Sequence record: OR757435
Length of the DNA: 64,000 nt
Source of the DNA: Escherichia phage vB-EcoP-XT32
Reading direction: 5' to 3' (one strand)
In this document: positions 1 to 64,000 of the stretch, in pieces
How the letters are laid out: the number at the start of each line of letters is the position of its first letter
Position numbering within the stretch: position 1 is the stretch's first letter
Translations under genes and position numbers: made by a program
Notes under the pieces: model-generated
The model's input: only the letters and a program-made list of their open reading frames with translations
Told to the model about the DNA's origin: nothing
Database searches by the model: none

Positions 1-1
1 T

Positions 2-202
2 GCATCAAAAGTTGCAGATCTGGTATATCCTAAGGCGGCCTCTGTTGAAGTTAAGATTGAGGAAGAGAATGTAATTAACGAAGAATCATTGAATGCACAA
101 ATCAAGGACTTCTTGACTGGAGCACTTGGTATCGACGTTATGCCTCCAGAAGAAGACAACTCTGAGGACGCTGAAAAGGGGGAGGAAGCGGACGAGAGTT
201 AA
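2..202 (+). CDS. hypothetical protein, 3' end only (gene starts upstream of window); acidic C-terminus
   Basis: Frame open from window edge to TAA at 200-202 (...DVMPPEEDNSEDAEKGEEADES*). Lies directly upstream of large terminase, so small terminase is possible but no motif supports it. Confidence 0.35.
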   Translation, partial: ASKVADLVYPKAASVEVKIEEENVINEESLNAQIKDFLTGALGIDVMPPEEDNSEDAEKGEEADES

Positions 203-363
203 TTAAAGGAAACAGGGAGCTGTCGAAGATCATCTGATTAGCAATCTAAGGGTTGTTATAGTTTTATTGCCACGATGTTCTTTTGCAGTGTACCCTTGTA
301 GTGGAGAGGGGAGGTTCTTTGACGAAGGGACTTTCCCTTTTCTATTTTTAAACTGGAGGAAGT

Positions 364-1905
364 ATGTCATTAGATAAACAAATTTATGAAGCTCTAACTG
401 GTAACAACCTTAGTGTAGACGAAAAGAAAGCACTATTGAATATGTTGAAAGAGCGTGACCAATGGAGGAAGTATAATAAGATTTTGTCTTTCAAGGCGTA
501 TGACTTCCAAAAGAAATTTTATGCAGCAGGATTGAAGCATCGCTTTAGATTCTTGTGTGCAGCGAACCGTGTTGGTAAATCTTATAGCGAGGCATACGAG
601 TTTGCTTGTCATGTCACAGGTCGCTACCCAACTTGGTGGACAGGATATAAATTTAAAAGACCTATCTTAGCATGGGCAGTTGGTATTACAGGGGATTCCA
701 CAAGGAAAGTATTGCAAAAGGAATTGTTTGGTACACCTATCGGAAAGGATACAAATTTATTAGGGACAGGTGTCATTCCTCGTGATGCTATCGTCATTGA
801 TACGATAGAACGAGATGGTAACAAACTTCAAATCGTACAAATCAAACATCAAAATGAGAGAGGAGAGTTTGACGGTTTAAGTACATTAGAATTCCGTTCA
901 ACCCAACAGGGTGAACACACATTGATGGGTGCAACAGTTGACTACATTTGGTTAGACGAAGAAGATCCATACGAGTCTATGGCTATATTCGCACAGTGCG
1001 TCACACGTACACTCACAACTAAAGGTCTAGTTACAATTACAGCTACACCAGAGAACGGTTTAACTGAACTGGTAGATAAATTTATGAAAGGTGAAGGAGA
1101 TGAGAACACAGGTTCTCTGTATTTCCAGAATGCTTCTTGGTGGGATGCTCATGCAGACCTAGGTGGACACATCACTGACCAAGATATAAAAGATATGACT
1201 GAAGGTATTCCAGCGTGGCAGTTAGAGATGCGTTCAAAAGGTATGCCATTGTTAGGAAGTGGTTTGATATATGATGTATCGGATGACACAATTAAATGTG
1301 AACCATTCGAAATTCCTGATACGTGGAAACGTGTCTGTGCAATTGATATTGGTATTGATCACCCAACTGCTGCTGTTTGGACAGCTTACGATGCAAACAC
1401 GGATACTATCTATGTTTACGACTCATATAAAGAAGGTGGCTTTACTCCAGTGTATCATGCTCCAGCTATTAATGGTCGTGGTCAGTGGATTCCTGTCATC
1501 CTACCGCATGATGCGGACAATACTGAGAAAGGTAGTGGCTCATCTGTTGCTCAATTCTATAAGAATGCAGGAGTTAACGTACAGAGTGAGACCTTCTACA
1601 ACAAAATTGGAATGGATGGTAAAAAGAACTTCTTTGTAGAACCGGGAATCACAGATATCCGAGAAAGAATGATGAGTGGACGCTTTAAAGTCTTTAACAC
1701 AGCCGCTAACGCTAAGCTATTCGAAGAGAAAGCTAGATATCACCGTAAGGTTGGTAAGATTATTAAAGAACATGATGACTTAATGGATGCAATGCGCTAT
1801 TCAGCGTGCTCTGTTACACATCGTGGTCGCTCTAAGCATGATGTTAGCTACGGAAGCGCTTCTTTGTATGAGGCAAACGTAAGCAGATGGAATCAGAGCT
1901 ACTAA
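364..1905 (+). CDS. terminase large subunit (ATPase + nuclease)
   Basis: 513 aa; Walker A-like CAANRVGKS, Walker B-like YIWLDEED, C-terminal acidic nuclease-like motifs (CAIDIGIDH, HDDLMDAMRY); immediately upstream of portal; RBS GGAGG before ATG. Confidence 0.85.
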   Translation: MSLDKQIYEALTGNNLSVDEKKALLNMLKERDQWRKYNKILSFKAYDFQKKFYAAGLKHRFRFLCAANRVGKSYSEAYEFACHVTGRYPTWWTGYKFKRPILAWAVGITGDSTRKVLQKELFGTPIGKDTNLLGTGVIPRDAIVIDTIERDGNKLQIVQIKHQNERGEFDGLSTLEFRSTQQGEHTLMGATVDYIWLDEEDPYESMAIFAQCVTRTLTTKGLVTITATPENGLTELVDKFMKGEGDENTGSLYFQNASWWDAHADLGGHITDQDIKDMTEGIPAWQLEMRSKGMPLLGSGLIYDVSDDTIKCEPFEIPDTWKRVCAIDIGIDHPTAAVWTAYDANTDTIYVYDSYKEGGFTPVYHAPAINGRGQWIPVILPHDADNTEKGSGSSVAQFYKNAGVNVQSETFYNKIGMDGKKNFFVEPGITDIRERMMSGRFKVFNTAANAKLFEEKARYHRKVGKIIKEHDDLMDAMRYSACSVTHRGRSKHDVSYGSASLYEANVSRWNQSY

Positions 1906-2072
1906 AATCCTAAGAGTTTCTAGAGAGACTTAGGCCAGAAATTGGTCTTTCTAGTGTAGGGGACAAGCATTCTGGCGGCTTGTTGGGGAGAGTAGGCTAC
2001 GACCTCCCTTTTAGTCTTATGGTTAAGAAATTCAGGTGATTTGCTACCTTAAGTGCAGCTAGAAAGAAAAAC

Positions 2073-2105
2073 AAGAGGGGAGGTTTGTCCTCCCTTCTTT
2101 TATTT
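2073..2105 (+). terminator. intrinsic terminator/attenuator-like hairpin between terminase and portal genes
   Basis: 11-bp stem AAGAGGGGAGG / CCTCCCTTCTT with 5-nt loop followed by T-rich TTATTT. Confidence 0.5.
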
Positions 2106-2131
2106 AAGCTATCAACCGAGGGAGAGAATAG

Positions 2132-4375
2132 ATGGCTAAGCAAAAATATAGTGAAGAGGTGTTGGACGAGTTACGTGTTGACCTTCAACGTCGTTTTAAT
2201 TACGCTCAAGGTTACGTTGACATGGCTGTTAAGGGCTATGCTCGTGAAGCTTGGGAATATTTCTATGGTAACTTACCTGCACCAGTAACTGCTGGCAGCT
2301 CTAGTTGGGTAGATCGTACTGTTTGGGAATCCGTTAACGGTACATTGCAAGATATTATTAACGTATTCTGTTCTGGTGATGAAGCAGTTACTTTTGTAGC
2401 TGATAACCAACAGGACTCTGATGCTGCTGATGTAGCAACTAAACTAGTTAACCAAATTCTTCTGCGTGACAATCCGGGATACAATATTATCTCCTCTGCT
2501 GCACAAGAATGTCTAGTTACTCGTAACTCTTTTATCAAGTATTATTGGGATGAGCACACTTCTACTCAAACTGAAGAAGCTGAAGGTGTACCACCGGAAG
2601 CGTTGGCTGCATATGTTCAGGGATTAGAAGCTGGTGGACTCAAGAATCTGGAAATCTTCACTGAAGAAAATGAAGACGGTACAGTAGATGTTAAAGTTAC
2701 TTATGAACAAACTGTTAAACGTGTGAAAGTTGAATATGTTCCTTCAGAGCAAATCTTTGTTGATGAACATGCTACCTCTTTTGCAGATGCACAATATTTC
2801 TGTCATCGTGTACGTCGTTCTAAAGAAGATCTGGTTGCTATGGGCTTCCCTAAAGATGAGATTGAAGCATTTAATGACTGGACAGACACGATGGATACCA
2901 CTCAATCTACAGTTGCTTGGTCTCGTACTGACTGGCGTCAGGACATTGATGCTGACATTGGCACAGATACTGAAGATATCGCTACTATGGTTTGGGTTTA
3001 TGAGCACTACATCCGTACTGGTGTTCTAGATAAGAATAAAGAATCTAAACTCTATCAGGTTATTCAAGCTGGTGAGCATATCCTTCACACTGAAGAAGTA
3101 ACTCACATTCCGTTTGTAACCTTCTGTCCGTATCCGATTCCGGGTTCCTTCTATGGTCAGTCAGTCTATGACATTACGAAAGATATTCAGGATTTACGTA
3201 CCGCGTTAGTTCGTGGTTATATTGATAACGTCAACAATGCTAACTATGGTCGATACAAAGCTCTTGTTGGTGCATACGATCGTCGCTCTCTGCTTGATAA
3301 CCGTCCCGGTGGAGTGGTTGAAATGGAACGTCAGGACGCTATCGACCTGTTCCCATACCATAACCTACCTCAAGGTATTGATGGCCTCCTAGGTATGTCT
3401 GAGGAGCTTAAAGAGACACGTACTGGTGTAACTAAACTTGGCATGGGTATCAACCCTGATGTGTTTAAGAACGATAACGCTTATGCAACCGTAGGCTTGA
3501 TGATGAATGCTGCACAGAACCGTCTCCGTATGGTATGTCGTAACATTGCTCACAATGGTATGGTTGAATTGATGCGTGGTATTTATAGCCTTATCAGAGA
3601 AAATGGTGAAGTTCCTATTGAGGTACAAACCCCTCGTGGTATGGTTCAGGTAAATCCGAAACAATTACCAGCTCGTCACAATCTTCAAGTTGTTGTAGCT
3701 ATCTCTCCTAATGAAAAAGCAGAACGTGCACAGAAACTGATTAGCTTGAAGCAGCTGATTGCAGCAGATGCACAGTTAGCACCTCTCTTCGGTTTGGAGC
3801 AAGACCGTTACATGACTGCACAGATCTTTGAGTTGATGGGTATTAAAGACACTCACAAATACCTACTGCCTCTGGAACAGTATCAGCCTCCTGAGCCGTC
3901 TCCGATGGAAATCCTCCAGCTCGAGATGACTAAAGCACAGGTTGAGAACGTACAGGCTTCTTCTCAGAAGATGATTGCTGATGCATTCGACCAGCGTGAA
4001 CGTACTACATTCGAACAGCAGAAAGCTGCGGATGAATTAAGTCTGCGTCAGGAAGAGTTGCAGTTCAAGCAAGAAAATGCAGCAGATGCTATGACTCTGG
4101 AAAACCGTAAAGAAGATAACAATGCAACTCTGGAACAAGCTAAGCACAAGTTAGCTCTTATGCAACAGCAGGTCCGTCAGTATGAGTCTGTACTGAAAGA
4201 ATTGCAGATGGTTATGGAACATCAGGTTGACCAAGAGAAGATTGTTCAGCAATCTCGTGTTCAGGATAAAACTTTGGAACTCCAGAAGAAAGAAGCAAAT
4301 GTAACTAAGAAAGAGCAACAAGCTTCTCTCAAAGATTCACGGATTCCAGGCAAACGTCTTGGAAGTAAAAAGTAA
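2132..4375 (+). CDS. portal protein
   Basis: 747 aa directly after large terminase; long Q/E/K-rich helical C-terminal tail typical of large podophage portals; gene order terminase-portal-scaffold-capsid. Confidence 0.8.
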   Translation: MAKQKYSEEVLDELRVDLQRRFNYAQGYVDMAVKGYAREAWEYFYGNLPAPVTAGSSSWVDRTVWESVNGTLQDIINVFCSGDEAVTFVADNQQDSDAADVATKLVNQILLRDNPGYNIISSAAQECLVTRNSFIKYYWDEHTSTQTEEAEGVPPEALAAYVQGLEAGGLKNLEIFTEENEDGTVDVKVTYEQTVKRVKVEYVPSEQIFVDEHATSFADAQYFCHRVRRSKEDLVAMGFPKDEIEAFNDWTDTMDTTQSTVAWSRTDWRQDIDADIGTDTEDIATMVWVYEHYIRTGVLDKNKESKLYQVIQAGEHILHTEEVTHIPFVTFCPYPIPGSFYGQSVYDITKDIQDLRTALVRGYIDNVNNANYGRYKALVGAYDRRSLLDNRPGGVVEMERQDAIDLFPYHNLPQGIDGLLGMSEELKETRTGVTKLGMGINPDVFKNDNAYATVGLMMNAAQNRLRMVCRNIAHNGMVELMRGIYSLIRENGEVPIEVQTPRGMVQVNPKQLPARHNLQVVVAISPNEKAERAQKLISLKQLIAADAQLAPLFGLEQDRYMTAQIFELMGIKDTHKYLLPLEQYQPPEPSPMEILQLEMTKAQVENVQASSQKMIADAFDQRERTTFEQQKAADELSLRQEELQFKQENAADAMTLENRKEDNNATLEQAKHKLALMQQQVRQYESVLKELQMVMEHQVDQEKIVQQSRVQDKTLELQKKEANVTKKEQQASLKDSRIPGKRLGSKK

Positions 4376-4384
4376 GGACGTCGA

Positions 4385-4621
4385 ATGAACATTAGGCATC
4401 AATTCAATAAAGAGCACGCCGCCGCTTTGGCGGCTCTCAATCTTAACGGCAGTCTTGACGCAGCATTAGAGGCATTGAAAGAAAGACTCATGACAGAGAT
4501 AGTTCAAACTGAACCTCATGAGAATAAGAAACGCGAAGATTGTTATCAAAAGTATAAAATGGTGGGTAGCTTAAAAGAGGTCATAAAAGCTGCTATCAAT
4601 AGTGCAGGAGATGTTTCATAA
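4385..4621 (+). CDS. hypothetical small protein between portal and scaffold
   Basis: 78-aa ORF filling the portal-scaffold gap; stop overlaps next start (ATAATG). Confidence 0.4.
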   Translation: MNIRHQFNKEHAAALAALNLNGSLDAALEALKERLMTEIVQTEPHENKKREDCYQKYKMVGSLKEVIKAAINSAGDVS

Positions 4622-5706
4622 TGCCACAAGATAATTATATTGACCCGAACGATTTTAAATCTTTCCTCCAACTGGATGACCTGAAAGGTTCTTTTAAAGA
4701 AGAACTTGGTCGATTAGAATCTGAACAAGAACCAGAAGTGGACATTGACGATGAGTTCCCGGAAGATACCGGTGACAATTTCGACTTTGATACCGACCTT
4801 CTCGGTGAAAGCGATGAGCTTAAGTTCGAAGATGAAGATGGTTGGGAAGATCATGATGAGGAAGGCGAAGTCGAAGAAGATGGGGATGACTCTGATGAAG
4901 GTGATGAAAACACTGAAGCAGAAGAGGAAGACTCAAGCGATGCAGGGTATGAAGATGATTCTGCTGACGGTGATGGTGAGGTCTTTGATGTAGACTACGA
5001 AACCGTTATCACCCTTCCTGATGGACGTGAGATGACTATTGAAGAACTCTCCAATGGCTATCTTACTGGTGCTGACATGACCGAACGAGAATCAACTCTT
5101 CAGCGTCACATGGAAGCATTTGAGGAACGTGTAGTAGGTTTGAAGGATGTATTAGAATTAGCGTCTTTAGAAGCAGACCGAGTAATTGAAGATTACAACG
5201 GATTTGATTGGGACAAGCTTGCAGTAGAAGATCCTCAAGCATATGTTGAAAACAAACGTTTCCTAGAGAAGTACACAGCTCGTCGTAACCAGCTTGAACA
5301 GGCTCAGATGCGTGTTAAGCAGGAAGCAGCAGCTAAAGAACAGGAAGCTTTCCAAGCCAAAAGTATTGAGTGCGTTAATATTCTGAAACGTGAGATTCCA
5401 AATTGGGATGAAAACTTATATCAAAACTTAATGCAATATGCAATTGACTTAGGTGCTACTGAAGAAGAAGTATTGAAGGAAAACCGTCCGTCTATTTTCC
5501 TAGCTCTCCATAAAGCATACCAATTTGATAAAGGTAAGCAGCAGGTGATGGCTAAGATTAAACGTCCCGGTGCTCCACGCAAGGTTGTGAAGTCTGATGC
5601 TGCAAAGTCTCGTACTTCCAATAAGCCAGACAACGCTAAGGTTGCCAAGGCATTCGCAGAGGGTCGCGTTAGTCACGAAGACGCATTCAAATTCCTCGTA
5701 GATTAA
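4621..5706 (+). CDS. scaffolding protein (putative)
   Basis: 361 aa, highly acidic D/E-rich N-terminal third, helical/coiled-coil rest; located between portal and major capsid. Confidence 0.6.
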   Translation: MPQDNYIDPNDFKSFLQLDDLKGSFKEELGRLESEQEPEVDIDDEFPEDTGDNFDFDTDLLGESDELKFEDEDGWEDHDEEGEVEEDGDDSDEGDENTEAEEEDSSDAGYEDDSADGDGEVFDVDYETVITLPDGREMTIEELSNGYLTGADMTERESTLQRHMEAFEERVVGLKDVLELASLEADRVIEDYNGFDWDKLAVEDPQAYVENKRFLEKYTARRNQLEQAQMRVKQEAAAKEQEAFQAKSIECVNILKREIPNWDENLYQNLMQYAIDLGATEEEVLKENRPSIFLALHKAYQFDKGKQQVMAKIKRPGAPRKVVKSDAAKSRTSNKPDNAKVAKAFAEGRVSHEDAFKFLVD

Positions 5707-5747
5707 TCGACAAATTAATTATTTAATAGTATAGGAGCTAACATAAC

Positions 5748-6809
5748 ATGGCTAATCCAACTTTATTTGTATCGTATGACCAGAATGGTAAAAAACTTTC
5801 TTTTGCTAACTGGATTTCTGTTCTGTCCCCTCAGGATACCCCGTTCGTATCCATGACCGGTAAAGAGTCTATCAACCAGACTATCTTTAGCTGGCAGACC
5901 GATGCACTGGCAAGCGTTGATGGTAATAACGCACACGTCGAAGGCTCTCGTGCTGAAGACGGCGAAATGAAACCGACTGTTATCAAGTCTAACGTTACTC
6001 AGATTCTGCGTAAGGTTGTTCGTGTTTCTGACACTGCTAACACCACCGCTAACTACGGTCGTGGTCGCGAACTGATGTACCAGCTGGAGAAGAAAGGTAA
6101 AGAGATCAAGCGTGACCTCGAGAAAATCCTTCTGTCTGGTCAGGCTCGTACCGACGTTCTGGCTGACCAATACCTGACTAACTCTGCCGCTGACCCAGAT
6201 CAGATTGGCAAGAACGACACCCATGCAGCTCGTAAGACTGGTGCATTCCAGTTCCTGTGTGCTCACGGTGGTCTGGCTGGCGGCGTTGTTGACAAGACCA
6301 AGAATGGTCCTGCTGACCCGGATACTGGTGCAATCACTGTTAAAGTTGCACAGAACGCTTCTAACCCGGCTACTAACATCGGCTTTGATGAAGCAGATAT
6401 CTTTGATATGACTCTGCAACTGTACACCGCTGGTTCTGAAGCAGATATCATCATGATTAACCCGGCTCATGCTAAGATCTTCGCTGGTCTGCAAGAAAAT
6501 ACTCAGGGTTCACGTAAGCGTATCTTTGAAAACACCAAGCAGTTCATTTACGAAGTTAACAGCATCACTGACCCGCTGGGCCAGAGCTACAAAATCATCG
6601 TTAACCGTTGGATGCCTACCGATGCAGTTTACTTCTTCCGTAGCGCTGACTGGACTCAGATGGTTCTGCGTGCTCCGAAACGTACTGAACTGGCTAAAGA
6701 TGGTTCTTACGAAAAATGGATGATTGAGATGGAAGTTGGTCTGCGTCACCGCAACCCGTATGCTTCCGGTGTTCTGTTCACTGCTGCGGGAAAGGCAGTG
6801 GCGGCGTAA
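5748..6809 (+). CDS. major capsid protein
   Basis: 353 aa; strong RBS (AGGAG) 10 nt upstream; follows scaffold; codon usage biased to common codons; size typical of HK97-fold podophage capsid proteins. Confidence 0.8.
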   Translation: MANPTLFVSYDQNGKKLSFANWISVLSPQDTPFVSMTGKESINQTIFSWQTDALASVDGNNAHVEGSRAEDGEMKPTVIKSNVTQILRKVVRVSDTANTTANYGRGRELMYQLEKKGKEIKRDLEKILLSGQARTDVLADQYLTNSAADPDQIGKNDTHAARKTGAFQFLCAHGGLAGGVVDKTKNGPADPDTGAITVKVAQNASNPATNIGFDEADIFDMTLQLYTAGSEADIIMINPAHAKIFAGLQENTQGSRKRIFENTKQFIYEVNSITDPLGQSYKIIVNRWMPTDAVYFFRSADWTQMVLRAPKRTELAKDGSYEKWMIEMEVGLRHRNPYASGVLFTAAGKAVAA

Positions 6810-7336
6810 CAGTAGATACCATAACTGTTAGTCCTTCGTCGGTTGCAAGCCTTCCGACGGGGGCTACTCAGCAGTTTACAGCTACAGCACAAATCAGTGA
6901 TAGCTCCACATCAACAACTGGATTTGTTTGGTCCGTTGAGGGTGGTGGGGCTATTTCTGTTTCTGGACTGTATACTGCACCGAGTGCGTCGCAAGAATCC
7001 CCGATTACAGTGAAAGCTACTAAAGGTGGTAAATCCGGTACATCTACGATCTCAGCTATTGCTGACCCTGAACCTACCCTTGTTAGCCGAGGGCCGATTT
7101 CAGGGAAGGTGGGTGGATCAACAACCGCATTCTCTACTATGTTTACAGCAACAAACTCTACCGGAAGTGACTATACTTTTGAGGTAACTCCTCCGGAAGC
7201 GGGCACTGTTAGTGCAGCTGGTCTTTTGACTCTTGCTGATACTGCTACGGGTGCAGTCTCTGTTACAGCTACACACGAGACTAAACCTCTTGTAACAGCC
7301 ACTTGTGAATTCACAGGTGTAACACCTGCTGCTTAA
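5748..7336 (+). CDS. major capsid protein, C-terminally extended isoform via putative -1 frameshift at 6788-6794 (Ig-like/Big_2-type extension, about 180 aa)
   Basis: -1 frame downstream of slippery site encodes Ig-like repeats (ITVSPSSVASLPTGATQQFTATAQ..., ITVKATKGGKSGTSTISAI...); no RBS or ATG for an independent gene (track ORF 7010 starts at GTG without SD). Confidence 0.55.
6788..6794 (+). promoter_or_regulatory. putative -1 programmed ribosomal frameshift slippery heptamer G_GGA_AAG
   Basis: X_XXY_YYZ heptamer in capsid zero frame, 13 nt before capsid stop; -1 frame is open from 6728 through 7336. Confidence 0.55.
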
Positions 7337-7343
7337 AATTAGA

Positions 7344-7367
7344 CCCTGCCTTCGGGCGGGGTTTTTT
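7344..7367 (+). terminator. rho-independent terminator after capsid/Ig-extension
   Basis: Hairpin CCCTGCC-TTCG-GGCGGGG followed by TTTTTT. Confidence 0.7.
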
Positions 7368-7395
7368 CGTTTTAAGACCTATACAAGCTAGTGTG

Positions 7396-7405
7396 TAATG
7401 TATAT
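7396..7405 (+). promoter_or_regulatory. TAATGTATAT motif (candidate phage-sigma-dependent promoter element)
   Basis: Exact 10-mer, one of three exact plus-strand copies in the window, all intergenic; 32 nt upstream of ATG at 7438, just after a terminator. Confidence 0.45.
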
Positions 7406-7437
7406 TCTTTGTCTACATATAACAAGGAGGACAACCT

Positions 7438-7950
7438 ATGGCAATGCCAGATTTCAGAGGAGCTTTTACATATAACCCAAATACAGGGCATCTTTTCTGG
7501 TCTATGAGTAACATATTCAATAAACAGAAAGGGCAACGTGCTGGATGTATTAATAATAAGGGATATCGTGTACTAACCTTCAAGAAGAAATCGTACCTAG
7601 AGCACAGGGTCATAGCTGAACTCTTTCTTCCTAAAGTAGAAGGGAAGGATTATGTCAACCATAAGAATGGAATAAAAGATGATAACAGGATTGAGAATCT
7701 AGAGTGGTGTACTCAACAAGAAAACTGTGTACATGCTTATGAAACAAAACTCTCAACACCAAGAAATCTTGAGGATAACCCTAATTCCAAACTTACTAAA
7801 GAACAAGTTCTTTTCTGTTTAGAGAACTATAAACCGAGGGACAGACAGTTCGGAGCTAGAGCTTTAGCTAGGAAGTTTGGAGTCTCTTCAAGTACAATAA
7901 GCCTGATAATCAATGGCACAAACTGGAAGGAGGTATCCTATGTTGCCTGA
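7438..7950 (+). CDS. HNH homing endonuclease
   Basis: 170 aa; N-terminal NUMOD4-like FRGAFTYNPNTGHLFW and HNH core HKNGIKDDNRIENLEW; inserted between capsid and tail genes. Confidence 0.8.
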   Translation: MAMPDFRGAFTYNPNTGHLFWSMSNIFNKQKGQRAGCINNKGYRVLTFKKKSYLEHRVIAELFLPKVEGKDYVNHKNGIKDDNRIENLEWCTQQENCVHAYETKLSTPRNLEDNPNSKLTKEQVLFCLENYKPRDRQFGARALARKFGVSSSTISLIINGTNWKEVSYVA

Positions 7951-8689
7951 CGTTCAATACCCCATCAATACCTATGGGTGGCTAAAGAAGGCCGTGGCCC
8001 TCTGGGCAGATAGGGACGATGACGAATTTGTTAATCAAATTCCAAACTTTATTAACTTTGCAGAGAAAGAGATTTATCGTAATTTACGTATCCCTCCTCT
8101 GGAAAAAGAAGTGTATTTAGATATTAAAGATGGAGTAGCTTACATTCCTCCTGATTACTTAGAAGCTCAATGGATGATGAGAGCCAAAGATGGTACAATC
8201 TTCCAAGTAACATCTCCTGAAGAGATTAGCTATCGTAGACAGCATGGAACAATTAACCCATCTCATTGGAACAATCAACCTGTTAACTTTGCTCGTTTCG
8301 GTAGTCGTTTCATTTTCTATCCTAGCATCGAAGCAGACACTCCGTATTACCCTGATGATGGAAGTCCTTTGATTCCAGCAGAAAACTCAGTAATTCTTAG
8401 TTATTATGCAGACCCACCGGAATTCCATGAAGACACAGACACTAGTGCTATTCTTACTATCGCACCAGAACTTCTTCTGTACTTTACTCTACGTCATGCT
8501 TGCTTGTTTGTTCAAGATGACAACGGAGTTCAGAAATGGTCAGCATTAGGAAAAGCTATCCTTGATGAAATGGTAGAGCAGAATAAGAAACAAGAGTACT
8601 CAGGTTCACCTATCGCAATTCCGAATAACATGACTCGGCTTCAGAGCAGCTTGCCTGATATTTATGGTATTCGTACTTCTCGTGTATAA
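7940..8689 (+). CDS. virion structural protein (putative head-tail adaptor or tail tube component)
   Basis: Start chosen at ATG 7940 with GGAGG 6 nt upstream (track ORF begins at 7913 inside the HNH gene); function from position only. Confidence 0.45.
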   Translation: MLPDVQYPINTYGWLKKAVALWADRDDDEFVNQIPNFINFAEKEIYRNLRIPPLEKEVYLDIKDGVAYIPPDYLEAQWMMRAKDGTIFQVTSPEEISYRRQHGTINPSHWNNQPVNFARFGSRFIFYPSIEADTPYYPDDGSPLIPAENSVILSYYADPPEFHEDTDTSAILTIAPELLLYFTLRHACLFVQDDNGVQKWSALGKAILDEMVEQNKKQEYSGSPIAIPNNMTRLQSSLPDIYGIRTSRV

Positions 8690-8698
8690 GGAGATAAT

Positions 8699-11600
8699 AT
8701 GATCAGTTACAACAATTCAGCACCTACAGCGGTGAATAATGTAGGCCAATTTGGTGCTACAGAAGGATCAATTGGTGCTTATAAATCAGCGGCTGAGTAT
8801 GCAGCTGATGCTAAATATTGGGCGCTGTTATCCCAGACTAAATATTCTTCAGTAGATGAGATTCTTGCTGAGGTAGAACGTCTATACGCTCAAGGGTTCC
8901 TGCTAGAGTCTGACATTAAGCAACTTAAAGAAGACTTTGAAGCACAGAATCAGACTCTTCTAGGTCTTATTCAGTCTACGGGACAGGCTATTGACAATAC
9001 AAATGCAGCTACAGATCTTTCAAGAGAAGCAACGCAGCAAGTCCTAGAACAGCTTGATATTATTTCTAATATGACGGTACAGACGACGCTACTACCCCCA
9101 GGTAGTTTGGCAACGGGTTCCTATGACAATACAACTGGTGTATTCTCTTTTGGTATTCCAGAAGGGAAGCCGGGTCGTGACGGAACAGATGGTACAATTT
9201 CAGACATTGGGGAAACTCCTGTTGGTATTCCTGTGTCGGATGATTATGGTTTTTTCGTAGATAAGGACTCTGGTGGGCTGTATAGAACCTCAATGGTTGA
9301 CATTGCTAATCTAATCCCCTCTGTTCGGTCAGTATCTCTTAATGGAGGTGTTGCTCAAACAGGAGAAGTTTCTTTACAGGTGGTTTCCAGTTTTAACTCA
9401 CGGACAGGTGTTGTATCACCGCAGGCCGGAGACTATACTGTTGAGCAGATTACCGGTGCAGCTAAGAGTGGCTCTAACTCAGATATTACCTCCCTCTCAG
9501 GTCTAACCACACCTCTCTCTCTGCTCCAAGGCGGTACGGGTTCTTCCACGGCAGAGGGGTCTAGATCTAATTTAGGATTAGGTGATGTTTCTGTAGAAAA
9601 TATTGTTCCTATTTCGAAAGGTGGTACAGGAGCAATTAATACTACTATTGCTAGATCTAATTTAGGATTAGGTGATGTTTCTGTAGAAAATATTGTTCCT
9701 ATTTCGAAAGGTGGTACAGGAGCAATTAATACTACTATTGCTAGATCTAATTTAGGATTAGGTGATGTTTCTGTAGAAAATATTGTTCCTATTTCGAAAG
9801 GTGGTACAGGAGCAATTAATACTACTATTGCTAGATCTAATTTAGGATTAGGTGATGTTTCTGTAGAAAATATTGTTCCTATTTCGAAAGGTGGTACAGG
9901 AGCAATTAATACTACTATTGCTAGATCTAATTTAGGATTAGGTGATGTTTCTGTAGAAAATATTGTTCCTATTTCGAAAGGTGGTACAGGAGCAATTAAT
10001 ACTACTATTGCTAGATCTAATTTAGGATTAGGTGATGTTTCTGTAGAAAATATTGTTCCTATTTCGAAAGGTGGTACAGGAGCCTCTTCTCCGGACACGG
10101 CAAGGCTCGCACTGGTTGCGGCTAAGAGTGGGGCTAACTCAGATATTACTTCGATGACAAATAAGGTAACTTTTTCTCAACCTATACGTATACCAAACGC
10201 CGTTGAGAGTGACGAAGCAGTGGCATTAGGTCAGGTATCTAATGTGGTCTCTCAAGAACTAGGCCTGCCTACAGGGTTTAATCTTATTGGAGATCTCCCC
10301 TCTATTGAACAACTTCAGACCTTAGAGGGAGCTTCTGTAGGTGACAAAGTCTTTGTAAGATCTTATGTCGAAGGGGCTAATATGGGAGGGGGTGTGTTTG
10401 TAGCAATAGACAATTCAGAAACAGCTGATGGGGTGGTGGTTTTCAGTGGAGTTTCTGTAAAATGGAAGAGGTTGCTATTCTCTGGAGAAGCTTCTGTGTT
10501 TGATGCAGGCTACACTGGCAGCGGGGATATTGCTGTTTATATCAACAAAGTGAACTCCTCTGGTTACGATTGTATAGTTCCAACTTCTGGATCCGTATTA
10601 TCTGAGATAGCTATTGACGTTTCTAAAGGAGCCTTGATAGGCTATAATAATTGTAAGCTTCAGGAAGGGGCTGGAGCAACAGGTCAATATTTCTTGAAGA
10701 TTATAAATTCAAACACAGATTATGGGCTTAGAGATTCGATTTCTTCAACAGCTAAGATATCAGGAGTGTCCTTTGTTGGTCTAGGTGCCAGAAAGGTTGT
10801 AATTGGAGGGACTGATAGTGGGGAGGTGTCGGAAGTTCGGATAGAAAATTGTGGTTTTATCTCAACAGCTGGTCTTGAATTCCTTGATAATTCATATAGG
10901 ATCCTTTTTGACAAATGTGCAATAAGTAGAAGCTTTACGGACACGGTTGTTTTTAAATCAAGAGCGAACTCTGGAGAAGTTATAAAGTTCAATCACTGCT
11001 GGTGCGTGGATAACGGAGGACCTTTTACTTTTGAGAATGGACAATTCATCTTTGATACGTGTTCACTTCCTGCTGGGAAAAAGTCTGGATATTTTGACCC
11101 AACCATTATAATGACAGACAACGCCACAGTTGTTTTTTCTAATGGGAACATTGAGTATCAACCGGATCAGTCTTTTGTTTCTTTTTCTGTTAATGGTAGT
11201 TCGAGATTGAGCATAAAAGATTCGACAATTTTGGTCCCTGTAGGTTTTAGTTCTGTCCCTATAGTAAGTAATGGGGATGGTTTTGTTTCTCTGACAAACT
11301 GCTCTCTACCTCTGTATGGCAACAATACTCTAGCCACTGGTTTCCCTACTCGCCAACTCATCGGCGGTGATAGTAAGAGAGTTGTGTCTAACGGATGTTA
11401 CCCTAGAGCTGGTTTTGTCTTAAGTAGGTGGGATCTTGGATCTATTGTAAGCCCTTACATTAATAGTCTTAGTAATGGTTCCGGGCAATTCTTAAATACA
11501 TCTAACTGGACATTTAGTCAAACAGGATCAGGGGTAGTGTCAGTTTCTCAACCCAATGATGTTCCGAGTTCGTCTCCTATGTTTAACACATCATTCTCTT

Positions 11601-11914
11601 TTGGTGTCCCAGATACGACTAGCTCGGCAAACTTCACCCAATCAGTGAGTGAGTGTCATCCCGGAAGATACTTTCAGTTTGGTTTTTGGGCTAAGAATAC
11701 AACCACTACACTAGCATCTATTAGGTTTCTAGATTCAGCAGGTAATGCAGTTTCTGAGTCTATTGGATATTACATACCTAGTAACAACTCGTTCAGTTTC
11801 TATGCTGTTATTGATTCAGTTCCTCCAGGGTCCAGTAAGGCTGAAATTAATTTCAACATAGGTGGCGCAGTTGGGGGGTGTGTTCTTCACAACATCATCT
11901 ATGGATTGATATGA
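8699..11914 (+). CDS. tail fiber/tailspike protein with tandem 30-aa repeats
   Basis: 1071 aa; fiber-like N-terminus; 5.8 perfect copies of a 30-aa unit (RSNLGLGDVSVENIVPISKGGTGAINTTIA); S/T/N/G-rich C-terminal region. Confidence 0.7.
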   Translation: MISYNNSAPTAVNNVGQFGATEGSIGAYKSAAEYAADAKYWALLSQTKYSSVDEILAEVERLYAQGFLLESDIKQLKEDFEAQNQTLLGLIQSTGQAIDNTNAATDLSREATQQVLEQLDIISNMTVQTTLLPPGSLATGSYDNTTGVFSFGIPEGKPGRDGTDGTISDIGETPVGIPVSDDYGFFVDKDSGGLYRTSMVDIANLIPSVRSVSLNGGVAQTGEVSLQVVSSFNSRTGVVSPQAGDYTVEQITGAAKSGSNSDITSLSGLTTPLSLLQGGTGSSTAEGSRSNLGLGDVSVENIVPISKGGTGAINTTIARSNLGLGDVSVENIVPISKGGTGAINTTIARSNLGLGDVSVENIVPISKGGTGAINTTIARSNLGLGDVSVENIVPISKGGTGAINTTIARSNLGLGDVSVENIVPISKGGTGAINTTIARSNLGLGDVSVENIVPISKGGTGASSPDTARLALVAAKSGANSDITSMTNKVTFSQPIRIPNAVESDEAVALGQVSNVVSQELGLPTGFNLIGDLPSIEQLQTLEGASVGDKVFVRSYVEGANMGGGVFVAIDNSETADGVVVFSGVSVKWKRLLFSGEASVFDAGYTGSGDIAVYINKVNSSGYDCIVPTSGSVLSEIAIDVSKGALIGYNNCKLQEGAGATGQYFLKIINSNTDYGLRDSISSTAKISGVSFVGLGARKVVIGGTDSGEVSEVRIENCGFISTAGLEFLDNSYRILFDKCAISRSFTDTVVFKSRANSGEVIKFNHCWCVDNGGPFTFENGQFIFDTCSLPAGKKSGYFDPTIIMTDNATVVFSNGNIEYQPDQSFVSFSVNGSSRLSIKDSTILVPVGFSSVPIVSNGDGFVSLTNCSLPLYGNNTLATGFPTRQLIGGDSKRVVSNGCYPRAGFVLSRWDLGSIVSPYINSLSNGSGQFLNTSNWTFSQTGSGVVSVSQPNDVPSSSPMFNTSFSFGVPDTTSSANFTQSVSECHPGRYFQFGFWAKNTTTTLASIRFLDSAGNAVSESIGYYIPSNNSFSFYAVIDSVPPGSSKAEINFNIGGAVGGCVLHNIIYGLI
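9561..10083 (+). repeat. perfect tandem repeat array, 90-bp unit x 5.8 copies, in-frame inside tail fiber gene
   Basis: Unit CTAGATCTAATTTAGG...ACTACTATTG repeats at 9561, 9651, 9741, 9831, 9921, 10011 with 100 percent identity. Confidence 0.95.
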
Positions 11915-11943
11915 TCTTGATACTCTATATGTGATAAGAACAG

Positions 11944-11981
11944 CCCATCAAGAATTTTTAGCAGTACCTTTTCTTGATGGG
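11944..11981 (+). promoter_or_regulatory. strong hairpin downstream of tail fiber gene (terminator or processing site)
   Basis: Perfect 11-bp inverted repeat CCCATCAAGAA ... TTCTTGATGGG with 16-nt loop; no clear U tract. Confidence 0.4.
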
Positions 11982-12029
11982 TAATGAAACTAATATATCT
12001 CAAGAGGTTAATATATAGGAGACACTTAA

Positions 12030-12248
12030 ATGAAAATGATGAAACAAGCTGCATATGGTTTGGTGTGTTTAGGTGCAGGTGTTGTGGTGTCGACCGCAGT
12101 TCCTGTAGGTGCAGTTCACCCATTAGTAAATATCCCTGCTCCAGTAGAGAAACTTAGTTCTCAATGTAAGCAGAGAATAATTCAAAATAACTTAGTTGTT
12201 ATTTGTCCTGATGCTGAATCTAACGCTCTGAGAAAGATATTACCTTAA
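12030..12248 (+). CDS. small protein with N-terminal hydrophobic segment (secreted/membrane; possible lysis accessory)
   Basis: 72 aa; MKMMKQAAYGLVCLGAGVVVSTAVPVGAV signal/TM-like segment; directly upstream of endolysin; AT-rich TAATATATAGG element plus SD upstream. Confidence 0.5.
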   Translation: MKMMKQAAYGLVCLGAGVVVSTAVPVGAVHPLVNIPAPVEKLSSQCKQRIIQNNLVVICPDAESNALRKILP

Positions 12249-12277
12249 TCTAAAGGGACTACAAAAGGAGGTTAGAA

Positions 12278-12769
12278 ATGGATAACGCCGCATTGCCACC
12301 TGTACAATTAAACTTAAGCCCAGCTGGAATTGAATTTATCATGAAGCATGAGGGTATGAGAACTAAGGCTTATAAAGATTCCGCAGGTATCTGGACGATA
12401 TGTGTAGGGGCTACGCGCGATATGAATGGTTATCCGGTTAGACAAGGATTAACGTATTCTATAGAGGATTGTCTAGCTCTGCTAGATAGAGACACACAAG
12501 ACTCTGTTCGTGCTACTCAGAAGAACATAAAGGTTCCTTTGCTAGTTCATGAGTTTGATGCACTCACCTCTTTCAACTTTAATGTTGGTAGTGGGGCTTT
12601 GAGCACATCTAAGTTAAGGAAGGTTATCAATGGAGACGTTAAAGGGGATGTATATTCTGAATTTCTTCGTTGGGATAAGATAACGGTCAAGGGAGTGAAG
12701 CAGAGAAGTCAGGGTCTTCATAACAGAAGGGTTGCAGAAGCTGATCTTTATACCGAAGGTAAATATTAA
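12278..12769 (+). CDS. endolysin, GH24 lysozyme (T4 lysozyme/lambda R family)
   Basis: 163 aa; catalytic region HEGMRTKAYKDSAGIWTICVGAT matches the T4L pattern E..(K/R).Y.D..G..TIG.G. Confidence 0.85.
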   Translation: MDNAALPPVQLNLSPAGIEFIMKHEGMRTKAYKDSAGIWTICVGATRDMNGYPVRQGLTYSIEDCLALLDRDTQDSVRATQKNIKVPLLVHEFDALTSFNFNVGSGALSTSKLRKVINGDVKGDVYSEFLRWDKITVKGVKQRSQGLHNRRVAEADLYTEGKY

Positions 12770-12781
12770 TGGAGGTGCCTC

Positions 12782-13585
12782 TTGGCTATTGAAACTAATG
12801 CGGTAGTAGTTACCGACTTAAACCCTCTCTATCCTCGTGATAGAGATTATATCTATGAAGGTGCAGCCCAGCTGCGCCTAGTTAAGCAAGTATTACAGAA
12901 CACATTCCCCAACTTAACTGAGCCTATGACAGTAGATTCTGATACACTAGCCGCCATCTCTGACAAGATCTCTTTTGCTGGTGACTATATGGATGTTGGT
13001 GGTCTGATGATTAAGAACGGTACAGCAGGTACTGGTAATAGCGACTTTACCACCAAAGCTCAAATGGAATCTTTTATGCTCAACTGGATGCAGAATAAGA
13101 TTTACAGGGTTGGGTCTTATTACATCACTGAGGAAGATATTAACCCTGGAGATTCTACATCTTTAGGGTTTGGTATCTGGACAGCAGTTACTGGTGTTAT
13201 CATGGGTGCTGGGGTTGTGAACCCTGATGGGACAGTCCCTAATGCTCAGCGTGTGGAGTTTACTGCTGGTGCTACAGGTGGTCGTGTTTACAACACAGTT
13301 AAGACAGAGAACCTGCCATTGACTACAATCTCTGGTTCAAGTTTTTCTCTTTCTAACTATACACACTCACACACTACATCATTTGGACGTGGAGATGCAA
13401 GTGGTCATAATAGCTCACCTAACTGGTACAGTCCAGGTAGTGGATATTCTGCTGTAACAAGTTCTGATACCCACACCCACTCTATCACTGGCAATGCAAC
13501 ATTTGGCTATGATGACGTATCTCGTCAACCTATAAATACGCTACCACCTTTCCGTGCAGCATATATCTGGAGACGTATTAGTTAA
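12782..13585 (+). CDS. tail fiber protein with phage tail-collar-type C-terminal domain
   Basis: TTG start with GGAGG 6 nt upstream; S/T/G/H-rich C-terminus (SHTTSFGRGDASGHNS...THTHSITG...LPPFRAAYIWRRIS) resembling collar-domain fibers. Confidence 0.6.
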   Translation: MAIETNAVVVTDLNPLYPRDRDYIYEGAAQLRLVKQVLQNTFPNLTEPMTVDSDTLAAISDKISFAGDYMDVGGLMIKNGTAGTGNSDFTTKAQMESFMLNWMQNKIYRVGSYYITEEDINPGDSTSLGFGIWTAVTGVIMGAGVVNPDGTVPNAQRVEFTAGATGGRVYNTVKTENLPLTTISGSSFSLSNYTHSHTTSFGRGDASGHNSSPNWYSPGSGYSAVTSSDTHTHSITGNATFGYDDVSRQPINTLPPFRAAYIWRRIS

Positions 13586-13594
13586 GGAGGAAGT

Positions 13595-16552
13595 ATGGCT
13601 CTCTACCCAATAAAATCTTTGGGTGCGGTTGGTGTTATTGCCGACCAATCTCCTACAGATCTGGCTCCTAATGCATTCACTAATGCAATCAATGCTCGGT
13701 TTGTAGAACAGCGTGTGTTTAAAACGGGGGGCTCTGCCCCTCTTTCTTACGTTGAGAGTGATAAAGAAATAAAACCATTATCATTCGCTTCAATGCCTTT
13801 TGACTACTTTAGCGCTAACAATAGCTTCTTGCTGGTAGGTACAGATAAGAGTATTTTTAGACTGAACAACGAATCTATGATTGATGTTAGTCGAAGAGTG
13901 GCTACAGTCACCAAAAAAGCTGTGTCTTATGTTAAGATAAATCCTGTACTAACGGAGATCATCCCTAAAGAAACGTCTGTCATTATGAATTTTAATGAAA
14001 GCAAGACTCTTGAGGTATCTCTTCTTCCGGAGGGTGTTACTACACCATCTCTTGTGTGGGAGGTTAGTAATCCTTCTTATGGTTCAATACTAGTTGATCC
14101 TGATGATAGTAAGAAAGCTACATTGAGTGTCTTATCTAATGAGGGCAGCTTTACTGTCACTGTCTCTAATGAAGATGATTCTGTGACTGCCAGCATCTCC
14201 GTAAGGGTTGTTGATTCTGATTCTGGTATCTTCCTTAACCGGGACTCTGTCCAACTCCGTAAAGGCGGAACAACCACACTTACAGCAACATCCAGTAAGA
14301 CCCCTCTAACATGGACTTCTTCTAACCCAGCCATTATTTCTGTAGCTCCTAACGGTGATACTACTACAGCAGTTTTATCCGCTCAAGGAGTAGGTAATGC
14401 ACTAATAACTGCAAGCAATGGGTCTAAGACCTCAGAATGTTCTGTTAGTGTTATTAATCAAATTGACAGTATATCTTTGAGTCAAACAGATTTACAAATT
14501 AACCGTGGGGCGTCATATGTCTTGTATGCTAGTTTAATCCCATCAAATGCTGCAAATCAGAAAATAACTTGGACCTCCTCTAATCCAAATATTGCTACTG
14601 TTTCTGGAACAGGTCTTCAAGGTACTATCTCTGGACTCACAGCTGGGTTCACAGTTATAACAGCAACTACGGAAGAAGGTGAGAGGACAGCTACCTGTAG
14701 TGTTAGAGTTGAGCTGTCAAGTAGAACCCTTTTTGCTGCTGCATCAGCTCCTCCTGAAGAACCGAGTTCTACGGATTCAGGTATCGACACTTCGGCTATG
14801 TCAGAGGGCAACCCTTTTTATGACTATTCTATGGTTGATGGAGTCGAAGCCTATTCTTTAAATGCAGTTATGTCAAGGTCAGCTCAACTTGAAACTTTAA
14901 CTCTTGACATTGTGGATACTGAAATTGATGTTGGAGATGAATTAGTAATAACTGCAACGGCATTCCCTGAAGGAGACTATCTTTATAATTGGGTGGTAGA
15001 TCAGCCGGGATATGTATCCTCTACTTCCACTACTGGGCCTTCCTTTACCTTAACTGCTATTAAGACTGGCAAAGTGAAGATAACCTGTACTGCTAGTCAG
15101 GTAGCTCGTAGAGACTATGAAGCGTTTGAGGAATATCCTTGGTACAATACGATTATTTCTAACTGCGCAGTATTCACCACTCACTACGAAACCCCTCAAG
15201 TAAAAGAGTTTGCCTCTGAGTACTTCACAGATCTTCCGGGGTGGGGGGAGCAGACGATAGTTGATGCTAACGGAAACCCATCTGTTGTAAAATATAACTG
15301 GAAGTGCGAAAGGATTCGTGCATTTAATAATCGCCTATTTGCTCTTAATATGCGAGAGTCTAATGCATCAGGGGTTACCACTCACTATCCTCTTCGCCTT
15401 CGCTGGTCTAATTACGCTAATGAGAATAAGGCACCTACTTTATGGGATGATTTTGCTTACGATAGATATGTGACTTCAGACTTAGCGGCAAACGTTGTAG
15501 GTCAGACTGAGGCTCTGGAAAATGGATATGCTGGGTATATAGATTTAGCTGACTCAAACGGTAGTTTAGTTGAGATTCTTCCTCTTAAGGATTACTTATT
15601 TATCTACACAGAGTTTGAGACTTACATCGGATCCCCAACTAACAACACATATCAACCACTAATGTTCAAGAAGCTCTTCAACGATTCTGGAATCTTAGCT
15701 CCTGAGTGTGTGGTTGAAGTTGAGAGCAGTCACTTTGTTGTTACTCAGAATGATGTTATTCTACACAATGGTGCAACTAAGAAATCTATTGCATCCAACA
15801 GGGTCAAGAACATGCTTATCAACGAAATCTGTTTAGTAAACCCTTTAGCCACTAAGGTTCACTTACATCAAGATAAGAAGGAAGTGTGGATTCTCTATGT
15901 TGGACCCGGAGAGCCTGCTGGGAGTTTTGCTTGTACTAAAGCCGCTGTATGGAACTATGAGTTTGATACATGGTCTTTCCGTACAATCCCATTCTCTCAT
16001 TGTATCGGTTTAGTTGATCCTCCAACTCTAGAGAAAGGTCCTACTTGGGTGGATTTCCAAGAGTATACTTGGGATGACCCTTCAATCAGTGAACTTGTGT
16101 GGAGAAAGGATTCTACTAACTTCCGTCAGAGAGTCACTGTAGTAGGTTCTTGGATGAAAGGCTTTTACCAAGTGGATGTAGGTCCTTATGACTACTCATT
16201 CGATAGGTTGAATGATATTGTTGTCAGGAAGCCTTTAGAGATGAAACTGGAAAGAACTGGTATAGATTTTGACAATGTAACTAACGAATGGAATCAGAAG
16301 CACATAAACCGATTCCGTCCACAAGTAACAGGGTCAGGTACCTATATATTCCAAGCTGGCGGTAGTCAGTATTCTGATCAGGAAGATAGACATATTCACA
16401 GTGAAAAGTCTTATACGATTGGTGTGGACAGACATGTAGGTGTCCGACTGAACCATCCGTATCTATTCTATAATGTTATAGATAATGATGTTAACAGTAA
16501 TGCAGCTATCAATGGCCTAACTATTGAATTTGCTGTTGGCGGGCGAAGATAA
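13595..16552 (+). CDS. large tail/virion protein with multiple Ig-like (Big_2-type) domains
   Basis: 985 aa; repeated Ig-like segments (TWTSSNPAIISVAPNGDTTTAVLSAQGVGNALITASNG..., ITWTSSNPNIATVSGTGLQGTISGLTAGFTVITAT...). Confidence 0.6.
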   Translation: MALYPIKSLGAVGVIADQSPTDLAPNAFTNAINARFVEQRVFKTGGSAPLSYVESDKEIKPLSFASMPFDYFSANNSFLLVGTDKSIFRLNNESMIDVSRRVATVTKKAVSYVKINPVLTEIIPKETSVIMNFNESKTLEVSLLPEGVTTPSLVWEVSNPSYGSILVDPDDSKKATLSVLSNEGSFTVTVSNEDDSVTASISVRVVDSDSGIFLNRDSVQLRKGGTTTLTATSSKTPLTWTSSNPAIISVAPNGDTTTAVLSAQGVGNALITASNGSKTSECSVSVINQIDSISLSQTDLQINRGASYVLYASLIPSNAANQKITWTSSNPNIATVSGTGLQGTISGLTAGFTVITATTEEGERTATCSVRVELSSRTLFAAASAPPEEPSSTDSGIDTSAMSEGNPFYDYSMVDGVEAYSLNAVMSRSAQLETLTLDIVDTEIDVGDELVITATAFPEGDYLYNWVVDQPGYVSSTSTTGPSFTLTAIKTGKVKITCTASQVARRDYEAFEEYPWYNTIISNCAVFTTHYETPQVKEFASEYFTDLPGWGEQTIVDANGNPSVVKYNWKCERIRAFNNRLFALNMRESNASGVTTHYPLRLRWSNYANENKAPTLWDDFAYDRYVTSDLAANVVGQTEALENGYAGYIDLADSNGSLVEILPLKDYLFIYTEFETYIGSPTNNTYQPLMFKKLFNDSGILAPECVVEVESSHFVVTQNDVILHNGATKKSIASNRVKNMLINEICLVNPLATKVHLHQDKKEVWILYVGPGEPAGSFACTKAAVWNYEFDTWSFRTIPFSHCIGLVDPPTLEKGPTWVDFQEYTWDDPSISELVWRKDSTNFRQRVTVVGSWMKGFYQVDVGPYDYSFDRLNDIVVRKPLEMKLERTGIDFDNVTNEWNQKHINRFRPQVTGSGTYIFQAGGSQYSDQEDRHIHSEKSYTIGVDRHVGVRLNHPYLFYNVIDNDVNSNAAINGLTIEFAVGGRR

Positions 16553-16558
16553 TACTAA

Positions 16559-16586
16559 GGGAGCTTCGTGCTCCCTTTTCTTGTTT
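16559..16586 (+). terminator. rho-independent terminator
   Basis: GGGAGC-TTCGT-GCTCCC hairpin followed by TTTTCTTGTTT. Confidence 0.6.
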
Positions 16587-16602
16587 ATAAGAAGGAGGTT
16601 AT

Positions 16603-17571
16603 ATGGGTGCTGGTGGCTTTCGTAAGAATACCGGAAGAAACAACACAACACAACCTTATAGTGTGGGTTTTCTAAACACCTCTGAGAGTGTAGAAACTAA
16701 CAACGTTGCAATATATGATGAACTCCAGAATATCAGTACTGCAACTAATCAAATGTTCCAAGCTATAGATGAAATCCATGAGGAGATTGATGTTCGTATT
16801 AAAGCTCTTCATGCTATGAATTTACAATTCGATGAACTAGAGAACCGTGTTACTACAGAGATTGAGACTGCCATTGCAGATATCATAACACAAATGGGTA
16901 ATCTATCCACTGATGACATTTGGGATAATTCTGTTAGTCCTCCTGTCAAGCTGGATTCAACTGTGTCCGGTATCAAAACGTCTATAGAAGGAAATACAGC
17001 ATCTATCCAAACTGTCGAAGGGATTGTTAACGACCAAGGACAAGAGATAGCTCTTATTCAATCTGATCTCACTAATGGCACAGGAAGTGCATCTCAGTAT
17101 ATGAAGCTCACCGAGTATGAGGCTACTTGGGGTGTTAATTCCACAGTAAACGGCAAGACAGCAGGGGTAAAGCTAACAAACAATGGCACTATAAGCCAGT
17201 TCCAAGTAACAGCTGATAAGTTTGTGGTATCTGATGGCACGTCAGGAAGTACCCCATTCAGGGTTGAGAACGGTAGAGCTGTTATGGAGTTTGCTGATAT
17301 CACTAACGTAGTTATCACCTCTGCTCAAATTGCAACTGCTACTATTGAGTGGGGGCAGATTACCAACGTATCAATCACCAATGCTCAGATTCAAAGTTTG
17401 TCTGCTGATAAAATAACTGCTGGTACAATGTCAGGTACTAACTGGAGGTTTACTGTTGGAGGTGATTTCGTTATGGGTGGCACAGGTGGGGCACAATTAT
17501 GGATGAATGGAAACAGGATAGACTTCTATGATGGAAGTGGTGCTCTGAGAATTAGGATAGGGAGTTGGTGA
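16603..17571 (+). CDS. tail fiber-like structural protein
   Basis: 322 aa; repetitive fiber-like segments (ITNVVITSAQIATATIEWGQITNVSITNAQIQSLSADKITAG); SD AGGAGG upstream. Confidence 0.5.
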   Translation: MGAGGFRKNTGRNNTTQPYSVGFLNTSESVETNNVAIYDELQNISTATNQMFQAIDEIHEEIDVRIKALHAMNLQFDELENRVTTEIETAIADIITQMGNLSTDDIWDNSVSPPVKLDSTVSGIKTSIEGNTASIQTVEGIVNDQGQEIALIQSDLTNGTGSASQYMKLTEYEATWGVNSTVNGKTAGVKLTNNGTISQFQVTADKFVVSDGTSGSTPFRVENGRAVMEFADITNVVITSAQIATATIEWGQITNVSITNAQIQSLSADKITAGTMSGTNWRFTVGGDFVMGGTGGAQLWMNGNRIDFYDGSGALRIRIGSW

Positions 17572-17572
17572 T

Positions 17573-18604
17573 ATGGCATATGGAATTTGGACACAACCGG
17601 TAGGGCCGGGACCAGCTACACCAGCCCCTCTTTTCATAGACAGTGGAAGTACTTTCCCTCAGTTCAAGAATAGTATAAGAGGAAGTTTTAACTTTAACGG
17701 GGCAGGGAGGTCTTTCCCTATTAGTGGGTGGGATGGCAGTGGTCAGATAGTTATTGTTCCTACTGGTTCTTTATGCTGGCAATGGGAAGTCCCTCCTAAC
17801 CTAGTTCCTGATGTTTATTGTGTGAATGATATCTACGTAGAAAACAACTCCTCTTTTAGAGTCACTCTGAATCAGAACCCAGGTAGTAACCCTCTGTTCG
17901 ACTGTGGGTTCAACGTATACCAAATATGGCCTAGAGCGGATAGGAATTATGGAATTACCTTTTCCAATACAGCAGACTACTTCTCAATATCGGATAGTGG
18001 GGTTGTTGGTCAATGTATTTGGGCTTGGCAGGGGACCATAAACAACTCCCTTCAGATACCAAATATTGGTGGGTTCAATATGACCAATGCTGTTGTATTT
18101 GCTAATTGGTCTGATGGAGGGGTTGGTTTATCTTACACATCTGATGACAGGATTATTCGAGTCTATCAGAATAGGCCTTATGTCAACGGAAACACTAATG
18201 AAGGAGGGTCCGTCTTTGTGAGGATTGCCGTATTCTGCAACGGAGCTGGCGTTCCTGAGCATAACGGGGGTTTGAATATCTACTCTCCGGGCACCACTCA
18301 GTGCGTCTTCTCTACTAACAGAACACCTTTCACTGTAGATACTTTTATAGGTTCAGGTGGTGGTAACACTGGAATGTCGTATCCTATGATACCTCTTACT
18401 TCTGGAATAGGTGCAATAAAAGGCCAAGGTAGTGGATGGAGATATCAGCAAATGAGATCTCACACAATGAGCGGCTCTAGCATAGGAACTGGCTATGGAA
18501 GATACCTATTTCAGTGGGATCAAAATTACGACCTAGGAGCTGACACTGTAGTTAATCTATCAGTTCCTGTAATGAATGCAGCTAAGGTTTTTGCTGGACT
18601 ATAA
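17573..18604 (+). CDS. virion structural protein (hypothetical)
   Basis: 343 aa G/S/N-rich ORF translationally coupled to previous gene (TGATATG). Confidence 0.4.
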   Translation: MAYGIWTQPVGPGPATPAPLFIDSGSTFPQFKNSIRGSFNFNGAGRSFPISGWDGSGQIVIVPTGSLCWQWEVPPNLVPDVYCVNDIYVENNSSFRVTLNQNPGSNPLFDCGFNVYQIWPRADRNYGITFSNTADYFSISDSGVVGQCIWAWQGTINNSLQIPNIGGFNMTNAVVFANWSDGGVGLSYTSDDRIIRVYQNRPYVNGNTNEGGSVFVRIAVFCNGAGVPEHNGGLNIYSPGTTQCVFSTNRTPFTVDTFIGSGGGNTGMSYPMIPLTSGIGAIKGQGSGWRYQQMRSHTMSGSSIGTGYGRYLFQWDQNYDLGADTVVNLSVPVMNAAKVFAGL

Positions 18605-18616
18605 CAAGGAGATATT

Positions 18617-19399
18617 ATGGCAATTAAAATGGGTATTGAAGAACTAGACCCAATGGTTCAACAGGCTTCAAAGAAGTATGGAATACCAGCTGCTTTGATT
18701 CATGCTGTAATCCAAAGAGAGTCTAGTGGACGTCCTAAAGTGGCCTCTGGAACTGGTCCTGTAGGTTTAATGCAGATCAGTAAAGGGTTGGCTAAAGACT
18801 ATGGATATAAGCTGGAAGATAGACTGGACCCAGCAAAAAATATTGACATGGGTGCTCGTTATATTAGAGATAACTTAAAGGCTTTTAATGGTGATGTTAA
18901 GAAAGCAATGGTTGGTTATTCAGAAGGTATAGGTGGTGCTAAGCAGATGTTCGCTGGTAAAAGAGGGTTTACCCCTCAGGCTCTTGATTCAATGAACAAC
19001 AAACATTTTCTCCCTTTCTATGGTGATGCAGCTTCTCAGATTGCTAACCCTATTGGAGCTTTGCAAGCTGTCCAACCGGTCAACCAGTTTAATCCAGAAA
19101 ATCTAAATAGAGAGAAGGCTGCACAAGCTCCAACTCAGGCAGAGATTTCTGCTTCTAAGACAGGTGCTTTAGGTGGTAATCCGGTAGAGTTTTACTCTGA
19201 TGAAGTACAGGAAGGTGAAGACCAGAAGCCTCAACAGAACTTTGGTAATGCAGTATTAGGAGTAGCTGCTATGCTTGCTGGTAAACCTCCTACTTCTCAA
19301 ACAGTTCAGAGAGTGAGTACACCTCATGCAGCAGGTTCTCAGTACAGTCCACAAACACAAGCAGTGCTTAGACGTTTGGCTAGCATTGGTGTTAAGTAA
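18617..19399 (+). CDS. lytic transglycosylase (SLT domain) virion/internal protein
   Basis: SLT signature ...IQRESSGRPKVASGTGPVGLMQISKGLAKDYGY... Confidence 0.8.
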   Translation: MAIKMGIEELDPMVQQASKKYGIPAALIHAVIQRESSGRPKVASGTGPVGLMQISKGLAKDYGYKLEDRLDPAKNIDMGARYIRDNLKAFNGDVKKAMVGYSEGIGGAKQMFAGKRGFTPQALDSMNNKHFLPFYGDAASQIANPIGALQAVQPVNQFNPENLNREKAAQAPTQAEISASKTGALGGNPVEFYSDEVQEGEDQKPQQNFGNAVLGVAAMLAGKPPTSQTVQRVSTPHAAGSQYSPQTQAVLRRLASIGVK

Positions 19400-19418
19400 T
19401 AGTCATTAAGGAGGACTT

Positions 19419-20471
19419 ATGTCTTTATTTGGAAAATCAGCTTCTAGCAAAACCACAGTGGCTCCTTCCTCTCAGGTTGATGCCCTGCTGAAGCAGATTG
19501 TTGCTAATGCTCAGAATATGCAGAACAACGATCAGGGATTTATTTCCCAACAGCTGGCTGGGTTTAATGGCAACCAACAAGGTGCTCTGAATAACTTAGC
19601 AGCTTCTACAACTCAAAAGCAATTAGCTGATATGTACACACCTCGTACACAGCAAGGTTTGGACCAACTCAACTCTCTTGCTCAACAGTATCAGAATATT
19701 GTCAATGGTGGTGGAGTTACGGCTGAGGGTGTTAATAACTTTAGTAAAGGACTAAACAACTCAGCTCTTGCACAAGCTACTAGCAAAGCAGCTTCTAATG
19801 TCTCTCTTGGCAATGGCTCTGATTCTGGTTCTCTCCGTAGGGCTGCGGCTCAAGGGGCTGCTTTGAATGGTGCTAATACAAACCTGTCTCGTACTATCAG
19901 TGGCAAGAATATGGGTGTAAGTGCTTTGCAACAAGATCAGAACTTCCAGAGAGGGTTACTTGGTGCTCAATCCGGTCTAGCTGGACAGAACCTCAACCTA
20001 GGTGCTCAAGGTGTTCAGGCAACTCAACAGGCCATTCAGAATCAACTCATGGCTGGCAATCTGCAACAGCAACAAGCCCAAGCTCAGGCTGATATTAATT
20101 GGCAGAATGCTATCGGCTCTCAGCAGTATGGATGGAATCAGCTTAACAATCAGCTTAATGTACTAAATAGTGTAAGTCCTATGGCTGGATACACGATTAA
20201 GAATGCTGCTCCGGGGATTAATACTGGACAACAGCTCCTAGGTGCTGGTATCACTGGTTTGGGTATTGCAGGTCGTATGGGAGTTTTCTCTCCTAACCAA
20301 CAGACTCAGAATGCTTGGAGTTCCTATAACAACTCAGGTGGGCAATCTGGAATGGCTGGTCCTATGATTGGAGGTTCTAATCTTTCTCAACAGAAAGGTC
20401 AGTCTAACTGGTTATCCACAACGGGTAATAATATCTTAGGTGGGGTCTTAGGGGCATTCGGAGCAAACTAA
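19419..20471 (+). CDS. internal virion/ejection protein (Q/N/G-rich, low complexity)
   Basis: 350 aa, Q/N/G/A/L-rich, in the internal-protein gene block after the transglycosylase. Confidence 0.45.
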   Translation: MSLFGKSASSKTTVAPSSQVDALLKQIVANAQNMQNNDQGFISQQLAGFNGNQQGALNNLAASTTQKQLADMYTPRTQQGLDQLNSLAQQYQNIVNGGGVTAEGVNNFSKGLNNSALAQATSKAASNVSLGNGSDSGSLRRAAAQGAALNGANTNLSRTISGKNMGVSALQQDQNFQRGLLGAQSGLAGQNLNLGAQGVQATQQAIQNQLMAGNLQQQQAQAQADINWQNAIGSQQYGWNQLNNQLNVLNSVSPMAGYTIKNAAPGINTGQQLLGAGITGLGIAGRMGVFSPNQQTQNAWSSYNNSGGQSGMAGPMIGGSNLSQQKGQSNWLSTTGNNILGGVLGAFGAN

Positions 20472-20483
20472 AGGAGATTTAAT

Positions 20484-21452
20484 ATGGGACTTTTCGGAGG
20501 CGGGGGTAGTAAGACTACTTCTCAAATGATTCGCCCTGAATACATTCAACAGTATATTGACCAGCTTAACCAGCAGATTGGTAATACTAGTTCAGGGGAT
20601 TATGTTTATCGTGACAATGTAGGGTTTAATAACAACCAGACAGAAGCTCTTAACAACTTGGCACAATCTGGTGCTCTAGGGACTCTCTCACAACAATACA
20701 TGGATGCAGCAGGCCAAGGGTTGGGTTATCTAGATAATGCCTATAAAGGCTACCAGAGCCTTTCTGGACAAGGTGGGGTTACTGGAGAACAGATTGGTGC
20801 TCTTGCTGGTCAATTGTATGATGACGATGCTGTGCAAGCAGCTATTACAGCTAATAACGAACAAGTTCAACAGAACCTAGCACGTAATGCTTTGCCTCAG
20901 TTAGCTCAACAGTATGCTGGTCAGCAGGGTTCAGGTGCTCGTATGGCTAAATCTTTCGCTCAAGGCGATGCTCTGAATCAGATGCAAGGACAAGCAACAG
21001 ATATTACCAATAGCGCCTATAACTCAGCTATTAGTCAAGCTGAAAGCATCCTCTCTGGTAATAGGCAGAATCAGGCAGCTGCTCTCTCAGGTCTTTCTAC
21101 TATCGGTTCTAATCTTTCTAACTTAGGCCAGCAAGGTGCTAATTTGTCTCAACAGCAAATGATGAATCAATGGAATGCAGGGTTGCAGCAACAACAGCAA
21201 CAACAGAATGAATATGATAATGCCTACCAGAATGCTCAGAACGCAGCTAACTGGGGATGGCAGGACATTAACAACCAACTAGGTGCAGCAGGTGTACTTA
21301 ACGGTGCTCTCGGACAAACTACAACTACTAAAACATCTGGTGGCAAAGGTGGTTTCCTTGGTGGAGCTATGAGTGGTGCAGCAGCTGGCTCTTCTTTTGG
21401 TCCTTGGGGTGCCTTGGCTGGAGGGGTGATTGGCGGGATGGCTAGTTCTTAA
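20484..21452 (+). CDS. internal virion/ejection protein (Q/N-rich, Gly-rich hydrophobic C-terminus)
   Basis: 322 aa; C-terminal GGFLGGAMSGAAAGSSFGPWGALAGGVIGGMASS membrane-insertion-like segment. Confidence 0.45.
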   Translation: MGLFGGGGSKTTSQMIRPEYIQQYIDQLNQQIGNTSSGDYVYRDNVGFNNNQTEALNNLAQSGALGTLSQQYMDAAGQGLGYLDNAYKGYQSLSGQGGVTGEQIGALAGQLYDDDAVQAAITANNEQVQQNLARNALPQLAQQYAGQQGSGARMAKSFAQGDALNQMQGQATDITNSAYNSAISQAESILSGNRQNQAAALSGLSTIGSNLSNLGQQGANLSQQQMMNQWNAGLQQQQQQQNEYDNAYQNAQNAANWGWQDINNQLGAAGVLNGALGQTTTTKTSGGKGGFLGGAMSGAAAGSSFGPWGALAGGVIGGMASS

Positions 21453-21465
21453 TTAGGAGATAAAT

Positions 21466-23121
21466 ATGCAACAGACAACTTACGCTCAGGTCAGAAGTCG
21501 TGACCCGAGAAATACTTTCTACGGTGTTAATCCGGGAGCGGCTTCGGCCTCTCCTTATATGGCTAGACCTACTCAGACAGCGGATGTTTCTATGTACCAG
21601 CGTCCTGCTGTACCTTCATCTCTCGCAGGTCTTGTCTCTCAGGCAGAAGAAGATCAGAATGCTATGATGAATCCGGGATTCCAGCAACGTCTTATGGAAC
21701 AACAGAATCAAGGAACCCCAACAAGTCTTCAGGGTATTGACATTGGAGCACCAGCCCCTGTAGCAGCTAATCCTAATTTATCTACTGATCAAGGTTTGCA
21801 GGATGCTGGACTTATGCCTAGTGACCCTCTTCCGGTGACACCTCCTGCCAAGCCACTAGAAACTGGTCCTATGGAGTTTACTCCTTCTCAGGTTGAACAA
21901 GCACAAGGTGTTGTTAATACTCTTGCTCAAGGACAAGACACCGGTGACGGAATGGCTGCTGCTACTCGTACTAAAGATCAAGAGCGTGTTAACAATGATA
22001 TCTTGCAAGTTGCAAAAGCTAAAGATCCTTCAGAAGCTTGGAAGAAGTTACAGAAAGAACCTTTCTATCAGAACTCTAGTTTCTATACAGGTTTAATGGG
22101 TGTAGGTCTTTCTATCATGTCAGGTAAATCTCCTATCGAAGCATTCCAGATTGGTCAGGGGATGGCTAATCAAGATGAGACTAAAAAGCAACTGGAAGCT
22201 AACCGTGATGCTCTGATTGAACAAGGTTTCTCTCAAGACTCAATTGCAGCTGCTATAGCTCAGGGTGATCCTTCTCTTCTGAAGATGAAAGCTAAAGACC
22301 CTCTTCAACAGGAAGCTCTGTATGCTGCTCGTGAAGAACGTCAGAATGCTGAATGGGATAGACGTCAACAGATTCAAGAGCAGTCTATGCGTGAACGTGC
22401 TGAGGAAACTCGTCGTGCTGCTGAAAAGAGAACTGACATGAACTTTGAACGTCAGAAAGAGTTGATTGGTTATCGTGATAAAGTTAAGGCTGAACGTGCT
22501 GAACAAGTTGCTCAGAGTTTTAACTTTAACCCGAAAGAAGTTCGTCTTGCTCAGAACACAGCTGAAGGTACAGTTGCTAAGCAGTGGGCAGAGAAAGGTG
22601 GTCTGTTTAACCAGTCCAACAAAGACTTGGATTTGGCTGACAAAGCAGTTAAAGATAAAGACTACCAGACAGCTCGTTCTGCTTACATGCAGGCTATCAT
22701 GAACTCCGCAAGGGCTGAAATCGGTGCTACTCGTTCCCTTACCGAAGAAGACTTGGGACACTTCGCAGAAGACCCATCAATCTTCATTCGTGTTGGCAAC
22801 AAGTTTGCTCTTAAGTCAGGATGGCGTCCTACTGACTCTGCTCTTTCTTATGCCCGTAAGCAGGCTAATGTTGGTCATACATCTGCAATGAAAGGTGTTG
22901 CTGATGCTAAGAGAGCTACTATCGAAGCGTACATTGGTTCAGGTATGGATAAGAAGAGGGCTACTGCATTGGTTAACCGTGCAATTCCTTCTGGTGGTTT
23001 CTATGACCCACTCGGTGTTTTCTCTGAACAGGCAGAAGAGGCAGTTGGTGGTGCAGCAACCAATCCTAAACTAAACGGTGCTTTATCAGCTGTTGAAGAC
23101 ACCAGCTGGTTCGCTCAATAA
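21466..23121 (+). CDS. internal virion/ejection protein (hypothetical)
   Basis: 551 aa; internal hydrophobic segment FYTGLMGVGLSIMSG; charged helical regions. Confidence 0.45.
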   Translation: MQQTTYAQVRSRDPRNTFYGVNPGAASASPYMARPTQTADVSMYQRPAVPSSLAGLVSQAEEDQNAMMNPGFQQRLMEQQNQGTPTSLQGIDIGAPAPVAANPNLSTDQGLQDAGLMPSDPLPVTPPAKPLETGPMEFTPSQVEQAQGVVNTLAQGQDTGDGMAAATRTKDQERVNNDILQVAKAKDPSEAWKKLQKEPFYQNSSFYTGLMGVGLSIMSGKSPIEAFQIGQGMANQDETKKQLEANRDALIEQGFSQDSIAAAIAQGDPSLLKMKAKDPLQQEALYAAREERQNAEWDRRQQIQEQSMRERAEETRRAAEKRTDMNFERQKELIGYRDKVKAERAEQVAQSFNFNPKEVRLAQNTAEGTVAKQWAEKGGLFNQSNKDLDLADKAVKDKDYQTARSAYMQAIMNSARAEIGATRSLTEEDLGHFAEDPSIFIRVGNKFALKSGWRPTDSALSYARKQANVGHTSAMKGVADAKRATIEAYIGSGMDKKRATALVNRAIPSGGFYDPLGVFSEQAEEAVGGAATNPKLNGALSAVEDTSWFAQ

Positions 23122-23141
23122 GACCTAAGTCCTGCCTTCTA

Positions 23142-23151
23142 TAATGTATAT
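23142..23151 (+). promoter_or_regulatory. TAATGTATAT motif (candidate phage-sigma-dependent promoter element)
   Basis: Exact copy 38 nt upstream of ATG 23189; overlaps a TATAAT hexamer. Confidence 0.45.
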
Positions 23152-23188
23152 AGGGGGTAGGACATTTTTATTTATAAAAGGAGACGTT

Positions 23189-26100
23189 ATGGCTAACATT
23201 AAACCGTGGGAAGAAGCTTCCAAAGCTCCTGCGTATCTGAATGCCTCTCCGGAGCGTCAAGCTCAAATGAGAGAACAATATAAGGCAGCAGGTGGCTCTA
23301 TTCCTGAGGAACAACCAGTAGCACAACCACAACAAGAAGAACGTGGTGCTATAGGTGAGTTTGCTCAAGGTGTGTCAAATGCTCTTCAATCTGGTGGTGC
23401 AAACATTGCAGCTAGTGCTGCTAAAGGTATTGGTGGTTTAGTTGAGATTGGTGAGAATCTAGCTGGAGCACAAACTAGTTATGGTAAGCGTATCCAAGAG
23501 AACTCTCAGAACCTTCTGAAAGATCGTATGGATAAGATTGAGGATGGGATTGGTAAAACTGCTGGGCAATATGCTGGCGTTGTTGGTGATATTGGTTTGA
23601 CTGTTGCTAACCCATTAGCTGCCGCTGCTATCATTGCAGGTCGTGAGACAGGTCGTGCATATGCAGACCAAACTCCTGAAGAGGGAGAAGATAAGTCTGT
23701 TCTGGATGCCGCTCTAGTTGGTGGTGCTAACTATGCAGCTCAGAGAATCCTTCCGGGTGCTGTTGGTACAGCTGAGTCTACACTTGGTCGTATTGGTCAG
23801 AACGTTGCTAGTAACGCAGTGGCTGGTGCTAAAGGTGGTGCTCTTGTAGGTGCTGCTGAAGCTCAGAACAAACATGGTGATGACACAACCTTTTCTAATG
23901 TCTTAGAAGGTGCTATTGAAGAAGGCGCTATGGGTGCTGCATTCGGTGGTGCAGTTGGTGGTGTCCATGGTTTGATTAGTCGTCCAGATTCTGCTGTCTT
24001 TAAGAATACTCCAGAGTATGCAAAGACTGACATTGCTGCTGATGATGAATTAATTCGTAGTGCTAAGAACATTGATGAGCTGAAAGAAGCATACTCTAAA
24101 GCTGAAACTGCTAACGCCGCTTCTGCCCTTAACCTTCTGGATGAGAACGGATTCCGTATCACAGATGCTGTTGCTGTAGACTCTCCTGCTGCTCAGCGCA
24201 TCCTTAATACAGACCAAGCTCGTGCCGAGAAAGCTGCTTCTGTTCAGAAAGAACATTCTAACATTCCTGGCCTCAATCCTTTGGCTTCTCCTTCTAAAGT
24301 TCGTGGTAAAGCATTCGCTGATAACGAGCACAACCAGAAGCAAGCTGTTGCTATGAAAGATGCAATGGCTGATTACACAAAGGATAACACTAAAGCTCTT
24401 ACAGATGTTCTGGATAATCTTGATCGTGAGTTAGTGTCTCTCCGAGCTTCTGGTGATTTTCCTGGTAGTCCGATTGACATTAAGAACCGTACACAAGCTG
24501 ACCGTGATTTCATTGATGCTTACAAGACTTTCTACAATGAAGCAAATCGATTCAAAGCTCGTGATGGTGAAGACTTTAATAACTTTGTAGAGAAAGCTGC
24601 TGAACTACAGAAGATGGCTGATAATGTTTCTCCAGAGATGAAGAAAGCTATTGGTGGGTTGAAGAAACTGAAAGGTATGCCTGAAGGTTTTAATCCTATT
24701 CAAGATGCTTACACTCTGAATAATACAGCTAAGTTCATGAGCAACCAAGACCGTGGTTGGACGTCCCTGACTGATGATGGATTCCGTGAGGCTTCTTCTC
24801 CTAGTCTGGTTATGAACACACTCGGTGCTGCTAAGTATGCTCTGAATCGCTTCTCTTCTCAGCGTGCTCGCTCTCAACGTGTTAAGCAACAAGAATCTAA
24901 CAGTGAAGCTATCCGCTCTCTGGCTCGTGGTGATTTGGAAGTTGCTCGTGCTAAGTCTACTGCTGATGAAGCTCGTGCTAAAATGGAAGAAGAACCAGTT
25001 GTTGGTGACATTAAATTTAAGACGCAAAATGACGTAGAAACCGAACCGGTTCGGGAGCCTTCTTCTAGTACTGTGACGGAAGAAAATCTTTCTTCTTCTG
25101 CTCCTCAAGAAACCCCTCTTACAGCTCGTGATTTAGTTGCGCAAAGACGTGCTATCCGTCAGGCTGAACAGCGTCGCGCTGAAGAAGAGGCAGCACAGGC
25201 TCAAGAAGCTCCGGTCGAACAAGCTCCACAGGCTGAACCTCTCCCTGCTCGTAACCCTTTAGAGGAACGTCGTGCAATGGAACAGCAACGTGCTCAAGAA
25301 GAGGCCGCACAGGCTCCAGAACCAACCGTAGAGGAACCAACAGTCAAAGCTGAGCCATTACCTGCCCGTGCTCCTAAAGCTCCTAAGGAAGCTGTACAGG
25401 ACGTTAAACCGGCAAGTGGTGTAGAACGTTTAGCTGCTATGTCTAGTGCTGCTCGTCAGGCTACTAAAGATCGTGCAGAACGCTTTGCTCGTTCTCTGTA
25501 CTCTGAGGCTGCTAAGGCTAAAGCTACTGCTGAAAACTTCTTGGCTTATAAAGGTGGTACTAAGGAATTGATGCGTCGTATTCGTCAGGAAGATAATGCT
25601 ATCAACACTGAACGTCATGAAGAAATGGCTCGTAACCAGTTGTCTTCTCAGCAAGGTATTGCTACTGCTAAGAACAACACTGTACGAACTAATTTTGCTG
25701 AATGGGTTAAGGAACGTGGTCTGCCAGAAGATATTGCTACTAAGGCATTACGTGCTGAAGAGAAAGGTTTAGGTGGGAACGTTACTAACTTGGATAGTCT
25801 GAAACGTCGTGCTGAAAGATTGTATCAGAAGCAGCGTGAGGATGAGTTTGATAGACTGTATCAACAAGCTCTAGAAGAGAACAAAGCTTTTGATAAGAAA
25901 GATGCTCCTAAACTGGTTGACCAGAAGAAAGAGCTTCAGTCTGAGATTGACACTTTGATTGATTCAGAACCTTTACGTCCTGCTCAGAAAGATGCTATGC
26001 GTAAGCTGATGAATGATTATGTAGATGGGAAGTTTAAATCTTCAGAGAAGGCTGGTAGAGAAGAGGCTTTGGAAGTTGGTCAGATGAAGGATGTTTGGGA

Positions 26101-27610
26101 TGGGTTTATTAACACCTATAACAGAGAAGTGAATGCCTTCAACAAAGCTAACAAGAACTCTCAGTATGAAGCTGCTGCTAAGCATTTACAGGCTCGTGAA
26201 GAACGTCTTGCCACTCTGAAAAACAAAGCTCAGGCTCGTTCAGATGCTAAGGCTGCTGTTGAGAATGAACGTAAAACTCTAGAGGCTATTGCAGCTCAGA
26301 AGAGTGAGATTGAGAAGATGATGGAAGGTTTACCTAAACCTGTTCGTGAGGCTCAGGAATCTCGTACATTGAAACAGTTGGCTGCTCACCATGACAAGAA
26401 CTCTCCAGTTCCTCCAGAGAAGTTCCGTAGTTACATTGAACGTATCCACAACGCCGAGTCAGATTACCTTGATCGTCAGCGTCGTTTAACTGATGCAGAG
26501 GAAGATGCTCGTCAGGCCAAGTGGAACAAGATGTATGAGCAAGCGGAAGAGATGAACCGTAAGTTTGATGTGGACAAGAGAGTTAAGCGCAGTGAAGAGC
26601 TTAAAGCGGCCCAAGAGCGTGAGAATGACCTTATGGCAGTACAACGTCAACGTGATGACATTCATCGCCGTCTGGTGCGTACTATGGAAGATAAGGGCAT
26701 ATCTAGAGAGGATGCTGAAGCGTTTGCTGGTTCCTACATGGATAACCGTTATGCACTTCTTGAGAAGCCTATGACTCCAACTGAACATCAGAATGCTCGT
26801 TCTCGTATCGAGGCTGATGTTGAGAAGTTTGCTAAGAAGTACGAATCAATGACTCCTATCGAGAAAGAGATTGTTAAGGTTACTGGAGATACTGAAGGTA
26901 AGATTGATAATTTGGATTCGGATACTAGGAAGGCTATTGAGGAAGCTCAGAAGGTTGACTCTGATATTAAGAAACTGCAAGAGGAAGAGATGGAGATGGA
27001 GAAGATTCGTTCTGCTCTGCCTGACGATGAAAAATCTCAAGCAAATTCTGATATCTTGGAAAGTATTAAGCAGCAGGAAGAAGTCTTTGCTGATAAAGTA
27101 GAGAAAGCTTTCTTGAGTGGGAAGAGCTTGGATGAGTTAGCTAGTGTGGCTGAAGTTTTAGACAGGGTTCATGGTGCAGATAAGGCTGGTAACAACCGTC
27201 GCTTTGTACGTGCATTGCAGACTGCTGCTGAAAACAAGAAGAAGTATGGCGATAATCCGGTAGCTTGGTTTAGTGCTGATGATTATTCTGCTATTGCTAA
27301 ACTTGGTGCTTCTTCCGCAGGTGGTAACAAATCCAGAGCACTGGAGAAGATCTTTGGTTCTACAGCTGAACAGGCTAAGAGTAAGTTGCTTGGCAGGGAT
27401 GATGTAGCGAAGATGAGACGTGTGATTGAAGAGAACCCTGATGTTAAGATTCCTTCTTACAAGACAACGAATCGTACTGAGTACTTGCAGTTCTTGGAGA
27501 AGTTTAATGACGAAGGGAAGCCGAAGATTAAACGTGGCTCATTGTCAGAGAAGCTTGAACGCAGTAAGCGTCAATCGAGACTCCGTGTAAGAGTTCGACC
27601 TAAGGAGTGA
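23189..27610 (+). CDS. large internal virion/ejection protein (about 1470 aa)
   Basis: Start chosen at ATG 23189 (AAAGGAG 7 nt upstream); extensive charged helical/coiled-coil sequence with internal imperfect repeats (EEAAQA...EPLPAR twice); last gene of the plus-strand block. Confidence 0.55.
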   Translation: MANIKPWEEASKAPAYLNASPERQAQMREQYKAAGGSIPEEQPVAQPQQEERGAIGEFAQGVSNALQSGGANIAASAAKGIGGLVEIGENLAGAQTSYGKRIQENSQNLLKDRMDKIEDGIGKTAGQYAGVVGDIGLTVANPLAAAAIIAGRETGRAYADQTPEEGEDKSVLDAALVGGANYAAQRILPGAVGTAESTLGRIGQNVASNAVAGAKGGALVGAAEAQNKHGDDTTFSNVLEGAIEEGAMGAAFGGAVGGVHGLISRPDSAVFKNTPEYAKTDIAADDELIRSAKNIDELKEAYSKAETANAASALNLLDENGFRITDAVAVDSPAAQRILNTDQARAEKAASVQKEHSNIPGLNPLASPSKVRGKAFADNEHNQKQAVAMKDAMADYTKDNTKALTDVLDNLDRELVSLRASGDFPGSPIDIKNRTQADRDFIDAYKTFYNEANRFKARDGEDFNNFVEKAAELQKMADNVSPEMKKAIGGLKKLKGMPEGFNPIQDAYTLNNTAKFMSNQDRGWTSLTDDGFREASSPSLVMNTLGAAKYALNRFSSQRARSQRVKQQESNSEAIRSLARGDLEVARAKSTADEARAKMEEEPVVGDIKFKTQNDVETEPVREPSSSTVTEENLSSSAPQETPLTARDLVAQRRAIRQAEQRRAEEEAAQAQEAPVEQAPQAEPLPARNPLEERRAMEQQRAQEEAAQAPEPTVEEPTVKAEPLPARAPKAPKEAVQDVKPASGVERLAAMSSAARQATKDRAERFARSLYSEAAKAKATAENFLAYKGGTKELMRRIRQEDNAINTERHEEMARNQLSSQQGIATAKNNTVRTNFAEWVKERGLPEDIATKALRAEEKGLGGNVTNLDSLKRRAERLYQKQREDEFDRLYQQALEENKAFDKKDAPKLVDQKKELQSEIDTLIDSEPLRPAQKDAMRKLMNDYVDGKFKSSEKAGREEALEVGQMKDVWDGFINTYNREVNAFNKANKNSQYEAAAKHLQAREERLATLKNKAQARSDAKAAVENERKTLEAIAAQKSEIEKMMEGLPKPVREAQESRTLKQLAAHHDKNSPVPPEKFRSYIERIHNAESDYLDRQRRLTDAEEDARQAKWNKMYEQAEEMNRKFDVDKRVKRSEELKAAQERENDLMAVQRQRDDIHRRLVRTMEDKGISREDAEAFAGSYMDNRYALLEKPMTPTEHQNARSRIEADVEKFAKKYESMTPIEKEIVKVTGDTEGKIDNLDSDTRKAIEEAQKVDSDIKKLQEEEMEMEKIRSALPDDEKSQANSDILESIKQQEEVFADKVEKAFLSGKSLDELASVAEVLDRVHGADKAGNNRRFVRALQTAAENKKKYGDNPVAWFSADDYSAIAKLGASSAGGNKSRALEKIFGSTAEQAKSKLLGRDDVAKMRRVIEENPDVKIPSYKTTNRTEYLQFLEKFNDEGKPKIKRGSLSEKLERSKRQSRLRVRVRPKE

Positions 27611-27620
27611 TAAAAGAAAA

Positions 27621-27646
27621 GCCCTCAAGGAGAAATCCAAGAGGGC
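27621..27646. terminator. hairpin at convergence point of plus and minus transcription blocks (bidirectional terminator candidate)
   Basis: GCCCTC ... GAGGGC stem with long loop, flanked by A-rich 5' side and T-rich 3' side; 10 nt after plus-strand stop and 9 nt before minus-strand stop. Confidence 0.45.
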
Positions 27647-27654
27647 TTTATTAT

Positions 27655-28020
27655 TTAACGTCCCCAATCTTTATTGGTAAACGTTTTCAGTCTGTGACAG
27701 TTCGCACAAAGTGTTTGAAGGTTTTCTTCTCTGTTATCTTTGTGGTTACCATTTATGTGATCTACATCTAATTGGCAAGTGTGTTTAGGGATGAAACCGC
27801 ACATCTCGCACACTTCTTTCTTAAAGTCTACATATGGTGATTTATACCTTCTAGTACGCTCTCTGTGTGCATCCATATTCTCATACTCTCTTTTATTACA
27901 AGGAGAGCACAAGGGTGCAAACTTTCCACCACCCTTTGATTTCTGAGGGTTCTTGTTGCACAAAACACAAAGACCACGAACATTAGATGGCTCTGTTTTT
28001 CTAAACCTCCATGTTCCCAT
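27655..28020 (-). CDS. HNH endonuclease
   Basis: 121 aa; Cys-rich zinc-binding pairs and HNH core CQLDVDHINGNHKDNREENLQTLCANCH. Confidence 0.75.
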   Translation of the reverse strand: MGTWRFRKTEPSNVRGLCVLCNKNPQKSKGGGKFAPLCSPCNKREYENMDAHRERTRRYKSPYVDFKKEVCEMCGFIPKHTCQLDVDHINGNHKDNREENLQTLCANCHRLKTFTNKDWGR

Positions 28021-28460
28021 TAATCCTCCTTGGAAGGGGCTTTATTTATTTCTAGATTTTCTTGTAAGTGATAGTTCCTTCTTTAACAGCTTTATCATAA
28101 GCCGCTTTGAACTTTTTCATCATATCAATTTTGCTCTGTTTTATCTTTTCAAGATCCATCAAATTCATCCTCATACATCCCAATTCTCTTCAGAAATCTG
28201 GATGTTCATCTTCAAAGCATCCTGAGATGCCTCCATAGAACCAATCTGATTTACTGCCAAGGATAACAACTTCTTCATTCATATACCCTCCTAGATTGTG
28301 TTTATAAAATTAGTAAGTTTCTCTTCGCTTTCATCAAAAGCTTTTCCAGCTGCTTCCATCTCCCAAGTCTCGGCATTGTCAATAAAGCTCTGAGCTTCTA
28401 ATAGATCGTGGATTAAGTCGAAGAGTTTATTTTTATCTGCTTGTGTGATCATGTCAGTTC

Positions 28461-28688
28461 CTAGATTAAATCGTAATACTGAATAATGTCAGAGAGTTTG
28501 AACTCTCGAATCTCATCTTTCTCTACATCTATCGCTGTCATAATCCAACAAGGTTTGCCACCGTTATGAAAACGGGAGCTAGCAACGGAGGTTCGGAGTG
28601 GAATAACGGACCGGTCAGCAATCTCGCCTCTCCAATTGCGATAGCGAAAGCGAAGCACTTGTTGCGTAGATTTTTGATCATCACTCAT
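28461..28688 (-). CDS. hypothetical protein
   Basis: Start moved to ATG 28688 (AAGGAA upstream) to limit overlap with HNH gene; 75 aa. Confidence 0.4.
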   Translation of the reverse strand: MSDDQKSTQQVLRFRYRNWRGEIADRSVIPLRTSVASSRFHNGGKPCWIMTAIDVEKDEIREFKLSDIIQYYDLI

Positions 28689-29103
28689 TTCCTTTTTTGA
28701 ATTGTTTTCTTGCATCATTTTCCATCTTAGTTTTTAGTTTATGACAAGGGTCTTTACACAGAACCTGAAAACCTTCTTTCTCACACAGAGCACGAGAGAT
28801 AATTTCATCCCAAGTTGCTTCATGGTCAAGAGGAACGATAGGATTTATATGATCTATAGCCATATCCTTTACAGGGTGATCAGAACCACACATGGCACAC
28901 TTAAAGTGCATTGCCAGTCTGCCTGTTTTTGGATTAATCTTCTGCTCTGTCTTGGCGTCTGCTAGTGCATCGAACATGGGCTTCCACTTTCTAGTCAGAG
29001 AACGAATCCCTGACTTGATGAAAGAATTGTAACGAGCTTCAGTCCACATTCCAGAGCATCTAGTCTTCTCAGACTTCGCCATAATCAGCTTCTTCCCATA
29101 CAC
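28681..29103 (-). CDS. HNH endonuclease
   Basis: CAMCGSDHPVKDMAIDHINPI ... QVLCKDPCH HNH-type motif; true start may be the internal Met at 29082. Confidence 0.7.
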   Translation of the reverse strand: MYGKKLIMAKSEKTRCSGMWTEARYNSFIKSGIRSLTRKWKPMFDALADAKTEQKINPKTGRLAMHFKCAMCGSDHPVKDMAIDHINPIVPLDHEATWDEIISRALCEKEGFQVLCKDPCHKLKTKMENDARKQFKKGNE

Positions 29104-29248
29104 GTTTATCTACTCGATGTGATACTTTTTCACGCTTTTCTTTAATATAGCGATTGCCTAATTCATGACTATATTTAATACGCTGCTCTTTTCGAGATTC
29201 GCGATTGGAGGAGTTTTCATCATATGAACGATAGTCAAATTTACCCAT
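29069..29248 (-). CDS. hypothetical small basic protein
   Basis: Start placed at ATG 29248 with AAGGA upstream (track ORF extends into the upstream gene). Confidence 0.35.
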   Translation of the reverse strand: MGKFDYRSYDENSSNRESRKEQRIKYSHELGNRYIKEKREKVSHRVDKRVWEEADYGEV

Positions 29249-29261
29249 TATAATATCCTTA

Positions 29262-30080
29262 TTACCAAGTTTTTTCGAGCCACGACCAATCAAATAGGTC
29301 TTCCGGAGTCTGACCAACAAAGAGCAGCCGAGCATTCTCAAGCATCTTCTCTTCATCTTCAGTATCGAACTTCTTATAATATTCCATTCGTACTATATGA
29401 TACATGGTCCACTTGTCTGTAACACCAGCCAACAACTTAGCTGCTGCTTTCTTCCCTATTCCTTGACGTCGAAGCTGGAGCTTACCTCCCCACATAACTT
29501 CTTTACGTTCTCCACATCCGGGGATATTATCTGTACCGTCTCCAATCAACATCTGATAGAAGAAGTTTTGCCACGAAACTAAATCAGATACATAGTGAGG
29601 AGGAACTTCTTTCTGTCTTTCTCCACAAGCCCAACGGTAGTGCCATCCGGGAGTTATCAACAAATCCTTGTCTCTAGTACAGATGATAGTGTTCTTATCT
29701 CTACGCTGTCTTTCAGCTAGTGCATCATCAGCCTCTCTCCCAAATACATCTATGTATTCATATTTACCTTTAATGTAATCACCAACGTTCTGCCAGTGAA
29801 AAGGTCTTTCTCCGGGAGGTCTGTTTGCCTTGTAGTCTTGCTGCTTAGCAACATCGAAACGGAAGTTACCACCTTCGCTGAAGTAGAACACAACCTTACT
29901 GCAACCTGATCGAGCAATTATAGTATCTATCTTGTACTGAAGTCGTTCAATCATGAAATTGTAATCAACTGGAACACGTCCTGTGTCAAGGAAGGGATGC
30001 TCCTGAGTAAGAGCACCCACTTCATATCGAAGAACGTCAGCATCCACTATAGCTACTTCAGGGAGCTTAACTTCTTCCAT
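29262..30080 (-). CDS. 5'-3' exonuclease / flap endonuclease (T7 gene 6-like)
   Basis: 272 aa; AIVDADVLRYEVG, ICTRDKDLLITPG and IGDGTDNIPGCG match FEN/53EXO family signatures. Confidence 0.8.
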   Translation of the reverse strand: MEEVKLPEVAIVDADVLRYEVGALTQEHPFLDTGRVPVDYNFMIERLQYKIDTIIARSGCSKVVFYFSEGGNFRFDVAKQQDYKANRPPGERPFHWQNVGDYIKGKYEYIDVFGREADDALAERQRRDKNTIICTRDKDLLITPGWHYRWACGERQKEVPPHYVSDLVSWQNFFYQMLIGDGTDNIPGCGERKEVMWGGKLQLRRQGIGKKAAAKLLAGVTDKWTMYHIVRMEYYKKFDTEDEEKMLENARLLFVGQTPEDLFDWSWLEKTW

Positions 30081-30671
30081 AAACTTTATCTCTATTTTCA
30101 GCTATAATCCAATCCAAGTAGTACCGAGCTTCCGAAATAGTTCGATTGTTGGATAATGTACAAGTTTCTAACTGCTCCCCTTCAATATAATTCCTAGAAT
30201 CTCCAGAAAAATCACAACCATTCCTGTGAACTTGAACTACTACTACATTGAAAGACTTTTCTAGCTCTCTCACCTCTGCTTCAAACCCACCATCAGTAAA
30301 CAGGATAACATCATTGTGATTCCTTCCTTCTGACTTGATACTATTTACTGCTTGGGTTCCCATGTAGTTCTTACCAAACATAGGTTTTAAGTAATCTTCA
30401 CTTGTGGAAATCATTAAATCTCTGACAGACCTACCTCCCCATTCAGGCCTAGGTTTTTCTTTCCAGTTTCGATCTTTATAAAACTCCAGAAAATCCTCCA
30501 AGTTCAAACCTAATGCTGCGGAGGCGACTTTGTACATAGGCTCTTTAAATGATTTAATATAACGAGAATAAGACGCAATGTGGGATTTTAGTAACCACTC
30601 CTCAGCTATCGTATCCTTACCACAACCCGGAGGCCCATTAAGAATTACTACTAAAGGTTTAGGCTCATTAC

Positions 30672-30681
<10 letters not shown>
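30067..30681 (-). CDS. P-loop kinase, probably deoxynucleoside monophosphate kinase
   Basis: 204 aa; Walker A LNGPPGCGKDT near N-terminus; sits among nucleotide-metabolism genes. Confidence 0.6.
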
Positions 30682-32167
<1,486 letters not shown>

Positions 32168-32171
<4 letters not shown>

Positions 32172-32428
32172 TCTACTCCACGCTCTTTCAGAGCTTCTAA
32201 CAATCCATTGTGATTAGCAGCACATTCTGTGTACTGGTCCTGATACCACTCCAACGTAGTGGCTAGTGCCTTTCCTTGAGCACTCTCTAAAAGAGGCAGG
32301 TCAACCCTACATTCAGCTTTTAGGTTTGTTGGTAAGGGCATCGATTGCCTGCTGCTGTCGCTCGTTGAACATGCGGATGTAGTCATCACTAGCGCAGACA
32401 TTATAAAAAACTGGTTTAGTTTTCTCAT
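32168..32428 (-). CDS. o-spanin (outer-membrane lipoprotein, Rz1-like), overlapping the i-spanin gene out of frame
   Basis: Start at internal ATG 32428: MRKLNQFFIMSALVMTTSAC with lipobox-like TSAC, Pro-containing mature region; begins inside the i-spanin gene in another frame and extends beyond its stop. Confidence 0.5.
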
Positions 32429-32663
32429 AATGCATCTCTTTATAAACGGTTTCCGTGTTCTTCTTCCAGTTGGATAAACCGGTAAGAACTCTCTGAGCAA
32501 CTTCATCAGCTGCCTTACTTCTTTCAATCTCTAACTCTTGTTGATGCTTTTCTTTATCCAGATTGTTACTGTCTGTTCTGTACTCATTAAACTTCATACC
32601 ACCAAAGAACACCAGAGCAGAGAAGATAACAAATCCTAGATTATCACTTAAAGTGCTTTGCAT
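32313..32663 (-). CDS. i-spanin (inner-membrane spanin, Rz-like)
   Basis: Start at ATG 32663 (GGAG upstream); N-terminal TM GFVIFSALVFFGG then charged helical periplasmic domain (EKHQQELEIERSKAADEVAQ). Confidence 0.55.
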   Translation of the reverse strand: MQSTLSDNLGFVIFSALVFFGGMKFNEYRTDSNNLDKEKHQQELEIERSKAADEVAQRVLTGLSNWKKNTETVYKEMHYEKTKPVFYNVCASDDYIRMFNERQQQAIDALTNKPKS

Positions 32664-32674
32664 ATTGACTCCAA

Positions 32675-32698
32675 CGAAAAAAGCCACCCGAAGGTGGC
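32675..32698 (-). terminator. rho-independent terminator (minus strand) between SSB gene and spanin genes
   Basis: Minus-strand hairpin AGCCACC-TTCG-GGTGGCT followed by TTTTTTCG. Confidence 0.5.
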
Positions 32699-32720
32699 TA
32701 AGCTATAACAAGGAGAGTTA

Positions 32721-33467
32721 TCAGAATGGGCTGTCGTTGTCATCTTCATAAGTAGAAGCAGGCTCTTTATCAATCGTAGGGATTGAAGGAGTAGCTTCTT
32801 TCTGCTCTGTTTCAGAAGCACGAGTAATTTCACGACCAGCCAGAGGCATGTTCTTAGCGTCATTAGCTTGAGTAAGCAGGTTGCGCTGGAACGGGAACAT
32901 CAGTTGATAGGATGCTACGTTCTCATCGGTTTCCGCATACGGTTCGAAGAATACCAGAGGACTGCGAGCTTCACCAACTGCTGCACGATATTTGGTTGGG
33001 ATTGGAGAAATGGTCTTGATGGAGTTTTTAACTTCACCAGCTTTGTTAGTGTAGGAGTTAACCAGAATGTTAACAGGCTGACCTAACAACACATCCTTAA
33101 ACCAAGACAGATCACCTTTCAGTGCTTGAATGCTTGGGTCAATCATCTTGCAGAGATCAAGAATACCAGAGTTCTTAGCTCGTGGGTTTACATCATAACT
33201 CTTGAACTGGCAAGCAGGACGTGGTTCTAATGCCTTACCATCGGAATCTTTACCAGTAGCATCAACACCAATCAGCTCGAAAGCCAAATCCATACGGAAA
33301 GCTGGATTCTTAGGAGTTACTGCTTTGGTCTTCGGGTCAACCCAAGGATCACGATTGTGAACACCCAAACCTACTACACGAACGATACGTGCTTCATATT
33401 CACCATCAGGGATAATATCGTAGTTGGATTTACGAGAAGAAGTTGCGATAGTTGGGATCATGCTCAT
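32721..33467 (-). CDS. single-stranded DNA-binding protein (T7 gp2.5-like)
   Basis: 248 aa; acidic C-terminal tail ending in aromatic residue (...TYEDDNDSPF) as in gp2.5-type SSBs; lies in the replication gene region. Confidence 0.55.
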   Translation of the reverse strand: MSMIPTIATSSRKSNYDIIPDGEYEARIVRVVGLGVHNRDPWVDPKTKAVTPKNPAFRMDLAFELIGVDATGKDSDGKALEPRPACQFKSYDVNPRAKNSGILDLCKMIDPSIQALKGDLSWFKDVLLGQPVNILVNSYTNKAGEVKNSIKTISPIPTKYRAAVGEARSPLVFFEPYAETDENVASYQLMFPFQRNLLTQANDAKNMPLAGREITRASETEQKEATPSIPTIDKEPASTYEDDNDSPF

Positions 33468-33523
33468 TATTAATTTCCTTATTTAATTTGAAAGATTGTT
33501 GCTCTCTTTGAGCGGTTATGTAT

Positions 33524-33534
33524 AGTATACATTA
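33524..33534 (-). promoter_or_regulatory. TAATGTATACT motif, minus orientation, about 58 nt upstream of SSB gene
   Basis: Plus strand reads AGTATACATTA; reverse complement matches TAATGTATA core. Confidence 0.35.
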
Positions 33535-33597
33535 CGCTTATACCGATAAGGGTACTATATAATATAAGTATCTTTGGTAGTAGATATAACACACTAG

Positions 33598-33607
33598 TAA
33601 TGTATAT
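33598..33607 (+). promoter_or_regulatory. TAATGTATAT motif (third exact copy) in AT-rich intergenic region
   Basis: Exact 10-mer followed by ATTGTATAG; region 33468-33800 is AT-rich and non-coding. Confidence 0.4.
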
Positions 33608-33800
33608 ATTGTATAGCTAGTAAAGCTATTGCAGGCTTGTATATTGGGCAATCATCGTAACCCTTGCAAGTACCGAAGGGCAGGAGACACCTGCGAGATA
33701 AAAATAGAGAATTGAGGAAATCCTTGATTTAGGTTGAGGACTCCTAGGACTTTGATTCTCTATTAAAATCAAAAGAAAACTTAACTTAAAACAATAACTT

Positions 33801-34439
33801 CTACCATTCTAAAAGACCTTTAAAACTAGTTTGTTCTACTGTTCTCTGAAAAAGTAAGTTAGATTCTGCTTGAGATTCTAATTGAATCTTCTTTCGGATT
33901 TCATCCAATTGCTCTCTACTTTTATCTCCCACTGGAAATAATGTAGTTTCTAAAATGCTTTTTCTTGCAGCGAACTCTTTACGAATTTCTTGCAGAGACA
34001 CAGCTCTGTAATCAATCTGTTCCATAGAAGTACAAAAGTATCTCCAATCTCTGATAGTAGAATTATGAGTATGAGCATAGATATTATACTTTCCTCTCAT
34101 TTCATCAGAGTGAATAGGAATATGAGTTACCCAAAACTCTTTATATTTAAAGTCACCAGAGATTCTACGGAAGACTTTCATCATATCAGGGAGAAGTTCT
34201 AATCTGTCATGATTTCCTAAGACCAGATGCTTCTCTCCTCTAACTTCAGCGATGATGTCAAGGGCATACTTTTCAAACACCCAATCACCGGTAAAGAAAA
34301 CTTTATCACGTTTGGTTACGTGGTCAAAAGCAGCCAGAATTGCTTTGTCATGTTCTTCGATGTTTTTAAATTGCTTACGAAAACTACAGATGTTTCGATG
34401 GCCTAAGTGACCATCTCCTGCAAAATAAACTTCAGCCAT
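33801..34439 (-). CDS. calcineurin-like metallophosphoesterase
   Basis: 212 aa; motifs GDGHLGH, FTGDWVFE, LGNHDR, THIPIH, AHTHN. Confidence 0.75.
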   Translation of the reverse strand: MAEVYFAGDGHLGHRNICSFRKQFKNIEEHDKAILAAFDHVTKRDKVFFTGDWVFEKYALDIIAEVRGEKHLVLGNHDRLELLPDMMKVFRRISGDFKYKEFWVTHIPIHSDEMRGKYNIYAHTHNSTIRDWRYFCTSMEQIDYRAVSLQEIRKEFAARKSILETTLFPVGDKSREQLDEIRKKIQLESQAESNLLFQRTVEQTSFKGLLEW

Positions 34440-34448
34440 AAAGACCTC

Positions 34449-34931
34449 TTAGGTAGTTAATTTATGATCTTCCTCCGCTCTGTTTCTAACAGAGACGGCT
34501 TCCTCTAGGGTTGAGAAAGTTCCTAGGTATTTAGTTTTACCTCTAATATGTATGTTGGCTATGTACTTCCCTCTTGAATTGAGGTATACGCCCTTAGCTC
34601 CTGATGTGTTGTTAGAGTTCAAACCCTTGTTCCAAGAATTATTCTCGTTGTTAACTTCTCTAAGGTTGCCTATGGAATCGTTGGAAGGGTTTCGATCAAT
34701 GTGATCTATTTGATCTTTAGGTAAAACACCATTAGCAAAATACCAAATGATGTGGTATCTGTAAATGGCTCTTCCTTTCAATCGAATAAGCACTCTTCCA
34801 TCCTTTTTTGAAGTTCCTGCCTCGTCACCCCGCCTGCATTTTGTTCCGTTGTGAATTCTCCAGAACACTTTCCCAGATGATAAATCACAAACAAAGAACT
34901 CATCCAGAAGATCTTCTATCATATCATGCAA
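34449..34931 (-). CDS. HNH homing endonuclease with AP2-type DNA-binding domain
   Basis: 160 aa; HNH core DQIDHIDRNPSNDSIGNLR then AP2-like GVYLNSRGKYIANIHIRGKTKYLGTFSTLEEA. Confidence 0.75.
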   Translation of the reverse strand: MHDMIEDLLDEFFVCDLSSGKVFWRIHNGTKCRRGDEAGTSKKDGRVLIRLKGRAIYRYHIIWYFANGVLPKDQIDHIDRNPSNDSIGNLREVNNENNSWNKGLNSNNTSGAKGVYLNSRGKYIANIHIRGKTKYLGTFSTLEEAVSVRNRAEEDHKLTT

Positions 34932-35170
34932 CCATCACAGGTTAAGTCACCTAGCAGGGACAAGGAAAGTAATCTGGATTGCTCATCACTGTATAGTTGA
35001 TCAATTTCTTCTTTAAGTTTTGCCAATTCAATAAAGTTGATAAGCTGTCCATGTTCTAAACAGTCTGTTTTCAGTACGAACAAAACTTCAGCGTCTTTTG
35101 AATCTTCACTTGAGTATTTATCAATGTATTCCATTTTACACCACATCTCCTTGTTTGTTGTTAATAACAT
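34919..35170 (-). CDS. hypothetical protein
   Basis: 83-aa ORF in operon-like array. Confidence 0.4.
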   Translation of the reverse strand: MLLTTNKEMWCKMEYIDKYSSEDSKDAEVLFVLKTDCLEHGQLINFIELAKLKEEIDQLYSDEQSRLLSLSLLGDLTCDGCMI

Positions 35171-35357
35171 CCAGTGCTGTGTAAGCCTTACCTGTTCCTA
35201 GATATTCTAGAACCGGAGGACTTTTCTTTTCTTCAGCGACTACATAAGGTGTGATCTTTCCTTTCAGTACAGCCTGAGATGCTTTAGCACTGTCTTCAGA
35301 TGTGTGAACAGTAGTAAGCCCTTTCTTTCCAATTCTATAAGTGTGAATCCAAATCAT
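35136..35357 (-). CDS. hypothetical protein
   Basis: Start placed at internal ATG 35357 (MIWIHTYRIGKKG...). Confidence 0.4.
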   Translation of the reverse strand: MIWIHTYRIGKKGLTTVHTSEDSAKASQAVLKGKITPYVVAEEKKSPPVLEYLGTGKAYTALDVINNKQGDVV

Positions 35358-35517
35358 ACTTCTTCCTCGTATTCCCAATTTCTTTCATAATATCCAGAGT
35401 TATAGTTTAGGGCGCACTTCTCGGCCTCTTCTATATCATCAGTGTTTAGGATATTAACCCATCCACCAACTTCATCAAAACCTTCTTCTACCTCGTTAAA
35501 CCATACACTATACTTTT

Positions 35518-35928
35518 TCATCGAATCACCAGAGGCTCTTCAGAGTACACAGGAGCGGCTATTTCTACAGGAGGTGCTGCCCTAAGGTCATTAAGTCTTA
35601 CACCCTTCAGCATACCATCTAGGTGGTCCTTTTTGGGGATTCCAACAGGGAAATCGTCAATCCAGATATCTACAAAGAAACCTAACTGTCGACAAACCTC
35701 ATCCTTCTGCACACCATTACAAAAGATGATAGGAATTTGCAAACACTCTGCATCAATCTTAATGTCGTGATTATCATATCCATTAGGCTCTGCAAAGCGA
35801 TAAGTTACAAAACGTACATCATAACCTTTAGCTTGCATTAATGCCACCACAGAGCGCCACAGCTTCTTATCTGAGGTGTAAGTATCATCGTAATCTAAAC
35901 CAATATTCATGTCAAATCCTTTAGACAA
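35518..35928 (-). CDS. hypothetical protein (possible HAD-like phosphatase)
   Basis: 136 aa, TTG start; N-terminal IGLDYDDTYTS resembles a DxD phosphatase motif; weak. Confidence 0.4.
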   Translation of the reverse strand: MSKGFDMNIGLDYDDTYTSDKKLWRSVVALMQAKGYDVRFVTYRFAEPNGYDNHDIKIDAECLQIPIIFCNGVQKDEVCRQLGFFVDIWIDDFPVGIPKKDHLDGMLKGVRLNDLRAAPPVEIAAPVYSEEPLVIR

Positions 35929-35956
35929 GAAAAGCCGCCCTAAGGCAGCTTCTTAT

Positions 35957-36133
35957 TTAACTTTTTACTTTAGCTTCAAGTGTTTCATTTTCAATACTCA
36001 AGTCAATCACTACACCAGTAAGCTCAACGACTGCTTGGCGAAGGGCATCTTTACCCATAGAGTGTACTTGAGTTAGGAAGAAAGCTTTACCTTCTTCAGT
36101 GGACATGGTTTCTTTCAATTCAGTTGCAGTCAT
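35957..36133 (-). CDS. hypothetical small protein
   Basis: 58-aa ORF (MTATELKETMSTEEGKAFF...) with GAGG upstream of ATG; below the ORF-track length cutoff. Confidence 0.35.
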   Translation of the reverse strand: MTATELKETMSTEEGKAFFLTQVHSMGKDALRQAVVELTGVVIDLSIENETLEAKVKS

Positions 36134-36326
36134 TCTTTTCCTCTCTCTCTTTCCATAGTTCAGCGAGTTCTAAATAAAACTCAGCTTCATCAGGACGTCC
36201 TTGTTCATTACAGATGGCGCTCTGACGATAACACCAATCCGATTGCATCTCTTCCACTTCAATCTCCTTGTTATGAACTAATCAATAAGACTAGTTCATT
36301 TGTATTCCAATCTTTCAGTTCTGAAT

Positions 36327-38171
36327 TTAGTGAGTTTGCATCCAATTCAATCCGATTTTACAATCAGAAGCTAGTTCACAGTGCATGTTTAGATATTCAC
36401 CTGCCTTCTTAACACAAGTCTCAGCTATCTTCTTCATTTTATCAACGTCGTTACGGTTGACAGACCACTGTGCTTCATCATGATAATCGATCACTTTGTT
36501 TCCTCTAATATTCTGCTGCTCTACCCATTTGTTTGTAAACAGAATAGAGTACTTCATGACAATGGCACCTGCACTCTGAAGTAGAGTATTCAGTGCTTTA
36601 TGCACCATAACCTTACCAGTAGCATCTCGTCTCATAGTTAACTTACGACCATCCACACCTTCCAAAGTGCCTGATTCCGCTCGGGCCTGAACTCTCTCCA
36701 GTACGATAGGAATACAAGGACATTCCGCTAAGAATCGCTCTCTAAGAATTTCACCTTCTTGAGCACCCCCTCCAACTATTTCCCCAATTTTAGCTGCTCC
36801 TGCTCCATACAGGAATCCATAGATGAAGGTTTTTGCATTGTCACGAGTTGGAAGCCCAGCGAGTTTCTGATTGTGGGAATGAATATCACCAGACAGCAGT
36901 ACATCTCTGTATGTATAGGCAGCTTCTAAGCCTTTCTCAGCTCTTAGATATTTAACTTTGTCATTTTCTAGTTTAGCCTCCTCCATCATATCAAGGCACT
37001 CTTTTACTAGATAATGTACCAGCATACGCAACTCTAACCCAGAACCATCATACCCTAAGAATACTTCTTTACCAGCGGGTATGTAATATTTGTAAGCACC
37101 TACAGGCTTATCTTTCTTCCCCGGCTTACCTTTCTCGTAAATTACGTTAGTACCTTTTCGTATATAACAACCATCAGGAACAACGTTAGTAATAACGAAA
37201 GGACGAGAGTGATCATCATCTGAGTTATAGTCAGACTCAAACAAACTGCGACACTCATGACCAAACAAACCACGGGAGGGAATATTAACCACGATACGAT
37301 GTTTGAATCGAAAAGTCGGCGTAGCGCAGCTGTTAGCTTCTGCCGAAAGTTTACCATCTTCGCGTTCCTTTGCTATTAGTCCACTGATAAGACCTAGCCT
37401 GTGAGCCGCTACAACGCGTCTCTTAAGCAAACTTCCGACACTTCCTAACTCACCCCCTAACCCTTCTTCAAGAGTCTCCTCGAGGTTTGTAGGAGCTGTA
37501 GGCCACTTGTTTGAGGTAGCTAGTGCTATCTTAATCTCGTCAAAAGTGATAGGTCTACGTCGGTTAGGATTTAAACCTAAACCAAATACATAAGCCTTCA
37601 TATAGTTCTTAGTCTTAAACCTAAAATGCTTTTCTAAGAACTTCCTAATATCAGCGTCAACCATCTCGGCTGTCTGCTTCTGTTTAGCATTACCTCGCAT
37701 CCAAGCTGAATACCATGCTTGGTATGTTCCATACTTTCGCATATCTTTCTTGATTTCAAAAGTATTCCAAGGTTTCTTTGATACGTTAAACTCTGGAGGA
37801 AGAAAACCCTCATCCATAAGGGCTTCTTTAACTCGTGCATCTTTCGATGGGTCAAAGTCTACGTATTCAACACAGGTGAATGCTCCACCAATGTCTTCTC
37901 TCTTAAGTCCAACTCTATCACAATAGGCTTGAGGCCATTTCTGTAAAGCTCCAGACTTCTTAAATGGTTTCATGTAAGTAGAGCCATCTAATCGCATCTT
38001 AGGTAAGAGAGGAATCAGTTCTTTGTCAATATTAACAATAATCTCTTTAAGGAGGTGAACATACCACCGAGCATTTCTTCGGTTGAAACTCACTCCGTGC
38101 TTCGCTTGCTTAGAGATTATATCAGCGACAGTCATCTCTGTCAAAAATGGGAGAGCGTCCGGGTTGCTCAC
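36327..38171 (-). CDS. DNA polymerase, family A, polymerase domain only
   Basis: 614 aa; motif A GYDGSGLELRMLVH, motif B RDNAKTFIYGFLYGAG, motif C YHDEAQ; no 3'-5' exonuclease motifs in this ORF. Confidence 0.85.
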   Translation of the reverse strand: MSNPDALPFLTEMTVADIISKQAKHGVSFNRRNARWYVHLLKEIIVNIDKELIPLLPKMRLDGSTYMKPFKKSGALQKWPQAYCDRVGLKREDIGGAFTCVEYVDFDPSKDARVKEALMDEGFLPPEFNVSKKPWNTFEIKKDMRKYGTYQAWYSAWMRGNAKQKQTAEMVDADIRKFLEKHFRFKTKNYMKAYVFGLGLNPNRRRPITFDEIKIALATSNKWPTAPTNLEETLEEGLGGELGSVGSLLKRRVVAAHRLGLISGLIAKEREDGKLSAEANSCATPTFRFKHRIVVNIPSRGLFGHECRSLFESDYNSDDDHSRPFVITNVVPDGCYIRKGTNVIYEKGKPGKKDKPVGAYKYYIPAGKEVFLGYDGSGLELRMLVHYLVKECLDMMEEAKLENDKVKYLRAEKGLEAAYTYRDVLLSGDIHSHNQKLAGLPTRDNAKTFIYGFLYGAGAAKIGEIVGGGAQEGEILRERFLAECPCIPIVLERVQARAESGTLEGVDGRKLTMRRDATGKVMVHKALNTLLQSAGAIVMKYSILFTNKWVEQQNIRGNKVIDYHDEAQWSVNRNDVDKMKKIAETCVKKAGEYLNMHCELASDCKIGLNWMQTH

Positions 38172-38187
38172 TTTATACTCCTTTAAA

Positions 38188-38604
38188 TTATTGGTAAAGT
38201 AAATCTGTAAATGCTTGGTTATCTTCTACCACATCTAACATGGTAGCTTCGTCACTATAAGCCCTAACCATCCCATTGATAACTGTACGAGGAGGAGGTG
38301 GTGCATGGTTAGCCCCAGCTTCACGAGGTTGCTCTCGTACTAAATGGGCCACAACCCTTTGGTTAGCGACTTCTTCTCTTTCTCGAATAGCTCTCTGGAT
38401 ATAAGCTAACTTCATACCCCAAACTTCTTCAAACTCTTGAGGGTGCTTATCACTGATAACTACATACTGACGATCAGGGATACCAGAGCGAATCTCTGAC
38501 AACAGTTCATGGAACAAATCAAGTTCGTGTTCAGTGAGATTCATTTCGATATCATCCCACTTGAGAACTAGGAATCTGTTTTGATGTCTAGCTGGTAATG
38601 GCAT
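38188..38604 (-). CDS. hypothetical protein
   Basis: 138-aa ORF following the polymerase gene. Confidence 0.45.
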   Translation of the reverse strand: MPLPARHQNRFLVLKWDDIEMNLTEHELDLFHELLSEIRSGIPDRQYVVISDKHPQEFEEVWGMKLAYIQRAIREREEVANQRVVAHLVREQPREAGANHAPPPPRTVINGMVRAYSDEATMLDVVEDNQAFTDLLYQ

Positions 38605-38605
38605 T

Positions 38606-38764
38606 CTACTCCACCTCTACTTCAATGTAAGTTCTCTCACCAACGTCATCTTTTAAGACCCACGCCTTAGCATCTTCTTCAGACTTAAAAGCTTTCACAA
38701 CGCTGTATCCACCTTCCCATTCATCACCGACCCAGCGCTTTCCTACGTAAATGTATTCTTTCAT
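38606..38764 (-). CDS. hypothetical small protein
   Basis: 52-aa ORF (MKEYIYVGKRWVGDEWEGG...) filling the gap between annotated ORFs. Confidence 0.35.
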   Translation of the reverse strand: MKEYIYVGKRWVGDEWEGGYSVVKAFKSEEDAKAWVLKDDVGERTYIEVEVE

Positions 38765-38767
38765 CAC

Positions 38768-39043
38768 TCAACCTTTTGGGAATGGCGTTAAAGATTCCAT
38801 AGCAGATTTAATTTCGCTATTGATTCGAGCATCTCGATAAGAGATAAACTTACCTTTGCTGTCACGTAACATCACATGGGTTCTGGCTGTTTTGTGAGGG
38901 AGCAATGTGATACTGGTTGGGATAGTGTCAACCCCTGCAAGATATGTGTCAATAGTCTTGCTTTCAGTCAACAGATAAGACCAAGTTTTCTCCGGATGGT
39001 TAGGGTATATGTCTCGAATCTGAACCATAGCTAATTTATTCAT
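38768..39043 (-). CDS. hypothetical protein, paralog A of tandem pair
   Basis: C-terminus ...TARTHVMLRDSKGKFISYRDARINSEIKSAMESLTPFPKG resembles the adjacent gene. Confidence 0.5.
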   Translation of the reverse strand: MNKLAMVQIRDIYPNHPEKTWSYLLTESKTIDTYLAGVDTIPTSITLLPHKTARTHVMLRDSKGKFISYRDARINSEIKSAMESLTPFPKG

Positions 39044-39044
39044 A

Positions 39045-39293
39045 TTAAACTCCTTTAGGGAATGGGATGAGGTTTTCTACTGCAACACGGAATTCTTTCT
39101 CTACATCTTTATTCTTATAAGAAATGAACTTCCCATCAGCACCACGGAGGATTACGTTAGTACGAGCTGTTTTTGGGTTATGACCAATCTGGTTTGCAAT
39201 GAGATTAGCAATGCCATGATTGTTGGTGAATTTCCACTTAACCAGACGGACAGTCATTACATCAATAATAGTTACAGTTTTTACAATAGACAT
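39045..39293 (-). CDS. hypothetical protein, paralog B of tandem pair
   Basis: C-terminus ...TARTNVILRGADGKFISYKNKDVEKEFRVAVENLIPFPKGV. Confidence 0.5.
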   Translation of the reverse strand: MSIVKTVTIIDVMTVRLVKWKFTNNHGIANLIANQIGHNPKTARTNVILRGADGKFISYKNKDVEKEFRVAVENLIPFPKGV

Positions 39294-39361
39294 AGTTATT
39301 ACCTAAGAAGTTTAATTCGGTTTATATAAAAGAAAAGGCCACCCATTTGGGTAGCCTCATA

Positions 39362-39685
39362 TTACGAGGAGCTTAAAGCTCCTTTTCGCTTAGCAGCGCC
39401 AGCTGCCTTCCCAGCTCGATCTCCACTTTTGCCGCCAGCTGAACGATTTCCGCTGACTGTTTCAACACGTAAGTTGCTTGACGCATTAGAGCCTCCTGAC
39501 TTGATGGCTCGCTTGTGTCCAACGTCTTTACCTCTGACAGCAGCTTTTCCATCGCGCTTTTCAACGATGCGACGTGCACGGTGGCGCTGAGCATCTCCGC
39601 TCTTGCTACCAATTCCCGTTTCACCCCTTGCGATGGCGGTACGTCTTTCTTGTGCATAATCTCTCTTTCCTACATGGTCTGCCAT
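39362..39685 (-). CDS. highly basic Gly/Arg/Lys-rich protein (putative nucleic-acid binding)
   Basis: 107 aa, about 30 percent K/R, G-rich; an alternative overlapping frame (39373-39657) cannot be excluded. Confidence 0.35.
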   Translation of the reverse strand: MADHVGKRDYAQERRTAIARGETGIGSKSGDAQRHRARRIVEKRDGKAAVRGKDVGHKRAIKSGGSNASSNLRVETVSGNRSAGGKSGDRAGKAAGAAKRKGALSSS

Positions 39686-39741
39686 TTAAAACTCCTTAAT
39701 ATATCAGTGTACACTAAGGAGTATACATTATAAGTTACTGT

Positions 39742-40479
39742 TTAAGCTTTCTTTTCCATTGCTTTAACAATAGCTTTACAGAAACCAGAACGAACAATGT
39801 CATCTGATTCGCCGTCTACAATCTCAGCGAACTCATACAGATCATGTTCATCAATAAAGTTAGTAGCCCAAGTAAGACCACTCTCACGACCACGCATATC
39901 ATGCTGGTTTGTATCACCCATGCAGAACAGCTGAGAGGTTTCTCCCAATCGAGTCATGATTGAGAAGGCTTCATCTTTAGTGGTGTTCTGGAACTCATCA
40001 ACGATAACGATAGCATCATTGAAAGAACGACCACGGAGATACTCCAGAGGTACAAACTCAATGTTACTATTACCGAGCTGGCATTCATAGAACCCCTTAC
40101 CATATCTCTGAGTAATAACATCAATGATTGGCATCAGATATGGTTCAAATTTCTCACGCATTCCTCCCGGAAGCAACCCAAGTGAGTTACCCATGCCAAC
40201 AGAAGGGCGACTCAGAATGATCTTCTGAATCTTACCACTCTTCAGTGCATCAATAACTGTGGAAGTGATTACAAAGGTCTTCCCGCAGCCCGCAGGAGCG
40301 TCTGTGAACACAACTTGTTTAGTCTTGATAGCATTGAGCAGTTCAGACTGGAACTGGTTCTGAGGGACTACAGGCTTTGCTAAAACCACCTCTTCAAACT
40401 CGCGCTTACCCTTACGAGTGACAAGTGCTTCCCGACGAAGGTCTTTCCGTGATTCTTTCCGTGATTGACGACGACTCAT
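39742..40479 (-). CDS. phoH: PhoH-like ATPase
   Basis: 245 aa; Walker A DAPAGCGKTF, Walker B IVIVDEFQN. Confidence 0.85.
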   Translation of the reverse strand: MSRRQSRKESRKDLRREALVTRKGKREFEEVVLAKPVVPQNQFQSELLNAIKTKQVVFTDAPAGCGKTFVITSTVIDALKSGKIQKIILSRPSVGMGNSLGLLPGGMREKFEPYLMPIIDVITQRYGKGFYECQLGNSNIEFVPLEYLRGRSFNDAIVIVDEFQNTTKDEAFSIMTRLGETSQLFCMGDTNQHDMRGRESGLTWATNFIDEHDLYEFAEIVDGESDDIVRSGFCKAIVKAMEKKA

Positions 40480-40688
40480 TTACGCTCTCCAATTTCTTCG
40501 TAATGACATTCAGTAGTTAAACAATCTTTACAGATTGCTGTATAAACCCTGACGTTAGTAAATCGTTTGTTCTTCCCTTTGGTTGGAGAGCCTTTGGCAA
40601 GCTCTCTGATAACCTTGTTACTTAAATGAAGGTTTGTCCCTTCACATCTAGAGCACTTCACCACAATGTCCATTCGGTAAGAGACCAC
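40476..40688 (-). CDS. zinc-ribbon protein
   Basis: 70 aa with CSRCEG ... CKDCLTTEC. Confidence 0.45.
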   Translation of the reverse strand: MVSYRMDIVVKCSRCEGTNLHLSNKVIRELAKGSPTKGKNKRFTNVRVYTAICKDCLTTECHYEEIGERK

Positions 40689-40858
40689 AGAGAGTCACCT
40701 ATGTGGGCATTGTCATTCCTGATGAGGTCTTTGATTTTATCAACATTAGTTAAGTGAGTCACATTCAAAATATCCTCAACATCTGGGGCATATTTAAATA
40801 TGGCAACAATACTGTTGTGATCTTCAGCATATCTTTCTAGAACATAAACTACGCTCAT
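40658..40858 (-). CDS. hypothetical protein
   Basis: 66-aa ORF. Confidence 0.35.
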   Translation of the reverse strand: MSVVYVLERYAEDHNSIVAIFKYAPDVEDILNVTHLTNVDKIKDLIRNDNAHIGDSLWSLTEWTLW

Positions 40859-41178
40859 GCGAAGTTAACCTCTTTATGAAGTCTGTAAACAGCTGTCGCC
40901 ATACAAGCAACAGCTTCGTTATGTGGGAGATGCATCCCTGTAGAACCATCCCAATCTTTGAACTCATTGTCAAAGACTCCGGTAGGCTCTGGATACAAGG
41001 CTTGCAACTCAACCAAATCGTTAGCAACTTGTTGCCATTTATCATCAGACCAGATAGGGTCATCCAACCAGTAATACAAATAGGAATGGATGATCAATTG
41101 CCTTCTGTGCCGATTAATCACTTCAGCGGGACTTATTTCACTTCCATTTGAAGTCCTAAATGTATTACCGTCAATCAT
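40855..41178 (-). CDS. small protein resembling NAD-dependent DNA ligase domain Ia
   Basis: HSYLYYWLDDPIWSDDKWQQVANDLVELQALYPE parallels the LigA N-terminal pattern H.YLY..D.P.I.D..YD.L..EL..LE..HPE. Confidence 0.4.
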   Translation of the reverse strand: MIDGNTFRTSNGSEISPAEVINRHRRQLIIHSYLYYWLDDPIWSDDKWQQVANDLVELQALYPEPTGVFDNEFKDWDGSTGMHLPHNEAVACMATAVYRLHKEVNFA

Positions 41179-41381
41179 TATGAAAATTTCCGTTCTGTTA
41201 AAAAGTACTGAACTTCATTATCCGGAGACCAAACCTTTTCTCCATTTACCAGCTTCTTAGCATCTTCATATGAAGCACAATCCAAAGCAGGGTTCTCGGG
41301 TGTTGGTTTCCCTAGGAAATATTTCCAAGTCCAACGCTCTCCGTCATCATCTTGACAGTCAAGAGTCCATAATGTTTTCAT
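41178..41381 (-). CDS. hypothetical protein
   Basis: 67-aa ORF. Confidence 0.4.
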   Translation of the reverse strand: MKTLWTLDCQDDDGERWTWKYFLGKPTPENPALDCASYEDAKKLVNGEKVWSPDNEVQYFLTERKFS

Positions 41382-41596
41382 TTAACAACCTTAAATTTGA
41401 ATGTTGTTGGGTGATAATAATGCAACCTGTTAATGGTGTGCTTTGTTTCAAGATATATCCTACAAGAGTGACACATAACATGAGACAGACCAGTTACAGG
41501 ATTAGGTTTGAAGTTGATGATAGTCTTCTCTTTCTTACAGAAGCTACACACTTTATGTGTCATTAACTCTCCAAAGTTTTCTTCAGAGCTGCCCAC
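41378..41596 (-). CDS. zinc-finger-like small protein
   Basis: 72 aa with CSFCKK ... CHSCR. Confidence 0.4.
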   Translation of the reverse strand: MGSSEENFGELMTHKVCSFCKKEKTIINFKPNPVTGLSHVMCHSCRIYLETKHTINRLHYYHPTTFKFKVVK

Positions 41597-42210
41597 GAGA
41601 TTGGGTAGAGTTTAGCCATCTCTTCATCCAGAGATTGAGCAAACACTCGAACTTCATACTGAGCATGGGAGGATAGTCGCTGACGACACAACTCAAACCA
41701 GCCATACAAAGAACCAGTCCAGTACCAAGTAGTTACCATACCTTGAGGTAAAACAAATCTAGCCTGTTCAGGAGCTACGAACTTAATTAATTCATCATAA
41801 CTAGCAAGAGATGCCTCATATGCAGAGTTAAACAAAGCTAAAGCCTTTACCTCTTCATCTCCTTCAAGGAGTGTTCCAGAACCCGAATGTAGATCATCGG
41901 GGCGAGAGAAGATTTCTTTAGGTATAAAAATATCCACTGCTCCATCTTTATATCTACGACTCATCTCATTCCAAGAAAAACCAACTTGATGCTTCTGTAG
42001 CTGACGTGCAATTGCTATAGGGGCTTCGCATCTGAAGCTAGCTTGTGGGTGGCGAAAAGGGCTTACGTGTCGCTCTCGAGCTAGGAAGTTAATAAGCCGA
42101 GTATCACTTTCTTTCAACTCCTCTCTTTCTACCCCCATAGTCACACGAGCAGCATTGACCACAGTAAGGTCGGAACCGAAGTTATCAATTAGTGAAGCTT
42201 TGATTGTCAT
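41563..42210 (-). CDS. thyX: flavin-dependent thymidylate synthase ThyX
   Basis: 215 aa; RHVSPFRHPQASF and ...SWNEMSRRY match the ThyX signature. Confidence 0.8.
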   Translation of the reverse strand: MTIKASLIDNFGSDLTVVNAARVTMGVEREELKESDTRLINFLARERHVSPFRHPQASFRCEAPIAIARQLQKHQVGFSWNEMSRRYKDGAVDIFIPKEIFSRPDDLHSGSGTLLEGDEEVKALALFNSAYEASLASYDELIKFVAPEQARFVLPQGMVTTWYWTGSLYGWFELCRQRLSSHAQYEVRVFAQSLDEEMAKLYPISWAALKKTLES

Positions 42211-42676
42211 TTATATAAGTCTCCTTGACTTTATTATATGCTTTAGAGGCTTCTTCTATAGTTGAGAAGAGTCCTATGTGCTTAGATTTGAATACCGCCC
42301 GGTAAGCAATAGAGCCACTTTTCCTTCTATGAAGAGTTACTCCAATCACTCCGGTTGATAAGTTGTTACTTTGGGCTATTTTGTTGAGTCCATTCCCTGA
42401 CCTAGTAGTCCCTCTAAGGTTCTCTCTTTTGTTATTTAGTCTGTTGCGGTCTACATGGTCCACTTCTTCAGGAAGCAATCCAGTGTCCCACCAGTAAGCA
42501 AGTCGATGAGCATAATACCTAACACCTTTATAAACGATTCTCAAATACCCGTTGGTATTTATAGAACCAGCTATAGACCCTTTGCGCCCTTTTCCATAAG
42601 TTTTAACCCATCGGAAATCTCCAGTCAAAGGGTCATAATCAAGAGCTTCTTTTATTGATGGATCAATATCATTCAT
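42185..42676 (-). CDS. HNH homing endonuclease with AP2-type domain
   Basis: 163 aa; HNH core EEVDHVDRNRLNNKRENLR then AP2-like GVTLHRRKSGSIAYRAVFKSKHIGLFSTIEEA. Confidence 0.75.
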   Translation of the reverse strand: MNDIDPSIKEALDYDPLTGDFRWVKTYGKGRKGSIAGSINTNGYLRIVYKGVRYYAHRLAYWWDTGLLPEEVDHVDRNRLNNKRENLRGTTRSGNGLNKIAQSNNLSTGVIGVTLHRRKSGSIAYRAVFKSKHIGLFSTIEEASKAYNKVKETYINDNQSFTN

Positions 42677-42691
42677 CCGTGAATTTCCTTA

Positions 42692-42901
42692 TTAATATTC
42701 TTTTACATAACAAACCACTAAGGTTCCCTTCTCTGACAATGTTGATTTATGTAAGCTTACTTTACTATAAATCTTTGGAGACATCTTAAGAGCCTTCTTA
42801 AAACGGCGAGCATCTTTACGAGTAGCAAAGTGCTCTGTAACAGGTATAGCCGGGTCTTGGTAGAGGTAATATACCACCGTCCAATATTTTTTCATAATCA
42901 A
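42692..42901 (-). CDS. small protein, member of a 4-copy paralogous family
   Basis: MIMKKYWTVVYY ... FATRKDARRFKK ... shares MKK.W.V ... F.TR..AR..K pattern with 44857-45371 ORFs. Confidence 0.5.
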   Translation of the reverse strand: MIMKKYWTVVYYLYQDPAIPVTEHFATRKDARRFKKALKMSPKIYSKVSLHKSTLSEKGTLVVCYVKEY

Positions 42902-43170
42902 ACACCTAGGGCAGTAGTTAAGAATGCTTTCAGGTTTGCTTCGGTCTGCATACCAGAGAGACTATAGTGTGCACCACTATTACGGTCAGGTACAACGAAA
43001 GCAGGGATGCTTCTTACACCATACTTAACAGCTTGTTCACGACCATCACCTTCAAGGATGTTAATCTCTTCTACTTCTACATCGAACTCCTTAACAACCT
43101 TCTCAAAGGTAGGAGCCATTGCTTTACATGGAGCACACTGATCGCTATAAAACTTAATCACTTTAGACAT
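42898..43170 (-). CDS. thioredoxin
   Basis: Start at ATG 43170 (AAGGAA upstream); MSKVIKFYSDQCAPCK active-site C..C. Confidence 0.7.
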   Translation of the reverse strand: MSKVIKFYSDQCAPCKAMAPTFEKVVKEFDVEVEEINILEGDGREQAVKYGVRSIPAFVVPDRNSGAHYSLSGMQTEANLKAFLTTALGV

Positions 43171-43171
43171 T

Positions 43172-43348
43172 CTATTCCTTGTTAATAAACAGGTTGATAT
43201 GACGTTGGGTAGCAGGAACAACAATAAAAGATTTATACTGACCTTTTGCTAAGTCATGAGCAATCTTCTTTGTTTGACCAAGACCCATCACACAGCCACT
43301 AACGATAATGGCATGTGCTTGTAATTCTTCAGGTAGGTTTAGTTTCAC
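43172..43348 (-). CDS. hypothetical small protein upstream of thioredoxin
   Basis: 58-aa GTG-initiated ORF (VKLNLPEELQAHAIIVSGCVMGLGQ...) with AAAGAG upstream. Confidence 0.3.
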   Translation of the reverse strand: MKLNLPEELQAHAIIVSGCVMGLGQTKKIAHDLAKGQYKSFIVVPATQRHINLFINKE

Positions 43349-43360
43349 TCTTTGGTTTCC

Positions 43361-43546
43361 TTATAGCATACAAAGAATAATAACAAGAGGTAGTGTTATA
43401 GCAAAATGTACCAGAACAACACTGCCTAGCTTGATAGCTTTAACATCCTCTTCTGCTGGGTTTTCTTTAATTGCTAAATTTCGAGCTTTATATATAACAG
43501 TACCAACTATTAACGACCACACGGCCCACACAATCAGTGAAATCAT
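43361..43546 (-). CDS. small 2-TM membrane protein (paralog 1)
   Basis: 61 aa; two hydrophobic helices (MISLIVWAVWSLIVGTVIY and VLVHFAITLPLVIILCML). Confidence 0.5.
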   Translation of the reverse strand: MISLIVWAVWSLIVGTVIYKARNLAIKENPAEEDVKAIKLGSVVLVHFAITLPLVIILCML

Positions 43547-43555
43547 ATCAAACCC

Positions 43556-43735
43556 TTATGCAGTCAGGAGGTGAAGCAGGAATGGGATAACAACAGCTAC
43601 GACAACCATGATGGTTGATGCTGTTTGAATCTCACCTTTCTTGTCAGGAGTTTCTTCAATAAGCTTGCCAGAAGCCCAATAGATACCACCACCAATAAAG
43701 ACAGCCCAAATACCCCATACGATTGCTGATAACAT
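43556..43735 (-). CDS. small 2-TM membrane protein (paralog 2)
   Basis: 59-aa ORF (MLSAIVWGIWAVFIGGGIYWASGK...VVVAVVIPFLLHLLTA) with AAGGA upstream; N-terminus resembles 43361-43546 product; preferred over overlapping track ORF 43597-43851. Confidence 0.45.
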   Translation of the reverse strand: MLSAIVWGIWAVFIGGGIYWASGKLIEETPDKKGEIQTASTIMVVVAVVIPFLLHLLTA

Positions 43736-43796
43736 ATATCTATATCCTTATAAATAAGTTCGCCCCACCTCGGGTTAGGAGACAGGGCGGAGGTTT

Positions 43797-44360
43797 TTAG
43801 TAAGACACATCGCCACTTGAGTGGGACATGTTGCTCTTGACGAAGTAGCAATACTTGCCAAGACCTTCATTAATTTCTTGAAGCATACTCTGATCAACTG
43901 GATAAGTGGCTAAATCACCATCAAACTCATCCATCTTCTCAATAATACACATCAAGGTCATGCACATATCAGAGAGCATACCGTCCATATCTAGGTCAGC
44001 ATTACCCTCTGAGAACCAAGCATGGGAGAGATAATTGGCTGCTGTGGCGTCCACTTTAACACAGTGGTAACGCATACGTTCAGCAATACGATCTCCTACT
44101 TGTCGTGCGTAATCTTCCAGCTCATCAAACATACCATGAACACCCTGAAATCCTGCACCAGAGACGTTCCAATGGTAGTTTTTAGCTTTGATATGCAAGA
44201 GTTCTATGTTAGCTTGTAAGCAGCTCAGGATGTGTTCTAGGCTGTTTCCACTAATCATACCCTGCATTGTTTCAAGGCGAGAGATTGAAAGCTCTGATCG
44301 GTCTAACATATTATATTCGGCACGACCAATCTCAGGTAAATCAAAAACATTCTTATGCAT
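43797..44360 (-). CDS. Dps/ferritin-like protein
   Basis: 187 aa; LHIKAKNYHWNVSGAGFQGVHGMFDELEDYARQVGDRIAERM matches Dps ferroxidase-site pattern (HWN ... H ... D ... E); ATG abuts the assembly gap. Confidence 0.65.
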   Translation of the reverse strand: MHKNVFDLPEIGRAEYNMLDRSELSISRLETMQGMISGNSLEHILSCLQANIELLHIKAKNYHWNVSGAGFQGVHGMFDELEDYARQVGDRIAERMRYHCVKVDATAANYLSHAWFSEGNADLDMDGMLSDMCMTLMCIIEKMDEFDGDLATYPVDQSMLQEINEGLGKYCYFVKSNMSHSSGDVSY

Positions 44361-44856
44361 TNNNNNNNNNNNNNNNNNNNNNNNNNNNNNNNNNNNNNNN
44401 NNNNNNNNNNNNNNNNNNNNNNNNNNNNNNNNNNNNNNNNNNNNNNNNNNNNNNNNNNNNNNNNNNNNNNNNNNNNNNNNNNNNNNNNNNNNNNNNNNNN
44501 NNNNNNNNNNNNNNNNNNNNNNNNNNNNNNNNNNNNNNNNNNNNNNNNNNNNNNNNNNNNNNNNNNNNNNNNNNNNNNNNNNNNNNNNNNNNNNNNNNNN
44601 NNNNNNNNNNNNNNNNNNNNNNNNNNNNNNNNNNNNNNNNNNNNNNNNNNNNNNNNNNNNNNNNNNNNNNNNNNNNNNNNNNNNNNNNNNNNNNNNNNNN
44701 NNNNNNNNNNNNNNNNNNNNNNNNNNNNNNNNNNNNNNNNNNNNNNNNNNNNNNNNNNNNNNNNNNNNNNNNNNNNNNNNNNNNNNNNNNNNNNNNNNNN
44801 NNNNNNNNNNNNNNNNNNNNNNNNNNNNNNNNNNNNNNNNNNNNNNNNNNNNNNNN
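44361..44856. other. assembly gap (496 N)
   Basis: Run of N characters; sequence unknown. Confidence 0.99.
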
Positions 44857-44965
44857 GTTTCTTAGCAATACGAGCCTCTTTGCGAGTGTCAAACAATTTG
44901 ATGCTATCTTTTCTCGTGTGTTGATCAAGATCCCAAACAACACGAATCGCCCACATCTTTTTCAT
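44857..44965 (-). CDS. small protein of the paralogous family, 5' portion only (3' end lost in gap)
   Basis: MKKMWAIRVVWDLDQHTRKDSIKLFDTRKEARIAKK then runs into N. Confidence 0.4.
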
Positions 44966-45174
44966 TAGTAATGTACCTTTCCGCTGATATAAACACGACC
45001 AGAAGAATACTCCTTGGCCTTATGGATACTGATACTATTGACCACGTCACCAGTAAGCATAGTCTTTTTAAAATCTCGAGCCTGTTGACGAGTAGGAAGT
45101 GCAGTCATAGTCATACCACCTGATGCCCACTTAATCTTTGCTAACCAAAACTGTCTCATAGTGATTGGTCTCAT
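44965..45174 (-). CDS. small protein, paralogous family member
   Basis: 69 aa; ...LPTRQQARDFKKTML ... shares family pattern. Confidence 0.45.
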   Translation of the reverse strand: MRPITMRQFWLAKIKWASGGMTMTALPTRQQARDFKKTMLTGDVVNSISIHKAKEYSSGRVYISGKVHY

Positions 45175-45371
45175 TAATAATAAACCTTGCTGTTGGCAAA
45201 AAGAGCACCTTCGTTATTCACAATAGCTTTTCCTATTGTAACCTTATTGAGTCTAAAAGTAGACTTGTATTGGTTTTTGACCCTACGGGCGTGTTCTCGA
45301 GTGTTAATAAAATCTACAGCTACCAAGTCTCCAGTCGTATCATCATGTACACGAACAATCCACTTTTTCAT
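45174..45371 (-). CDS. small protein, paralogous family member
   Basis: 65 aa; MKKWIVRVHDD ... FINTREHARRVK ... Confidence 0.5.
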   Translation of the reverse strand: MKKWIVRVHDDTTGDLVAVDFINTREHARRVKNQYKSTFRLNKVTIGKAIVNNEGALFANSKVYY

Positions 45372-45574
45372 TTTACTAAACCCTTCATATAGTTATAAAG
45401 ATCGTTAGAGGCTTTACCCCATTCAAGGTGCTTCTTATCCATATAGCTCTTACAAGCTTCTTTACTGCTTTCGACGCATATATCAAATTGATGACATGCT
45501 CGACCAAATGTCATAGCTTTTAATTGAACCTCGGTAGTCAAACCTTTCAGTTCTTGGAACTCTTCTTCAGTCAT
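45368..45574 (-). CDS. hypothetical protein
   Basis: 68-aa ORF translationally coupled to neighbours. Confidence 0.4.
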   Translation of the reverse strand: MTEEEFQELKGLTTEVQLKAMTFGRACHQFDICVESSKEACKSYMDKKHLEWGKASNDLYNYMKGLVK

Positions 45575-46108
45575 TTACACACCTTTAGATGCAACTACAC
45601 CTTCAGAGTTATTATAACGCCCCTTCACTGCATAGGAATGTTCCCCTGCATGAGAGTGCTCAAACATCACCATCTGACCAACACGCATACCAGCACGAAC
45701 TCGTAAACTGTGGTGCTTGGTTACGTTATGGAATTCAAATGTCAGCTTACTGCTATTAAATCCTGCATCTGCCCAACCGGCGTGAAGGTGGTTCAAACCA
45801 CAACGAGCCATAGACGAACGCAGAACAAACAGACTTGAGATGTTATCTGGAAGATTAAACTCCTCCATGGAGTGAGCCAAGAAGAACTGACCCGGAGTGA
45901 TAACCAAACCCTCTTCAGGAATTTTTACTTCCTTCCACTGAAGATTTTCTTTCGCATCAATATCAACGATGCCATCAGCCTGTTCTTCAACAAGGATAGT
46001 ATCACCAATACGGATATCCACACTAGCAGCGTTAACATACTTATGCTCCGCATCCAGATAGCCATTATCAATTACATCGTGTAGTTCAACACTTCCTAGT
46101 AAACTCAT
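45575..46108 (-). CDS. dCTP deaminase (dUTPase superfamily)
   Basis: 177 aa; SVDIRIGDT, ITPGQFFLAHSMEEFNLP, LRSSMARCGLNHLHAGWADAGF, RAGMRVGQMVMF parallel E. coli Dcd. Confidence 0.7.
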   Translation of the reverse strand: MSLLGSVELHDVIDNGYLDAEHKYVNAASVDIRIGDTILVEEQADGIVDIDAKENLQWKEVKIPEEGLVITPGQFFLAHSMEEFNLPDNISSLFVLRSSMARCGLNHLHAGWADAGFNSSKLTFEFHNVTKHHSLRVRAGMRVGQMVMFEHSHAGEHSYAVKGRYNNSEGVVASKGV

Positions 46109-46117
46109 TTTTATTCC

Positions 46118-47194
46118 TTAGTTATTTGTTTCCATGTCAAAAGAAAATCCACGACCCGCTTCATCGGCAAACCGAACTGTACGGGTTTGAGGCTCTAATA
46201 CTTCAGGGTTGTTAGCAACAAACCGATCAGCGAGACTTTGGTTGACAGTTTCAGCGAGTTCCCCATGAGAGGGAATATTAAGATCGGCGAGATTATCAAC
46301 CACATCTTGGGCCACGTCTTCATCAGTCCATACAGCCCTAACAGGTGCGTTGAAACTCTGACCAGAGAACTGGTGACGGCTAACAGTCAAACCATTTGAT
46401 TGACCATTAGAACGTCTAGACAACCACTGCTCAAATGAATCGCCAGTAACACCAAGAGCTTCTTCAAAAGATGTTCTACGAGTAGAGCTTAGATTTCGTG
46501 CTTCGTTTGCTCGACGTCTTGCAGGGGCTACAAACACCCCTTCAACTGCATTGTGCCGATTAGGTTCATCTTCTCGACCAAGGAGATCTCCTCCTGTATT
46601 AGTTGTTAAGTTTGTCAACCCTTCAGACCAATATGCACGAATCTGGCTAGAGCCGTGAATGATTGACATTAACTGAATCTCTTCATAAGGGATTCCAAAG
46701 AATATACTCATGTCTCGGTTAACACAATATTGAGCACTTGTTGTATCCTCAATAAGAGAAACCTGACCTAATCCACTAACCAGATGACTAACTGGCTGAG
46801 GTGTAGGAAGGTATCGAGTTTGGGCCATATATTGATATGCAACAGATGGAGCTGAGAATCTTAACACTTGTGAATTAGGCCACTTTTTGTGAACGTATCT
46901 GATTTCACGACTAGAAACAACCACCGGGCAAGGAGCGGTCATAGCCAAATATCCATGAGGAGTCATGAATAGGTTTTCAAGGGTCATCGCACCACGACAC
47001 ATCATAGGAAAATTATCCAATACCTCTTCGATAGAAGTGGGATAATTAAACATGAATTGGATTCGAGTTCCCTGCCACTGAAATTCAATGATATCAGTGA
47101 ATGTTAATTGGGAAGTTCCTGTATATGGTTCATCTGTAGTTTCAGCAAGAAGAGATGAATACTCAATATCTTGTGACTCTAGCCACTCTTTCAC
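46118..47194 (-). CDS. hypothetical protein; possibly the body of a frameshifted tRNA nucleotidyltransferase
   Basis: GTG-initiated 358-aa ORF overlapping the stop of the NTase-head ORF; its upstream frame encodes ...IEYSSLLAETTDEPYTGTS resembling CCA-enzyme EYALARTER...GYTGFT. Confidence 0.45.
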   Translation of the reverse strand: MKEWLESQDIEYSSLLAETTDEPYTGTSQLTFTDIIEFQWQGTRIQFMFNYPTSIEEVLDNFPMMCRGAMTLENLFMTPHGYLAMTAPCPVVVSSREIRYVHKKWPNSQVLRFSAPSVAYQYMAQTRYLPTPQPVSHLVSGLGQVSLIEDTTSAQYCVNRDMSIFFGIPYEEIQLMSIIHGSSQIRAYWSEGLTNLTTNTGGDLLGREDEPNRHNAVEGVFVAPARRRANEARNLSSTRRTSFEEALGVTGDSFEQWLSRRSNGQSNGLTVSRHQFSGQSFNAPVRAVWTDEDVAQDVVDNLADLNIPSHGELAETVNQSLADRFVANNPEVLEPQTRTVRFADEAGRGFSFDMETNN

Positions 47195-47460
47195 ATTGCT
47201 TTCAATCTCACGCCCAAGAGCTTGCCACTGAAAGTGTTTTGAGTTCTTGGTGTCTGTCCTCTGACAATAAAGATATCGATGTCATGAGGTGCTATGTTAT
47301 TAAGAACAGCGTCACGAACAGCCCCACCAGTAATGATGGGACAGATACCATCTGGAATCAAGTTGTTGTTAATCAGCTGTTCAATGAAGTGACGACCGAC
47401 AGTGATATCAGGTTGTTGAGCAACCTTATCTTCAATTCGGTTAATCGGGATAACAATCAT
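47191..47460 (-). CDS. nucleotidyltransferase head domain (CCA-adding enzyme/poly(A) polymerase-like)
   Basis: ITGGAVRDAVLNNIAPHDIDIFIV matches GGxVRD ... DxD head-domain signature; start taken at ATG 47460. Confidence 0.55.
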   Translation of the reverse strand: MIVIPINRIEDKVAQQPDITVGRHFIEQLINNNLIPDGICPIITGGAVRDAVLNNIAPHDIDIFIVRGQTPRTQNTFSGKLLGVRLKAM

Positions 47461-47461
47461 T

Positions 47462-48016
47462 TTACATTTTCCAATATAATGAAGGTGGGTCGTAAGGGTC
47501 AAATCCTGTGAGTTCACACAAGTATTTATAAACCTTAACGGTTAAGTTAACGTCCTGTTCACAGTAAGTAAACATATCTTCAGTGAAAGCATCCCATGCT
47601 TCCTCTTGCTCACCGTAGTCTCCTTTAAGTTCCTCTAAGAACTCACCCCATTGCTTCAAACCATGACCTCTTGGGCCATGTCTAGGGTCACCTTTCGGAT
47701 ACTCAGGACTGTCACCAATACGGTCAGGTTTAAGATATCGACTAAGACACAAGGTGTCGAAGACGTTAAAACGATAGTCGATCAGATTGGGATACATCTT
47801 CTTCAGAGCACAAAGGTCGAAGTCAATAATATTATGACCTACGAGCACATCAGCTTCTGTAAGTTTACGAACCCCATCTTCAATTTGGTGAGGCCGATAG
47901 CCCCACCTTTCACCAGTTTCAACATCGAAGATGTAAATACACCATACTTTAGTTATGTCATCGTATAGTGCATTACTCTCGATATCAAAAGCAAACACTT
48001 TCTTTTTCTTTACCAC
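47462..48016 (-). CDS. 3'-5' exonuclease (DnaQ-like proofreading domain), separate gene
   Basis: 184 aa; Exo [10 protein letters not shown], Exo [12 protein letters not shown], Exo [12 protein letters not shown]. Confidence 0.8.
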
Positions 48017-49800
48017 GGTGAAGCTCCATCTGCTTGATTGACGAGAGAAGCTGCATCCTCTCCGTTAGTCAAAACGAATGGATTATCTTCATCAACTTCA
48101 AAGTCTTCCCTTTCTACAAGTCTACCGGTTTCGCTGATATACTTAGTATAGCAGACACCTGTCTGACCGTAGTTACGTTCTTTCAGTAATCGAATGACTG
48201 AGAGGTTCTTAGCTAAGCCGTCAGCTTGCTTGTCACGCTCAAAGCCAATGATACACTGACACCAACGCATAAGGGAACGAGAGCCAGTGAACTGTACTTC
48301 ACGTACCTGTCCACCTTCTTCGTGAGGAGCACCACCTGCCGGAGCATTAAGGTGAGATAGCACGAAAGCGGTAAAGTCTAACTCTTTACACATACCAGCA
48401 AGCTCTGAAGCAATCTTACTGATCTCAGTGTTAATCTCTGAAGGTGTTAAATGAGATACCAGAGCGGTAATGTTATCGAGGATGATGAACTTACACTGGT
48501 TTTCAACTACCCAGAAACGGATACACTGTTTAATGTCTTCCCATTCGTTCTGCCCGAAGTTGTCATACAAGAAGAATTTGTCTGCATAACGAAGTGCTTC
48601 ATTACGCAAATCCTCTTCATCATATTCAACATCTGGTCGGTGGAAAGGAATTGATGCTGACTTACCAGCGATGTTCTTAACAGACATGCCTACCTTCTCT
48701 TCCAAGAAGAAGCCACCTCCATTAAAACCATGCTCTAAGCACAGATGAGCAACCAGCTCGTGAGCAATTAGTGTTTTACCACTACCTACACCACCACCGA
48801 TGGCTACCACCTCTCCCCATCGAATACCGAAGGTCATCTCATTCAGAGTCTTCCACGGATATGGAATACCCCACTCCGCTTTCTTCAGAGCATCATCAAG
48901 GCAATCAAAGATTGTTACAGCACCAGCAGGAGATTCCCGCTTTGCTGAATACTTGAGAATGTTGAATAACTCTTGACCACGACCAGACAGAAGCATGTCA
49001 TTCGCATCCTTAATCTCTTTCTCCACACCGTTGTATGGGAAAGTTCCTTTAGGAATACGAGCAAACTTGACATGAGGGAATAAAGAACGACCTTTTGTTA
49101 AAGCTATCTCACCTGCATCGTCATTGTCCATGCAGAGCACAACCTCCTCAAAACCATTTACGAAGTCTCGATTACGAGACAACACAGAAGAGATTGAACC
49201 TGCACCGAACGGTAAAGAAACACATGCTGGCTTAATATTTGTTGCATTTGTAAAAGCTGTAAGGACATGGAAACCAGACATACAAGATAGCGGGTCTTCA
49301 AAAATAAACAGCTTCTTGTTGTACACATCTCCACGTTGAGCTTGTGCCATACCAAATAAGTCTGCTTCTTTCACACTGCCAACGTAATAAAACTTCTTAC
49401 TATCTAGCAGCTTAACCTCGTAACCAACAATGTTTCCATCACGTTCACGAGGAAAGAAGTAGCTGTCTGGAGTCTGACCATCAGTCTGACTTAGACCAAT
49501 GCGACACTCAAAACGCTCTGATACAGCTTTAGGGATTAAACGTCGAGTAAGTTCACCCTGAGGAAGCTCTAAGCAATCATCTAAGACTTCTCTTAACTCT
49601 TCAGGGGATAACTCTTTCTTCTCATTTGGAGTAGGTGTAGTGCCCTTTTCGAACACTTCGTAATTCCCACAACGGTTACAACTTCCCCACTCCTCACCTG
49701 TCTCTTCGTTACGGAAGAGAATCATGTGGTTGTGGGTTTTATCACGACCATGAGAGATACATTCCTTACAACCTGTGTCTCCCAAAATGATCTTTGACAT
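48010..49800 (-). CDS. primase-helicase (T7 gp4-like)
   Basis: 596 aa; N-terminal zinc ribbon (CKEC ... CNRC), TOPRIM-like middle, C-terminal DnaB-like helicase with Walker [10 protein letters not shown]. Confidence 0.85.
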
Positions 49801-49826
49801 GCTCTTCCTCCTTGGAATCCTTGAGC

Positions 49827-50030
49827 TTAGTAGAACGAACGAATTTCATCCCACACTTGTTCCTGTTCTTTCCTATAAAAAGAAAGTTGGGTCTTGAACA
49901 TCTCCACTGATGATTCAAAGTTTTTAGATTGTGCAGCTTCAACGAAACGTTCATGTCGGTTGATTTTGCACCGTAGCATTAAATACTTGGCTTCAAGTCT
50001 CCGAAGAGCCTGTCTTTTCTCAAGATTCAC
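49827..50030 (-). CDS. hypothetical protein
   Basis: 67-aa helical ORF. Confidence 0.4.
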   Translation of the reverse strand: MNLEKRQALRRLEAKYLMLRCKINRHERFVEAAQSKNFESSVEMFKTQLSFYRKEQEQVWDEIRSFY

Positions 50031-50439
50031 TTTTCAGATACTCTGACCAGTCGCCAGATTCAACCAGAACGTCTTGTTCTTCGTCAATGTGATAAATCCA
50101 AGCGATAACAGTTTCACCTGAGTCCAGCTTAACGGCAATCTGGGTGCGTTGATAGAAGCTGTCTTCAGGGCTACGTTTGTTGTAACCTTCCAGTCGGTCA
50201 TATGGGCCTTCCAGACCTGCTTTGTCAGTAGCAAACACTTCTACACGAACAGGCTTATTGTTATTGCTGTGTGCAAGAGAGATGCTTGGGAAGTAGGAAC
50301 CACCATAACGGAACAGATCAAAGTTGTCTTCAGTCCAACCTTCACCGATTGACTTAGCACCAGCTCGGTCATTAACTAGATAGTTAGCTTGACCACGACG
50401 AAGAGAACCATAAGTTGCTACGTAAATTACTTCTGACAT
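50020..50439 (-). CDS. gamma-glutamyl cyclotransferase-like (GGCT/AIG2 family)
   Basis: 139 aa; N-terminal VATYGSLRRGQANY matches the YGSL motif of AIG2/GGCT-like proteins. Confidence 0.65.
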   Translation of the reverse strand: MSEVIYVATYGSLRRGQANYLVNDRAGAKSIGEGWTEDNFDLFRYGGSYFPSISLAHSNNNKPVRVEVFATDKAGLEGPYDRLEGYNKRSPEDSFYQRTQIAVKLDSGETVIAWIYHIDEEQDVLVESGDWSEYLKSES

Positions 50440-50440
50440 T

Positions 50441-50650
50441 TTAAATACCTTTCCAGTCTTTCATGATGTTTTCAATATAAGCACACTGCTGATCAGTGGC
50501 TCCTGTTACAAACACTTCTAACCCCAACTGCTCGCAGAAGGGATTAAGAATCAATATTCTGGTTTGTCCGTATGAGTGATGCTCTCGGTAGATAACACAC
50601 CCGGCATCCCATACAGAGTCAATGGCTTTACTTAATCTTTCATGTTTCAT
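50441..50650 (-). CDS. hypothetical protein
   Basis: 69-aa ORF. Confidence 0.4.
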   Translation of the reverse strand: MKHERLSKAIDSVWDAGCVIYREHHSYGQTRILILNPFCEQLGLEVFVTGATDQQCAYIENIMKDWKGI

Positions 50651-50703
50651 AAAACCTCCAGTTTATCCGAACTAGCCTCCTCTTTCGAAGAGGCTAAAGC
50701 AGA

Positions 50704-50889
50704 TTACTCTGTAATAAAGATTTTGATTACACCGCAGATTGCCGCACTTTCAAACACTGCAACAGCTTCACTTCCTTGAAAGAAGGCCACTTTGCCATCA
50801 GAGAAGTTAAACATGTCAGCATCTAGGTCCATAGCTCGCATTTCGCCAGCTGCATTGGTGTCTTTAAACAGAACTTTATACTTATTCAC
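50704..50889 (-). CDS. hypothetical protein
   Basis: 61-aa ORF. Confidence 0.35.
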   Translation of the reverse strand: MNKYKVLFKDTNAAGEMRAMDLDADMFNFSDGKVAFFQGSEAVAVFESAAICGVIKIFITE

Positions 50890-51134
50890 AGATATGTTAC
50901 TCCTTTGTCTTGTTGTGCTTCAGTGATGATACGTTCTACGCATTCCATAGAGTATTTATCACCACGTTTTAGGAAAGTTACAATTGCAGAGAATTGATTA
51001 CCAACCATTCGCTGATTAGTAATACCCCACTCCTCACACAATTTACGCAACTCTTTACGAGAGCCTACAATAAGAGGCTCTTTTTGTTCCATCATTCCAT
51101 TTTGTACTAGATCTTCCAATGAAAACATATCCAT
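50886..51134 (-). CDS. hypothetical protein
   Basis: 82-aa ORF. Confidence 0.4.
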   Translation of the reverse strand: MDMFSLEDLVQNGMMEQKEPLIVGSRKELRKLCEEWGITNQRMVGNQFSAIVTFLKRGDKYSMECVERIITEAQQDKGVTYL

Positions 51135-51140
51135 ATATCC

Positions 51141-52337
51141 TTAGTAGTTTACAACAGTGCCATCATTCAGGGTAAGACTATTAATCTGCAACACACGACC
51201 AAGCTGACGATCGCTAATCGGTGCGTTCCAGCCAGAGCGGTAGAAGTTACGACCACAGAAGAACAAGATCACATTACTTGCTACAGTTGAACCGTTCTCA
51301 GGGTGCTTGATGTTAGCAATATAATAGCCACGACGTAAAGCACGACGGGTTACAGGGTTGATCTCTAACCCTTGTTCTTCAACTTGCATTGTTTCAGGAA
51401 CAGGTTCCGAAGACTCTTCAGCAACTGGTTCAGCTGTCAATGCAAAGTTCTCGTCATCTGCCGATTCAGCAAATTCTTCTTCCACTTCTTCAACAGGCAG
51501 TTCGTAAGCAACGCGGTAGTCAGGGTCAACACCAGAGAAGCTCTTAACAAACTCAACGATGTTGTGAGTATAAGTTTCCAGAGTTGTTCCAGTCAGTCCC
51601 GGAGCTGTGTTAACTTCCAGAACCCAAGCGTTAGAACCTTTACTAATCAGGTCAACAGCACCGAAGTTCAAACCCAGAGCAGATACAGCTTTGTGAGCTT
51701 GAATCAGAACTTGATCAGGAGGCGCTTCAGTGAAGGCGTTAGAATAAACCCAACCAGTGTGATGGTTACGAATATCTTCACGATATGTTGACAGATCGCG
51801 ATAACCGTTACGACGAATCTTCTTCTGAACGTAAGTGATAACGCCTTCGAACACATGAACACGCCATTCACGACGTGGGCCTTGAATGCCTTTGGTATAT
51901 AGAGGGGCACGGGAAATACCTTCCGTCGGAAGACGAACAATAATACCTTCACCGGAGTGCCCATTTAGGATTCCACGCTCATAAACAATTTCGTTCTGGT
52001 TCCAATCTGAAGCCACACTCTGACTTACGGTATACTCTACAGTAGATACCCCAGCAGCTTCCAAAGTTTGAAATGCTGTAACCTTATTAGCTGCTCGGTT
52101 CAAGGCAACCACAGAGTTCAACACAGTTGCCCCACCAAAGAAAGAATCGTTGTATCGACGGTTTCCGTAGTTGACAACAATATCACCAACCCGAGAACGA
52201 TAACGAGAACCCTCTGATACCAGAGACATTACGTTAGCATTTAAGCGGAGTTCCTGAATCTTAGTATTGATTGCAGAAGTAAGTTCACGAACTGAATCAG
52301 AAGGGCCATAAGGAAGAACACGGATACGAGTAGTCAT
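51141..52337 (-). CDS. ATP-grasp ligase (RimK/glutathione synthetase-like) with C-terminal extension
   Basis: 398 aa; ...GAVDLISKGSNAWVLEVNTAPGLTG ATP-grasp C-terminal motif; acidic linker then extra C-terminal domain. Confidence 0.7.
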   Translation of the reverse strand: MTTRIRVLPYGPSDSVRELTSAINTKIQELRLNANVMSLVSEGSRYRSRVGDIVVNYGNRRYNDSFFGGATVLNSVVALNRAANKVTAFQTLEAAGVSTVEYTVSQSVASDWNQNEIVYERGILNGHSGEGIIVRLPTEGISRAPLYTKGIQGPRREWRVHVFEGVITYVQKKIRRNGYRDLSTYREDIRNHHTGWVYSNAFTEAPPDQVLIQAHKAVSALGLNFGAVDLISKGSNAWVLEVNTAPGLTGTTLETYTHNIVEFVKSFSGVDPDYRVAYELPVEEVEEEFAESADDENFALTAEPVAEESSEPVPETMQVEEQGLEINPVTRRALRRGYYIANIKHPENGSTVASNVILFFCGRNFYRSGWNAPISDRQLGRVLQINSLTLNDGTVVNY

Positions 52338-52339
52338 TG

Positions 52340-52564
52340 TTAGATACCTTTAAGTTTAAGAATTTCGTTACGAGTTTTTTGAATCTGAGCTTCAATTTCG
52401 AAGTAGTCGTTGAACGCATCGTTCTCTACTTCATCGGATGGTGCATCAATCAGACCGAAAGCGAACGGATACAGCTTTCGCTGCTCCGTTACTAATTCGA
52501 TATGAACTCCTATGTAGTACTGTAGGAGAGTGATCTTTGGTTTCTTAGGAACCAGATTTGACAT
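52340..52564 (-). CDS. hypothetical small protein within ligase cassette
   Basis: 74-aa ORF. Confidence 0.35.
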   Translation of the reverse strand: MSNLVPKKPKITLLQYYIGVHIELVTEQRKLYPFAFGLIDAPSDEVENDAFNDYFEIEAQIQKTRNEILKLKGI

Positions 52565-52778
52565 GAGGTTCTACCTTAATGCCTTTGATTTTTACATAAT
52601 CAGCAAGTACGTTATTGATCACAGTTGGGAATGGAACCTCAACCTGTGTCTCAAGTACTTGACCAATACCAGCTTGCATCCACTTCTGGATTGCACGAAG
52701 GTTGTCACATCCCGTGCTCGTCATCGGGATACGTCGAGTAGTTACAACGTTATCCAGCATCATCTTACGAATTTCCAT
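52545..52778 (-). CDS. hypothetical small protein within ligase cassette
   Basis: 77-aa ORF. Confidence 0.35.
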   Translation of the reverse strand: MEIRKMMLDNVVTTRRIPMTSTGCDNLRAIQKWMQAGIGQVLETQVEVPFPTVINNVLADYVKIKGIKVEPHVKSGS

Positions 52779-52780
52779 AC

Positions 52781-54811
52781 TTAACCTCTATTCAATGAAC
52801 ATTTAGGAGAATTACAATAAACTTGATTCATAGAACCAAGCGTACAACTTTCAGCATCGCGCCACGGAATCTGCTTAAAACACTCTGAGCAGTAGCCGAG
52901 GGTTGACCACATGGCTTTGGTGAAGTCAGTGCTTCGGTTTCCGTCGAAGCTGACAACAGTTTTGCGGAGAGCTGTTCGTGATTCAGGAAACACACCTGCT
53001 TTCTCAGCAGGTTCCTCCTTTTTTGGCTTAGTTGAGATTGCAAAAATACTGTTGCTACGTTTCTCAACATAAGCATCAACAACATCCTCCAGAGTGATGC
53101 CTGTCTGTTTCGCTGAGGAAGGTAATACAGTCATACGACCGATCATATCTTCAGTTACACGTAAAGCAAACTCAGGACGACGGGCGTTTGTTGTATCTGT
53201 TGCTTTAATCCAGACATAACCATCTTTGATCGTAGCATTAGATACCTTCTTCTTTACATCTACAGCGCAGACTTTACAGATATCTTCACCACGAAGACGA
53301 CTAAGTTCTTCATCGAACTCATTCTCCGTTTTAACTTCACCGCAGATTTCACAAACACCAATAGGAGTTTCCTCCTCTTCTTCATCTTTAGGTTTAGTCA
53401 AACCTTCCAGACATTCAGGGTGCCAGTAGCATTGATATGCGAAGACTGCTTTAGGTGCATCCTTCCAATCAATGTGTTTGTCACAACCACCGCAATCACC
53501 ATGAGAGTGTGCTTCCCAGAATTTACGAGTGATAGTAACGCCATTCTTGTTGACGAAACTATCATTCATATCAAAAGGGATATCATCATCGAAGTCAGCA
53601 GTAGTAGACTCAGGCTCCTTTTTCTCCAGAGATGGGTCAACAAAACGACCTGCTGTGATTACTAAACGAACCATAGCATTAACTTCGGAGATGCAGGATA
53701 CTGTCCCACGGTAAACGATTTTAGGGTCTTTCAGGGCATCCTGATAAGCCTTAATGTCTACGTTATGAACATCGCCTTCAATATACTCTTGAGACTTCTC
53801 ATCGTAGATATAACCAATCATCTTACCACGAGAAGGAACAGCACCAGCTGTTGCATAAGGAACAAACTCATGTGGTGTGATTTCCACAGTCATGTCGCGG
53901 CGAATGTCAATGTTTCGATCGCTTGCGATTTTGTTTTGACTTACCACTGCGTTTCTTCGACGAACGTCTGCCGCTGTCACTCCCGGCTTCGTGTCGTAAG
54001 GATTGCTTGTACTGCTTTTTGAGGAACTTTGATAATTGCTTTGGCTGTAGTTGTTCGAGTAGTAATTGCCCCAACGATTGATTACCGTAAAAACCGGAAG
54101 CTCGTGGGCGACCTCTTCAACTAGAGTCATACTGTTGTTTGACATATCAAAGATATATTCTGTACCAACTTTACATTCAAAGTGCTCATCAATTCGGTTT
54201 TTGTGAGACTTAGAACGCTTCAGAATCCACATCAACATGTCTTCTTCAGAAGCACCAAACCAATCTCTGTTACAACGTGCGAGATGGAAAGGACGCTCTT
54301 CATTACGGATGATATGAAGGCGGTTATCAGAAGCATCATGCCAGATTAAGGTGAAAGCACCATCCAGCTTTTGAATAGTCTCTGCTGCACCAATAGTGTT
54401 AATAGAGTGGCAGATGTTCTCACTGTCTACCTCGAAGTTTTTGCTGTCAGGTAACAGATCTTGGTCCATCAAGGTTCCATTATGAACCAGCGTGATGTTA
54501 CCATGTTGGAAAGGATGGGCGTTCTTGGCGTTAACTGCACCTTTCGTTGCATGACGGCTGTGACCAACAATCCATGAAGGTGCTACAGTGTAAGCTGTTT
54601 CACCAGTGGTGTGCTTCTTGTACTCATCTTGAAGGATGAATGCGAAAGAAGGAAGGGCTTCTTTATAGGTGAAGACTTCCTTAGTGCTCTTACGCTGACC
54701 AAAGATACCAGAGGAGTGTTGTCCTCGGAATACTCCAGCATAAAAGAGTTGGTTAAATACGTCTAAATCAGTGTTTGACAGATTACCGCCAGCTAATACG
54801 ATGCCACAAAT
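52781..54811 (-). CDS. class-II (Ntn) glutamine amidotransferase fused to C-terminal Cys-cluster domain; probable non-ATG (ATT) start
   Basis: Track ORF starts at internal TTG 54472; frame stays open upstream to a TAG, encoding (I)CGIVLAGG ... FRGQHSSGIFG ... NAKNAHPF ... LVHNGTL typical of PurF/GlmS/AsnB-type GATase; AGGTGG 8 nt before ATT-TGT. Confidence 0.7.
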   Translation of the reverse strand: MCGIVLAGGNLSNTDLDVFNQLFYAGVFRGQHSSGIFGQRKSTKEVFTYKEALPSFAFILQDEYKKHTTGETAYTVAPSWIVGHSRHATKGAVNAKNAHPFQHGNITLVHNGTLMDQDLLPDSKNFEVDSENICHSINTIGAAETIQKLDGAFTLIWHDASDNRLHIIRNEERPFHLARCNRDWFGASEEDMLMWILKRSKSHKNRIDEHFECKVGTEYIFDMSNNSMTLVEEVAHELPVFTVINRWGNYYSNNYSQSNYQSSSKSSTSNPYDTKPGVTAADVRRRNAVVSQNKIASDRNIDIRRDMTVEITPHEFVPYATAGAVPSRGKMIGYIYDEKSQEYIEGDVHNVDIKAYQDALKDPKIVYRGTVSCISEVNAMVRLVITAGRFVDPSLEKKEPESTTADFDDDIPFDMNDSFVNKNGVTITRKFWEAHSHGDCGGCDKHIDWKDAPKAVFAYQCYWHPECLEGLTKPKDEEEEETPIGVCEICGEVKTENEFDEELSRLRGEDICKVCAVDVKKKVSNATIKDGYVWIKATDTTNARRPEFALRVTEDMIGRMTVLPSSAKQTGITLEDVVDAYVEKRSNSIFAISTKPKKEEPAEKAGVFPESRTALRKTVVSFDGNRSTDFTKAMWSTLGYCSECFKQIPWRDAESCTLGSMNQVYCNSPKCSLNRG

Positions 54812-54890
54812 TTTCTAATCCACCTGAAGGGTAAACCCTTTCATCTAATTAACCTTTAAATTGTGCCCCTTTGTCAGAGGCACCCATTGA

Positions 54891-55994
54891 TTACAGCGCT
54901 TGCTCTAACTGATTTTCCAGATGATCTGGAATGTACCCTGTGATGTTGTTATCACTGTGGCCTGACTCACGCAGTAAGTCAAAGATAGCACGGATACGTT
55001 GTTCTGGAGCGTGTCTTACTTGAGACAGGTCAGTTGTACGAAGCATAACCAGAATCTCTTGGTACAAGTTGTTAGCATTCCCTCGGACATACCCAAGGAA
55101 TCCGTAGAAGTCTGACATATAACGTAAGTCAACAAGAACATCTCCGTTGGAGTTGGTTCGACGTAAACGAATACGACCAGACTGCTCTACTTCATGAGAA
55201 CGACAATACAAAACATCACGGGCCATACAATACCCTGAATGCAAATCCGATTCGTCCAGATTGTAATCCAGAGGAAGGTAAGGAAGCATTGGGGCAAATC
55301 GTACAGTATTTAAATGCTCAATAAACTGATCATTGCTCATCTCTGCGTTATCTAATGCAAGCTTCTTCAACATCAAGAAGCGGTTAACCAGATTGAGAAG
55401 TTGACCACGTTTCCACTTAGGCTCACTGATACGGAACTCGATCGAACCGTATTGGGCAAGTGGCAGAAGGTTCAGAGATGTATATTTATCCCATGAACGA
55501 ACCAGACGGTTGAAGAACTCTTCATCGTCGTAGTTAAATGCGTCAGAGGCATTCATTACCTGTGCTTGTACCACTGCGAAAGCAGGGCAGAAGTTGCTAC
55601 GGTAACGATGGTAGCCTGAACACTTGAACAACATCTTTTCATAGAAGGTCCAAGCGAGAATGGTTTTCTTGAGGATATTACTATCAGCATCCCTCATATC
55701 CATATGAACGTGAGTAGAGCAACGCCAAGTCCCCTCGGCGTGCGATTCAGCTACTGCTTCACTCAGGTTGTTGATAGCGTCTAACAACTCCTGTCCGTTG
55801 TAAGGTCGTGAACATACCATTTCACAACCATTACGCAGGGAACCATCCTCTGTACAATCCCACATATCTGCTTCGATATGATCGGAACCTTCGAGTTCAA
55901 GTTCAATACCGACACCGCACTGAAGTGCAATTGAACTATGCGCCTCAGTTAAACGACCTTCTCGATATCCAAAAGTTTGCGCTACAGTTGTCAT
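54891..55994 (-). CDS. glutamine synthetase-like COOH-NH2 amidoligase
   Basis: 367 aa; GVGIELELEG, EDGSLRNGCE, STHVHMDMRD resemble amidoligase/GS-like catalytic motifs. Confidence 0.6.
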   Translation of the reverse strand: MTTVAQTFGYREGRLTEAHSSIALQCGVGIELELEGSDHIEADMWDCTEDGSLRNGCEMVCSRPYNGQELLDAINNLSEAVAESHAEGTWRCSTHVHMDMRDADSNILKKTILAWTFYEKMLFKCSGYHRYRSNFCPAFAVVQAQVMNASDAFNYDDEEFFNRLVRSWDKYTSLNLLPLAQYGSIEFRISEPKWKRGQLLNLVNRFLMLKKLALDNAEMSNDQFIEHLNTVRFAPMLPYLPLDYNLDESDLHSGYCMARDVLYCRSHEVEQSGRIRLRRTNSNGDVLVDLRYMSDFYGFLGYVRGNANNLYQEILVMLRTTDLSQVRHAPEQRIRAIFDLLRESGHSDNNITGYIPDHLENQLEQAL

Positions 55995-56608
55995 AACGAA
56001 TCCACCAACGTAATATTGTAATTGCTAAGGTTTTCAGAAATGTGATGAAAGTGTTCCAGAAGTCGCATCGGTTGCTGACCGTAAGAGTCACGAGGCGCTT
56101 CCAGATCTACTTGTCCTACCAGTGCACCTTTATAATGCACCTTACCATCAGTAGGGTTGATGTAAATATAACGAGTGACCAATCCTTCGAATTCAGGATT
56201 GAACAGACTGTAAACCATCTCCCCGGAGATAGCACGACCAACACCCGGAGCATTTCGAATCTTGTTACCCATCAAACCCTTTGCTCTCTGACGAACAGGG
56301 TTAATATGAGTCCAGCTTACAGTGTTACCATTATGGAACAGATAACCAACATCAGGTGATTCAAGAATCAAGGTTGGGTCGAACACTGGAATGTTCATCA
56401 CAGTGTTTCGAAGATTCCCTTGCTCGTTCTTGTACCACTGCTCTACAACAAAGTACAGAGCCTGTTCTGCTTCGTGAGAGAAGTCATCACTGCGGAAGTT
56501 ACCGCTCTGCTCAACACCAATCACAAAACACGGAAGGTTGATATTACCTGCTCGTTTAGCAATCCATGTACCATTATAGTAATGAGAAAAATCAGCTACT
56601 AAGCTCAC
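55991..56608 (-). CDS. hypothetical protein within ligase cassette
   Basis: 205 aa; overlaps neighbours by 4 nt. Confidence 0.5.
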   Translation of the reverse strand: MSLVADFSHYYNGTWIAKRAGNINLPCFVIGVEQSGNFRSDDFSHEAEQALYFVVEQWYKNEQGNLRNTVMNIPVFDPTLILESPDVGYLFHNGNTVSWTHINPVRQRAKGLMGNKIRNAPGVGRAISGEMVYSLFNPEFEGLVTRYIYINPTDGKVHYKGALVGQVDLEAPRDSYGQQPMRLLEHFHHISENLSNYNITLVDSL

Positions 56609-56617
56609 GATAACCTC

Positions 56618-57424
56618 TTATGCTACCTGAAGGAGTTTGATCTGCTGGTCCGCTTCTTTAACGTTGTTGCCGTTAATGATTTCATGAAGCTTCTCAATCG
56701 GAAGGCGAGAGTGCAATGCCATCAGAGTGGACATATCACACTGCTGAACAACCTTGTCAACCTGATCGTAAACAAACTTACGGTTTTCACGATCGCTAAT
56801 CCAGAAATTAGACAGTGAACGGTATTCAATACCATAGTCTTTATAACGGATTGCAGATGCTTTGCCGTACAGTTCTTTACGGCGAGTGTCTTTATCCATA
56901 ATAACTGCTGGGAGGGACAGGAAGTAGTCACACAGCACACCCAGCATCATCTGAGTTTGCAGAGTGATATCCAAAGCACCAACTACGCCGAGATGTACGT
57001 GACCACCGGCAGTACGAAGCCCTTTATTCTGAGAAGTCGGGGATGGATTCTTCTGACCAGTGAAAGCGTTGAAATCAGGAGTACACCCGAAGATGAACGC
57101 TGATTCATTGAAAGTCTTCATCTCTTCTTCAGTGAAGATGTGAGAGCTAACACCCGGAGCTGTTTCCATGTCCAGTTTGTTCAGGACATTGTTGGTGAGA
57201 TCGATACCACGTTGCATGTTGTCGTTAAACGCTTCAAAGCCGCTCTGTGGGTCAATATCAAACTCAGCCAGTACGTTGTCCTCTTGAAGACGAACATCCT
57301 TAGCCAGAGTGATCTTATCGTCCTTAGAACAGCCTAACAGACCAGCCACAGAGGTGATGATGCCATTGCTGGTACGAACGAACATCTCGGGATCGCTCCC
57401 AATAAGGAATTTGCGCTTAGTCAT
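56618..57424 (-). CDS. second GS-like COOH-NH2 ligase-type protein
   Basis: 268 aa; LIGSDPEMF, AEFDIDP, GGHVHLG, IEYRS arranged like GS-fold ligase motifs. Confidence 0.5.
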   Translation of the reverse strand: MTKRKFLIGSDPEMFVRTSNGIITSVAGLLGCSKDDKITLAKDVRLQEDNVLAEFDIDPQSGFEAFNDNMQRGIDLTNNVLNKLDMETAPGVSSHIFTEEEMKTFNESAFIFGCTPDFNAFTGQKNPSPTSQNKGLRTAGGHVHLGVVGALDITLQTQMMLGVLCDYFLSLPAVIMDKDTRRKELYGKASAIRYKDYGIEYRSLSNFWISDRENRKFVYDQVDKVVQQCDMSTLMALHSRLPIEKLHEIINGNNVKEADQQIKLLQVA

Positions 57425-58388
57425 TGTAATACTCCACTAGTTCAGAAAAGAGAGATGAGATTGTGTTACCAACTTCTTCAATAGTAAGGCCAGAGCTTAG
57501 GCCAGTACGCTGAATTAGTCGGGCTGTAAAGTTTTGTACTGTAATGTTTTCCAACTTATTGTCTATTGCTTCACGTTTGTGACCATGACAGTTGGACCAG
57601 AGTCTTAACCACTCTGACATTGTTTCATACTCGTCCGGGTCTTGATCTTTAGCACGAGCAAATCTTCGTAAGGCATCTTGGTTGTGGTTACGAACATAAC
57701 CATTCTCATTGTCACCAACACCGAAGGGGTTTTGAACCCATACTTGCTTCGTGTATTCATCAGAGTCTACAACCAAAGGAAGGAATGCTGCTGCTGACAT
57801 ATTGTTATTAATAACAATAGAGGTGCTCTCGCTACTCCCATTGGCTCTTCCTCGTTGAGACCACCCACCGAAGAAGTCACGACCCAACCCAGCTAACACT
57901 AGAGCGATGCCGATGCGTTTACGCTTCAGCCACTCTTCCCTGTCTTCAATTCCTTCTGCTAGGAAATCCATTCCACGATACTGCCCTTCCAGAATACTAC
58001 GGAAAAGCATAAGTCCTGTGAAGATTTGATCTGCTGGATGCTCACGGAGGTTGACAGCTACACTATTCGCTGAAGTGATTGTAAATACATCACGATAGCA
58101 AGACATAGAGTTCATAATGTCTGCTGTTTCAACCAAGTTCTTTTCAATTTCAGATGGAACATGACCGTGAAAAGAGTGAGTCCAGTAATTCAACATCTCC
58201 AATTGCAAGTTGATATCACGGTTGAAGCGTCTATAACGCCCCTCTTCAGTGATAACTTCACCATTAATATCATTTACACACTGGCCTTGCATATAGTTGT
58301 GGATACCGAAGCACCCACGACCTAAGAACTTCTGTTCCCCTAAATCTTGTTGAAGATTCAGAGGTACGATCGTTGTGGAGATTGACAT
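57417..58388 (-). CDS. hypothetical protein within ligase cassette
   Basis: 323 aa; no recognisable motif. Confidence 0.5.
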   Translation of the reverse strand: MSISTTIVPLNLQQDLGEQKFLGRGCFGIHNYMQGQCVNDINGEVITEEGRYRRFNRDINLQLEMLNYWTHSFHGHVPSEIEKNLVETADIMNSMSCYRDVFTITSANSVAVNLREHPADQIFTGLMLFRSILEGQYRGMDFLAEGIEDREEWLKRKRIGIALVLAGLGRDFFGGWSQRGRANGSSESTSIVINNNMSAAAFLPLVVDSDEYTKQVWVQNPFGVGDNENGYVRNHNQDALRRFARAKDQDPDEYETMSEWLRLWSNCHGHKREAIDNKLENITVQNFTARLIQRTGLSSGLTIEEVGNTISSLFSELVEYYND

Positions 58389-58398
58389 AACTAACCTT

Positions 58399-59592
58399 TT
58401 ATTTTCCTAAAAATAATCCGCTCATAACACCATCCCACTCAGAGGATGGAATCACTGAATACTCCGAACTTTGGTCCAGAATCCCACTACTAAATCGCTG
58501 AACAATGTTGTAGATGTTGAACAGATCTTTAGCCTCAGCACGAATGCCGTAGATTAACCTGTTAGATGTTCTCTCATTTTTAGACACGCGACGAGTAAAG
58601 TTGATCAGAAGGTTGTCACATTTCAGGATTTCTGATTCGCTCTCTACTAAATCAGGGTGCATCACCGGCAAGAACATCGAATTATTAACTCGTAATTCTG
58701 CTGTTTCATCATTCTCATAACGAATCCACTTAAAATCTTCATCACGGAAGTGACCACACCCATCCCTATACGACTGTTGACGCCAAGGCACTTGAAATGC
58801 TTCAGCATATTTATCAGCCATACCAACCGTAAACAACGACGCTGGGAAGATACAAGCATCCCAATCATTACCAACCAGAGTAGCTTTCGTTTCACCCAAG
58901 AGGTTAGTGTAAGTGCTAACCATTCGTGAGTAAACGTAAGCCTGAAGAATTGTCCATCCTTCAACCAACCATTTATGAAGGAAGGTTTCAACTTGACTCT
59001 CTTCATCATCACAATAGAAGGTTCGATCTAACATTAAATAGAACAGACAACGATCAGCAGGAACATTCTCAGTTGCTACACCCATAAAACCTTTTTCGTG
59101 CCAGCGTAAACAGGAGGGACGATCTTTGTCCACAAATGCTTCCATAGCTTCCAGTACAGCACGAGGTGAGGTTTGATACTCAGGGTTTTTATCATTCCAG
59201 TGCTCAATGTTATTTTTAAGCTCGCCTTCGTGATCAATTGCACCCCAACCTAAATCTGCGGATACAGGTTTTTCATCACGCCATCGTCTAAAACCTAACA
59301 TCTTCATGTGAGTTCCGGAGTTCCAGATATGCTTGATTTTACACATATCCATCTCTCGGCTTAGCAGGAACTCTTCCCCATCAGCACTACGAACGTTAGC
59401 CTCTTCATGCCACACTCGAACGTGCATATTCCACCCATGAGTTGCCTCATACATGTTAGGGTCGAAGTATTCATCTTCGTAATCATCTTCATCAACGCCA
59501 CCATTATAGTTGCGAAGCTGAAGGAACCCATAACAAGGAGGGTGGACCGTTAAAACATTACCTTCAGTATCTTCTAATGTTACTGGAAACAT
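58399..59592 (-). CDS. hypothetical protein within ligase cassette
   Basis: 397 aa; no recognisable motif. Confidence 0.5.
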   Translation of the reverse strand: MFPVTLEDTEGNVLTVHPPCYGFLQLRNYNGGVDEDDYEDEYFDPNMYEATHGWNMHVRVWHEEANVRSADGEEFLLSREMDMCKIKHIWNSGTHMKMLGFRRWRDEKPVSADLGWGAIDHEGELKNNIEHWNDKNPEYQTSPRAVLEAMEAFVDKDRPSCLRWHEKGFMGVATENVPADRCLFYLMLDRTFYCDDEESQVETFLHKWLVEGWTILQAYVYSRMVSTYTNLLGETKATLVGNDWDACIFPASLFTVGMADKYAEAFQVPWRQQSYRDGCGHFRDEDFKWIRYENDETAELRVNNSMFLPVMHPDLVESESEILKCDNLLINFTRRVSKNERTSNRLIYGIRAEAKDLFNIYNIVQRFSSGILDQSSEYSVIPSSEWDGVMSGLFLGK

Positions 59593-59603
59593 TATACCAA
59601 CCT

Positions 59604-59966
59604 CTATTGGTTTTTAATCAACTCAATTGACTTACGGATATAAAGAATATCTCGGAAGTTTCTGTAGTTGTTCATAAATTGGTGCTTCTGGAAAGTAGCT
59701 TCTTCCATAGCTTTCTTTGCATCTTCGTAGTTTTTACGGGCAAGATGTACAACCCGCTCTGGTAACGTATTTGCACGACGGATGATATACTTGTGAGCTT
59801 TCATGTTGCTTTGCTCACGAGCAATCTTACCTTTAGCAACTTTGATACCATTTGCAATCCAAGCAAGTTCTTGCTCAAGATCCTCGTTGGACATTCCACC
59901 GAGATTTGATGCAACCTTGTTCAGAGTTTCAATATTAACGTTGCCCTTAATGGGACGTGTATTCAT
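59604..59966 (-). CDS. hypothetical protein (first gene of cassette operon)
   Basis: 120-aa helical ORF. Confidence 0.45.
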   Translation of the reverse strand: MNTRPIKGNVNIETLNKVASNLGGMSNEDLEQELAWIANGIKVAKGKIAREQSNMKAHKYIIRRANTLPERVVHLARKNYEDAKKAMEEATFQKHQFMNNYRNFRDILYIRKSIELIKNQ

Positions 59967-59968
59967 AC

Positions 59969-60121
59969 TTACTCCTGTTGTTTACACTCGTCAATAACCC
60001 ACTGATAAGTGGATTGCCCAGAAAAGAAACACTGAATAAATCCAGATGTTCTCTGCGTTACCAGTGCTAGTGCACAAATCACTACCGCTGCTGCTAGCAG
60101 TTTTAAATCTAATTTAGACAT
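59969..60121 (-). CDS. small membrane/secreted protein
   Basis: 50-aa ORF MSKLDLKLLAAAVVICALALV... with GAGG upstream. Confidence 0.4.
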   Translation of the reverse strand: MSKLDLKLLAAAVVICALALVTQRTSGFIQCFFSGQSTYQWVIDECKQQE

Positions 60122-60354
60122 ATTTCCTCTCGTTGAATTTAAAAAAGGACTCTCCGAAAAGAGCCAAGCTTTAAATCCAAAAAGATATTACCCAATATCT
60201 GTGGATAACCTGCTCTTAAAATATCTATCCGACGGATGTTTGAGGAATATTCCTCGCCCTAGCATCGGCCCCATACGGGAAATATATTAAGATTAGGTTA
60301 GTTGAGTCAGAATGACTCACATAGCCCTCCGGAGGGAAGGCTATAAATGTCACT

Positions 60355-60597
60355 CTACTTATCCCCACCAAAGGCGAGATAGGCATCCTTGATCTCAGTA
60401 ACCTGTGAATCAGGTTTGAATGCAGACAGATGGCCTGTGTTCAGGTTAACTGCGTTGGCAGGAATGATGTAACCCTCTACTTTAGTGTCAGGGATTTTCA
60501 TGTAGTAACTTGAAAAGTGCTCTGCTGAGAAAACTTCCCCAATAGAGACATCACTAATCTTCGATAGAGCATCCTTAGCTGGTTTCCCTATTTTCAT
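60355..60597 (-). CDS. hypothetical early protein
   Basis: 80-aa ORF. Confidence 0.4.
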   Translation of the reverse strand: MKIGKPAKDALSKISDVSIGEVFSAEHFSSYYMKIPDTKVEGYIIPANAVNLNTGHLSAFKPDSQVTEIKDAYLAFGGDK

Positions 60598-60830
60598 TAC
60601 TCACCTTTCTTAGCACGATCTTTGGCAGTTTTGCCAGTGCGGATACGATGGGAAACGTTAACCAGAGTGCCACCATCAACTACGGTAACACTTTTATTTT
60701 TAGCCAGATCGAACACAGTCTTCTCTGTGCCACCCAAGCGAATTTGCTTAGGTTCGCTGAAGGTTTGGGTTGATTTGGATTGGAACTGGAACGGTTGACG
60801 GATTGCATCAATTGCGCTTACTTTAGACAT
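60597..60830 (-). CDS. hypothetical early protein
   Basis: 77-aa ORF. Confidence 0.4.
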   Translation of the reverse strand: MSKVSAIDAIRQPFQFQSKSTQTFSEPKQIRLGGTEKTVFDLAKNKSVTVVDGGTLVNVSHRIRTGKTAKDRAKKGE

Positions 60831-61060
60831 AGGGGAAATTCCTTAAAAATTATGGCTGCGTAGAGGGAATTCCCTACGCAAATTGGTCCGCCCACAGAGA
60901 GGCGTCATAGTACTAAAAGGAGGAGAGAAGAAGGCTTATTTAGCTACCTTTTTCTGCCCGTTTACGAACCAGATAATTGAACCGTCAGGCTGTCGTTGAC
61001 CGAAGCCTTTCTGGTTAATCATATCGTCATAAGAATATGCTTTACGTCTCATTTGTTTTC

Positions 61061-61303
61061 CTACGAAGTTAAGATAATTTCAGCCTTACTAAACTTCTCA
61101 CCAACTTCAAGGGTATCAGCAACAGGACGAGGTACACCTGTACCCAAACAAACAGCCCTTCGATACCCTTCAGTCACAGGCATCATCAAATAGATGACCT
61201 GATTATCATCTTCTTTTAAAGTAAAGATATCAGCGATTGATAGATCTTTAACAAAGAGTTTCTTTTCTTCTTTGTGATGGACCTTGATATGTATTGTGCT
61301 CAT
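61061..61303 (-). CDS. hypothetical early protein
   Basis: 80-aa ORF. Confidence 0.4.
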   Translation of the reverse strand: MSTIHIKVHHKEEKKLFVKDLSIADIFTLKEDDNQVIYLMMPVTEGYRRAVCLGTGVPRPVADTLEVGEKFSKAEIILTS

Positions 61304-61308
61304 CTACA

Positions 61309-61554
61309 CTACTCCTGAACCACTGACATACGAATCACTTCAACTGGGGCATCACTTTTCATAACACCTAATACACCAGTAAGAAGATTGACTATAGTAA
61401 TCCAACCTTCTTCGACAGAGATTTTGTTGGACACATTATTGACACGGATGTAATACTGAGGGGATGCTGTTCCTCTTTGAACTACGAAAGGGTTTCCGGG
61501 AATAATTGTAGCCAATGAAACAGTGTTATCTTTAATCTTTGGGATGATCTTCAT
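61309..61554 (-). CDS. hypothetical early protein
   Basis: 81-aa ORF. Confidence 0.4.
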   Translation of the reverse strand: MKIIPKIKDNTVSLATIIPGNPFVVQRGTASPQYYIRVNNVSNKISVEEGWITIVNLLTGVLGVMKSDAPVEVIRMSVVQE

Positions 61555-61805
61555 TTAGAACCCTTAATAACGTTAGCTTCAACTTTAACAGGGATAACAG
61601 GAATCCCCTCGACCGGACCACTCAGATTACCATCTTCCAGCCTGACACACACTACTCGATCTCGTGCAACTTCCACCCAATTAGTAGATGCCGCAGTGCA
61701 GACCATGTGGATTGGTCCATTCTCCTCTAAACGGAATGTATCACCCTTCTTCAGAGTATGGAGTTTCACAGTCTTGGTAGTTCTATTTAACTCGTTAACT
61801 TTCAT
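61551..61805 (-). CDS. hypothetical early protein
   Basis: 84-aa ORF, overlaps previous by 4 nt. Confidence 0.4.
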   Translation of the reverse strand: MKVNELNRTTKTVKLHTLKKGDTFRLEENGPIHMVCTAASTNWVEVARDRVVCVRLEDGNLSGPVEGIPVIPVKVEANVIKGSK

Positions 61806-61813
61806 ATTGATTC

Positions 61814-62125
61814 CTATTTAAGTTTAAGGCTAATGTTAAGGTGCATACATGCCCTGTTCTGTACAGCAGCATAGCTTCTACCGAGCATGTCAGCCATTCT
61901 CTGAATAGACATGAACCCAGCATTACGGATAAGGAACTGGTCTTCTTCTTTAGACCACTTGACTCGGATTGCAGCTCTTGATATACCAAACTTAGTGCAA
62001 GCTGTATTAACTGCATTCTCCGTTACATTCATAATCTGAGCAACCTCTTGAACAGAGTACTCTTTGATTAGTCTCCGAAGATTTTCAATCTGCATCGGAG
62101 TCCATATAGTTCTTCGAGCTTTCAT
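61814..62125 (-). CDS. DNA-binding protein with two HTH-like repeats
   Basis: Start at ATG 62125 (GGAGG upstream); two repeats of W..(E/Q)...L ... (S/M).Q..A..(M/L) ... AV ... IS. Confidence 0.45.
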   Translation of the reverse strand: MKARRTIWTPMQIENLRRLIKEYSVQEVAQIMNVTENAVNTACTKFGISRAAIRVKWSKEEDQFLIRNAGFMSIQRMADMLGRSYAAVQNRACMHLNISLKLK

Positions 62126-62774
62126 ACATCCTCCAATTAGATATTGTTTGATTTGGTTACAGGTGTAGGGTTCGGACCTACGCTCGGACTCCCTAGCCAT
62201 CACCAAAGGGATGCACCCAATGGGCATACGGTCATTTGACCACGGGCGACTGCTTTACCATAGGCTCTGCATTAATTAGCCTCATAAGCTATACCTGTAA
62301 TTGATTGCCAGGGATTCCACCTGGCTCCATCTGTTTTTAAAGTCACTCAGATATCGTCCGGACTCTTTGCTGAGGGCCGTACAGGCTACTTTAAGTAACT
62401 TCTGTAAAGATTATTCCACAGCTTACCGTGATGAGGTATCTACTCATCAGGAGAGTACACTAACTCTGGGCCACGCTGTAGATATCAGCCTCCCTTCTAC
62501 AGCTAATCAGCTAATGCACCCTCCTGATAATTTATAAATAGGGGGAGGGGACGAATCCTCCCTTATCCTATTAATTAATATTGCATGTAAGATCTAACAA
62601 TCGGATGCCTTTGTAGGAATAAGCGTTATGCTAAATCCAGCACTAAACTCCCGCCCCCTTAGTGGGCTGGGTTATTAAAGGGTAACGCCCTTATGGGCTA
62701 GTTACGTGAATGTTAGTTTGATAGGAGATCTGAAGTCCTATCTCAAAGGACTCTCGTAAGAATCCTTCACGATA

Positions 62775-62906
62775 TTACTTATTCATCTCTCGTCGGCTAT
62801 CTCTCCAAGCCAACCAAGTGTAGGTTTTCAGCTCTTCAAAGTCTTCTGGAGAGAATAGATATTCTTTGAAGGTATTTCCAAACCACTTTAAAAATTCTTC
62901 AGTCAT
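62775..62906 (-). CDS. hypothetical small protein
   Basis: 43-aa ORF MTEEFLKWFGNTFKEY... with AAGAGG upstream. Confidence 0.3.
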   Translation of the reverse strand: MTEEFLKWFGNTFKEYLFSPEDFEELKTYTWLAWRDSRREMNK

Positions 62907-62914
62907 AAAACCTC

Positions 62915-63088
62915 TTAACAGGACTGATCACAAGGTTGATCTCCACATGTTTTACAAACTACTGGTGAATAACTACAGGCAGGATATACTGACACTCCAT
63001 CAAATGTTTCACACCCACAATCAGGACATGTACCGTTGGATTCCATGTCATAATCGTCATCTATTTCACCACCACCAAAACAGCTCAT
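62915..63088 (-). CDS. Cys-rich zinc-finger-like small protein
   Basis: 57 aa with CPDCGC ... C ... CKTCGDQPCDQSC. Confidence 0.4.
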   Translation of the reverse strand: MSCFGGGEIDDDYDMESNGTCPDCGCETFDGVSVYPACSYSPVVCKTCGDQPCDQSC

Positions 63089-63097
63089 ATAAACTCC

Positions 63098-63319
63098 TTA
63101 ATAAACTAAACCTATAGCCTTTGCATCAGGCTGAGGGACTACTTTTGCACTAGGGCGATAGCCATCCACTGAACCATTCCAAAGGTTGACGCAGGTAATA
63201 TACCCATCGTTCAAGTAGTCTGTTTTAATCCAGAAGTGTTTATCATGACCAAAAATACTTCCGTTTGGCAGTGTGGACAGTTCAACAGTTTTAAGGGATT
63301 GTTTAGAATCTAATTTCAT
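63098..63319 (-). CDS. hypothetical early protein
   Basis: 73-aa ORF. Confidence 0.4.
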   Translation of the reverse strand: MKLDSKQSLKTVELSTLPNGSIFGHDKHFWIKTDYLNDGYITCVNLWNGSVDGYRPSAKVVPQPDAKAIGLVY

Positions 63320-63328
63320 ACGAGTTCC

Positions 63329-63526
63329 TTAATACACCAAGCCGTGTAAGAGAAACACTCTCTTAGTTAACTCAGCTTTAGCTCTGTAATAAGCCTTAGA
63401 ACCTAACAGGCGGCGTTTAACAAAGAACTTAATATCATTGCTTACATCTTGTATTAAACGCTCCTGTACAGCTTCTGAGGTGTTATTAATCGAATCAATT
63501 AACACCTTTGTAGACGTGTAATTCAT
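63329..63526 (-). CDS. hypothetical early protein
   Basis: Start at internal ATG 63526 with AAGGAG upstream. Confidence 0.4.
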   Translation of the reverse strand: MNYTSTKVLIDSINNTSEAVQERLIQDVSNDIKFFVKRRLLGSKAYYRAKAELTKRVFLLHGLVY

Positions 63527-63527
63527 A

Positions 63528-63827
63528 TCACCACTCCTTACCGGTTGTAGTCGTAGAGCCACCACACCACAACGCTGTATCAATCACAACATTGTCTGGC
63601 GTAGACTTCTCTTCGTTGATAGAAGGGTTAGCATTAGAGCAGGTTGCTCCGTTCCAGCGCATATCAATTTCACCAGAAGGAACCTTCTCACCTTTATGCC
63701 AGCGAGATACACAAATACCATCCACTGCTACTGCACACCATCTATCAGGACGGCTCTGTACGCAGCCTGTAAGGGCCACACAGACAAGGAAGATACAGAT
63801 TAAGGATATTACACCACCCCAACTCAT
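63528..63827 (-). CDS. lipoprotein (signal peptide + lipobox)
   Basis: MSWGGVISLICIFLVCVALTGC: hydrophobic signal then lipobox LTGC; Cys-rich mature part. Confidence 0.55.
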   Translation of the reverse strand: MSWGGVISLICIFLVCVALTGCVQSRPDRWCAVAVDGICVSRWHKGEKVPSGEIDMRWNGATCSNANPSINEEKSTPDNVVIDTALWCGGSTTTTGKEW

Positions 63828-63847
63828 AACACACCTCCTATTTGATT

Positions 63848-63928
63848 TGGCGTCCCCACTAGGACTCGAACCTAAAATGGATTTNGATTTTTAGAAGAAA
63901 ACTGTTATATCCTTTTAACTATAGGGAC
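63848..63928 (-). tRNA. tRNA, probably tRNA-Arg (anticodon UCU), with encoded CCA
   Basis: 7-bp acceptor stem GTCCCTA/TGGGGAC, D-arm GTTA-AAAGGATA-TAAC, anticodon loop CTTCTAA, T-arm TTAGG-TTCGAGT-CCTAG, 3' GCCA; unusually long variable region containing one N. Confidence 0.6.
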
Positions 63929-64000
63929 TTGATTTATTTATAAAGAGAAAGACTTCTTACAATCCTTCTCTTCAAAAGTGTAGTAGCCTGTTGTATCAGG

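Follow-up and report, generated by a model that had tools for sequence, protein, structure and literature searches.

The gene under study lies in a 64,000-nucleotide stretch of Escherichia phage vB-EcoP-XT32 (OR757435), hereafter the window, whose translation gives a minus-strand open reading frame of 187 amino acids at 43797–44360, with the ATG at 44360 and the stop at 43797–43799. An earlier note on this DNA had placed a 187-aa product at these positions, with no mention of strand; the reading frame was found there, and the ferroxidase-site pattern quoted in that note, NYHWNVSGAGFQGVHGMFDELEDYARQVGDRIAERM, corresponds to residues 61–96 of its translation. The gene, its parts and the adjoining masked stretch are as follows:

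43797–44360, minus strand: gene for a mini-ferritin of the Dps family (187 codons and the stop), orthologous to phiEco32 gp67 and SU10 CDS67.
43833–44228, minus strand: Dps core domain, residues 45–176, delimited from AlphaFold (AF2) secondary structure, Foldseek (target-normalised TM 0.75–0.91 to Dps chains) and the profile match.
44229–44360, minus strand: 44-residue lineage-specific N-terminal extension, delimited from alignments, charge count, pLDDT and identity to SU7.
44079–44174, minus strand: codons of the inter-subunit ferroxidase centre, taken directly from the sequence, namely H63 (44172–44174), W64 (44169–44171), H75 (44136–44138), D79 (44124–44126), D90 (44091–44093) and E94 (44079–44081).
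44362–44856, minus strand: masked stretch of 495 N, located as an N run in the window.

The N run starts 2 nt upstream of the Dps ATG and hides the context of the start codon in the window. The start is nevertheless supported by more than 90 orthologs, all of those examined sharing this ATG and the opening residues MH(K/N)N, and by phiEco32 and SU7, in which the stop of the upstream gene overlaps the Dps ATG (junction ATGCATAA). Over this stretch the window is 100% identical to Kuravirus phage XT18. A dN/dS of 0.077 (about 0.08) at a dS of 0.2 points to strong purifying selection on the Dps gene.

Judged from profile and sequence comparisons, similarity of the product to the Dps/ferritin family is far above chance. 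Pfam PF00210 (Ferritin) was matched with an E-value of 3.5e-7 and 30.7 bits against a cut-off of 24.5, the alignment covering profile positions 14–68 only, and PHROG 3636 (phage 'DNA binding protein') was matched with an E-value of 4e-55, residues 35–180 aligning to positions 2–149 of the 149 in the profile. A phmmer search of PDB sequences (E up to 10) returned 61 matches, of which almost all were Dps chains (lowest E-value 2e-9), while the family profile searched against the PDB had Dlp-2 as its best match (6.6e-15 over profile positions 39–171), with all 50 of the 50 matches listed being of Dps type. The score of 35 bits against the NCBIfam Dps equivalog NF006975 is far below its cut-off of 114, which marks the phage protein as a divergent subfamily. 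The AF2 monomer model (pLDDT 80.5) predicts helices A (41–65), B (72–98), BC (107–112), C (125–150) and D (154–176), that is, a four-helix bundle in which the long B–C loop holds a short BC helix and which lacks a fifth C-terminal E helix, and the best 50 Foldseek matches are all Dps or Dps-like chains (target-normalised TM 0.73–0.91). The Dps/ferritin-like identity claimed in the earlier note is borne out by these profile and fold comparisons and at residue level (see below); it had named a missing ferritin-like profile hit or a predicted structure lacking the four-helix bundle as grounds against it, and both the PF00210 match above the curated cut-off and the bundle in the AF2 model were found. 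A further hit, P0032 (1,156 aa, 20 matched stretches), was set aside as a tandem-repeat artefact in which the His ligands are absent.

The same comparisons bear on the product name 'integrase', under which the gene appears in the records of XT73, 172-1, IME267, ES17 and other phages. Nothing speaks for an integrase other than this product name in some GenBank records; Pfam, NCBIfam and PHROGs yield ferritin/Dps matches only and no tyrosine- or serine-recombinase domain, the fold is the Dps four-helix bundle, and these phiEco32-like phages are virulent. The probability that the product is an integrase is negligible, and the label is wrong for this Dps protein. The error has practical weight, as some of these prolate podophages are phage-therapy candidates against APEC, ETEC and UPEC, and a false 'integrase' flag could wrongly bar them from therapeutic use.

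The ferroxidase centre is intact, as the earlier note had supposed, with all five ligands and the neighbouring Trp conserved at residue level. Across 18 aligned sequences (from Kuravirus, Grimontviridae, Lahexavirus, metagenomic relatives and E. coli Dps, with pairwise identity down to 19%), H63, W64, H75, D90 and E94 are invariant and D79 is present in 17; the D79 equivalent is lost in the Synechococcus S-SRM01 copy. The ligand spacing, H-x11-H-x3-D-x10-D-x3-E, is that of E. coli Dps H51/H63/D67/D78/E82, and W64 aligns with E. coli W52. Since the ferroxidase site spans the dimer interface and both of its halves are conserved, the oligomer is probably kept. The E. coli DDD stretch (142–144), which may be part of the acidic iron-entry pore, aligns with Y153-P154-V155 of the phage protein, so the route of iron entry may differ from that of E. 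coli Dps; the C–D region of the phage protein carries an acidic cluster (E141, D144, E145, D147, D149 and D156).

Outside the core, the 44-residue N-terminal extension is net acidic (4 K/R against 7 D/E). A helix is predicted in it with low confidence at residues 18–37, the pLDDT is 44–62 across residues 1–40, and the extension carries a conserved motif, S-x-x-R-L-[ED]-x-M; its identity to SU7 is 61%, compared with 91% for the core. The C-terminal tail of 11 residues contains no K/R, and helix C is rich in Met/Cys (7.5% Met, motif GMLxDMCMTL). With a pI of 4.73, the Kuravirus Dps has a net charge of about −15 (−14.8) per subunit, compared with −4 for E. coli Dps, and a Lys/Arg-rich DNA-contacting tail of the E. 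coli Dps type was found at neither the N- nor the C-terminus.

These properties bear on a possible role chiefly in binding or condensing DNA, with the protein covering or compacting the DNA of phage or host like stationary-phase E. coli Dps. Most GenBank entries carry this label, which has been transferred through many records, the gene is located among replication genes, and the homologs of Grimontviridae and related phages have short Lys/Arg-rich N-tails (e.g. MLGARPKRP and MKQILTARPGSKRKAG) that resemble the E. coli Dps tail. However, the acidic extension, the C-tail devoid of basic residues and the overall charge all argue against it for the Kuravirus form, DNA binding alone would not call for such strictly conserved ferroxidase ligands, and Dps proteins without basic tails (Listeria Dps, Dlp-1/2) are not known to bind DNA. 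We therefore consider a mainly DNA-binding role quite unlikely: the 'DNA-binding' label is unsupported for the Kuravirus form, which on the evidence of its acidic tails and charge probably does not bind DNA, while Grimontviridae relatives with short basic N-tails may do so. The earlier note's suggestion of recruitment as a DNA-binding component is accordingly disfavoured.

The Dps gene sits in a middle-gene block of replication and nucleotide-metabolism functions, in which the following features are relevant here:

41563–42210, minus strand: ThyX, flavin-dependent thymidylate synthase (from annotation), a conserved downstream neighbour.
42898–43170, minus strand: thioredoxin gene (Pfam PF00085, 2.5e-13; annotated in XT18 and phiEco32).
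43761–43789, minus strand: terminator-like hairpin with an 11 bp stem and a weak T tract, found by scan and fold, 8 nt after the Dps stop.
45575–46108, minus strand: dCTP deaminase gene (from annotation; PF22769 DCD in metagenomic relatives).

The thioredoxin gene is a conserved neighbour in the same middle-gene block and lies beside Dps in relatives too, the dCTP deaminase gene is a conserved upstream neighbour of the pair formed by gp68 and Dps, and PF02511 (Thy1) adjoins Dps in metagenomic L011 and L012. In tblastn searches against phages, Dps and dCTP deaminase gave nearly identical organism counts. Synteny would place three elements in the masked stretch at 44362–44856, namely the gp68 homolog, the P68 middle promoter and the 3' part of a small gp69-like gene: the starts of the gp69-like gene and of Dps are 605 nt apart in the window, compared with 604 nt in phiEco32. 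Where the window has its 495-nt mask, XT18 has 982 nt; the extra 487 nt are an HNH homing endonuclease insertion, which XT18 and XT73 carry between gp68 and Dps and which is absent from the window, and at this point the window thus departs from XT18.

The gp68 homolog (phrog_10984) is the gene whose stop overlaps the Dps ATG in phiEco32 and SU7. In phiEco32, AAATGTAT (AATGTA motif) precedes the gp68 ATG by about 40 nt, and P68 has been described as a gp36/gp79-dependent middle promoter, gp79 activating P68 and inhibiting the sigma70 and sigmaS holoenzymes (PMC12276001). A scan of the window for TAATGTAT gave 5 sites against 2.7 expected, none of them near the Dps gene, the intergenic region of interest being masked. 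From this arrangement, Dps would be translationally coupled to its conserved partner gp68 behind the gp36-dependent middle promoter P68. The hairpin at 43761–43789 (−17.1 kcal/mol, z = −1.9), whose stem and loop are the same in the close relatives phiEco32 and XT73, is a possible end of the gp68-Dps transcription unit, although its T tract is poor.

The association with gp68 extends beyond Kuravirus. The gp68 homolog overlaps or abuts the Dps start in Kuravirus, Suseptimavirus, Privateervirus, Crifsvirus, Libingvirus and Lahexavirus and in two metagenomic contigs, which would be expected if gp67 and gp68 formed a phage-specific module of two proteins in the service of nucleotide metabolism and replication. 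Such a module could store or donate iron, or scavenge oxygen, on behalf of enzymes that depend on iron or radicals, such as the anaerobic RNR NrdD/NrdG, or it could be a shell re-used for a non-iron purpose. Further points in its favour are that Dps directly adjoins nrdD in GAP52, BUCT695 and Privateer (a short nrdD fragment in the last), that nrdD or nrdG lies within about 2–2.5 kb of Dps in LAh_6, L011 and L012, and that gp68 and CDS67 were co-detected in the SU10 proteome. Against this, the Kuravirus window keeps Dps though no NrdD is found among its large open reading frames, gp68 and Dps lie apart in phage 7-11, and the two genes may be neighbours simply as members of one middle-gene operon. 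The gp68 protein itself offers few clues: it gave no match in Pfam or PDB sequences, neither gp68 nor Dps matched a PADLOC defence-system model at E ≤ 0.01, no conserved Cys was seen among the gp68 homologs compared, and its AF2 model is of low confidence (pLDDT 62), Foldseek returning only a generic Tudor/KOW/SH3-like small beta-barrel with non-significant E-values.

We consider the two-protein module unlikely, and the same holds for its evolutionary form, namely a coupled gp68-Dps module kept by all C3 podophages since their common ancestor and doing a phage-specific job. If true, it would exceed generic protection against Fenton chemistry and would explain both the strict co-inheritance and the detection of Dps in Privateer virions; the acidic dodecamer with its extended tails, acting together with the small beta-barrel protein gp68, might then be a nanocage associated with particles or with replication factories, or an iron/redox chaperone of nucleotide-synthesis enzymes. 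Protection of NrdD as the reason for retention of Dps in this phage was considered separately and is weakened by the lack of NrdD among the window's large open reading frames, although in relatives nrdD adjoins Dps or lies nearby.

Translation of the gene is supported by the published SU10 proteome, in which CDS67 was detected with 35.8% coverage and 6 peptides. This detection in a phage preparation, together with the finding by mass spectrometry of the Privateer Dps (QIN94861) in CsCl-purified virions (PMC7881722), is also what favours a virion-associated protein, packaged in or bound to the prolate head, where it would protect or organise the genome or be delivered to the next host; the gene is, moreover, found in all C3 prolate podophages and confined to them. 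The SU10 sample, however, was PEG-precipitated only, its authors warn of early and middle proteins, and DNA polymerase, thioredoxin, PhoH and a sigma factor are present in it as well; as a PEG precipitate with many non-structural proteins, this 'virion' proteome was rejected as evidence for a structural role. Dps is a middle gene of the replication block, outside the late structural block, a Dps sphere of about 9 nm across is too wide to traverse the portal channel, and iron-loaded dodecamers could simply co-purify with particles. The earlier note's idea of a structural component is left with one CsCl proteome of a distant relative, and the SU10 cryo-EM/MS study, which assigns gp20–24 as ejection proteins, does not mention Dps/gp67 (PMC9509320). 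A virion-associated role is accordingly regarded as very unlikely.

The reading we prefer, with a probability of roughly 0.6, is that the gene product is a mini-ferritin of the Dps family, catalytically competent and orthologous to phiEco32 gp67, with an iron- and peroxide-detoxifying role; among the three functions offered in the earlier note, iron sequestration and oxidative protection fit best, DNA binding is disfavoured and the structural role draws on a single proteome. Most likely, the protein acts as a middle-phase iron and peroxide detoxifier while phage DNA is being copied. Under the mechanism proposed, gp67 would be made together with gp68 from the gp36/gp79-dependent P68 and would assemble into a 12-subunit hollow shell that oxidises Fe2+ with H2O2 or O2 at the ferroxidase sites and stores Fe3+ inside, and the lowered free iron and peroxide would suppress Fenton damage to replicating phage DNA. 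Host dps depends on sigma70 and sigmaS; at the P68 stage gp79 would have shut off transcription by both, and the host could then not induce its own dps. In another system, when YerA41 infects Yersinia lytically, the host's dps, catalase and peroxiredoxin are strongly induced (PMC7354516). Our literature search found no biochemical or genetic test of any phage Dps, either purified or knocked out. The plain detoxifier model leaves the conserved gp68, the acidic N-terminal extension and the Met/Cys-rich helix C unexplained, and it does not predict detection in CsCl-purified Privateer virions.

The presence of Dps in this phage is not a new observation, as the gene is already annotated in phiEco32 as gp67, 'member of the Dps family'; the phiEco32 genome paper reportedly dates from 2008. 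The gene has also been discussed for SU10 and for Privateer (PMC7881722), and the identification in the earlier note is right but ordinary, its proposed role being already assumed in the literature. Two tblastn searches of 50,697 phage records found Dps-like genes in about 138 and 131 records, respectively, some of them (from Streptomyces, Cronobacter, Aeromonas and Salmonella phages) probably being in both counts. The description of phage-encoded Dps as uncommon holds in so far as it is rare among these records, but it recurs in several lineages that are not related to one another, and within its own group, the prolate (C3) podophages, this Dps is a core gene. A whole lineage of virulent prolate podophages keeps Dps under strong selection and tied to its partner gp68.

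Comparison with the closest known genes shows essentially no difference. The phiEco32 gp67 (phi32_67, YP_001671812; 'DNA binding protein, member of the Dps family') has the same 187 aa and 97.3% amino acid identity to the window gene, SU10 CDS67 (187 aa) has 97.9%, and both have the same placement, between the gp68 homolog and the genes for a small membrane protein and thioredoxin. The homologs in Grimontviridae and Lahexavirus (7-11, Privateer, GAP52, BUCT695 and LAh_6) belong to the same phrog_3636 clade, with 29–41% identity and the same ligands, and share the gp68 partner and the neighbourhood of dCTP deaminase, thioredoxin and ThyX; they differ in being 146–156 aa long, with short basic N-tails in place of the long acidic extension, and in GAP52, BUCT695, Privateer and LAh_6 Dps adjoins or lies near anaerobic RNR genes, which the Kuravirus window lacks.

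Other phage-borne Dps genes, in Lactobacillus plantarum myophages, 'Gratiaviridae' gut phages, Streptomyces phages and Synechococcus S-SRM01, are at or below roughly 30% identity to the window protein where measured, or were found only with E. coli Dps as query, and those of the Lactobacillus, gut, Streptomyces and Synechococcus phages are apparently independent acquisitions. The Lactobacillus-phage (PMC6669764) and gut-phage (PMC8008677) proteins have likewise been proposed to give oxidative or iron protection during infection.

Among solved structures, M. smegmatis Dps2 (2z90/4m35), B. anthracis Dlp-2 (1jig), B. subtilis MrgA (2chp) and S. aureus Dps (2d5k) superpose on the phage model with TMt 0.8–0.9 and rmsd 1.2–2.8 Å and have the same ferroxidase ligand pattern and the same bundle with a BC helix, but only 22–27% identity to the phage protein, which differs from them in its 44-aa acidic N-terminal extension, Met/Cys-rich helix C and 11-residue C-tail. 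Recent capture of the host gene was considered and rejected, identity to E. coli Dps being 19% and a tblastn search of phages with E. coli Dps finding no Kuravirus. The ligands of E. coli Dps (1dps/1f30; reference checked against the PDB) still align one-to-one with those of the phage protein, but its N-tail is Lys-rich (K5, K8 and K10) where that of the phage protein is acidic, and its charge is −4 where that of the phage protein is about −15. Expression differs as well, host dps being driven by sigma70/OxyR and by sigmaS, whereas a middle promoter of the gp36 type precedes the phage gene.

The Dps-type open reading frame of 187 aa claimed in the earlier note is present on the minus strand, and the ferroxidase-site motif quoted there corresponds to residues 61–96 of its product.

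43797-44360, minus strand, Dps open reading frame, ATG start, 187 codons

As a run of 495 N (44362-44856) begins 2 bases upstream of the ATG, the start is not confirmable from the window alone, and it was confirmed by comparison with orthologues. A lone N base also occurs at 63885. Over the 1.36 kb surrounding the gene, the window matches Escherichia phages vB-EcoP-XT18 and XT73 at 100% identity and dozens of further phiEco32-like podophages (Kuravirus, Gordonclarkvirinae) at 95–97%. The protein shares 97.9% identity with SU10 CDS67 and 97.3% with phiEco32 phi32_67, entered in RefSeq as "DNA binding protein; member of the Dps family", and its identification as Dps is already known from public annotation and at least two papers. 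Elsewhere it is recorded as "integrase", "ferric iron binding protein" or "hypothetical". The integrase label, carried by many Kuravirus records (OR757436 (XT73), KP308307 (172-1), NC_070983 (IME267), MN508615 (ES17) and others), was rejected, as a recombinase domain is absent; it could falsely imply a temperate lifestyle during phage-therapy screening.

Pfam PF00210 matched the protein with 30.7 bits (gathering score 24.5), PHROG 3636 matched it end to end (4e-55) and phmmer against the PDB returned almost only Dps chains, the best being M. smegmatis Dps2 (2e-9), while a 16-sequence family profile reached 6.6e-15 against B. anthracis Dlp-2 over positions 39–171. The AlphaFold model (pLDDT 80.5, pTM 0.72) contains helices at residues 41–65, 72–98, 107–112 (short), 125–150 and 154–176, a predicted order that is the Dps A-B-BC-C-D topology, with an extra helix of lower confidence at residues 18–37. 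All top 50 Foldseek matches in the PDB were Dps or Dps-like subunits (target-normalised TM 0.73–0.91), with rmsd of 1.2–2.8 Å for the best-fitting chains. Profiles (Pfam, PHROG, PDB), predicted fold and ferroxidase residues thus bear out the Dps/ferritin-like claim, including the two checks named with it, a Pfam ferritin-like profile search and a four-helix bundle in the predicted structure. The score against the NCBIfam Dps equivalogs was far from their cut-off (35 vs 114 bits); the protein represents a divergent phage subfamily and is no copy of the host dps gene.

Conservation of the ferroxidase site was assessed in 18 sequences, from Kuravirus, distant metagenomic relatives, Salmonella 7-11, Proteus Privateer, Cronobacter GAP52, Aeromonas BUCT695 and LAh_6, Synechococcus S-SRM01 and E. 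coli Dps (reference sequence checked as 1f30/1dps over 1–167). H63, W64, H75, D90 and E94 are invariant, and D79 is kept in 17/18, being lost in cyanophage S-SRM01 only. Each of these six residues has its counterpart, at unchanged spacing, in E. coli Dps (H51, W52, H63, D67, D78 and E82 in the family numbering). The halves of the site come from two subunits, and both are conserved at pairwise identities down to 19–30%, which argues for retention of both catalytic function and oligomer.

Tblastn with the Dps protein recovered 138 of 50,697 phage records, ~97 of them Kuravirus or Suseptimavirus (81–100% identity) and the remainder 7-11-like Salmonella, Proteus, Cronobacter and Aeromonas prolate podophages (29–45%), a few Streptomyces phages and one cyanophage. 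Organism counts for dCTP deaminase and Dps are near-equal (Escherichia 93 against 92, Aeromonas 11/11, Proteus 8/8, Salmonella 7/7, Cronobacter 6/6, Shigella 3/3), making Dps effectively a core gene of the prolate podophage group, in agreement with the SU10 paper, where CDS67 is among only eight CDSs common to all five sequenced C3 (prolate) phages (PMC4281155). With E. coli Dps as query, 131 more phage records were found (Streptomyces 95, Lactobacillus 16, Clostridium 6), a set that probably overlaps the first, with some records counted twice. The description of such genes as uncommon therefore holds for phages at large (about 0.5% of records), yet they are recurrent and, in this group, core; Dps genes have also been noted in Lactobacillus phages (PMC6669764) and "Gratiaviridae" (PMC8008677). 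Among 1.84 billion representative proteins, 7 clusters scored below 1e-30 and 3,351 below 1e-3, and the family is a small clade of phage proteins that merges gradually into Dps at large. One 1,156-aa match of that search (P0032, 20 matched stretches) was discarded as an artefact: it consists of ~57-aa units in tandem, has no His ligands, resembles the Dps motif region by chance and is not a Dps. Strong purifying selection on the gene is evident from dN/dS against phiEco32 (0.077 at unsaturated dS 0.20); in the comparison with SU7, identity is 91% for the Dps core and 61% for the N-extension.

The gene lies within a middle-gene block for replication and nucleotide metabolism, and a similar module occurs in relatives (order rearranged in 7-11) and in two uncultivated contigs (L011, L012).

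45575-46108, minus strand, dCTP deaminase, first in coding-strand order
between dCTP deaminase and masked gp68, minus strand, small open reading frames
directly before Dps, minus strand, gp68 homologue, masked
after Dps, minus strand, two small paralogous membrane proteins, phrog_9296
42898-43170, minus strand, thioredoxin, after the phrog_9296 pair
between thioredoxin and ThyX, minus strand, HNH endonuclease
41563-42210, minus strand, ThyX, last of the block

The phrog_9296 pair directly downstream of Dps (43361-43546 and 43556-43735, minus strand; E=1e-30 to 1e-34) are tandem hydrophobic proteins of 59–61 aa, of which only one copy is annotated in phiEco32. Minus-strand open reading frames of 65–69 aa flank the region (42692-42901, 44857-44965 (partial), 44965-45174 and 45174-45371); by eye they look paralogous (MKK.W... 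start, TR(K/E/Q)xAR..KK motif), and their counterpart in phiEco32 is the gp69-71 region.

Genes near Dps, in coordinates of each locus:
window: gp68 within 44362-44856 (masked)
phiEco32 (L002): gp68 3679-4008
Privateer (L004): gp68 3139-3423; nrdD/nrdG 3898-4194
GAP52 (L005): gp68 2187-2456; nrdD/nrdG 2957-5089
BUCT695 (L006): gp68 2190-2459; nrdD/nrdG 2959-5052
LAh_6 (L007): gp68 2109-2462; nrdD/nrdG 1-128, 1451-1942
L011: gp68 3243-3590; nrdD/nrdG 6570-8129
L012: gp68 3679-4008; nrdD/nrdG 6661-8522

The anaerobic RNR gene nrdD directly adjoins Dps in GAP52, in BUCT695 and, as a remnant of 99 aa, in Privateer, and nrdD or nrdG lies at most about 2–2.5 kb away in LAh_6, L011 and L012. No NrdD was found among the large open reading frames of the window, so this linkage does not explain retention of Dps there.

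The upstream partner gp68 (phrog_10984, ~90–117 aa) directly precedes Dps in every lineage examined but 7-11, with its stop codon overlapping or adjoining the Dps ATG (ATGCATAA, TAATG, ATGA), which indicates translational coupling in nearly all prolate podophage lineages. The gp68 protein has an invariant motif (HRDxLxR...D.V.W..G...P.N..VI..Q..N..NV), is better conserved than Dps in distant relatives, was modelled with low confidence as a small beta-barrel and gave no match in Pfam, PDB or PADLOC. That the pair forms a dedicated module with a phage-specific role seems improbable. The gp69-like and Dps starts lie 605 nt apart in the window and 604 nt apart in phiEco32, and the mask therefore conceals the gp68 homologue, the spacer between gp69 and gp68 and a portion of the gp69-like gene. 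The masked 495 nt compare with 982 nt in XT18 (L001 5363-6344), and the difference of 487 nt is the size of an HNH homing-endonuclease insertion present in XT18 and XT73 exactly at the gp68/Dps junction, whereas the window phage and phiEco32 are without it. At this locus the window is therefore distinct from XT18, and the junction is a polymorphic mobile-element site within a coupled gene pair. The HNH open reading frame of the block (42185-42676, minus strand), overlapping the thyX start, is at the same position in XT18 (identical over the searched 43000-44361) and not at that position in phiEco32; it is a second mobile-element polymorphism of the same block.

In the phiEco32 gp69-gp68 spacer, AAATGTAT stands ~40 nt before the gp68 ATG and matches the AATGTA element of the phage sigma factor gp36; the SU7 record has a promoter annotated in the same spacer. 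P68, a middle promoter that depends on gp36 and gp79 and has served for in-vitro transcription and for a cryo-EM open complex (PMC12276001), is, judging by its name and this motif, probably the promoter upstream of gp68. 3' of the Dps stop codon, a hairpin with a weak T tract at 43761-43789 (-17 kcal/mol, z = -1.9) may be a terminator. Translation of the SU10 orthologue CDS67 has been demonstrated experimentally (35.8% coverage, 6 peptides; PMC4281155). The sample was a PEG precipitate also holding DNA polymerase, thioredoxin, PhoH, sigma factor and gp68, in which its authors considered early and middle proteins possible (PMC4281155). It therefore lends little to the suggestion that Dps is a structural component of the virion, which is favoured by the presence of Privateer Dps in CsCl-purified virions (PMC7881722), where co-purified dense dodecamers are a simpler explanation. 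The SU10 cryo-EM and MS study assigned gp20-24 as head-internal ejection proteins, Dps being absent from its text (PMC9509320). Incorporation into the virion is judged unlikely.

We consider it somewhat probable (about 0.6) that the protein acts in the middle phase of infection as a dodecameric mini-ferritin, independently of DNA. At the conserved inter-subunit sites, Fe2+ would be oxidised by H2O2 or O2 and the oxidised iron sequestered, leaving less Fenton chemistry while phage DNA replicates. The fold, the ligands, selection, expression and the class of promoter have been shown; the oligomeric state, catalysis and the role in the cell are inferred. No functional test of any phage Dps was found in the literature. 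In E. coli, sigma70 and sigmaS are the two routes of dps induction. Both sigma70- and sigmaS-dependent transcription are shut off by gp79 (PMC12276001), and lytic infection in another system provokes a host dps, catalase and peroxiredoxin response (PMC7354516); together these three points provide a rationale for a phage-encoded Dps.

The alternative that Dps binds DNA, as labelled in GenBank records and proposed in the earlier note, is unsupported for the Kuravirus form, in which the 44-residue N-extension has 4 K/R vs 7 D/E, the C-tail has 0 basic residues and the pI is 4.73. Two N-terminus types were observed, one short, Lys/Arg-rich and E. coli Dps-like (7-11, Privateer, GAP52, BUCT695, LAh_6; Grimontviridae and related) and the other an acidic 30–44-aa extension with an SxxRL(D/E)xM helix (Kuravirus and metagenomic relatives; window 44229-44360). 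The extension motif S-x-x-R-L-[ED]-x-M is conserved, with R28 invariant in one of the alignments. In Grimontviridae homologues the long extension is absent and the N-terminus is a short basic tail (MLGARPKRP..., MARDMIRSRPSLRR..., MKQILTARPGSKRKAG...), so that DNA binding is plausible for them. This dichotomy of acidic and basic tails and the strictly conserved gp68 partner are where residual interest lies. Helix C is unusually Met/Cys-rich (GMLSDMCMTLMC), with 7.5% Met vs 2.4% in E. coli Dps. The net charge is about -15 per subunit for the Kuravirus protein with its acidic extension and -4 for E. coli Dps, whose tail is rich in Lys.

Follow-up and report, generated by a model that had tools for sequence, protein, structure and literature searches.

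A 13-bp deletion splits a conserved kuravirus nucleotidyltransferase gene between two reading frames in the sequence of Escherichia phage vB-EcoP-XT32

The DNA analysed here, referred to as the window, is a 64,000-nt stretch from the genome of Escherichia phage vB-EcoP-XT32 (XT32; OR757435, a record of 76,591 bp). Its minus strand carries a conserved block of genes in the order primase/helicase, exonuclease subunit, nucleotidyltransferase and dCTP deaminase (Table 1). The exonuclease subunit and the dCTP deaminase lie on either side of the nucleotidyltransferase, which is the kuravirus-type position, and the exonuclease-subunit stop is 1 nt before the nucleotidyltransferase ATG. The same order surrounds a homologue at just 26% identity (on an 85.7-kb contig), and the gene is found in the replication block wherever its neighbourhood is readable. 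A promoter and terminator scan of 45400-50000 gave counts close to the shuffle expectation and placed nothing for separate expression of the downstream ORF. The initial annotation had mentioned a phage tRNA with an encoded CCA, and this was found in the form of a tRNA-Arg(TCT) whose sequence ends ...GGGGACGCCA, with the 3' end ...GGGGACG-CCA.

Table 1. Features at and around the split nucleotidyltransferase gene of XT32 (positions in the window)
Feature	Position	Strand	Basis or identity
DNA primase/helicase, first gene of the conserved block	48010..49800	-	annotations of relatives
DNA polymerase 3'-5' exonuclease subunit, upstream neighbour	47462..48016	-	Pfam DNA_pol_A_exo1 (E 1.2e-8) and annotations of relatives
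N-terminal fragment ORF, 89 aa	47194..47460	-	WPK42006.1
Two-frame open overlap, 91 nt	47191..47281	-	upstream frame and -1 frame both open
Deletion junction, 13 nt missing	~47228..47231	-	alignment with relatives
Rest of the nucleotidyltransferase gene, -1 frame, 370 homologous codons	46118..47230	-	WPK42005.1
dCTP deaminase, downstream neighbour	45575..46108	-	Pfam DCD (E 3.5e-34) and annotations of relatives
tRNA-Arg(TCT), genomically encoded 3' CCA	63848-63928	-	ARAGORN

The nucleotidyltransferase of XT32 is distributed over two frames. The upstream ORF has 89 codons, from the ATG at 47460 to a final sense codon at 47194, followed by TGA (47193-47191). Its product, identical to WPK42006.1, reads ...PIITGGAVRDAVLNNIAPHDIDIFIVRGQTPRTQNTF and then SGKLLGVRLKAM; that is, 77 native residues are followed by 12 out-of-frame ones. 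The GGxVRD...DxD signature that had been noticed in this ORF is present as GGAVRD (residues 45-50) and DID (60-62), which gives the motif A residues G45, G46, R49 and D50 together with D60/D62. The 370-codon remainder runs in the -1 frame from CAG-TGG (QWQALGRE...) to a stop at 46120-46118. This part of the gene specifies the head domain's second half (E99, D127, Q139, P156, E190, Y193, K196/K197), along with a disordered region and a small element at the C-terminus. Within it, an ORF of 358 aa opens with a GTG at 47194 and extends to 46118; its N-terminus is MKEWLESQDIEYSSLLAETTDEPYTGTS and its product is 100% identical to WPK42005.1. The ORF listing therefore bears out the coordinates given in the initial annotation, 89 and 358 codons on the minus strand. 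The claim that no stop interrupts the -1 frame at the junction is correct as well: this downstream frame is open from 47281 on, and the two frames share 91 nt (47281-47191). Both proteins were deposited as 'hypothetical protein', and the XT32 annotation has two separate CDSs with no comment on a split.

Are these two genes or one? The two fragments match a single 457-position phage family profile, phrog_12715, the N-terminal one at positions 1-77 (E 1e-43) and the C-terminal one at positions 94-457 (E 8e-193). The split is therefore a real difference from the relatives and no chance pattern of ORFs, in support of the earlier suggestion of a single nucleotidyltransferase gene broken by a frameshift and restorable by a -1 shift. 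The initial annotation had also listed a pseudogene and a sequencing indel among its options. Taken together, the XT32 fragments cover the family profile over its full length; the single ORF of ~430-456 codons is missing, so that the locus is a disrupted allele of the phrog_12715 family. The closest Megablast match to the region is phage 172-1 (95.6% identity), a member of the genus Kuravirus, the phiEco32-like E. coli podophages. In 172-1, SU10, NJ01, XT73 and phiEco32 the gene is one CDS of 1314-1371 nt (RefSeq name 'nucleotidyltransferase'), and the annotated relatives have one gene of 432-456 aa, the phiEco32 gp73 family. Mass spectrometry has picked up the intact SU10 orthologue, at its expected mass of 50.9 kDa (PMC4281155).

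What broke the gene is evident from an alignment with 172-1, NJ01, SU10, XT73 and phiEco32, which has one 13-column gap, private to XT32. Here XT32 reads AACACTTT-CA-GTGGCAAG (ACTTTCA|GTGGCAAG), and XT73 reads AACACTTT-CA-TCCGTCATGAA-CA-GTGGCAAG at the same site (ACTTT-CA-...). A repeated CA dinucleotide brackets the missing 13 nt, which leaves the exact breakpoint ambiguous inside CA; the lost bases are probably TCCGTCATGAACA or a close variant. The codons removed are those of residues 78-81/82 (I-R-H-E in XT73), and the frame shifts by -1. Flanking microhomology of this kind is what a slippage or microhomology deletion usually leaves behind. The initial annotation had placed the lesion at 47230-47240, which was right, and had suspected an indel in the A/T runs there, which was wrong: the nearest homopolymer is an AAAA a few bases upstream, the lesion is outside any run, and comparison with each of the relatives examined makes it a 13-nt deletion. 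The split in XT32 is thus an ordinary strain-specific frameshift allele, or else an assembly error, in which a 13-bp deletion has disrupted a member of a phage gene family already known and annotated.

How exclusive is this allele to XT32? A 121-nt query across the junction matched 69 phage records; in each of the 60 relatives listed among them the matched stretch is 13 nt longer than the query, and in XT73 this gap is the only difference across the 121 nt tested (90.3%, 121/134). In a collection of 5.8 billion sequences the family forms 44 protein clusters, mostly of 392-456 aa, whose full-length members all contain the residues deleted in XT32; the sole 358-aa entry is XT32 itself. Some short family proteins (96-161, 283 and 89 aa) were considered as independent disruptions and set aside, as they look like contig-end truncations or chimeras; those covering the deletion site all retain the residues lost in XT32. 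Neither IMG/VR nor the JGI metagenome contigs contain the junction allele, IMG/VR being a weak test in which a positive-control pattern retrieved one kuravirus contig only, because it holds very few kuraviruses. A search of the contig collection found no assembled contig encoding the 358-aa product, and a literature search returned no paper that mentions XT32.

Could the overlap be a recoding site, as the initial annotation offered among its options? A programmed or usefully leaky -1 frameshift (or transcriptional slippage) would produce a full-length protein of ~447 aa from two frames that are indeed both open over 91 nt. Exactly at the junction there is a T_TTC tetramer (47233-47230) on which tRNA-Phe could re-pair, giving a near-native ...QNTF-QWQALG... 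product with a loop 4-5 residues shorter, which is within the family range, as the loop length varies by more than 10 residues. However, the region 47281-47191 has no X_XXY_YYZ heptamer, just the tetramers A_AAC, T_TTC and G_GGC. The RNA of the 80 nt downstream folds with a minimum free energy of -15.5 kcal/mol and a z of +0.57 (142 of 200 shuffles fold at least as well), and Rfam has no frameshift element or other match at the overlap. The nearest SD-like sequence, AGAGGA, lies roughly 25 nt upstream as read from the sequence, and a stimulator is lacking. The two-frame layout occurs in none of the 60 listed records (of 69), all of which are in frame and need no shift, nor in the intact 392-456-aa cluster proteins. 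The ACTTTCA context is already present in relatives that are in frame, so nothing there evolved for slippage. With no heptamer, no downstream structure and no conservation of the split, recoding is rejected; we consider it extremely unlikely.

A gene that is split but still works is another way to read the two ORFs. The 89-aa fragment and a product re-initiated at the GTG at 47194 would then reassemble into an active enzyme, and the arrangement looks suitable for it, as the upstream stop overlaps the downstream GTG (GTGA), a classic coupling arrangement, and the downstream frame is intact. But this GTG is an ordinary Val94 codon (N-V-K-E-W), found in all five intact relatives aligned as DNA, and since the codon existed beforehand the GTGA overlap is a by-product of the shift. 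The sequence upstream of GTG 47194 (GGCGTGAGATTGAAAGCAAT) has no good Shine-Dalgarno. Residues 78-93 would be missing from the reassembled protein, that is half of helix 80-100 in the catalytic domain, and the N-terminal fragment would bring 12 foreign residues with it. None of the relatives (60 listed of the 69 records; 44 clusters) is organised in this way, and reassembly is very unlikely.

Another observation on the downstream part is that 370 intact codons and a GTGA overlap would also be expected if it were still made, which speaks against loss of function.

Is the deletion then in the phage, or only in its record? The gene could be intact in the phage itself, with 13 nt lost in assembly, in polishing or through a minority variant of the lysate. 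This would fit an allele that is unique against 60 of 60 listed relatives (69 matching records) and absent from the other collections searched, in a gene that shows no decay in the rest of its length and is otherwise universally conserved, under purifying selection and in kept synteny even at 26% identity. Leaving the deleted residues aside, the repaired XT32 protein has private differences from 37 orthologues in only three adjacent columns; these adjoin an in-frame indel in the variable tail, and we read them as an alignment effect. The dN/dS between XT32 and its relatives is 0.10-0.19 (codons 1-290), and intact genes compared with each other give the same range. The lack of private changes together with an ordinary dN/dS means that the lesion is either very young or not real. 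Against an artefact stand the nature and the setting of the lesion. A loss of 13 nt outside a homopolymer (context ACTTTCA/GTGG, nearest run AAAA) is atypical of read-level error, and the CA/CA microhomology is the trace expected of a real replication-slippage deletion. Wherever the 64-kb window aligns to 172-1, no other coding indel was found that is private, uncompensated and of a length not divisible by three, so the assembly is not generally ridden with indels. A second candidate frameshift (1 nt, at 54649) turned out to be peculiar to 172-1, the other listed relatives agreeing with the window. An assembly or consensus artefact is on balance unlikely, though it keeps some weight, and the deletion is most likely real.

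The reading that we favour, and hold to be fairly probable, is that the lesion is a genuine recent mutation and is not programmed. A 13-bp deletion between two CA dinucleotides would have taken out codons from a variable surface loop that directly follows the DxD strand, with a -1 shift of the frame. Ribosomes starting at the normal ATG would then stop after 77 native and 12 foreign residues, leaving a fragment that keeps GG/RD and DxD and has lost every conserved residue in the catalytic domain's second half. The sequenced stock would accordingly carry a recent loss-of-function mutation, and the 370 downstream codons would still be open because the lesion is recent.

What does the intact gene encode? 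Its link to known nucleotidyltransferases is concentrated in motif A. The Pfam PolyA_pol head family (PF01743) scores 20.4 bits with intact XT73 and 19.1 bits with the XT32 fragment (E 0.0017), both below the cut-off of 23, and matches 22 of 34 family members weakly (best E 2.5e-4). The family profile retrieved 31 clusters from 1.84 billion representative proteins, with no canonical CCA-adding enzyme among them; the conserved core of this 31-cluster family is the first 210-300 residues, and the tails are variable. The GGxVRD and DxD residues (motif A G45, G46, R49 and D50, plus D60 and D62) are invariant in 32 of 32 members, and the invariant positions of the wider family also include F64, I128 and Q139. 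E/D99, D/E127, P156, D/E190, Y193 and K197 are conserved too. E/D99, D/E127, Q139, Y193 and K197 are all downstream of the break. When the family profile is compared with the PDB, or with E. coli Cca by hhalign, nothing beyond the 23-27 residues of motif A aligns (23 columns for Cca). A PDB sequence search with the narrow family profile gave only noise, and NCBIfam and PADLOC gave no match.

Class II CCA-adding enzymes have further motifs, namely motif B, RRD, for ribose recognition, and motif D, EDxxR, for base templating. Within the first 300 residues, RRD occurs in one of 32 family members and EDxxR likewise in one of 32. The earlier proposal that the downstream ORF resembles the next conserved block or body of CCA enzymes is not supported: the match is limited to motif A (23-27 residues), neither RRD nor EDxxR is there, and residues 290-409 are predicted to be disordered. 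The EYSSLLAETTDEPYTGTS stretch lies between helix 80-100 and the next strand, in a segment that is poorly conserved and in part modelled with low confidence. The combined length of about 440 aa had also been taken as matching a full enzyme; the figure is correct, but its agreement with a full CCA enzyme is a coincidence. A literature search found no study of the activity of the kuravirus protein and none linking Kuravirus to CCA-adding enzymes. The gp73 family is probably not a bona fide CCA-adding enzyme; it shares motif A and the head fold only, and the label 'class II CCA-adding enzyme' on some family records overstates the sequence support.

Structure prediction agrees with this division of the protein. 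AlphaFold2 with the 37 kuravirus sequences only gave a pLDDT of 32.5, and the model used here comes from a rerun with remote homologues. In this model, residues 1-290 are confident (most 10-residue blocks above 90), residues 290-409 are predicted to be disordered (pLDDT below 50), and a helix and a hairpin of modest confidence are at the C-terminus. The confident part contains the head-domain fold, a pol beta-like sheet with catalytic carboxylates. The DxD strand (61-67) is predicted to be followed by a loop (68-79) and by helix 80-100. The deletion falls in this loop, and no other part of the domain is as variable or differs as much in length. At its N-terminus the gp73 orthologue, as modelled, carries a two-metal nucleotidyltransferase domain of the class II type; the protein is folded to ~290 and continues with a disordered stretch and a short C-terminal element. 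The gp73 proteins form a genuine family of phage enzymes, conserved and expressed, whose catalytic head is of the class II type.

From these residues we infer that the intact enzyme would transfer a nucleotidyl group from an NTP to a nucleic-acid 3'-OH by a two-metal mechanism, in which D60 and D62 together with a third acidic residue, E99 or D127, would be the metal ligands. The templating motifs are absent, and the tRNA-binding body appears to be absent too; hence the specificity of the gp73-type enzyme, judging from sequence and model, probably differs from CCA addition. What is left of this activity in XT32? The 89-aa product keeps GG/RD and DxD and loses E99, D127, Q139 and everything beyond, and any re-initiated product is without the metal ligands D60 and D62. 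Because the catalytic residues are divided between the two pieces, neither should be active alone.

Provided that the deletion is genuine, XT32 can be propagated on its laboratory host without the enzyme, and is a natural knockout of a gene that kuraviruses and their more distant relatives otherwise conserve, express and keep under purifying selection. It would then be a cheap starting point towards the function of the gp73-type enzyme. A more far-reaching proposal is that the gp73 type is a lineage-restricted offshoot of class II that lacks the tRNA-holding body and the templating motifs and works on a substrate different from the tRNA CCA end (repairing or tailing 3' ends in counter-defence, for instance, or acting on a replication intermediate), with XT32 as a natural knockout that would show the enzyme to be conditionally dispensable. 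As a whole this is a doubtful proposal; were it true, comparing XT32 with the near-isogenic XT73 on diverse hosts could reveal the function. For the databases, WPK42006.1 and WPK42005.1 merit merging and a flag as one disrupted nucleotidyltransferase gene. The practical consequences are otherwise small, and there is no hint of a new recoding mechanism.

How does the XT32 locus compare with known systems? Its nearest counterparts are phiEco32 gp73 and the other Kuravirus nucleotidyltransferases (phrog_12715; YP_001671818, YP_009208240, YP_009152925), to which it is orthologous, with 85-94% nucleotide identity to five orthologues. The start codon and the neighbours, exonuclease subunit upstream and dCTP deaminase downstream, are common to all of them. 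The XT32 copy differs in lacking 13 nt and in having two ORFs of 89 and 358 aa, whereas the phiEco32-gp73 orthologues have one ORF of 432-456 aa. Programmed -1 sites, such as those of dnaX and of the tail-assembly chaperone G/GT genes, have in common with XT32 two overlapping open frames offset by -1. Unlike them, XT32 has no slippery heptamer, no stimulator and no conservation, and its layout was made by a deletion in one genome.

At the level of the protein, the comparison is with the class II enzymes (CCA-adding, A-adding and poly(A) polymerase I; PF01743), in which the head is followed by an all-helical neck, body and tail; in the gp73 type the sequence after ~290 is predicted to be disordered, and only 147-164 residues align to class II chains of 344-415 residues. 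A further comparison is with the stand-alone 'poly(A) polymerase head' proteins of T7-like and other podophages (phrog_1614; for example Aeromonas phage phiAS7 H6UK10, Providencia phage PS3, Pectobacterium phage PP47 gp28). The phrog_1614 profile matches residues 35-155 (E 2.6e-8), and the kuravirus orthologue aside, the best matches among viral models are such stand-alone proteins of ~200 aa from T7-like phages. BFVD models of the phrog_1614 type (186-215 aa) align with the kuravirus model at E 6e-8 to 3e-6 and a target-normalised TM of 0.54-0.59; with the profile match, this indicates a shared core fold of ~200 aa. The T7-like 'poly(A) polymerase head' genes also lie in a replication block, and PMC7693777 describes no functional work on them. 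Compared with the phrog_1614 proteins, the kuravirus protein has twice the length and an identity of only 14-18%; it differs from them by a family-specific folded extension (~160-290), ~120 aa of predicted disorder and a small element at the C-terminus.

Which lineage does the nucleotidyltransferase gene (window 46118-47460) of vB-EcoP-XT32 come from? The answer depends on the part considered. The 5' part is closest to XT73, with which it is identical over 121 nt around the junction, the site of the 13-nt deletion, while for the 3' part the nearest relatives are 172-1 and NJ01 (dS 0.10). The gene is thus a mosaic, which indicates intragenic recombination among kuraviruses.

How much of the protein is the enzyme itself? 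A distant phage contig from Logan (L006, DRR240551, 85,670 bp) carries a 274-aa homologue within a kept gene block, with thioredoxin and ThyX genes coming after it. This shows that the core of the nucleotidyltransferase takes up about 270 aa, the long tail being an addition of the kuraviruses. The disordered region contains in-frame indels of 9-57 nt, and the extreme end of the protein also differs: the sequences in protein clusters P0016 and P0023 (phage pEC-N1203-2Af.1) terminate in ...EPQVGGELDQLLNSQNIR where others have ...EPQTRTVRFADEAGRGISFDMETNN, so that the enzyme's small C-terminal element has been swapped for another in at least some kuraviruses. The replacement is seen in these two clusters; query coverage is likewise just 95% in five more (P0024, P0025, P0028, P0029 and P0034).

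Location of the features discussed
Feature	Coordinates	Strand	Context
3'-5' exonuclease of DNA polymerase, separate 184-aa gene	window 47462-48016	-	adjoins nucleotidyltransferase
DNA polymerase gene (172-1 gp066)	window 36327-38200 region		about 9 kb from exonuclease gene
Array of small paralogues in tandem, each 65-69 aa	window 44965-45371	-	downstream of dCTP deaminase
Tandem array, counterpart	L001 4243-4858
DnaB-like primase/helicase, exonuclease subunit, 274-aa nucleotidyltransferase, dCTP deaminase	L006 267-3988

The small paralogues downstream of dCTP deaminase share 24-33% identity between copies and a common motif, W..G..TR..AR..K...I...V.Y. Part of this array is overlapped by a single run of 495 N (window 44362-44856), because of which ORFs called across it are meaningless; one further N lies within the tRNA-Arg gene, at 63885. 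Window 54649 was ruled out as a frame-altering feature of the window, the extra T being confined to 172-1: that phage reads CCTTTC at NC_028903.1 position 65902, whereas the window has CCTTC, the form common to all other kuraviruses among the matches listed. The T, probably a sequencing error or private mutation, appears to extend the annotated 'L-glutamine-D-fructose-6-phosphate aminotransferase' CDS of 172-1 at its N terminus.

The DNA polymerase in the window is split, with exonuclease and polymerase encoded as separate genes, an arrangement that is known and already present in the RefSeq annotation of kuraviruses.

What the first reader, a model, noticed from the sequence alone, without database searches (positions are those of the whole stretch)
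54806..54830. Glutamine amidotransferase gene appears to start at a non-ATG (ATT) codon directly before the catalytic Cys
Class-II amidotransferases need Cys as residue 1 after Met removal. The ORF track starts this gene at an internal TTG (54472), but the frame is open 113 codons further upstream and encodes the whole Ntn domain starting ...TAG-AAA-ATT-TGT(Cys)-GGC-ATC-GTA. No ATG/GTG/TTG precedes the Cys, yet an AGGTGG Shine-Dalgarno-like element sits 8 nt upstream of ATT. Either translation starts at AUU (rare, often autoregulatory), or there is a sequencing error in the start codon, or there is a processed leader.
Basis: partly seen in the sequence, partly recalled or inferred. Interest (0 to 1): 0.5.

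Follow-up and report, generated by a model that had tools for sequence, protein, structure and literature searches.

The report
Phage amidotransferase gene starting at AUU
A phage enzyme gene whose working end must begin with cysteine really does lack a normal start codon and almost certainly starts at the rare, weak codon AUU; this is already annotated for the type phage phiEco32, but weak start codons recur across the enzyme family together with a small RNA hairpin beside the ribosome-binding site.

Summary
The window is a Kuravirus (phiEco32/SU10-like coliphage). On the minus strand, TAG-AAA-ATT-TGT (54817-54806) opens a 676-codon frame. The first in-frame ATG/GTG/TTG is 113 codons downstream, and AGGTGG lies 8 nt before the ATT.

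It is not a sequencing error: 98 phage records carry this leader and 67 are identical over 70 nt. The 113 start-less codons are translated (dN/dS about 0.08; above 1.5 in control frames). The Cys aligns with residue 1 of mature GlmS and PurF. Relatives in Grimontviridae have ATG exactly where ATT sits.

AUU initiation is therefore the best explanation (about 0.8), although no N-terminal data exist. It is not new: phiEco32 YP_001671828 and SU10 gp85 are deposited as 676-aa ATT models, though most listed database copies are truncated to 562-563 aa.

What appears new:
- ATT/ATC precedes the Cys in 11 of 70 dereplicated family leaders, in at least three lineages.
- These leaders have stronger SDs and a hairpin abutting the SD, which covaries in the environmental clade.
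- In Gordonclarkvirinae a 58-nt leader block is invariant.

Interest is moderate.

The parts
52781..54811 (-). Full glutamine amidotransferase CDS as proposed: ATT start to TAA stop, 676 codons, 76.1 kDa. It has an N-terminal class-II (Ntn) GATase domain of about 200 aa and a Cys-rich C-terminal region of about 450 aa with no Pfam match.
   Evidence: The same model is deposited for phiEco32 phi32_83 and SU10_085.
54809..54811 (-). ATT, the proposed AUU initiation codon.
   Evidence: It sits immediately 5' of the catalytic Cys codon, where homologs have ATG. It is invariant in all Gordonclarkvirinae sequences read; the 70-nt leader containing it is 100% identical in 67 of 98 phage records.
54806..54808 (-). 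TGT, the catalytic N-terminal nucleophile Cys (residue 1 after Met removal).
   Evidence: Profile position 1 aligns with residue 1 of mature GlmS 1xff, PurF 1ecb and B. subtilis PurF 1ao0. It is invariant in 41 diverse family members.
54820..54825 (-). AGGTGG Shine-Dalgarno element, 8 nt upstream of ATT.
   Evidence: duplex with the 16S 3' end, -5.9 kcal/mol.
54827..54840 (-). Small hairpin AAGGG-UUUA-CCCUU ending 1 nt before the SD.
   Evidence: The stem is kept in BUCT695 with a changed loop and is lengthened by a paired A/U insertion in L118. Analogous SD-abutting hairpins covary in the environmental ATT clade.
54815..54844 (-). In-frame mini-uORF ATG AAA GGG TTT ACC CTT CAG GTG GAT TAG (MKGFTLQVD*). 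Its TAG is the stop two codons before the ATT.
   Evidence: It is conserved in BUCT695 with two nonsynonymous changes. It corresponds to the 3' end of an upstream HTH-like ORF in L118.
54804..54861 (-). 58-nt leader block that is invariant across Kuravirus, Nieuwekanaalvirus and Suseptimavirus. It covers the uORF, hairpin, SD, TAG, ATT, Cys codon and the first two bases of the following Gly codon.
   Evidence: flanks are only 30-70% invariant. (exact match with SU7 ranks 19th of 128 matches of at least 25 nt).
54863..54883 (-). Intercistronic hairpin GUGCCUCU-GACAA-AGGGGCAC between the amidoligase stop (54891-54893) and the invariant block.
   Evidence: A compensatory U-A to C-G change is seen in SU7 and ECBP2. 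Its role is not established.
54467..54472 (-). Internal TTG-ATG used as the start by mechanical ORF calls and by most database entries. This gives a 562-563-aa product that lacks the catalytic Cys and half of the Ntn domain.
54805..54809 (-). Out-of-frame canonical start codons overlapping ATT-TGT: TTG 54809-54807 (8-codon ORF) and GTG 54807-54805 (4-codon ORF). They are possible decoys.
   Evidence: Read directly; not tested.

Best explanation
The gene encodes a class-II (Ntn) glutamine amidotransferase of the phage's amidoligase/ATP-grasp early-gene cluster. Translation starts at AUU (54811-54809).

Proposed sequence of events: a 30S subunit is anchored by the AGGUGG SD 8 nt upstream. fMet-tRNA pairs with AUU. 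Deformylase and methionine aminopeptidase then remove fMet and expose Cys (54808-54806) as residue 1, the catalytic nucleophile.

AUU is a poor initiator (1-2% of AUG in E. coli reporters) and IF3 discriminates against non-canonical start codons. It therefore throttles this one cistron within a long early operon, and may make it respond to the state of the initiation machinery.

Because the N-terminus of an Ntn enzyme cannot move, output can only be tuned through the start codon and its leader. That would explain why ATT, ATC, TTG and GTG recur in this family. It would also explain why the ATT/ATC genes carry stronger SDs and a small hairpin abutting the SD, which I infer stabilises or insulates SD presentation.

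Shown here: absence of any canonical start, translation of the N-terminal domain, homology of the ATT position to ATG in relatives, conservation of the arrangement, and covariation of the hairpin in the environmental clade. The SU10 paper shows by mass spectrometry that the SU10 ortholog is expressed.

Inferred: that AUU itself is the initiation site, the Met removal, the low or regulated expression, and the role of the hairpin.
For: - No in-frame ATG/GTG/TTG lies between TAG 54815-54817 and codon 113.
- Those codons have dN/dS 0.08, against more than 1.5 in the control frames.
- The Cys aligns with residue 1 of mature GlmS, PurF and processed B. subtilis PurF. C1, R28-G29, N110-G111 and D128 are invariant in 41 family members.
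- Pfam GATase_6 matches at E = 1e-14.
- Grimontviridae and most environmental homologs have ATG exactly at the ATT position.
- ATT is present in 98 phage records, 67 of them identical over 70 nt, and also in BUCT695 and L118.
- ATT/ATC genes elsewhere in the family have GGAGGA-type SDs at about 7 nt. For L118 and the environmental leaders L029, L085, L090, L091, L096, L101 and L105 no in-frame canonical start lies between the nearest upstream stop and the Cys.
- SD energy is -8.5 against -6.6 kcal/mol (p = 0.002).
- An SD-abutting hairpin is found in 7 of 10 ATT/ATC leaders against 5 of 50 ATG leaders (p = 2e-4).
- The hairpin covaries: 97.6% of cells paired, 6 of 6 pairs with double changes, 0 of 500 shuffles as high.
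- The SU10 ortholog was detected by mass spectrometry as an early protein.
- AUU initiates at 1-2% of AUG, and infC and pcnB are the confirmed E. coli precedents (bioRxiv 10.1101/063800).
- The phiEco32, SU10 and LAMP records already deposit the 676-aa MCGIV... product.
Against: - No N-terminal peptide, toeprint or initiation profiling exists. The SU10 mass-spectrometry table used the truncated 63.8-kDa model and lists no peptides.
- Out-of-frame TTG and GTG overlap the ATT and could capture the SD-bound ribosomes.
- BUCT695 has a weaker SD, AGGCGG.
- 58 nt of perfect conservation is more than an SD plus a start codon needs, so an additional unknown function is likely.
- The in-frame uORF ending 3 nt before the ATT is retained in two lineages, so reinitiation may contribute.
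- The statistics on SD strength and hairpins are not phylogenetically corrected. The tree is neighbour-joining on 200 aa.
- Stronger SDs in ATT genes fit uneasily with the idea that ATT simply lowers expression.
Confidence: 0.8

Rival explanations
1. Termination-reinitiation. Ribosomes translate the 9-codon uORF (ATG 54844 to TAG 54815), terminate 3 nt before the AUU, and restart there without leaving the mRNA. This would largely escape IF3 discrimination. AUU would still be the start codon, but it would depend on uORF translation.
For: - The uORF is in frame and retained in all Gordonclarkvirinae and in BUCT695.
- Its stop lies 3 nt from the ATT.
- In L118 an upstream HTH-like ORF stops at TAG TAA directly abutting the ATT, and in L032 an upstream ORF stops 1 nt before it.
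- The window's uORF aligns with the 3' end of the L118 ORF.
- The whole uORF lies inside the invariant 58-nt block.
Against: - L118 has no uORF ATG (CTG in its place).
- BUCT695 has no SD before the uORF ATG, and both of its uORF substitutions are nonsynonymous.
- Across the family, coupling to an upstream ORF of at least 25 codons is rarer for ATT/ATC genes (2 of 11) than for ATG genes (27 of 50).
- The uORF's own SD in the window is weak (AAAGG).
Confidence: 0.12
2. Read-through plus self-processing. Translation starts at ATG 54844 and reads through UAG 54817-54815. The Ntn domain then removes a 12-residue propeptide autocatalytically, as B. subtilis PurF removes its 11-residue propeptide.
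For: - ATG 54844 is in frame with the amidotransferase.
- Some Ntn amidotransferases mature from propeptides. This is established knowledge, and 1ao0/1gph align from the mature Cys.
Against: - No suppressor tRNA is present in the window.
- L118 has tandem in-frame stops TAG TAA and no upstream in-frame ATG within the uORF span.
- The environmental ATT/ATC lineages examined have in-frame stops 4-10 codons upstream with no canonical start in between.
- ATG-type relatives start directly at Met-Cys.
- Spontaneous UAG read-through is expected to be no more efficient than AUU initiation (own knowledge).
Confidence: 0.03
3. The N-terminal domain is not made. The real product starts at the internal TTG/ATG (54472/54469), is 563 aa, and lacks the amidotransferase nucleophile, as most database entries imply.
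For: - It is the first canonical start in the frame.
- Most of the listed members of the 211-member cluster are 562-563 aa.
- The SU10 proteomics table lists 63.8 kDa.
Against: - The 113 upstream codons have dN/dS 0.08 in this frame only.
- All catalytic residues are invariant.
- The truncation would cut the Ntn fold in half.
- The 63.8 kDa figure is only the search-database model, not a measured mass.
- SU10's own S1 table lists 677 codons.
Confidence: 0.02
4. Sequencing or assembly error, or a pseudogene, in this particular genome.
For: One relative (172-1) does carry a 1-nt insertion in the N-terminal domain.
Against: ATT and its leader are identical in 67 records and nearly identical in 29 more, from many laboratories and sequencing platforms. 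They also occur in metagenome contigs.
Confidence: 0.01

Closest known systems
phiEco32 phi32_83 (YP_001671828.1 / UniProt B0FIP5) and SU10 gp85 (AIF71837.1)
   Same: Orthologous gene with a 100% identical leader. Both are deposited as 676-aa proteins whose CDS begins at this ATT.
   Different: Nothing differs biologically. The start is an annotator's decision without published experimental support that I could find. Most sister records annotate a truncated or out-of-frame start instead.
E. coli infC (IF3), AUU start
   Same: A conserved AUU initiation codon behind an SD. AUU is the codon class that IF3 rejects (bioRxiv 10.1101/063800; autoregulation is own knowledge).
   Different: infC is autoregulatory because its product is IF3 itself. 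Here the product is an unrelated enzyme, so any IF3 dependence would be sensing rather than feedback. This was not tested.
E. coli pcnB (poly(A) polymerase), AUU start
   Same: An inefficient AUU start, described as limiting production of a protein that is needed at low level (own knowledge). Its start codon varies among taxa. This is the best functional analogy.
   Different: Unrelated protein. No SD-abutting hairpin or invariant leader is known to me for pcnB.
Class-II (Ntn) glutamine amidotransferases GlmS, PurF and AsnB
   Same: The same fold and catalytic motifs. The Cys must be residue 1.
   Different: The aligned E. coli GlmS and PurF chains begin at the Cys (Met-Cys genes), and B. subtilis PurF is matured from a propeptide. 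The phage protein instead has a C-terminal part of about 450 aa with no Pfam match in place of a known acceptor (synthase) domain.
B. subtilis PurF-type propeptide maturation
   Same: An alternative way to expose Cys1 without a Met-Cys start.
   Different: It requires an uninterrupted in-frame leader from a canonical start. Here a TAG intervenes.

Membership tests
Class-II (Ntn) glutamine amidotransferase | Cys nucleophile at the position of residue 1 of the mature enzyme | tested here: met
   Profile position 1 (Cys) aligns with residue 1 of 1xff (E = 6e-19), 1ecb and 1ao0. It is invariant in 41 sequences.
Class-II (Ntn) glutamine amidotransferase | Conserved catalytic and oxyanion motifs (Arg-Gly near residue 26, His-x-Arg-x-x-Thr-x-Gly, Asn-Gly, Asp) | tested here: met
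   R28, G29, H83, R85, T88, G90, N110, G111 and D128 are invariant. They align with the corresponding GlmS motifs.
Class-II (Ntn) glutamine amidotransferase | Match to curated domain models above threshold | tested here: met
   GATase_6 scores 55.1 bits (cut-off 27) and GATase_7 27.4 bits (cut-off 25).
Class-II (Ntn) glutamine amidotransferase | Glutaminase activity coupled to an acceptor domain | not testable with these tools
   The C-terminal region of about 450 aa has no Pfam match. The substrate is unknown.
AUU-initiated bacterial/phage genes (infC, pcnB type) | AUU at the only position compatible with the mature protein, with no in-frame canonical start upstream | tested here: met
AUU-initiated bacterial/phage genes (infC, pcnB type) | Shine-Dalgarno element at functional spacing | tested here: met
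   AGGTGG with an 8-nt spacer. ATT/ATC relatives have GGAGGA-type SDs with spacers of 5-7 nt as measured from the duplex end.
AUU-initiated bacterial/phage genes (infC, pcnB type) | Evolutionary retention of AUU among orthologs | tested here: met
   Three Gordonclarkvirinae genera, BUCT695 and L118.
AUU-initiated bacterial/phage genes (infC, pcnB type) | Direct demonstration of initiation at AUU (N-terminal sequence, toeprint or reporter) | not testable with these tools
   None found in the literature that could be searched. The SU10 mass spectrometry shows only that the protein is made.
AUU-initiated bacterial/phage genes (infC, pcnB type) | IF3-dependent modulation of expression | not testable with these tools
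   Needs IF3 overexpression or infC fidelity mutants with a reporter.
Propeptide-matured Ntn amidotransferase (B. subtilis PurF type) | Continuous in-frame leader from a canonical start codon to the Cys | tested here: not met
   TAG lies two codons before the Cys. L118 has TAG TAA.
Programmed stop-codon read-through | In-frame upstream start conserved wherever the stop-ATT arrangement occurs | tested here: not met
   Present in the window and BUCT695. Absent in L118 and in the environmental ATT leaders examined. No suppressor tRNA.
Known cis-regulatory RNA families (Rfam) | Match to a curated covariance model | tested here: not met
   Only two chance-level hits, 16-17 bits against gathering scores of 44 and 70.

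The most novel reading that the evidence does not exclude
The hairpin-SD-AUU arrangement may be a dedicated translational control module rather than merely a weak start. It would be recurrently selected, or anciently retained, in phage Ntn-amidotransferase genes. The 58-nt invariant leader in Gordonclarkvirinae would then be an operator that couples enzyme synthesis to the state of the initiation machinery (IF3 to ribosome ratio, or reinitiating ribosomes) or to an RNA-binding regulator. If so, this family would be the largest natural set of AUU/AUC-initiated genes known, with a built-in marker (Cys1) that fixes the start site unambiguously.
Probability: 0.25. Interest if true: 0.6.

Novelty: new member of a known kind. 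Interest (0 to 1): 0.4.

Why it matters
1. Annotation. Most public copies of this protein are truncated to 562-563 aa or start out of frame, and so lack the catalytic Cys. Gene callers that allow only ATG, GTG and TTG will keep making this error. The Cys1 rule gives a simple fix for the whole family.

2. Biology of start codons. According to Hecht et al., only two AUU starts, infC and pcnB, are confirmed in E. coli. Here ATT/ATC appears in 11 of 70 dereplicated leaders of one enzyme family. These leaders also have stronger SDs and a covarying SD-adjacent hairpin. That makes a natural system for asking how weak start codons are used and compensated.

3. Phage physiology. The enzyme belongs to the amidoligase/ATP-grasp cluster, whose function is still unknown. 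PMC10580990 summarises a proposal by Iyer et al. 2009 that it modifies the cell wall. Very tight control of its dose is a clue that excess enzyme is harmful or that its timing matters.

Tried and rejected
- **Long-range helix.** GGUUAAUuaGAUG (54853-54841) pairing with CAUCguAUUAGCU (54802-54790) would enclose the RBS and appears in the MFE fold. The fold's z-score is only -1.4, no covariation is possible because the block is invariant, and the upstream arm is not complementary in BUCT695. Dropped.
- **Promoter in the block.** No sigma-70-like site lies on the coding strand. The block is not repeated elsewhere in the window. It matches the phiEco32/SU10 phage-sigma motif tAATGTAt only weakly. 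Grimontviridae-type homologs do have TTTAAATGTAA upstream, which remains an open lead.
- **uORF as a conserved peptide.** Both substitutions in BUCT695 are nonsynonymous, and the ATG is missing in L118.
- **Translational coupling as a general requirement for ATT.** Not supported.
- **Known RNA family.** None.
- **Suppressor tRNA or recoding.** The window has only tRNA-Arg(TCT).
- **Single-sequence PDB search.** It found nothing. A 41-sequence profile was needed.
- **Genome-wide uniqueness of the 58-nt block.** It ranks only 19th of 128 exact matches with SU7, so it is notable but not unique.
- **Another start-less ORF (43797-44861).** This is an artefact of a region open in five frames. The Dps-like gene there starts at ATG 44360.
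- **Literature.** The phiEco32 papers (PMC2587145, PMC3275717) and Iyer et al. 2009 (PMC3268129) are not held. Searches for an AUU/ATT start in this phage or enzyme found nothing. The svsR sRNA paper is unrelated to this locus.
Full report
**What the window is.** The region matches Kuravirus genomes (phiEco32, SU10, NJ01, 172-1; 97-99% identity over 2.4 kb). The gene lies on the minus strand inside the early-gene cluster. That cluster encodes a COOH-NH2 ligase, an Amidoligase_2 protein, this amidotransferase and an ATP-grasp enzyme.

**Checking the observation.** The minus strand reads TAG (54817-54815) AAA ATT (54811-54809) TGT (54808-54806) GGC ATC GTA.
- AGGTGG occupies 54825-54820, which is 8 nt before the ATT.
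- The mechanical ORF starts at TTG 54472 and gives 563 aa.
- The frame is open for 113 more codons upstream, and none of them is ATG, GTG or TTG.

It missed one feature: ATG 54844-54842 is in frame and opens a 9-codon uORF (MKGFTLQVD) that ends at the same TAG.

**Is the N-terminal stretch real coding sequence?** Yes.
- Pfam finds class-II GATase domains across it (GATase_6, E = 1e-14).
- Against KBNP1711 the 113 start-less codons give dN/dS = 0.08. Against SU7 and ECBP2, dS is saturated. The two other frames of the same DNA give ratios above 1.5.
- A profile of 41 diverse family members places the Cys at residue 1 of mature E. coli GlmS (1xff, E = 6e-19), E. coli PurF (1ecb) and processed B. 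subtilis PurF (1ao0).
- C1, G2, R28-G29, H83/R85/T88/G90, N110-G111 and D128 are invariant in that alignment.

The enzyme can work only if this Cys becomes the N-terminus. A product started at the internal TTG would lack the nucleophile and half of the fold.

**Sequencing error?** No. The 70-nt stretch 54797-54866 is found in 98 phage records. 67 are 100% identical and 29 are 95-99% identical. Where I have the sequences, the change inside the block is the synonymous GGC to GGT. The same leader occurs in independent metagenome contigs.

**What homologs show.**
- In Kuravirus, Nieuwekanaalvirus (KBNP1711) and Suseptimavirus (SU7, ECBP2) the sequence is TAG AAA ATT TGT.
- In Grimontviridae relatives (GAP52, Vp_R1, P59, 7-11 and others) it is ATG TGT, giving MCGIVLAG..., with the ATG exactly where the ATT sits.

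This is the most direct evidence that ATT occupies the initiation position. Annotators disagree about the start:
- phiEco32 phi32_83 and SU10_085 start at the ATT.
- 172-1 uses an out-of-frame ATG, which is made possible by a 1-nt insertion in that record.
- Paul and SU7 use internal ATGs, and KBNP1711 an internal GTG.
- In the 90% protein cluster, phiEco32, SU10 and LAMP are 676 aa (MCGIV...), but most of the listed members are 562-563 aa.

The SU10 paper detected gp85 by mass spectrometry as an early protein (9 peptides, 23.7% coverage). It lists 63.8 kDa, which is exactly the truncated model; the full protein is 76.1 kDa. Expression is therefore shown, but the N-terminus is not.

**The leader.** Aligning three genera shows a block (54861-54804) with no substitution at all, while flanking coding DNA is invariant at only 30-70% of columns.
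- As an exact match between the window and SU7 it is 58 nt long and ranks 19th of 128 matches of at least 25 nt.
- It is the second-longest in the early region. That is comparable with the 80-nt terminator plus late-promoter match.
- The block contains the uORF, a hairpin AAGGG-UUUA-CCCUU (54840-54827) ending 1 nt before the SD, the SD, the TAG, the ATT and the Cys codon.
- It is not repeated elsewhere in the window, has no sigma-70-like site on the coding strand and matches no Rfam family.
- Upstream, a second hairpin (54883-54863) shows a compensatory U-A to C-G change.

**More divergent copies of the same leader.** Two relatives help separate the hypotheses.
- Aeromonas phage BUCT695 (Grimontviridae) has ATG AAA GGG TTA ACC CTT CAG GCG GAT TAG AAA ATT TGT. 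The stem is kept and the loop changed, both uORF changes are nonsynonymous, there is no SD before the uORF ATG, and the main SD is weaker.
- Contig L118 has ctgGAAAGGGAtttaTCCCTTGGAGAGGATTAGTAA ATT TGC. The stem is one pair longer through a paired insertion, and the uORF ATG is absent. An upstream HTH-like ORF runs through the hairpin and SD and stops at TAG TAA abutting the ATT. Its last codons align with the window's uORF, so the uORF is probably a vestige of that gene's 3' end.

The hairpin, SD, nearby stop and ATT are the conserved parts. The uORF start is not.

**Family-wide survey.** I used the Cys codon as an anchor in loci from IMG/VR, metagenomes and genomes. Among 70 dereplicated leaders the codon before the Cys was distributed as follows:

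| Codon before Cys | Leaders |
|---|---|
| ATG | 50 |
| ATT or ATC | 11 |
| TTG or GTG | 9 |

- On a neighbour-joining tree, ATT occurs in at least three separated places: the Gordonclarkvirinae clade nested among ATG clades, L032 with an ATG sister, and a mixed environmental clade where ATT, ATC, TTG and GTG outnumber ATG.
- Fitch parsimony needs at least 18 start-codon changes on 88 leaves, about 10 of them between ATT/ATC and canonical codons.
- For comparison, annotated bacterial starts are 81.8% ATG, 13.8% GTG and 4.35% TTG. Only infC and pcnB are confirmed AUU starts in E. coli.
- Distant homologs in bacterial MAGs at 26-28% identity (L122-L129) all use ATG.

**Compensating features in the ATT/ATC leaders.**
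- They have stronger SDs (mean -8.5 against -6.6 kcal/mol, p = 0.002) and more stable upstream structure (-6.6 against -4.2, p = 0.007).
- A stem of at least 5 bp ending within 4 nt of the SD is found in 7 of 10 ATT/ATC leaders, or 9 of 10 by eye. The figure is 5 of 50 for ATG leaders and 7.5% for shuffled leaders (Fisher p = 2e-4).
- In seven environmental leaders the hairpin aligns in register and covaries: 97.6% of cells are paired, all six pairs change on both sides, 0 of 500 shuffles reach the observed score, and slid controls reach at most 48%.
- Coupling to an upstream ORF of at least 25 codons is not enriched (2 of 11 against 27 of 50).

These statistics are not phylogenetically corrected. 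Whether ATT arose several times or is ancient and was often lost cannot be decided here. Either way it has been maintained by selection.

**Mechanism.** The best-supported model is direct, SD-driven initiation at AUU with fMet-tRNA, followed by removal of fMet to expose Cys1.
- AUU gives 1-2% of AUG output in E. coli reporters and IF3 disfavours non-canonical start codons. The codon would therefore hold down this one cistron within a long early operon, and possibly make it sensitive to the state of the initiation machinery.
- An Ntn enzyme cannot shift its N-terminus, so expression can be tuned only through the start codon and leader. I propose this as the reason for the unusual lability of the start codon in this family (inference).
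- The role of the hairpin (SD insulation, stacking on the SD-antiSD helix, mRNA stabilisation or a protein operator) is unknown.
- Reinitiation after the uORF may contribute in this lineage.
- Read-through plus propeptide processing, an internally initiated product, and sequencing error are each poorly supported.

**Novelty.** The ATT start of this gene has been in the public records for phiEco32 and two later phages, so the core finding is not new. It is unverified experimentally, and most database copies contradict it. I found no paper that discusses it. The following appear to be new observations on a known mechanism:
- the recurrence of ATT/ATC across the family;
- its association with strong SDs and a covarying SD-abutting hairpin;
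- the invariant 58-nt leader;
- the origin of the uORF as a vestige of an upstream gene.

Noticed in passing
window 54863-54883 (minus strand): An intercistronic hairpin GUGCCUCU-GACAA-AGGGGCAC lies just after the amidoligase stop codon. SU7 and ECBP2 show a compensatory U-A to C-G change in its stem. Only three U residues follow it. Some records with a terminator feature under the 2.4-kb match may be annotating it.
   Followed up: partly
L001 (phage 172-1, NC_028903) about 1949-1951; corresponds to window about 54656: The 172-1 record has a 1-nt T insertion in the N-terminal domain of the amidotransferase gene. It shifts the frame, which explains why RefSeq starts that CDS at an out-of-frame ATG. 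It is either a sequencing error or a real pseudogene.
   Followed up: partly
window 54805-54809 (minus strand): Out-of-frame TTG and GTG codons overlap ATT-TGT and open ORFs of 8 and 4 codons. They could act as decoy starts and lower amidotransferase output further.
   Followed up: no
L113 (BUCT695) about 2380-2508; L118 100-225; L032 about 1340-1496: In three separate ATT-type loci a small HTH/XRE-like ORF sits directly upstream of the amidotransferase gene. In L118 and L032 it stops 0-1 nt from the ATT. It could be a regulator of the cluster.
   Followed up: partly
L015, L017-L020 and L113, about 25-45 nt upstream of the start codon; window 54846-54860: Grimontviridae-type homologs share the motif TTTAAATGTAA(A/T) upstream of the gene. 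It resembles the phage-sigma promoter motif tAATGTAt reported for phiEco32 and SU10. In the window the motif is degenerate (TTTAAAGGTTAATTAG).
   Followed up: no
window 52781-54120 (minus strand), residues about 230-676 of the protein: The C-terminal two thirds of the protein have no Pfam match. They contain several CxxC-type Cys clusters (for example HGDCGGCDKH...CYWHPEC, CEICGE...CKVC, CSECFKQ...CNSPKC), which suggests zinc-ribbon modules in place of a known acceptor domain.
   Followed up: no
window 44300-44965: A stretch of about 660 nt is open in five of the six reading frames, with ORFs of 189-233 aa on both strands. It lies upstream of the Dps/ferritin-like gene (43797-44360). This suggests unusual composition or overlapping genes.
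   Followed up: partly
window 62718-62781: A 64-nt exact match with phage SU7 is the longest in the early region, longer than the amidotransferase leader block. I did not establish what it is.
   Followed up: no
window 6728-7336 (plus strand): This ORF has a 94-codon start-less 5' extension. By position it probably corresponds to the Ig-like extension of the major head protein, which the SU10 paper reports as made by ribosomal slippage (gp9+10).
   Followed up: partly
L068 1495-1510: One environmental homolog begins ATG TGC TGT GG (Met-Cys-Cys-Gly). That places two Cys residues at the N-terminus of an Ntn enzyme.
   Followed up: no
L115-L118 (Herbiconiux daphne CPCC 203386 scaffolds shorter than 1 kb): An actinobacterial genome assembly contains several tiny contigs that encode distinct phage-type amidotransferases with TTG, GTG and ATT starts. 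This is most likely phage contamination or co-assembled phage DNA.
   Followed up: no
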